From the NCBI GenBank assembly GCA_011364975.1, contig RDOE01000079.1, forward strand, positions 326 to 14,930: a stretch of DNA of 14,605 bases, given 5' to 3'. A program made the position numbers and the translations under genes. The DNA comes from Promethearchaeota archaeon. GTDB lineage: Archaea; Asgardarchaeota; Lokiarchaeia; Sigyniarchaeales; SOKP01. The notes under the pieces are model-generated. The model made no database searches. It was given only the letters and a program-made list of their open reading frames with translations, and was not told the DNA's origin. Positions 1 to 14,605 of this stretch are shown here, one piece after another; position 1 is the first letter of the stretch, and every line of letters starts with the position of its first letter.

Positions 1-140
1 CTTCGGCACTAAATGAACTTTTTCGCGATAAAGAACAATGTTTTATCATGGTTAGAGTTGAAAATGCTCCAGCAGTTCATACTTATAAAAAGTTAGGTTT
101 TTCAATTTGTAATACTCACTATTCCTTTGAGAGATTATAA
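1..140 (+). CDS. GNAT-family N-acetyltransferase, C-terminal fragment (5' truncated by window edge)
   Basis: Not in the ORF track. The frame from position 3 reads SALNELFRDKEQCFIMVRVENAPAVHTYKKLGFSICNTHYSFERL* (TAA 138-140). V-x-x-x-N-x-x-A-x-x-x-Y-x-K-L-G-F is the typical C-terminal GNAT motif. Confidence 0.8.
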   Translation, partial: SALNELFRDKEQCFIMVRVENAPAVHTYKKLGFSICNTHYSFERL

Positions 141-351
141 TTATAAAAATTGTCTTGAGTTTATTAAAGGTTTTAATATGATTTAATCAATTAACGGAAC
201 TTATAATAGAAAAGAATAGGAAGTTTTTCAATATATTTCTGGAGCCTAATAAATGGATGGGTGAATCTTTAAAAAGAATATTACTTAAATTGTCTTTTTC
301 CTTAAAATAGAAAAAAAAGTAAATAATAATATTCTAATTTTGGGAACTTTT

Positions 352-678
352 TTACTCTGGTGGTTTGAGCCCTAATACGTCCATCGCTTCGTTTATTGAA
401 GACAAAGTTTCTATTTGGAATTTATAATCATTTATCCCTTCAGCGAGCATTATCAATCGCTTGTTAGTCAAGGCTATATAATCTACGAGTTTCCCTTCTT
501 TAACTTCAACGGCTGTCACGCCCTTATAACCTTCTTTAGTAGCGGCAATTGCGTTATCAAGAAGAACTTTAGATAACGATTTATCTCGGGGATACTTTTT
601 CATTACTTCGAGGTATACTCTTCCTGCTTTTTGCGCTTGGTTATGCGGAAACCATCCCGTAATCATAACTATTACCAA
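352..678 (-). CDS. Hypothetical protein, 108 aa (small soluble alpha/beta protein)
   Basis: TTG start with a GGTGAG RBS (683-688, minus strand) and a TTATATAA box at 706-713. Protein-like composition with alternating strand and helix pattern. No function recognised. Confidence 0.75.
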   Translation of the reverse strand: MVIVMITGWFPHNQAQKAGRVYLEVMKKYPRDKSLSKVLLDNAIAATKEGYKGVTAVEVKEGKLVDYIALTNKRLIMLAEGINDYKFQIETLSSINEAMDVLGLKPPE

Positions 679-705
679 TTATCTCACCAAATTTAGTTTA
701 TAGAG

Positions 706-713
706 TTATATAA
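706..713 (-). promoter_or_regulatory. Putative TATA box for the 108-aa gene
   Basis: TTATATAA lies 27 nt upstream of the start codon, a typical archaeal spacing for a short 5' UTR. The AT-rich background lowers specificity. Confidence 0.45.
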
Positions 714-736
714 TTATTATGCATTGGAATTCAAAA

Positions 737-766
737 GTAACCTAATTTCAATAAAAATTAGATTAC
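737..766. repeat. 12-bp inverted repeat (operator or RNA hairpin)
   Basis: GTAACCTAATTT-caataa-AAATTAGATTAC: 11 of 12 positions are complementary, and the single mismatch is a G-U pair on the minus strand. Confidence 0.5.
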
Positions 767-848
767 ATTATATTTTGATATTTCTGCATAAAAACTTTAC
801 TAGATCAAAATTAGAAAAACATCAAAGAAATGAAAGAAAATAGAATAA

Positions 849-1748
849 CTATAATAACAATTTTGATTTAATATAATCCCCTATTTTATTTATAGCCTCT
901 TGTCCTTCTGGAGCCCAACTAGCAAATGCTTGGAACACATGTATCATATCATCCCAGATTTTTAGAGTGATATCAATCCCCGCTTCTGTAGCTTTTTCAG
1001 CGAATCGAATCGAATCGCTTTTAAGTATTTCTGCATTTCCTGCATGGATTAGAATCGGAGGTAGACCTTCTAATTTTCCATAAAGTGGTGAAATAAGAGG
1101 ATTTTTAGGATCATTATTTCCAATATAAAGTTCAGCCAAGAAATAAAGCTCAGATGGTTTTAACCAAGGATCAATCTTAGCATTCTCTTTTATAGAATTA
1201 CCTGTCATTGCCAAATCGGTCCATGGTGAAAGACAAACAGCAGCAGTAGGTAGAGGGATAGATTCATCTCTCAATTTAATGAGGGTAGATAAAGCTAATC
1301 CACCACCCGCAGAATCGCCTGCAATAACGATTCTATTAGGAGGGATTTTTTCTTGTTCTAATAACCATTTATAACACAATATTGCATCATCTATAGCCGC
1401 AGGAAAAGGGTGTTCAGGTGCAAGCCGATAATCGATAAGGAGAATTCTACTTTTAGAAGCTCGAGAAATCCTCAGTGCTAAATCTTGATGGGATGTTAAT
1501 GAACCTGCTACATAACCTCCACCGTGCAAATACAAAATAATATTGCTCAAATTTGACTCATGAGTAGAAATCCAATTTGCAGCAATATTATTTATCCTTA
1601 TCTTTTCGATAGATACATCATCAGGAAGCTTTGCTAAAACTGCTAATTGTTCTAAACCTTCTCTGGATTGTGCTACTCTAATTCTAATATTTTTTTCACC
1701 ATTTTGCTTTAAAGTTTTAATAACTGCTTGCATTCCTTTACTTACCAT
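849..1748 (-). CDS. Alpha/beta hydrolase, hormone-sensitive lipase (family IV / Abhydrolase_3) esterase
   Basis: YLHGGGY oxyanion motif, DYRLAPEHPFPAAIDD, nucleophile elbow GDSAGG, LSPWTD, catalytic acid region GNAEIL and catalytic His in MIHVF. GGGGAG RBS upstream. Confidence 0.93.
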   Translation of the reverse strand: MVSKGMQAVIKTLKQNGEKNIRIRVAQSREGLEQLAVLAKLPDDVSIEKIRINNIAANWISTHESNLSNIILYLHGGGYVAGSLTSHQDLALRISRASKSRILLIDYRLAPEHPFPAAIDDAILCYKWLLEQEKIPPNRIVIAGDSAGGGLALSTLIKLRDESIPLPTAAVCLSPWTDLAMTGNSIKENAKIDPWLKPSELYFLAELYIGNNDPKNPLISPLYGKLEGLPPILIHAGNAEILKSDSIRFAEKATEAGIDITLKIWDDMIHVFQAFASWAPEGQEAINKIGDYIKSKLLL

Positions 1749-1810
1749 TTTATCTCCCCTAAAAAAAGTCTATTTATAGATATTATGAATAGATAACATA
1801 ATATTATGCT

Positions 1811-2500
1811 TTATCTATTTAAAAACTTCTTATAATCAGAACACAATAAATATTTTGGTGCTGTATCCTCTTCAATATCTGGAAATCTACTAACTTTTTC
1901 AACAAAAAAGTTGTCACCTATATCATCATTCACTCGAGAAACTTCACCTATTAGAATCTTTCCATTCTTCTTTTTTACCCAGAATTTATGGAATAATCTT
2001 GGTGGAATAGTTATTGATTCACCAGGAGATAACTCAATAATTGCTCCAGCTGCAAGGTTTGTTAATTCACCATCAATAGAAACCGTAATCTCGGAATTAG
2101 AAAATTTATTCTCATTATTGGAATTATATAATTGAACCATTAAGCTACATCCCCCGCGATTGATAATATCTTCCATTTTATTGGAGTGAAAATGCATTGG
2201 GATTTGTTGCACTTGCTCCATTATCATGATCTTTTCGCAATAATTTTTTCCTCCTTGATTGATTGTATTTGGATTACCGTTTCGTATCGTGAAATGTATT
2301 AAACCCATTTTATAAAAATCTCCTCGTCCATAATCTGTAATATCCCAACCTAATTTAACATCGATAATTTCATTTATTTCTTCACCTTTTCCTTTCCAGT
2401 CTTCTAGGCTCCAGTAAGCAAATTTGGGCAAGTAAAATTGGTGCTTTTTTAAAAATTTAATTGCTTTAGAAATAATCGAGTTAATTTCTGAGCGTTTCAT
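1811..2500 (-). CDS. D-lyxose/D-mannose family sugar isomerase (cupin)
   Basis: MKRSEIN N-terminus, LGWDITDYG, FTIRNG, YCEKIM, cupin metal motif PMHFHxxKMEDIINRGG, LSPGESITIPPxLFHKFW and GEVSxVNDDxxDNFF are all characteristic of the lyxose ketol-isomerase family. Confidence 0.92.
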   Translation of the reverse strand: MKRSEINSIISKAIKFLKKHQFYLPKFAYWSLEDWKGKGEEINEIIDVKLGWDITDYGRGDFYKMGLIHFTIRNGNPNTINQGGKNYCEKIMIMEQVQQIPMHFHSNKMEDIINRGGCSLMVQLYNSNNENKFSNSEITVSIDGELTNLAAGAIIELSPGESITIPPRLFHKFWVKKKNGKILIGEVSRVNDDIGDNFFVEKVSRFPDIEEDTAPKYLLCSDYKKFLNR

Positions 2501-2654
2501 CTATTTACCTTAAATTTTAATCTGTACTCTAAAAATATAAATAGATTCATTCGATATTAGTTTTTATAGATTTTTCAATAAAGAACAAACTTTACTAATC
2601 TTATATATTAATATTAATCAAACTGGTTTTATAACATAATAATATTAAAGTAAA

Positions 2655-3518
2655 ATGATAATAGACTTTCACTGTCACATCTTCCAAAAATACTATACTA
2701 GAGAGGAAATTGAAACTTTATTTAACAACTTTAGGGGATACGGGTTTTATGAAAGAATTTTAGAGAGCATGTCCAAATTAGAACCTATAAAAATTGATAA
2801 TATTGTTGAAAGAACTATTTTTTACATAAAAAATTCGGGTATTGATAAAGTTGTTCTACTTCCTGTTAATTCAAAGGAAAATTTAATTGCTAAAGAATGG
2901 TATAATGAAGCACCGGATATCTTCATACCATTTTTTAATCCTCCTGAAAAATTACAAAATGGAGTTGATGAAATGGAAGTCATTGAAGAAGCAATTAAAC
3001 TAAAAGGGTATAAAGGCTTTAAGATAATGCTTTCCTTTAGGAAAAAAAAGCTAAACGATGAACTCCTATTCCCAACCTTAGAAATTGCTACTAAATATAA
3101 AGTTCCAGTACTTATGCATAGTGGCTATCCACCCCCCGGAACTAAGAAAGGTGTTCTCACATACTCCAATCCAATTGTAATAGATGATTTTATCAATTCT
3201 TTTCCTAAGGCAAAGATTATTATCGCCCATATGGGATTTCCTTGGACAGATATTGCAATTGCTTTAGCTACGCAATATCCTAATGTCTATTTAGATATTA
3301 GTAATTTAACTTATATGATGCCAGATCATTTAAAGAGCCTCCTCATTCAGGCTAAGGAGATAATGGGGGTTGATAAAATCTTATTTGGAACAGATGGATT
3401 TCTTCCAGAAATGATTGAAATCGCAGTGAATTATTTTAAAGATGCTGAATTTCTAACAAAAGAAGAAATTAATAAAATTCTGGGATTGAATGCTCAGAAA
3501 CTATTGAATCTTACCTAA
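2655..3518 (+). CDS. Amidohydrolase family protein (Amidohydro_2-type TIM-barrel metallohydrolase)
   Basis: IIDFHCH (HxH), GFK, PVLMHSG, IIIAHMG, NVYLDIS, KILFGTD and a C-terminal ILGxNAxKLL. Confidence 0.9.
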   Translation: MIIDFHCHIFQKYYTREEIETLFNNFRGYGFYERILESMSKLEPIKIDNIVERTIFYIKNSGIDKVVLLPVNSKENLIAKEWYNEAPDIFIPFFNPPEKLQNGVDEMEVIEEAIKLKGYKGFKIMLSFRKKKLNDELLFPTLEIATKYKVPVLMHSGYPPPGTKKGVLTYSNPIVIDDFINSFPKAKIIIAHMGFPWTDIAIALATQYPNVYLDISNLTYMMPDHLKSLLIQAKEIMGVDKILFGTDGFLPEMIEIAVNYFKDAEFLTKEEINKILGLNAQKLLNLT

Positions 3519-3544
3519 TCTTTTAATTTGATTTTATATTATCT
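3519..3544 (+). terminator. T-rich spacer between convergent genes, probable archaeal terminator
   Basis: TCTTTTAATTTGATTTTATATTATCT follows directly after the amidohydrolase stop. Confidence 0.35.
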
Positions 3545-4681
3545 TTAAAATTTAATTCTTCTAACCTTACCATAATCTTTATTGATTTTTCTTTTCTCTC
3601 TTAACTCTGCCTTTCTCTTCGCGATAATTTGGTATAATTCATTGAAATTTTTAGGAGGTATCATTTCTTTCTCCTTTTTGATTAGGGTTCTAGCATTTTG
3701 AGGACATTTTGTGACACATACACCGCATCCTATGCAATATCCTAAATTAACTTCGCTAACATCATTTTCATTGAATTTATTTGCATCCATATGGCAACTT
3801 GAGATGCAATTGCCGCATCCTGTACAAAGGTCTTTATTTATTGTTATGTAATAGTTCGAATTAACAAAGCGTGCGGGGTTTTCATACTTTTTTAAATTTT
3901 CAAGGAACATACAAGAACATCCACAACAACTACATATCAAGAATGGCCATTGAGAATTACTAGGAGAAATAACCATTCCCATTTCTTGTGACTTTCGCAG
4001 AACTTCAAGCGCTTCCTCGTTTGTAATAACTCGACCTATTTGTAGAGGAAATCTTGGATTTGGGCCAATGGACATACATGTTTCTATTGGGTGATCGCAC
4101 CCTTTTCCTTGTATACTTTTTGATTGTCTACATATACAAGGACTAAGGTTAATCTTTCTTTTGTTGTTAATTAGAATTTTTTTTATTTCATCAAAATTAG
4201 AAATAGTATACTCTACTGGAACACTTTTTTCTACGGGAACAGTTCTGATCTGTAGAATTCCGTTTTCTAAGAAGCCAGAAATAAATCCTTCATCACAATA
4301 TTGGTCAAAGTCTTCTGCAAGTTCTTTAGTAAGCTTGTTAATTTGAAAATCATAAAATCCAGGCGCTAGAGGAACAATACCAAAGTAATTGACACCTTCT
4401 TCACTTTGAATCCACATTATCGCTCCTTTTTTAGCCATACCCAAAAGATATTCTGTGAATTGCTCAAGGGTCCACCCCTTTTTTTTAAAAGGCCTAAACA
4501 GTGCTTTTGCTTCTTGAGGGATAAATTTGAGATTTAACGCAATTTCCGCTTCTTGAGGAGTAAATAAGTGTTTTAAAATTCGAATTTCTACGCCGGATTC
4601 AGTCTCTGGGAAATCCACGGGAAGTGAATCAAGATACATTTGAAGTTTCCTATATATCTGATCTTCGTTTTTAGAACTCAT
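3545..4681 (-). CDS. 4Fe-4S dicluster domain-containing protein with N-terminal HTH-like region and extra Cys-rich centre
   Basis: Two ferredoxin motifs CTGCGNCISSC and CIGCGVCVTKCP. Additional CICRQ, ETCM and ICSCCGCSC motifs (18 Cys in total). The N-terminal ILKHLFTPQEAEIA...LLGMAKKGAI region is winged-helix-like. Confidence 0.85.
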   Translation of the reverse strand: MSSKNEDQIYRKLQMYLDSLPVDFPETESGVEIRILKHLFTPQEAEIALNLKFIPQEAKALFRPFKKKGWTLEQFTEYLLGMAKKGAIMWIQSEEGVNYFGIVPLAPGFYDFQINKLTKELAEDFDQYCDEGFISGFLENGILQIRTVPVEKSVPVEYTISNFDEIKKILINNKRKINLSPCICRQSKSIQGKGCDHPIETCMSIGPNPRFPLQIGRVITNEEALEVLRKSQEMGMVISPSNSQWPFLICSCCGCSCMFLENLKKYENPARFVNSNYYITINKDLCTGCGNCISSCHMDANKFNENDVSEVNLGYCIGCGVCVTKCPQNARTLIKKEKEMIPPKNFNELYQIIAKRKAELREKRKINKDYGKVRRIKF

Positions 4682-4941
4682 ATAACTAGATTAGCTTAGG
4701 GTTTTAAAAAGGTTACATTTTTGTAAATGAATTTTTCTAATATTTTATATAAAGAATTTTCGATCGAGATATAACTTTGTATTTTTGTAATAAATATATA
4801 GTGTCCTTGATGATCCTATTAATTTCTGATCTTTTCACTTCAATCTCTCGTTTAGATATTCAAATTTGAATAATAAATTGGATGTTTTTGAAACATAAGT
4901 AAAAATATAAAGATACGTCTCTTTTTTTAAGGTGATCAGTT

Positions 4942-5424
4942 TTGGGAACTCATAGTAAATATTTAAAAAAAGTTTTAAACAGCAGAACTAAGGAATATAT
5001 ATCAATAACCATGTTGATCTCCTTTATTGTGTTCATTAGTTATATTCCTAAATTCGGTTCTATAAAAGGTCCAGTCTTTCAAAATAAAGAGGTGAGATAC
5101 GGTGATGTATGGTATATTGATTTCAATAATAATAATGAATTAGATTGTTATGATTTTATCATTACAAATCCTCAATCTTATATTTATATTTTACTGCCTC
5201 AAAATGAAGGAGAGGAAGTTGTCTGCTTTTTCTTGAAAGGTGAATCTGTGATTCCAGCTATGGAACCACGGTCTGGATGTATTTTGTATTTGGATATACT
5301 GCATACTTACAATTTGAAATTAGGTACTTCCATGTTTTTGATTTTAATTTATATTTCTCTATCAACAACTTATTTCTTCATAAAAAGAAAGCATTTCCAA
5401 ATCATAAACAAGCTGTTGTATTAA
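4942..5424 (+). CDS. Hypothetical membrane protein (two TM segments flanking a loop with an EF-hand-like Ca-binding motif)
   Basis: TTG start 5 nt after a GGTGAT RBS (4931-4936). Hydrophobic segments YISITMLISFIVFISYI and LGTSMFLILIYISLSTTYFFI followed by KRKH. Contains the motif DFNNNNELDCYDF. Confidence 0.6.
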   Translation: MGTHSKYLKKVLNSRTKEYISITMLISFIVFISYIPKFGSIKGPVFQNKEVRYGDVWYIDFNNNNELDCYDFIITNPQSYIYILLPQNEGEEVVCFFLKGESVIPAMEPRSGCILYLDILHTYNLKLGTSMFLILIYISLSTTYFFIKRKHFQIINKLLY

Positions 5425-5578
5425 TTTCTGACCCTTTCTAATTGATATTTTTTTCCGCAAATTATGCTATAATGATCGCGACAAAGGTGTAAAAAATAAT
5501 GCGTGATTTTTTAAAATAATGCTTATTAAGGTCATTGTAATATTACTCAATAACTGAATATTTTCGAATAAAAAAGAG

Positions 5579-6388
5579 TTGAATCAGATGAAATTTATAG
5601 ATCTTTCGATACCTTTAATTAATCCAGATGAATTAATTTTTGATCCTCCTTTAGGCACCCCGAAAGTGGAATATAAAACTCATGAGACAGGAGCAGTGGA
5701 GATGGGTTTTGTTTTTCCTAAATTAAAACCTGAACATCTCCCTGATGGTAAAGGATGGGCGACAGAAACGATTACATTGGGTACGCATAGTGGAACTCAT
5801 ATGGATGCACCTTGGCATTTTGCTCCGATTCAAGATAAAGAAGTAGGTAAAAAAAAGGCATTAACTATAGACGAATTTCCTTTAGAATGGGGTATTGGAC
5901 CATTAGTTGTAATAGATTGTACGGATTATGAAGAAGGTTACATTTTAACTTCTGAAGATGTTGATAAAAAGCTAAAAGGTATAGCCCATACCCTTAAGGA
6001 AGGTGATATTTTTTGTGTTCATACTAATGCACCGAAACATTTTGGGACCAAGGAATATATCAACCATGGAGTTGGAATGGGTAAAGATGCTACATTACAT
6101 ATAGTAAGACAAGGAGTACATGTAGTTGGTATTGATGCGTGGTCATGGGATGCACCCTTTACGTTAACAGCAAAAAAGTGGAAAAAGTCTGTTAAAGAGC
6201 AAAAACCAGATACTTCGATTATTTGGGAAGGGCATTTTGCGGGAATTGATTTAGGATATTTCCAAATGGAAAAAATGATGAATTTAGATAAAGTGCCACC
6301 GGTGGGTGCCACGGTATACTGTTTTCCAATAAAGATCGCTAGAGCGAGCGCTGGTTGGGTGAGAGCTGTTGCTACTATTCCTGATTAA
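5579..6388 (+). CDS. Cyclase family protein (kynurenine formamidase/KynB-like metal-dependent hydrolase)
   Basis: FIDLS N-terminus, signature HSGTHMDAPWH (HxGTHxDxPxH), VGIDAWSWD, QMEKMMNLD and FPIKI...SAGWVRAVA. The true start may be the ATG at 5588 (MKFIDLS). Confidence 0.92.
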   Translation: MNQMKFIDLSIPLINPDELIFDPPLGTPKVEYKTHETGAVEMGFVFPKLKPEHLPDGKGWATETITLGTHSGTHMDAPWHFAPIQDKEVGKKKALTIDEFPLEWGIGPLVVIDCTDYEEGYILTSEDVDKKLKGIAHTLKEGDIFCVHTNAPKHFGTKEYINHGVGMGKDATLHIVRQGVHVVGIDAWSWDAPFTLTAKKWKKSVKEQKPDTSIIWEGHFAGIDLGYFQMEKMMNLDKVPPVGATVYCFPIKIARASAGWVRAVATIPD

Positions 6389-6417
6389 AAATATAAAAAA
6401 AAAGTTAAAAAAAATTT
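6389..6417 (-). terminator. Oligo-T terminator region for the 743-aa gene
   Basis: 29-bp spacer between convergent stops. Its A-runs on + give T7-T9 tracts on the minus strand. Confidence 0.45.
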
Positions 6418-8649
6418 TTATTCTTCCTTAAAAATGTTTTCTACTAAGATATGATCTTCCTTAAAATGAATTAAGGCACCACTCCAATCCTGTAAAATTT
6501 CCTCATATTTATTTTCAAAAGTGGTTACAAATTCCTTCAATCTACTTCGAACTTCAGAAGTTTGTTTTCCTTTAACGAAAAGAGCTCCAAATATGCGTTT
6601 CCCATACTCAAGTAGAATCGTAATATCTCCATGATCAATGGTTTTAAGTAAATCTTCAGATCTTGTTGTCTCTTTAATAAAGGAGGTAATAGCAGAAAAC
6701 ATTCCAGATATTAACCCAGGATCTTGTGAAAATTCCTTCGAAAAGTTATAGTCAAATATACCACGTCCATCATCATATATAATATAAAGTCCTTGTTTTT
6801 CGACTCTCTCAAAAATGTAGCTAAATTCTTGTTTCTGAAGATCAATAAAATCCTTATTATATAGATATTTAAGTGTAAAATAGAATCTTTGACTTTCTTT
6901 TTCATCTTCCGGTCGAATTTCTTCCAATAATTTAGGTTCTTCAATTATATTTAATAACGAGAGAATTTCCTCACGTTCAGAACTAAGTTGCTGTAATGGT
7001 ATATTATCTTTTTTTGCGACTAGAATTGGTGCTTTTAACTTTGTATATTCAGGATAAGAAAGAAAATCTGAAATAGAGGAAAAAATTACTTTCTTAATAT
7101 GTCCCTCATCTAAGAGTAAGTTTCTTACATTAAACTCTTTTTTCATATAATGAAGTAGTAGCCCCCAGATGATAATATTAAACACATATTGCGTGGATAA
7201 GTAAGGGATTGCTAAGAAGAAAAGTATTCCAGAGAGATCTGCATTAAATCCAGCAGTTCTTAAAGTAAAAAAGTTAAATCCAAAAACGGTGGTATAACTT
7301 GATTGTCCTGTAATCCAATAAGTATTAGGCGCAAAATTGATCAAGCTATAGGCACCTATAGCTGTAAATATAACCGAGAGGGCTATGATTATTGGTATAT
7401 AGGTAATAAGTGTTAAGAAATTACTTTTCATATACCGAAAGCTCAAATTCAAGAATATTGCTGCTATTAACAAAGCAATGACTATCAATACGATAAAATT
7501 AAATATATTCATTAAATCAAATCCAAAAGTTTGATAGAGATATAAAGTGCCTGGGAGAGCAATATTTGCTGAATTGATTATTGTCCAAGGATTATCACCA
7601 AAAATTAATAAGTAGATTGGACCAGAAACAAGATAATTGAGGAGAAAAAATACAAAAAAAGCTAAACAACTAAAAACAATTCCATAATAAAAATTGGTGT
7701 AATTGATATTCTTTCGCTTTTCCTTTTTATTTTTCCACCAGTCAACAAGTTTAACGAAAATTATTAAAGAAATTGGTTCAAATATTTTCAAAAATAAAAG
7801 AAAAATGATAGAGGCCATAATGAAATAAGCAAAGAAATAAATAATTATTCCAATGGAACCAATATCTTCAACTATGAATAAAATGATCGATAGTATAGAA
7901 ATGGGCGTTCCAACAGTATAGAGACTCTTATAAGCTTGCTGTCTGATACTTTCTCCAAAATATTTTCCCTTTAGAGCAATCTGAGAGCTAAACAATAACT
8001 CCAAACTAAAAATAAATGTAGCTAAATAGACAAATAAAATTTCAATGAACCATCCAACAGCAGTTTCACCAGTTGTTATCGAAATAAGCTGTAATCCATT
8101 TATTTTTAAGATTACTTCCAGCAAATAGAGAGAAATAGGTAATAAAACAATCATTAACTTTAATATCTCTTTCTCTCTTACCCAATTTCCTTTAAGTAGC
8201 GCATTTTTGATCTGTCTAGAGGGGCTTTCTGAAACATTATAGGTTAATCCTTTTAAAGTTTCAGCTTTGGAATCATTTTCTTTTCTTACCTTATTCCAAG
8301 CAAGTAAAAGCGAAATGAATGGAGCTAAAAAGAAGATGAAAGGTAAGGTGACCAATGGATAATATGCAAATAGTGTGATTAAAGAACCTATATGAGCAAT
8401 TATATATCCGATCCCTAAAAGTAAGTTTCCTTCTTCTCCACTTTGTAAAGTAAGCTCTTTAGGTGGAGTATTGAATTGAAATATAAGGGGTAAAATCCAA
8501 TAGATGAGATAAAAAACCATAATTCCGAGCATTATTCTATAATATATTTTGCCAACAATTTTCTTTCTAATGAAAGGATACGGTATAATCAATAGAATTA
8601 TAGGTATCGCGTTAAGTAAAAAAGTATAAGTAATTTCGATTGCTGTCAT
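6418..8649 (-). CDS. Polytopic membrane protein (about 12-14 TM) with C-terminal longin/roadblock-like domain
   Basis: The first ~500 aa are mostly long hydrophobic segments. The last ~125 aa (GLYIIYDDGRGIFDYNF...DPGLISGMFSAITSFIKE...LKTIDHGDITILLEYG...FGALFV...EVRSRLKEFVTTFENKY...DWSG) follow the beta-beta-alpha-beta-beta-beta-alpha-alpha longin-like pattern that is expanded in Lokiarchaeia. Confidence 0.8.
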   Translation of the reverse strand: MTAIEITYTFLLNAIPIILLIIPYPFIRKKIVGKIYYRIMLGIMVFYLIYWILPLIFQFNTPPKELTLQSGEEGNLLLGIGYIIAHIGSLITLFAYYPLVTLPFIFFLAPFISLLLAWNKVRKENDSKAETLKGLTYNVSESPSRQIKNALLKGNWVREKEILKLMIVLLPISLYLLEVILKINGLQLISITTGETAVGWFIEILFVYLATFIFSLELLFSSQIALKGKYFGESIRQQAYKSLYTVGTPISILSIILFIVEDIGSIGIIIYFFAYFIMASIIFLLFLKIFEPISLIIFVKLVDWWKNKKEKRKNINYTNFYYGIVFSCLAFFVFFLLNYLVSGPIYLLIFGDNPWTIINSANIALPGTLYLYQTFGFDLMNIFNFIVLIVIALLIAAIFLNLSFRYMKSNFLTLITYIPIIIALSVIFTAIGAYSLINFAPNTYWITGQSSYTTVFGFNFFTLRTAGFNADLSGILFFLAIPYLSTQYVFNIIIWGLLLHYMKKEFNVRNLLLDEGHIKKVIFSSISDFLSYPEYTKLKAPILVAKKDNIPLQQLSSEREEILSLLNIIEEPKLLEEIRPEDEKESQRFYFTLKYLYNKDFIDLQKQEFSYIFERVEKQGLYIIYDDGRGIFDYNFSKEFSQDPGLISGMFSAITSFIKETTRSEDLLKTIDHGDITILLEYGKRIFGALFVKGKQTSEVRSRLKEFVTTFENKYEEILQDWSGALIHFKEDHILVENIFKEE

Positions 8650-8693
8650 TTTTAATTAAAATTTATGATATTATTTTTTAATAAAAGTATACA

Positions 8694-8706
8694 TTTATAA
8701 ATATAA
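8694..8706. promoter_or_regulatory. TATA-like element in the 94-bp divergent spacer between the longin-membrane gene and the HDAC gene
   Basis: TTTATAAATATAA reads as a TATA box on both strands, about 40-45 nt from each start codon. Confidence 0.4.
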
Positions 8707-8743
8707 GAGTCTAGCTATTTGTTTTCATCAATATTATATTATA

Positions 8744-9835
8744 ATGTCAGAACATAAAATTGGTTTAATTATTGATGATGACTTTGCCTTTAAACATATT
8801 CCACCATATCCAAAGCCATCATTTATTTCATTTGAGAATCCTTATCGTATCAAATTTATTTTAGATCACCTTGCAGAATGGAATCTAATTGAGAATGATA
8901 AATTGATAACGCTAAGTCCTAGACCCATTAACGATACGATACTTGAGTTAGCGCATTCAAAATATCACATTGATTCCATTAAGCGGGTTTCGAATGTCGG
9001 TGGAGGGGTTATTGGTGAAGAAGTGTTTGTTTCAAAAGATACATTTCTGTTAGCCAGAAAAGCAGTAGGAGGGGCAATACGAGCATTAGAATGCGTAATT
9101 AATAATGAAGTATCTCAATCTTTTGCTTTAATTCGCCCTCCGGGTCATCATGCTATGAGAGAAGCAGCTGCAGGGCTCTGTATCTTTAATAATATCGCAA
9201 ACGCTATCCTTTATATAAGAAAATACTGTGATTTTAAAGAAAAGATTGCAATTATCGATATTGATAATCATTTTGGAGATGGTCTTGCTCGATATTTTTA
9301 TGAAGATCCTTCTGTTTTATATTATTCAATCCATGAGTTTGACTTTGGAGAGGGTGATTTAGGTATGATAAATGAAATAGGAATTGGAGAGGGACTTGGT
9401 ACAAACATTAATATACCGATTCCTCCAGAATCCACAAATGAAGACTTTTTTGAATGCTTTGAACTAATGGAAACGATAATTCGACAGTATAAGCCTGAAT
9501 TGATAATCATCGCGACTGGTTTTGATATGTATTTTGCAGATCCCATTGGAAATTGCTTGTTTACTAGTAAAGCGTATTATGAGTTTGCTAAATTTATTTT
9601 AAATCTCTCAAAAGAAATCTGTCATGGAAATATAAGCTTCATTTTAGAGGGAGGATACAGTCTAACCGGTTTACCATATTGTGTGAAAGCTATTATTAAA
9701 GCTCTTTTAAATGAAGAATTATTTCAACCAGAATTTGAATTAAATGTTACTTCACTTAAACGTAAAGATATCAATGAAGTTCAAAAGATTAATGAGATAG
9801 TAAAAGAAATAATCAAACCTTTTTGGGATATATAA
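8744..9835 (+). CDS. Histone deacetylase family (class II-like / AcuC-AphA superfamily) Zn-dependent deacylase
   Basis: ENPYRI, RPPGHHA (catalytic His dyad), GLCIFNNIA, IIDIDNHFGDG (Zn ligands D, H), YSIH, GEGLGTNINIPI, TGFD...DPIG (Zn ligand D) and LEGGY (catalytic Tyr). Confidence 0.92.
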   Translation: MSEHKIGLIIDDDFAFKHIPPYPKPSFISFENPYRIKFILDHLAEWNLIENDKLITLSPRPINDTILELAHSKYHIDSIKRVSNVGGGVIGEEVFVSKDTFLLARKAVGGAIRALECVINNEVSQSFALIRPPGHHAMREAAAGLCIFNNIANAILYIRKYCDFKEKIAIIDIDNHFGDGLARYFYEDPSVLYYSIHEFDFGEGDLGMINEIGIGEGLGTNINIPIPPESTNEDFFECFELMETIIRQYKPELIIIATGFDMYFADPIGNCLFTSKAYYEFAKFILNLSKEICHGNISFILEGGYSLTGLPYCVKAIIKALLNEELFQPEFELNVTSLKRKDINEVQKINEIVKEIIKPFWDI

Positions 9836-9864
9836 AAAAAATGAAAGAAAAAACAAGCTTATTC
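9836..9864 (-). terminator. Oligo-T terminator region for profilin
   Basis: 29-bp A-rich spacer between the convergent HDAC and profilin stops, giving T-tracts on the minus strand. Confidence 0.45.
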
Positions 9865-10269
9865 TTAAACCAAATTTGTTAATTTTTTGGCATAAGCTTG
9901 AACTGCGAATAAGGCATCTCTAGGACCTATTTGAGGATTGATATAGCAGATTAGGGCTCCCGTTCCACCTATAGGGATTGGTGCAATAATTATATGTCCT
10001 TTACCTGTAAGATTAGTACCAATTTTGCGTTCTTCAGTATTTTCGACGATCATATACTTAATTCCTTGGATTGAAATACTGCTCATTCCTTTTTCCCCAA
10101 GGGCCAATTTAGTTCGTAATAATTCATTAATGAGATTCAATTCAGTTGAGAGATCCCAATTTTCAGTTTGAGTTATTATTTCTCCAGAGGTGCTTATCAC
10201 AGCAACACCATATACATTTTGCTCTTCATTTAGAAGTTCATCAATTACACTTTCTATTTCTGATGACAT
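9865..10269 (-). CDS. Asgard (Loki-type) profilin, actin-monomer-binding protein
   Basis: 134 aa with profilin architecture: N-terminal helix (IESVIDELL), GVAVISTSGEIITQTENW, SISIQGIKYMIV (compare the eukaryotic lxlxGxKYmvl strand), GKGHIII, ALICY and a C-terminal helix (AVQAYAKKL). As recalled, it closely resembles characterised Lokiarchaeal profilins. Confidence 0.92.
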   Translation of the reverse strand: MSSEIESVIDELLNEEQNVYGVAVISTSGEIITQTENWDLSTELNLINELLRTKLALGEKGMSSISIQGIKYMIVENTEERKIGTNLTGKGHIIIAPIPIGGTGALICYINPQIGPRDALFAVQAYAKKLTNLV

Positions 10270-10296
10270 ATTCCCAAAACTTTTATTATCATTTTA

Positions 10297-10327
10297 TTAT
10301 ATAACTAATACAAGCAATTTATATAAA
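10297..10327. promoter_or_regulatory. Back-to-back TATA boxes of the profilin / ABC permease divergent promoter
   Basis: TTATATAA (10297-10304) lies 27 nt upstream of the profilin ATG. TTTATATAAA (10318-10327) lies 20 nt upstream of the permease GTG. Both are perfect palindromes, 13 bp apart. Confidence 0.55.
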
Positions 10328-10347
10328 AAATTAATTTTTACAAATCG

Positions 10348-10911
10348 GTGTTACTTTTGGCTTTTAGGTTATTTAAAAAATCAATTATAATGATATTAAG
10401 AGAAAAAAAGCAGTTCACAGTATTTTGTTTAATGTATACCATCTTGATATTTTGGACTAGCTATTCTATTGAACTGGTAATTGGTGGAGCAGGTACTGGT
10501 CTAGCAAGTGCTAGTTTCTTTATTGCATTAGGTGTGGGAGTTTCACTTTCGCTATTATATGCATGGATTATCGTGAGAAGAAACTCCAAAAACATAGCTA
10601 CTTTAAAATGTATAGGATGGACGAATAGAGATATTAATTCTTTGGTAACTGGCTTCATCATGTTTACCACAATTGTAGGGTTTATAATTGTAGTAGAAGT
10701 GTTATTCCACTATGTAGCCATTTTAGGGTATTTTCTTTCCGCTGATCCTGCTGGAGGGCATCTAGTTACCTCCTTGCCATTAGTAGGGCTCTTACCGGTT
10801 GTAGTTACTTTCATAATTTTCCTCTTTTTTCAAGTTATGGCAATATTATTAGCTAATAGGAAAATCTTGAGAGTTCGACCTATAATAGCATTGAAAAGAG
10901 TTGGAGAATAA
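10348..10911 (+). CDS. FtsX/MacB/LolC-family (type VII) ABC permease, minimal 4-TM form lacking the extracytoplasmic domain
   Basis: Amphipathic N-terminal helix (LAFRLFKKSIIMILREKKQF), 4 TM segments, coupling helix RRNSKNIATLKCIGWTNRDI (family consensus RxxEiaxlkalGxxxxxI) and C-terminal RKILRVRPIIALK (consensus rAxrlxPieALr). Adjacent to its ATPase. The start is GTG 10348 or ATG 10390. Confidence 0.82.
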   Translation: MLLLAFRLFKKSIIMILREKKQFTVFCLMYTILIFWTSYSIELVIGGAGTGLASASFFIALGVGVSLSLLYAWIIVRRNSKNIATLKCIGWTNRDINSLVTGFIMFTTIVGFIIVVEVLFHYVAILGYFLSADPAGGHLVTSLPLVGLLPVVVTFIIFLFFQVMAILLANRKILRVRPIIALKRVGE

Positions 10912-10927
10912 GGAGGATGAGAAAAAT

Positions 10928-11620
10928 ATGCCAGTAGATAAAGATACGATGATAGAAGCTATTGATGTAAATAAAGAGTATAGAAGAGCAGGAGCTATAA
11001 TTCGAGCTCTTGCCGATGTGAATGTAACAATCAAATCTGGAGAATTTGTAATAGTTCAAGGTCCAACAGGTTGTGGAAAAAGTACACTTCTTAATGTTCT
11101 GTCCGGTTTAGATTTACCTGATTCTGGAAAGATTATTTTTGATGGAGAGAATATCGCGAGGGCTACCGAAGATCGTTTAAGCAAGATAAGGAGACAAAAA
11201 ATAGGATTTGTATTTCAAGATTTCAATCTGGTTCCAACTTTAACAGCAATTGAAAATATCGAAGCATTATTATGGCCTACAGTTTTGCGAGAAAAAGAAA
11301 TAGAAAATAGAGCAATCTCCGCTCTAAGAGACGTACATCTACTCGAACGAAAAGATCATTATCCCGTTCAAATGTCTGGCGGAGAAAAACAGAGATGTGG
11401 ACTTGCTCGGGCAATAGTACATCGCCCCAGAGTTATTTTAGCAGATGAACCAACTGGAAATTTAGATCCTGAGTCAGAAAAGCAGGTTATGGACCTTCTA
11501 AAACAAATTAATAAAGATATGGAGACCACTGTGATTGTTGTTACCCATAGAGCTTCTTTGTCATCTTATGCTGATAAGGTCGTAAGTATGGATAAAGGCG
11601 CTATTATTAAGATTAAATAA
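10928..11620 (+). CDS. ABC transporter ATP-binding protein, LolD/MacB/FtsE (MJ0796-like) family
   Basis: Walker A GPTGCGKST, IGFVFQDFNL Q-loop, signature MSGGEKQR, Walker B/D-loop ILADEPTGNLD and H-loop VVTH. Start placed at ATG 10928 after AGGAGGATGA (10911-10920). The ORF track start is TTG 10901. Confidence 0.95.
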   Translation: MPVDKDTMIEAIDVNKEYRRAGAIIRALADVNVTIKSGEFVIVQGPTGCGKSTLLNVLSGLDLPDSGKIIFDGENIARATEDRLSKIRRQKIGFVFQDFNLVPTLTAIENIEALLWPTVLREKEIENRAISALRDVHLLERKDHYPVQMSGGEKQRCGLARAIVHRPRVILADEPTGNLDPESEKQVMDLLKQINKDMETTVIVVTHRASLSSYADKVVSMDKGAIIKIK

Positions 11621-11663
11621 TTATTTTTATTCAATATTCTTTTTCTTTCAATTTTTATAGTTT
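11621..11663 (+). terminator. T-rich terminator region after the ABC ATPase
   Basis: Multiple T4-T5 tracts immediately after the stop codon. Confidence 0.45.
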
Positions 11664-11679
11664 TAAGTATGTGTATGGA

Positions 11680-11703
11680 GAAATTAGCGAATTTGTTAAT
11701 TTC
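11680..11703. repeat. 24-bp imperfect palindrome
   Basis: GAAATTAGCGAATTTGTTAATTTC matches its reverse complement at 20 of 24 positions. It overlaps a second dyad, AATTTC-A-GAAATT (11698-11710). Confidence 0.45.
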
Positions 11704-11857
11704 AGAAATTGAATTGGACTCCCAAGGCTTTATTAATACCTAAAAAAATGTAAAATTTAAAACCAAAATTATAAATATAAGAATCACGTCTAATTTGGTA
11801 ATTAATACTCATAAAATAATAGTTTTAAATTTTAAAAGGTCTTAGAGGAAATTTACT

Positions 11858-12598
11858 ATGGGCTTTGGAAGAGTCGTTTGGACGGGTATCGTTGGGATGA
11901 TATTCCTATTGTTGACTTCATGGGTTAGCTTTTCTTTGCTAGATCTTACTGGATCAGTGACCGGTGGTTTAATAACAAATTTGAACGCAGGATTGTCTGC
12001 TTTAGGTGGGCTTATACCAGGATTTGGAGGGTTTCTTTCTATTTTGGCAAGTATGTTTCTTGGACTAATCCTAATTCTACTATTTCCGATTCATTGGTGT
12101 CTTTTTTATAGACCAGACGATGTATTGCTTATAATTTCTGTGATACTACCTTGGATATTGACCTGTAGTCTTATAGCTGCCATCGGGGCACACTCTCCGC
12201 GGGGAGGAATTCATTCAAGCTTAGCAATCGGGATTGGTTACATAATCATAACACTATTGCTTTACTTTTTAATCCCCCTCATACCGGGTATAGGGTCTAT
12301 CATTGGAGGTGTTATCGATGGATTAGCATCGGGATTAACAGATCTGCCTTTTGCTTTAGCCACATTCACCGCAATTCTAGAAGGATGTTTGGTAGGGGCA
12401 GTATTTGGTGGATTTATTGGAAGTTTAAAATATAAGGGTATAGGCGGTGGAAAGGCACCTAAAGCCAAGAAAATTAAGGGAACAAAAATAGATGAAGCGG
12501 AACCAACCTTAGATAGCTCTGCATTATGCAAAAATTGTGGAGCTAAGCTTATTCCCGGGGATGACTTCTGTACTAACTGTGGAAGCAAAGTAAAGTGA
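11858..12598 (+). CDS. Gly-rich membrane protein (about 5-6 TM) with C-terminal zinc ribbon
   Basis: Hydrophobic Gly-rich helices with GxxxG motifs (GCLVGAVFGGFIG), a Lys-rich linker and a terminal CKNCGAKLIPGDDFCTNCG (CxxC-x10-CxxC zinc ribbon). Confidence 0.85.
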   Translation: MGFGRVVWTGIVGMIFLLLTSWVSFSLLDLTGSVTGGLITNLNAGLSALGGLIPGFGGFLSILASMFLGLILILLFPIHWCLFYRPDDVLLIISVILPWILTCSLIAAIGAHSPRGGIHSSLAIGIGYIIITLLLYFLIPLIPGIGSIIGGVIDGLASGLTDLPFALATFTAILEGCLVGAVFGGFIGSLKYKGIGGGKAPKAKKIKGTKIDEAEPTLDSSALCKNCGAKLIPGDDFCTNCGSKVK

Positions 12599-12621
12599 AA
12601 AAGAAAATCTTAAATGCTATA

Positions 12622-12657
12622 TATTTTTATCTTTGTACTTTTTTTTTATTCTTTTTT
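12622..12657 (+). terminator. Oligo-T terminator after the zinc-ribbon membrane gene
   Basis: Long T tracts (up to T9) 25-60 nt after the stop. Confidence 0.5.
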
Positions 12658-12778
12658 ATAATTTATCAGAAATCGCTCTCTTATTGCCACAATTAATATT
12701 AAACCAATCAAAAAAATGAGATTTTAAATTAAAATGACACTATATAGATCATAATTAAGATACGTAAAATTATAAACC

Positions 12779-13786
12779 ATGTCAAGAACAGTTAAAGGAG
12801 TAATACTCACCCGATTAATAGTACTATTAAGCATAATTTTAATCCCTATAACGATTTTTGTAATTTTTTCTGTCGTTGATTTTAACTTGTGGTATTCTAA
12901 TGATCCAGTTCTTAAATTTTGGATTATAAAATTCGTATGTCCTCTGGTATTTAGTATTTCTTGGTTATTTTTTCTGATTTTATTTGCAAATCGGTTAGCA
13001 AACGCGATCGATACATTTGATGAGAAAATTGGTGTTGTTCCCTCACGTTTAAAGTTTTTTTATGGTATAAATGCCTTGTACCTTTTAATTATATTTGTTT
13101 TACCTCTTGTTACTCCCATAATTTCAATATTGAGTTTTGCCTCTTTTGCCTGGCACTTAACTACGTTTAAAAAAGAAAGTTGGGAGGAGGATTCCAAAGT
13201 ATCTTTCATTACAAAGTTATCTATAGTATTAGCTTCTATAATCCCAATTTTTTGTACAATTACTATAATTCCTGAATATTTAGATTTACCCTTATTTCTT
13301 TGGAATACCATATGGGTGCCAAATCTTGATTTACTCTTCACGGTATCCTATTCTTTATTCACGTCGCTCGCGTTCGGGTCTCTCATAATACTCTTTGCGA
13401 ATAAAGGAATTAGTGAATATGAGCAACTCTATGTCGATTCTACGCAAAAAAAAAGTTTTGCTAATGTAAAAATACTGGAAGTATTTCTCTTTGGTTTCTT
13501 TTTGTTCTTAGATTTATATAACTATACTCTAATTCAGTTATTTTACTGGGCAGGATTTATCATTATTATATTTACTTCACTTGTTAATTACGTTCAAGGT
13601 AAATCGAAATATGGTAGTTTTAAAAGCCATTTTATGGGTTATTTAATTGCTATGATATTTATCGGATCTAATGTTGTTTTTTCGAATGAAACCGTCTCGG
13701 AGTTCTTAAGAGTGTGGAGTCTCCTTCTCTCAGCAATTTTATACATTTTTGTATTGTTTTATACCTTTCTTACCATAGAAGATTGA
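12779..13786 (+). CDS. Hypothetical polytopic membrane protein (about 9-10 TM)
   Basis: 335-aa ORF with ATG start, made of hydrophobic segments separated by short charged loops. No family recognised. Confidence 0.8.
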   Translation: MSRTVKGVILTRLIVLLSIILIPITIFVIFSVVDFNLWYSNDPVLKFWIIKFVCPLVFSISWLFFLILFANRLANAIDTFDEKIGVVPSRLKFFYGINALYLLIIFVLPLVTPIISILSFASFAWHLTTFKKESWEEDSKVSFITKLSIVLASIIPIFCTITIIPEYLDLPLFLWNTIWVPNLDLLFTVSYSLFTSLAFGSLIILFANKGISEYEQLYVDSTQKKSFANVKILEVFLFGFFLFLDLYNYTLIQLFYWAGFIIIIFTSLVNYVQGKSKYGSFKSHFMGYLIAMIFIGSNVVFSNETVSEFLRVWSLLLSAILYIFVLFYTFLTIED

Positions 13787-13815
13787 TTAGCAAAAAATCT
13801 TTCATAACTTAAACT

Positions 13816-13965
13816 TTGAAAAATAATGGACTAATTATATTTAAAGAGTTATTTTATTCAAAAGAAGGATTAATACGAATTTTAAAAAGTCTGCTCTACT
13901 TACCGTATTTATCAGATTTCGCTGAAATTTGGGTTCTCTTCAGTTAGTCCATTTTCCTTTTTCAA
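13816..13965. repeat. 150-bp intergenic element bounded by ~20-bp imperfect inverted repeats, with internal stems
   Basis: TTGAAAAA (13816-13823) pairs with TTTTTCAA (13958-13965), and AATGGACTAA (13825-13834) pairs with TTAGTCCATT (13944-13953). Internal stems are AATACG/CGTATT and CAGATTTC/GAAATTTG. Confidence 0.45.
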
Positions 13966-14057
13966 TTTTCTATTGTGATAGAATCTAAATTATTAAAAAT
14001 AGAGAGTATTTCTATCTTGTTAAGATCTAAATTTAATAAAAAATGTGATCAAAAATA

Positions 14058-14605
14058 ATGAAAAAAGTAAGCACCAAAACTTTAATGGTTTTTACAATAT
14101 TGGTAGCTTCTTTTACGGCTACACCTATGATGGTTGCCGGGTATAATGATTATGAATATAACAGTGATTATTCTTACGATCAATTCGGAATAGATAACCC
14201 AATGGAGATTGTTATGGGTTTTTCAGGCGGTTTTGGAAGCATTTTTAGGGGTTTAGGTTACGGGGGTAATTATATAGGATTACTTTTTGAAATGCTCTTA
14301 ATGCAGACTTTAACCAACTTCAGTTCAAAGGAAATCATGGATGGAGTTTTTGTGTTAAGCGCATCGATAGAAAAAACCTATAATAATACGAGAAATTATA
14401 ATCTAGCGCCTGAAAAAGAAGTATTTATGCTTCCTTACGAGTATTATGAGGGAACATATGATCCAAGCACCCAGGGTTATGCATATTGCGATGTCACATC
14501 AACTGGAACGTATCAATATAATCTTACTGTTGGAGCTGCGGTCACCTTAATAATCTGGGATAACGATAAATCCTTTGTAAATGCAATTATGAGATTAATC
14601 GATTT
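14058..14605 (+). CDS. Secreted or surface hypothetical protein with Sec signal peptide (3' truncated by window edge)
   Basis: Not in the ORF track. ATG 14058 follows a GTGAT RBS-like motif, and the frame is open for 182 codons to the window end: MKKVSTKTLMVFTILVASFTATPMMVAGYNDYEYNSDYSYDQFGIDNPMEIVMGFSGGFGSIFRGLGYGGNYIGLLFEMLLMQTLTNFSSKE...VGAAVTLIIWDNDKSFVNAIMRLID. It has a basic n-region, an h-region and N-x-S/T sequons (NFS, NNT, NLT). Confidence 0.85.
   Translation, partial: MKKVSTKTLMVFTILVASFTATPMMVAGYNDYEYNSDYSYDQFGIDNPMEIVMGFSGGFGSIFRGLGYGGNYIGLLFEMLLMQTLTNFSSKEIMDGVFVLSASIEKTYNNTRNYNLAPEKEVFMLPYEYYEGTYDPSTQGYAYCDVTSTGTYQYNLTVGAAVTLIIWDNDKSFVNAIMRLID

Follow-up and report, generated by a model that had tools for sequence, protein, structure and literature searches.

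In one order of Asgard archaea, the gene for the main Loki-type profilin stands beside a gene pair encoding a miniature ABC system (the mini-ABC), and we tentatively propose, with somewhat less than even confidence, that the locus is a conserved, co-regulated neighborhood of two separate machines and holds no dedicated device for handling profilin. The ABC pair would here be an autonomous machine working in the plane of the membrane, and the neighborhood as a whole is probably co-regulated. The adjacency of the profilin and ABC genes is suggestive of a tie between the membrane and the cytoskeleton, with all evidence for such a tie being positional. The locus lies in a window of 14,605 nucleotides, by which we mean the whole stretch of DNA that was analyzed. 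An earlier, sequence-only reading of this window had recognized a profilin, a type VII ABC permease, and an ATPase, and these identities were confirmed by phmmer searches of the PDB, the PF02687 and ABC_tran models, AlphaFold2 (AF2) modeling, and Foldseek.

The profilin gene (positions 9865 to 10269, minus strand) encodes 134 amino acids and has both PDB phmmer and Pfam matches. Its best PDB sequences are 5yed_A/5yee (E value of 7.3e-61) and 5zzb_A (8.8e-60), each aligned over residues 1 to 134, followed by 5zza_P (1.9e-12) and 7pbh_A, which is named Profilin (1.4e-4). Homology thus extends to proteins for which a profilin fold and an actin complex have been solved. The match to PF00235, which spans residues 5 to 130 of 134 and profile positions 3 to 122 of 127, scored 24.2 bits, just below the 25-bit cutoff. 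In five genomes of other classes, the Pfam model gave a single match, a sign that it lacks the sensitivity needed for profilins of Asgard archaea, and searches there used a profile of the profilins at hand, A4. Three matches in the window's own genome, at 100, 36, and 29% identity, represent three paralogues, including the window gene. Judged by its sequence, the window gene encodes the main profilin of Loki type. The solved Loki profilins are its orthologues in a different genus, and it matches them over its full length with no notable difference. Through this orthology, the protein would be expected to bind monomeric actin and to modulate its polymerization. Crystal structures of the solved Loki profilins exist with and without bound rabbit actin, and these proteins are reported to be sensitive to PIP2 and not to bind polyproline; Asgard profilins are likewise reported to be actin regulators that respond to PIP2 (PMC8410842). 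The motif QTENW/TENWD was considered as a surface feature specific to the ABC-adjacent profilin and was ruled out because it is also found in nonadjacent paralogues.

Divergent from profilin is a gene (10348 to 10911, plus strand, from a GTG start) for a miniature FtsX-fold permease of 187 amino acids with four transmembrane (TM) helices, as evidenced by PF02687, AF2, and Foldseek. Residues 56 to 164 match PF02687 (FtsX) with 31.1 bits against a cutoff of 25.5, which identifies an FtsX-type domain. The AF2 model (pLDDT of 91.4, pTM of 0.84) places helices at residues 2 to 18, 20 to 46, 50 to 78, 80 to 88, 93 to 132, 148 to 174, and 179 to 185, and its predicted architecture is that of type VII systems: four TM helices, a cytoplasmic helix at the N terminus, and, linking TM2 to TM3, a coupling helix. 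The linker between TM1 and TM2 is only 3 residues long, since the helix stops at 46 and resumes at 50; the permease therefore has no outer domain, just as had been claimed from the sequence alone, and it lacks the large extracytoplasmic TM1-TM2 domain that is typical of type VII ABC permeases and conveys their movement to the outside. No more than about 20 residues separate TM1 from TM2 anywhere in a 21-sequence alignment of permeases. Foldseek searches with the model returned, at E values up to about 0.7, only type VII ABC permeases (FtsX, HrtB, LolE, YtrF, MacB, and BceB), with FtsX 8tzj_C at the top (8.7e-4), and no PDB chain matched the permease at the sequence level. In the family alignment A1, R18, Y30, Q162, P178, and A181 are invariant, and E117 is nearly so.

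A profile search found no mini-permease relatives outside Asgard archaea, and the nearest sequence relatives are ordinary two-stretch FtsX permeases of about 400 amino acids, which are the sole form found in the Asgard families f13 and f16. The mini-permease family thus looks Asgard restricted. As leads only, the ESM Atlas contains look-alikes in a cluster of 187-amino-acid proteins, mostly from Spirochaetota, and in a cluster of 151-amino-acid proteins from Nitrososphaerota; these look-alikes are missing from the top full-length matches of the permease profile search.

The ABC ATPase (10901 to 11620, plus strand, 239 amino acids from a TTG start) is of the MacB/LolD/FtsE type and matches ABC_tran with 118.3 bits. 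Its best NCBIfam models are FtsE, LolD, DarD, DevA, and MacB (177.5 bits for MacB), of which FtsE (205.4 bits) and LolD (205.0 bits) are nearest, each scoring under its own cutoff. With an FtsE score below the cutoff of 264.85 and a permease devoid of the outer domain, the pair is not FtsEX proper. The enzyme is catalytically complete, and a Walker A motif, the signature MSGGEKQR, a Walker B motif with DE, and an H-loop are all present. In 143 of 149 loci, the ATPase gene follows the permease gene directly in the same orientation, which identifies it as the cognate ATPase.

Comparison with homologues shifts the likely starts of both ABC genes. Permease homologues begin with MAFRLFKK, which corresponds to a TTG at 10357 with GGTG upstream at 10347 to 10350, and this TTG is likely to be the true start in place of the GTG at 10348; the permease is put at 184 to 187 amino acids. 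ATPase homologues begin at query residue 10, corresponding to an ATG at 10928 that is preceded by AGGAGG at 10911 to 10916; the true ATPase start is likely this ATG (230 amino acids), and the 11-bp overlap of the permease and ATPase frames is, therefore, probably not real. The divergent layout described in the sequence-only reading stands, while its 78-bp spacer holds for the GTG start and becomes 87 bp with the likelier TTG. This spacer (10270 to 10356), a putative promoter for both directions, contains a TATA-like box on the profilin side (about 10293 to 10304, minus strand) and another on the permease side (about 10318 to 10329). Both were read from the sequence and, by comparison with archaeal promoters in general, may be TATA boxes. 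Within the genus, the spacer is near invariant (TTTTATTATATAAC...ATTTATATAAAAAATTAATTTTT...CGGTGAA); beyond the genus, it differs in length and sequence.

Adjacency of profilin to the ABC pair reaches well beyond close relatives. Among loci L006 to L034, profilin is divergent and adjacent in 28 of 29, with the remaining locus cut by a contig end. The order-level regions L035 to L052 and L068 to L074 show adjacency in 22 of 25; of the other three, one carries a 1.6-kb insert, another places profilin 3′ of the pair in the same orientation, and the last is cut. In a set of 80 loci, profilin is divergent and adjacent in 62, divergent with an insert of 1.6 to 2.7 kb in 2, downstream on the same strand in 2, interrupted by a contig end in 6, and missing from 8 (1 cut and 7 from other classes). 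The three sets overlap in genomes; among their loci are those titled P. syntrophicum MK-D1 (L146), L. ossiferum (L140), and Harpocratesius repetitus (L135). Every locus of the order that could be evaluated has the adjacency, those of MK-D1 and L. ossiferum included. Divergence among adjacent loci is deep, with identity falling to 34 to 39% for the permease and to 37 to 47% for profilin. A single case of adjacency in one genome is at chance level; conservation across the order probably is not.

Adjacency takes two arrangements within four families of this one order. In families f1 to f3, profilin is back-to-back with the ABC pair, while all three evaluable genomes of family f4 have permease, ATPase, profilin, and TMZn (a membrane protein gene, described below) in that order on one strand. 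Because TMZn is still downstream, the f4 layout did not arise from inversion of the ABC cassette alone. In L051, ATPase and profilin are 13 bp apart, with GGTGA in the gap; L143 has 109 bp at this junction, and L181 has a 1.65-kb insert. Profilin in L051 is likely in an operon with the ABC pair, and a T-run between ATPase and profilin in L143 indicates that an operon is not general in f4. The profilin-permease-ATPase trio is the conserved core: in L047 to L049, it is intact where TM743, the deacetylase-family gene, TMZn, and TM335 are all missing within ±5 kb. In f1, the block comprises seven genes, including the apparently unrelated deacetylase, and part of the adjacency is therefore simply inherited. 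Five f1 genomes gave no permease match; in four of them the profilin orthologue is missing too, and in the fifth it lies at bases 47 to 448 of a contig. These five "absences" fit missing assembly and do not count as evidence that permease and profilin were lost together.

The block has four other genes. TMZn (11858 to 12598, plus strand) encodes a multi-TM protein that is rich in glycine and carries a zinc ribbon at its C terminus (Zn_Ribbon_1, 28.6 bits at residues 224 to 245); often found with the cluster, its homologues adjoin the ABC pair in f1, part of f3, and the three evaluable f4 genomes, and it is a possible membrane partner of the ABC pair. TM335 (12779 to 13786, plus strand), a multi-TM protein of 335 amino acids with no Pfam or NCBIfam family, has homologues that adjoin the ABC pair both in f1 loci and in f32, a distant family (L065:3197-4189; tblastn E value of 2e-14, jackhmmer 3.3e-71). 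The histone-deacetylase-family gene (8744 to 9835, plus strand; Hist_deacetyl, 240.3 bits), which is convergent with profilin, is its neighbor in f1 and in part of the f3 loci, and is missing from the ±5-kb flanks of L047 to L049; it is part of the f1 synteny block and outside the conserved core. TM743 (6418 to 8649, minus strand) is a multi-TM protein of 743 amino acids with no Pfam family and a longin-like stretch in its C-terminal 110 or so residues. This end (6421 to 6900) resembles longin-like proteins beside the ABC pair of other Asgard families, as evidenced by BLASTP matches to the N terminus of a longin-Arf fusion in L063 (3e-6) and to a 206-amino-acid protein in L065 (4e-5), and by a jackhmmer E value of 1.9e-5.

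Outside the order, 11 or more additional lineages of family rank have the ABC pair, with profilin never beside it; the mini-ABC is autonomous. Within 4 to 5 kb of the pair, no profilin was found in any of 15 regions outside the order (L053 to L067), 17 f31 loci, or 5 loci belonging to f7, f28, and f19. Profile A4 detects profilins elsewhere in all five such genomes, on separate contigs or about 1 Mb from the ABC pair. The sequence-only reading had staked its idea of membrane-actin coupling on conserved synteny and on the mini-permease not being common away from profilin. The synteny holds at the level of the order but does not extend to other Asgard classes, and the mini-permease is common without profilin beside it in other Asgard lineages but was not found outside Asgard archaea.

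Neighbors of the ABC pair in these lineages are of two kinds. Housekeeping genes stand beside it in about seven lineages: NUDIX genes in f5 and f7, DUF4147/MOFRL in f8, a coenzyme A (CoA) transferase in f9, NAD-synthesis-like genes and a TM protein in f19, arginine-synthesis-like genes in f28, and ELP3 in f29. Eukaryote-like genes are found in others. In f26 and f27, from Odin-labeled genomes, a fusion of ARPC4-like and Bet3-like parts (377 to 434 amino acids) is divergent from the ABC pair across 28 to 111 bp in nine loci. The fusion scores 22.5 bits against a cutoff of 22.2 for Pfam ARPC4, and its top Foldseek matches are Arp2/3 chain F (E value of 1e-4, TMt of 0.6), from a model with a pLDDT of only 61. 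In the window's own genome, profile A2 matched only a V4R-like frame of 170 amino acids and zinc-ribbon pieces. Family f30 has a fusion of longin-like and Arf-family GTPase parts upstream of the ABC pair and a SNAP-family protein (30.8 bits) downstream. In all 17 f31 loci, a Ras-family GTPase is upstream and a homologue of the f30 SNAP-like protein is downstream, within a block that is syntenic as a whole, including inositol-1-phosphate synthase and a peptidase-like gene. Finally, f32 has a longin-like protein upstream. The longin matches of these neighbors lie below Pfam cutoffs. Genomes contain 17 to 34 Ras-family matches each, and the chance that a given neighbor belongs to this family is therefore about 1%.

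X1, the only RNA-labeled run with the locus, contains 96% of the sampled words of L146:3400-5400, and over L146:1-8549, it yields contigs of 11,384 and 6,106 bases at a flat depth of about 300 to 330 throughout; DNA carry-over is possible, and the contigs show no transcript ends or levels. Run X2 covers only 4555 to 5005 of L146, at a depth of 3. Searches of article full texts turned up no published connection, in Asgard archaea, between profilin and any ABC or FtsX system.

How might such a machine work? We infer a complex with two copies each of permease and ATPase. On binding ATP, the ATPase dimer would close, which would push on the N-terminal amphipathic helix (residues 2 to 18) and the coupling helix (80 to 88) and thereby scissor the TM helices. 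Because only 3 residues lie outside between TM1 and TM2, the work would have to take place within the bilayer. The machine may extract or flip a molecule that is lipid-like or hydrophobic, by analogy with HrtBA, LolCDE, and YbbAP, perhaps at the conserved intramembrane residues E117 and Q162. Alternatively, it may drive a second membrane protein as its partner, TMZn or TM335 for instance, via helix contacts. The shared promoter region in f1 to f3 and the likely operon in one f4 genome suggest that profilin and the ABC pair take part in the same membrane process. The most concrete possibility for their connection, which is speculation, is a link via inositol-type lipids, which modulate Asgard profilins.

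Three other explanations deserve weight. Inherited synteny alone, with no shared regulation or function, would mean that the ABC pair is an unremarkable small system that exports or extracts, say, a hydrophobic toxin or peptide and that came by chance to stand beside profilin in the ancestor of the order, where it has stayed since. Conservation of the whole seven-gene f1 block, deacetylase-family gene included, is consistent with this account, as are the housekeeping neighbors of the ABC pair in f5, f7, f8, f9, f19, f28, and f29, where profilins are far away. We nevertheless consider it rather unlikely, though with a substantial share of the probability, as the trio is intact in L047 to L049 after loss of all other block genes, has survived in f4, where profilin moved into the cluster (13-bp gap in L051), and has persisted through a divergence that leaves permeases 34 to 39% identical. 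Direct coupling is the proposal of the sequence-only reading: the cytoplasmic face of a permease2-ATPase2 complex would bind profilin or profilin-actin, and the ATP cycle would recruit or release it at the membrane, by analogy with FtsEX and FtsA. The 11 or more other lineages that keep the ABC pair without an adjoining profilin mean that profilin cannot be a general client of the ABC system, and no conserved profilin surface motif is tied to the ABC pair, with TENWD found in nonadjacent paralogues too. Even given the tight, order-wide adjacency and the operon-like junction of L051, we regard this explanation as quite improbable.

A broader proposal casts the mini-ABC as a general engine in the membrane that would serve eukaryote-like machinery in Asgard archaea, with a cytoplasmic partner that is specific to each lineage: profilin in this order, the ARPC4-like/Bet3-like fusion in f26 and f27, and the longin-like, small GTPase, and SNAP-like proteins in f30 to f32. 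The ARPC4-like/Bet3-like fusions divergent from the ABC pair in nine loci point in this direction, as do the longin-like, small GTPase, and SNAP-like neighbors in f30 to f32, the low chance that a random neighbor is of the Ras family, and the longin-like end of TM743 in the window itself. Against these observations, the pattern was recognized post hoc, f30 to f32 share elements and may represent one event, seven other lineages have housekeeping neighbors, and the f31 block is syntenic as a whole; moreover, the low-confidence ARPC4-like model and the subthreshold longin matches weaken the assignments. We judge the proposal unlikely. Similarly doubtful is its strongest form, in which an Asgard-restricted type VII motor without an outer domain would be the ATP-driven membrane anchor of a eukaryote-like cytoskeleton and trafficking toolkit, with its client varying by lineage. 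If true, such an anchor would be a prokaryotic precursor of energy-dependent membrane-cytoskeleton coupling.

A connection between actin and membrane for protrusions in Asgard archaea bears on how the eukaryotic cell came to be. The locus offers a concrete candidate for this connection, present in both cultured Loki-type strains: a small ABC motor that cannot act outside the cell and that, throughout an order, has kept its place next to the gene for the main profilin. Moreover, the permease is the smallest natural type VII ABC fold in this analysis and should be useful for probing that fold minus its outer domain, even if the link to profilin is only regulatory.

The mini-ABC can be compared with several known type VII systems. 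In bacteria, ftsE precedes ftsX, and FtsEX acts on FtsA; archaea are not known to have a peptidoglycan amidase partner. The gene order here, permease and then ATPase, is unlike that of bacterial FtsEX. As in FtsEX (e.g., PDB 8TZJ, 8X61, and 8I6Q), permease and ATPase are encoded by separate genes, and the mini-permease shares with FtsX the four-TM fold, the N-terminal amphipathic helix, and the coupling helix. It is missing the outer domain with which FtsX grips EnvC or PcsB. The same permease fold and ATPase subfamily recur in MacB, LolCDE, YbbAP, YtrEF, and BceAB, which, unlike the mini-ABC, have periplasmic domains of the 200-amino-acid class or extra TM helices and work with external or membrane partners. 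HrtB (7w7c_B) has the highest structural overlap with the permease in Foldseek (TMq of 0.67, TMt of 0.78, root mean square deviation of 3.7), at 16% identity and with a full length of 341 to 344 residues (7W7A and 7W78), about twice that of the mini-permease. The heme extractor HrtBA (PDB 7W7C and 7W78) works on a hydrophobic molecule in the membrane, which is the mode that we propose for the mini-ABC.

The linkage of the mini-ABC pair to profilin is real and spans an entire order of Asgard archaea. In the window, ORF coordinates bear out the head-to-head arrangement over 78 bp described by the sequence-only reading: profilin (9865-10269, minus strand, 134 aa) diverges from a miniature FtsX-fold permease (10348-10911, plus strand, 187 aa), which is followed by an ABC ATPase (10901-11620, plus strand, 239 aa). 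Permease homologues begin with MAFRLFKK, corresponding to TTG 10357 with GGTG ahead of it, and therefore a spacer of 87 bp is more likely than one of 78 bp, judging from these starts. For the ATPase, homologues start at query residue 10, corresponding to ATG 10928 with AGGAGG at 10911-10916 ahead. The spacer contains two AT-rich, TATA-like boxes separated by 14 bp, and its sequence is almost unchanged inside the genus but varies beyond it. GC content is low (~30%) in the window, and the source genome comprises 3.74 Mb in 200 contigs.

The permease is present in 283 of the 400 genomes searched in the phylum, with these counts in families f1-f4 of the order: f1, the window's own, 114/134; f2, 1/1; f3, 12/14; f4, 4/4. 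Every fetched locus was classed with profile HMMs, in three sets that share genomes. At the genus level (L006-L034), profilin is divergent and adjacent at 28 of 29 loci, with gaps of 69-226 bp between the longest ORFs, and a contig end cuts the remaining one. Among 40 regions from across the phylum (L035-L074), profilin is adjacent in 22, separated by a 1.6 kb insert in 1, downstream on the same strand in 1, and absent from 16. Finally, scanning 185,579 species genomes for a motif supplied a set of 80 loci (L075-L154): 62 with adjacent profilin, 2 with inserts of 1.6 and 2.7 kb, 2 with profilin downstream on the same strand, 6 cut upstream, and 8 without profilin. Of these 8, L132 is truncated right behind the permease, and L148-L154 come from other lineages. 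The inserts occur in two f1 genomes (1.6 kb in L042/L110; 2.7 kb in L112). Adjacent loci include records titled Promethearchaeum syntrophicum MK-D1, Lokiarchaeum ossiferum, and Harpocratesius repetitus, and divergence among compared loci is deep, with identities down to 34-39% for the permease, 37-47% for profilin, and 60-69% for the ATPase. Synteny, which the sequence-only reading proposed to score across Asgard classes, thus holds throughout one order, and no profilin is adjacent at the fetched loci outside it. Full-text literature searches found no prior report of this neighborhood.

The 134 aa protein scores 24.2 bits against a Pfam profilin cut-off of 25, in a full-length match, and all 134 residues align with solved Asgard profilins (5YED/5YEE, E 7.3e-61; 5ZZB, E 8.8e-60). 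These are Loki profilins, crystallized alone and with rabbit actin; they are reported to be PIP2 sensitive but not to bind polyproline (PMC8410842). The source genome encodes two more profilin paralogues (36% and 29% identity), neither with the mini-ABC within the fetched ±1.5 kb. Profilin-like domains also lie within open frames of 735-805 aa (G123:C96:148-444, G123:C178:7571-7885, and G125:C267:9925-10221) and 421 aa (G128:C8:6400-6711) in sister orders, which suggests multidomain proteins containing a profilin module.

The ABC pair has its own function. Permease and ATPase form a tight pair at 143 of 149 loci, outside the order too, where profilin was not found in the 4-5 kb flanks of L053-L067 (0/15 regions; best HMM E, 0.26) or in the fetched flanks of f31 (0/17 loci) and f7, f28, and f19 (0/5 loci). 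A profile of the adjacent orthogroup detects profilins in all five outside-order genomes tested (best E, 9e-32 to 6e-11), always on contigs other than that of the ABC pair, and in a single-contig genome of 1.4 Mb the two lie ~1 Mb apart. Some of its neighbors are housekeeping genes (NUDIX in f5 and f7, DUF4147/MOFRL in f8, CoA transferase in f9, and ELP3 in f29; also in f28 and f19).

The permease has an FtsX domain (Pfam, 31.1 bits) and no PDB sequence match. In an AlphaFold2 model built from a 21-sequence alignment (pLDDT 91.4, pTM 0.84), an amphipathic helix at the N terminus precedes TM1 (20-46) and TM2 (50-78), and a short coupling helix separates these from TM3 (93-132) and TM4 (148-174); only three residues link TM1 to TM2. 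Foldseek returned type VII ABC permeases only, up to an E value of about 0.7 (FtsX, HrtB, LolE, YtrF, MacB, and BceB), and structural neighbors in the ESM Atlas gave the same picture. The ATPase, whose catalytic motifs read as complete, best matches FtsE, LolD, DarD, DevA, and MacB models, every score falling under the equivalog cut-off. The proposal of a miniature type VII system without an outer domain is confirmed by these results.

When 1.84 billion representatives were searched with a profile, 890 matched at E<=1e-3, 31 of them at E<=1e-30. All of the top 33 are 109-202 aa long; from rank 34 (E 6.5e-29), the matches are ~400 aa proteins aligning in two stretches, which are ordinary FtsX permeases that carry an outer domain. 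The best genomic matches in f13 and f16 are likewise frames of ~400-417 aa, covering profile positions 44-178 only. In the species genomes scanned, 87 stretches contain the motif ATLKC[IL]G[WY]xN, 85 of them encoding relatives, and the 80 kept loci are titled Asgard or "uncultured archaeon," with one exception. That record, titled Candidatus Nanopelagicaceae bacterium (L101; permease 59% identical to the window's), is probably mis-binned or mislabelled because it holds a complete Asgard-type profilin/permease locus. From the lengths and titles, the mini-permease family looks Asgard restricted and derived through outer-domain loss. The ESM Atlas also lists look-alikes from Spirochaetota and Nitrososphaerota, which are leads only. 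Several Asgard class labels (Odin, Hermod, Thor, and Hod) look unreliable, given permeases 57-82% identical to the window's in records so titled (L075, L084, L104, L114, and L115).

Why the trio stays together can be read in several ways. We tentatively favor a reading in which two separate machines have stayed side by side and are probably co-regulated, the ABC system working in the membrane plane and profilin on actin. Inherited synteny with no functional link between the two is possible though less probable. In f1, the trio sits in a conserved seven-gene block with TM743 (6418-8649, minus), HDAC (8744-9835, plus), TMZn (11858-12598, plus), and TM335 (12779-13786, plus). Against simple inheritance, f3 loci L047-L049 keep the trio intact while all four other genes are missing within ±5 kb. 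Also, in the three evaluable f4 genomes the order is permease-ATPase-profilin-TMZn on a single strand; inversion of the ABC cassette does not account for this order because TMZn keeps its downstream place, and profilin itself switched sides yet remained in the cluster. The f4 ATPase-profilin gap is 13 bp in L051, with GGTGA inside, and 109 bp in L143, with a T-run inside; L181 has a 1.65 kb insert. The histone-deacetylase-family gene at 8744-9835 is convergent to profilin in f1 and some f3 loci. Metabolic genes occupy 849-6388 (alpha/beta hydrolase, D-lyxose isomerase, amidohydrolase, 4Fe-4S protein, and cyclase-family protein), and tblastn found none of them beside the ABC pair in fetched f3 loci.

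In still other lineages the pair has eukaryote-like neighbors; that the mini-ABC is a general hub for such machinery is a hypothesis we consider unlikely. In f26/f27, one locus of which is titled Candidatus Odinarchaeota, a conserved protein of 377-434 aa diverges from the mini-ABC across 28-111 bp at nine loci (L060:3747-4880; L059, L061, L066, L067, L148, L149, L151, and L152). It scores 22.5 bits against a Pfam ARPC4 cut-off of 22.2 (f26 copy, 14.4), and its low-confidence model (pLDDT 61.2) has as top Foldseek matches chain F of Arp2/3 structures (E 1e-4, TMt ~0.6), which is ARPC4; the N-terminal half matches Bet3/TRAPP and H-NOX folds. Besides the ARPC4-like domain and a Bet3/V4R-like N-terminal half, the protein has a cysteine cluster and, at its C terminus, a zinc ribbon. 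The f30 pair lies between a longin-like domain fused to an Arf-family GTPase upstream and a SNAP-family gene (30.8 bits) downstream. All 17 f31 loci (L155-L171, 16 genera) have a divergent Ras-family GTPase ~0.4-0.6 kb upstream, a downstream 276 aa homologue of the f30 SNAP-like protein (28% identity, E 3e-31), and myo-inositol-1-phosphate synthase inside 3.5 kb; with 17-34 Ras-family matches per genome, the chance for a given neighbor is about 1%. The f31 block, present at all 17 loci, runs from the synthase through a peptidase-like gene to the GTPase, and divergently from permease through ATPase to the 276 aa TPR/PCI-like protein. The f32 pair has a longin-like protein of 206 aa upstream (sub-threshold Pfam longin matches; E 1e-7 to the f30 domain) and a TM335 homologue downstream. 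The TM743 C terminus (6421-6900) resembles the f30 and f32 longin-like domains (BLASTP E, 3e-6 and 4e-5), with no Pfam match; this stretch is the cytoplasmic end of a multi-TM protein. The pattern was noticed after the fact, f30-f32 may represent one event, and several matches are weak.

Under the favored reading of two machines, the ABC system would operate within the membrane plane on a lipid-like substrate or a membrane partner, e.g., TMZn or TM335, with conserved intramembrane residues E117 and Q162 as a candidate site of action, and profilin would act on actin at the same membrane. FtsEX acts on FtsA. Direct mechanical action of the mini-ABC on profilin or actin, as the sequence-only reading proposed for a membrane-actin coupling module, seems to us improbable. 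What that reading observed has stood (the identities, the layout, and the missing outer domain); its interpretation is partly supported. Run X1 (L146:1-8549), filed as transcriptomic and the only RNA-labeled run containing the locus, assembles into contigs of up to 89 kb. Its depth is flat over genes and spacers alike, as for DNA or pervasive coverage, which makes it unfit for expression. The linkage is open to testing in the two cultured strains. Compared with known type VII ABC systems, the permease is a new, outer-domain-less variant of the fold and apparently confined to Asgard archaea.
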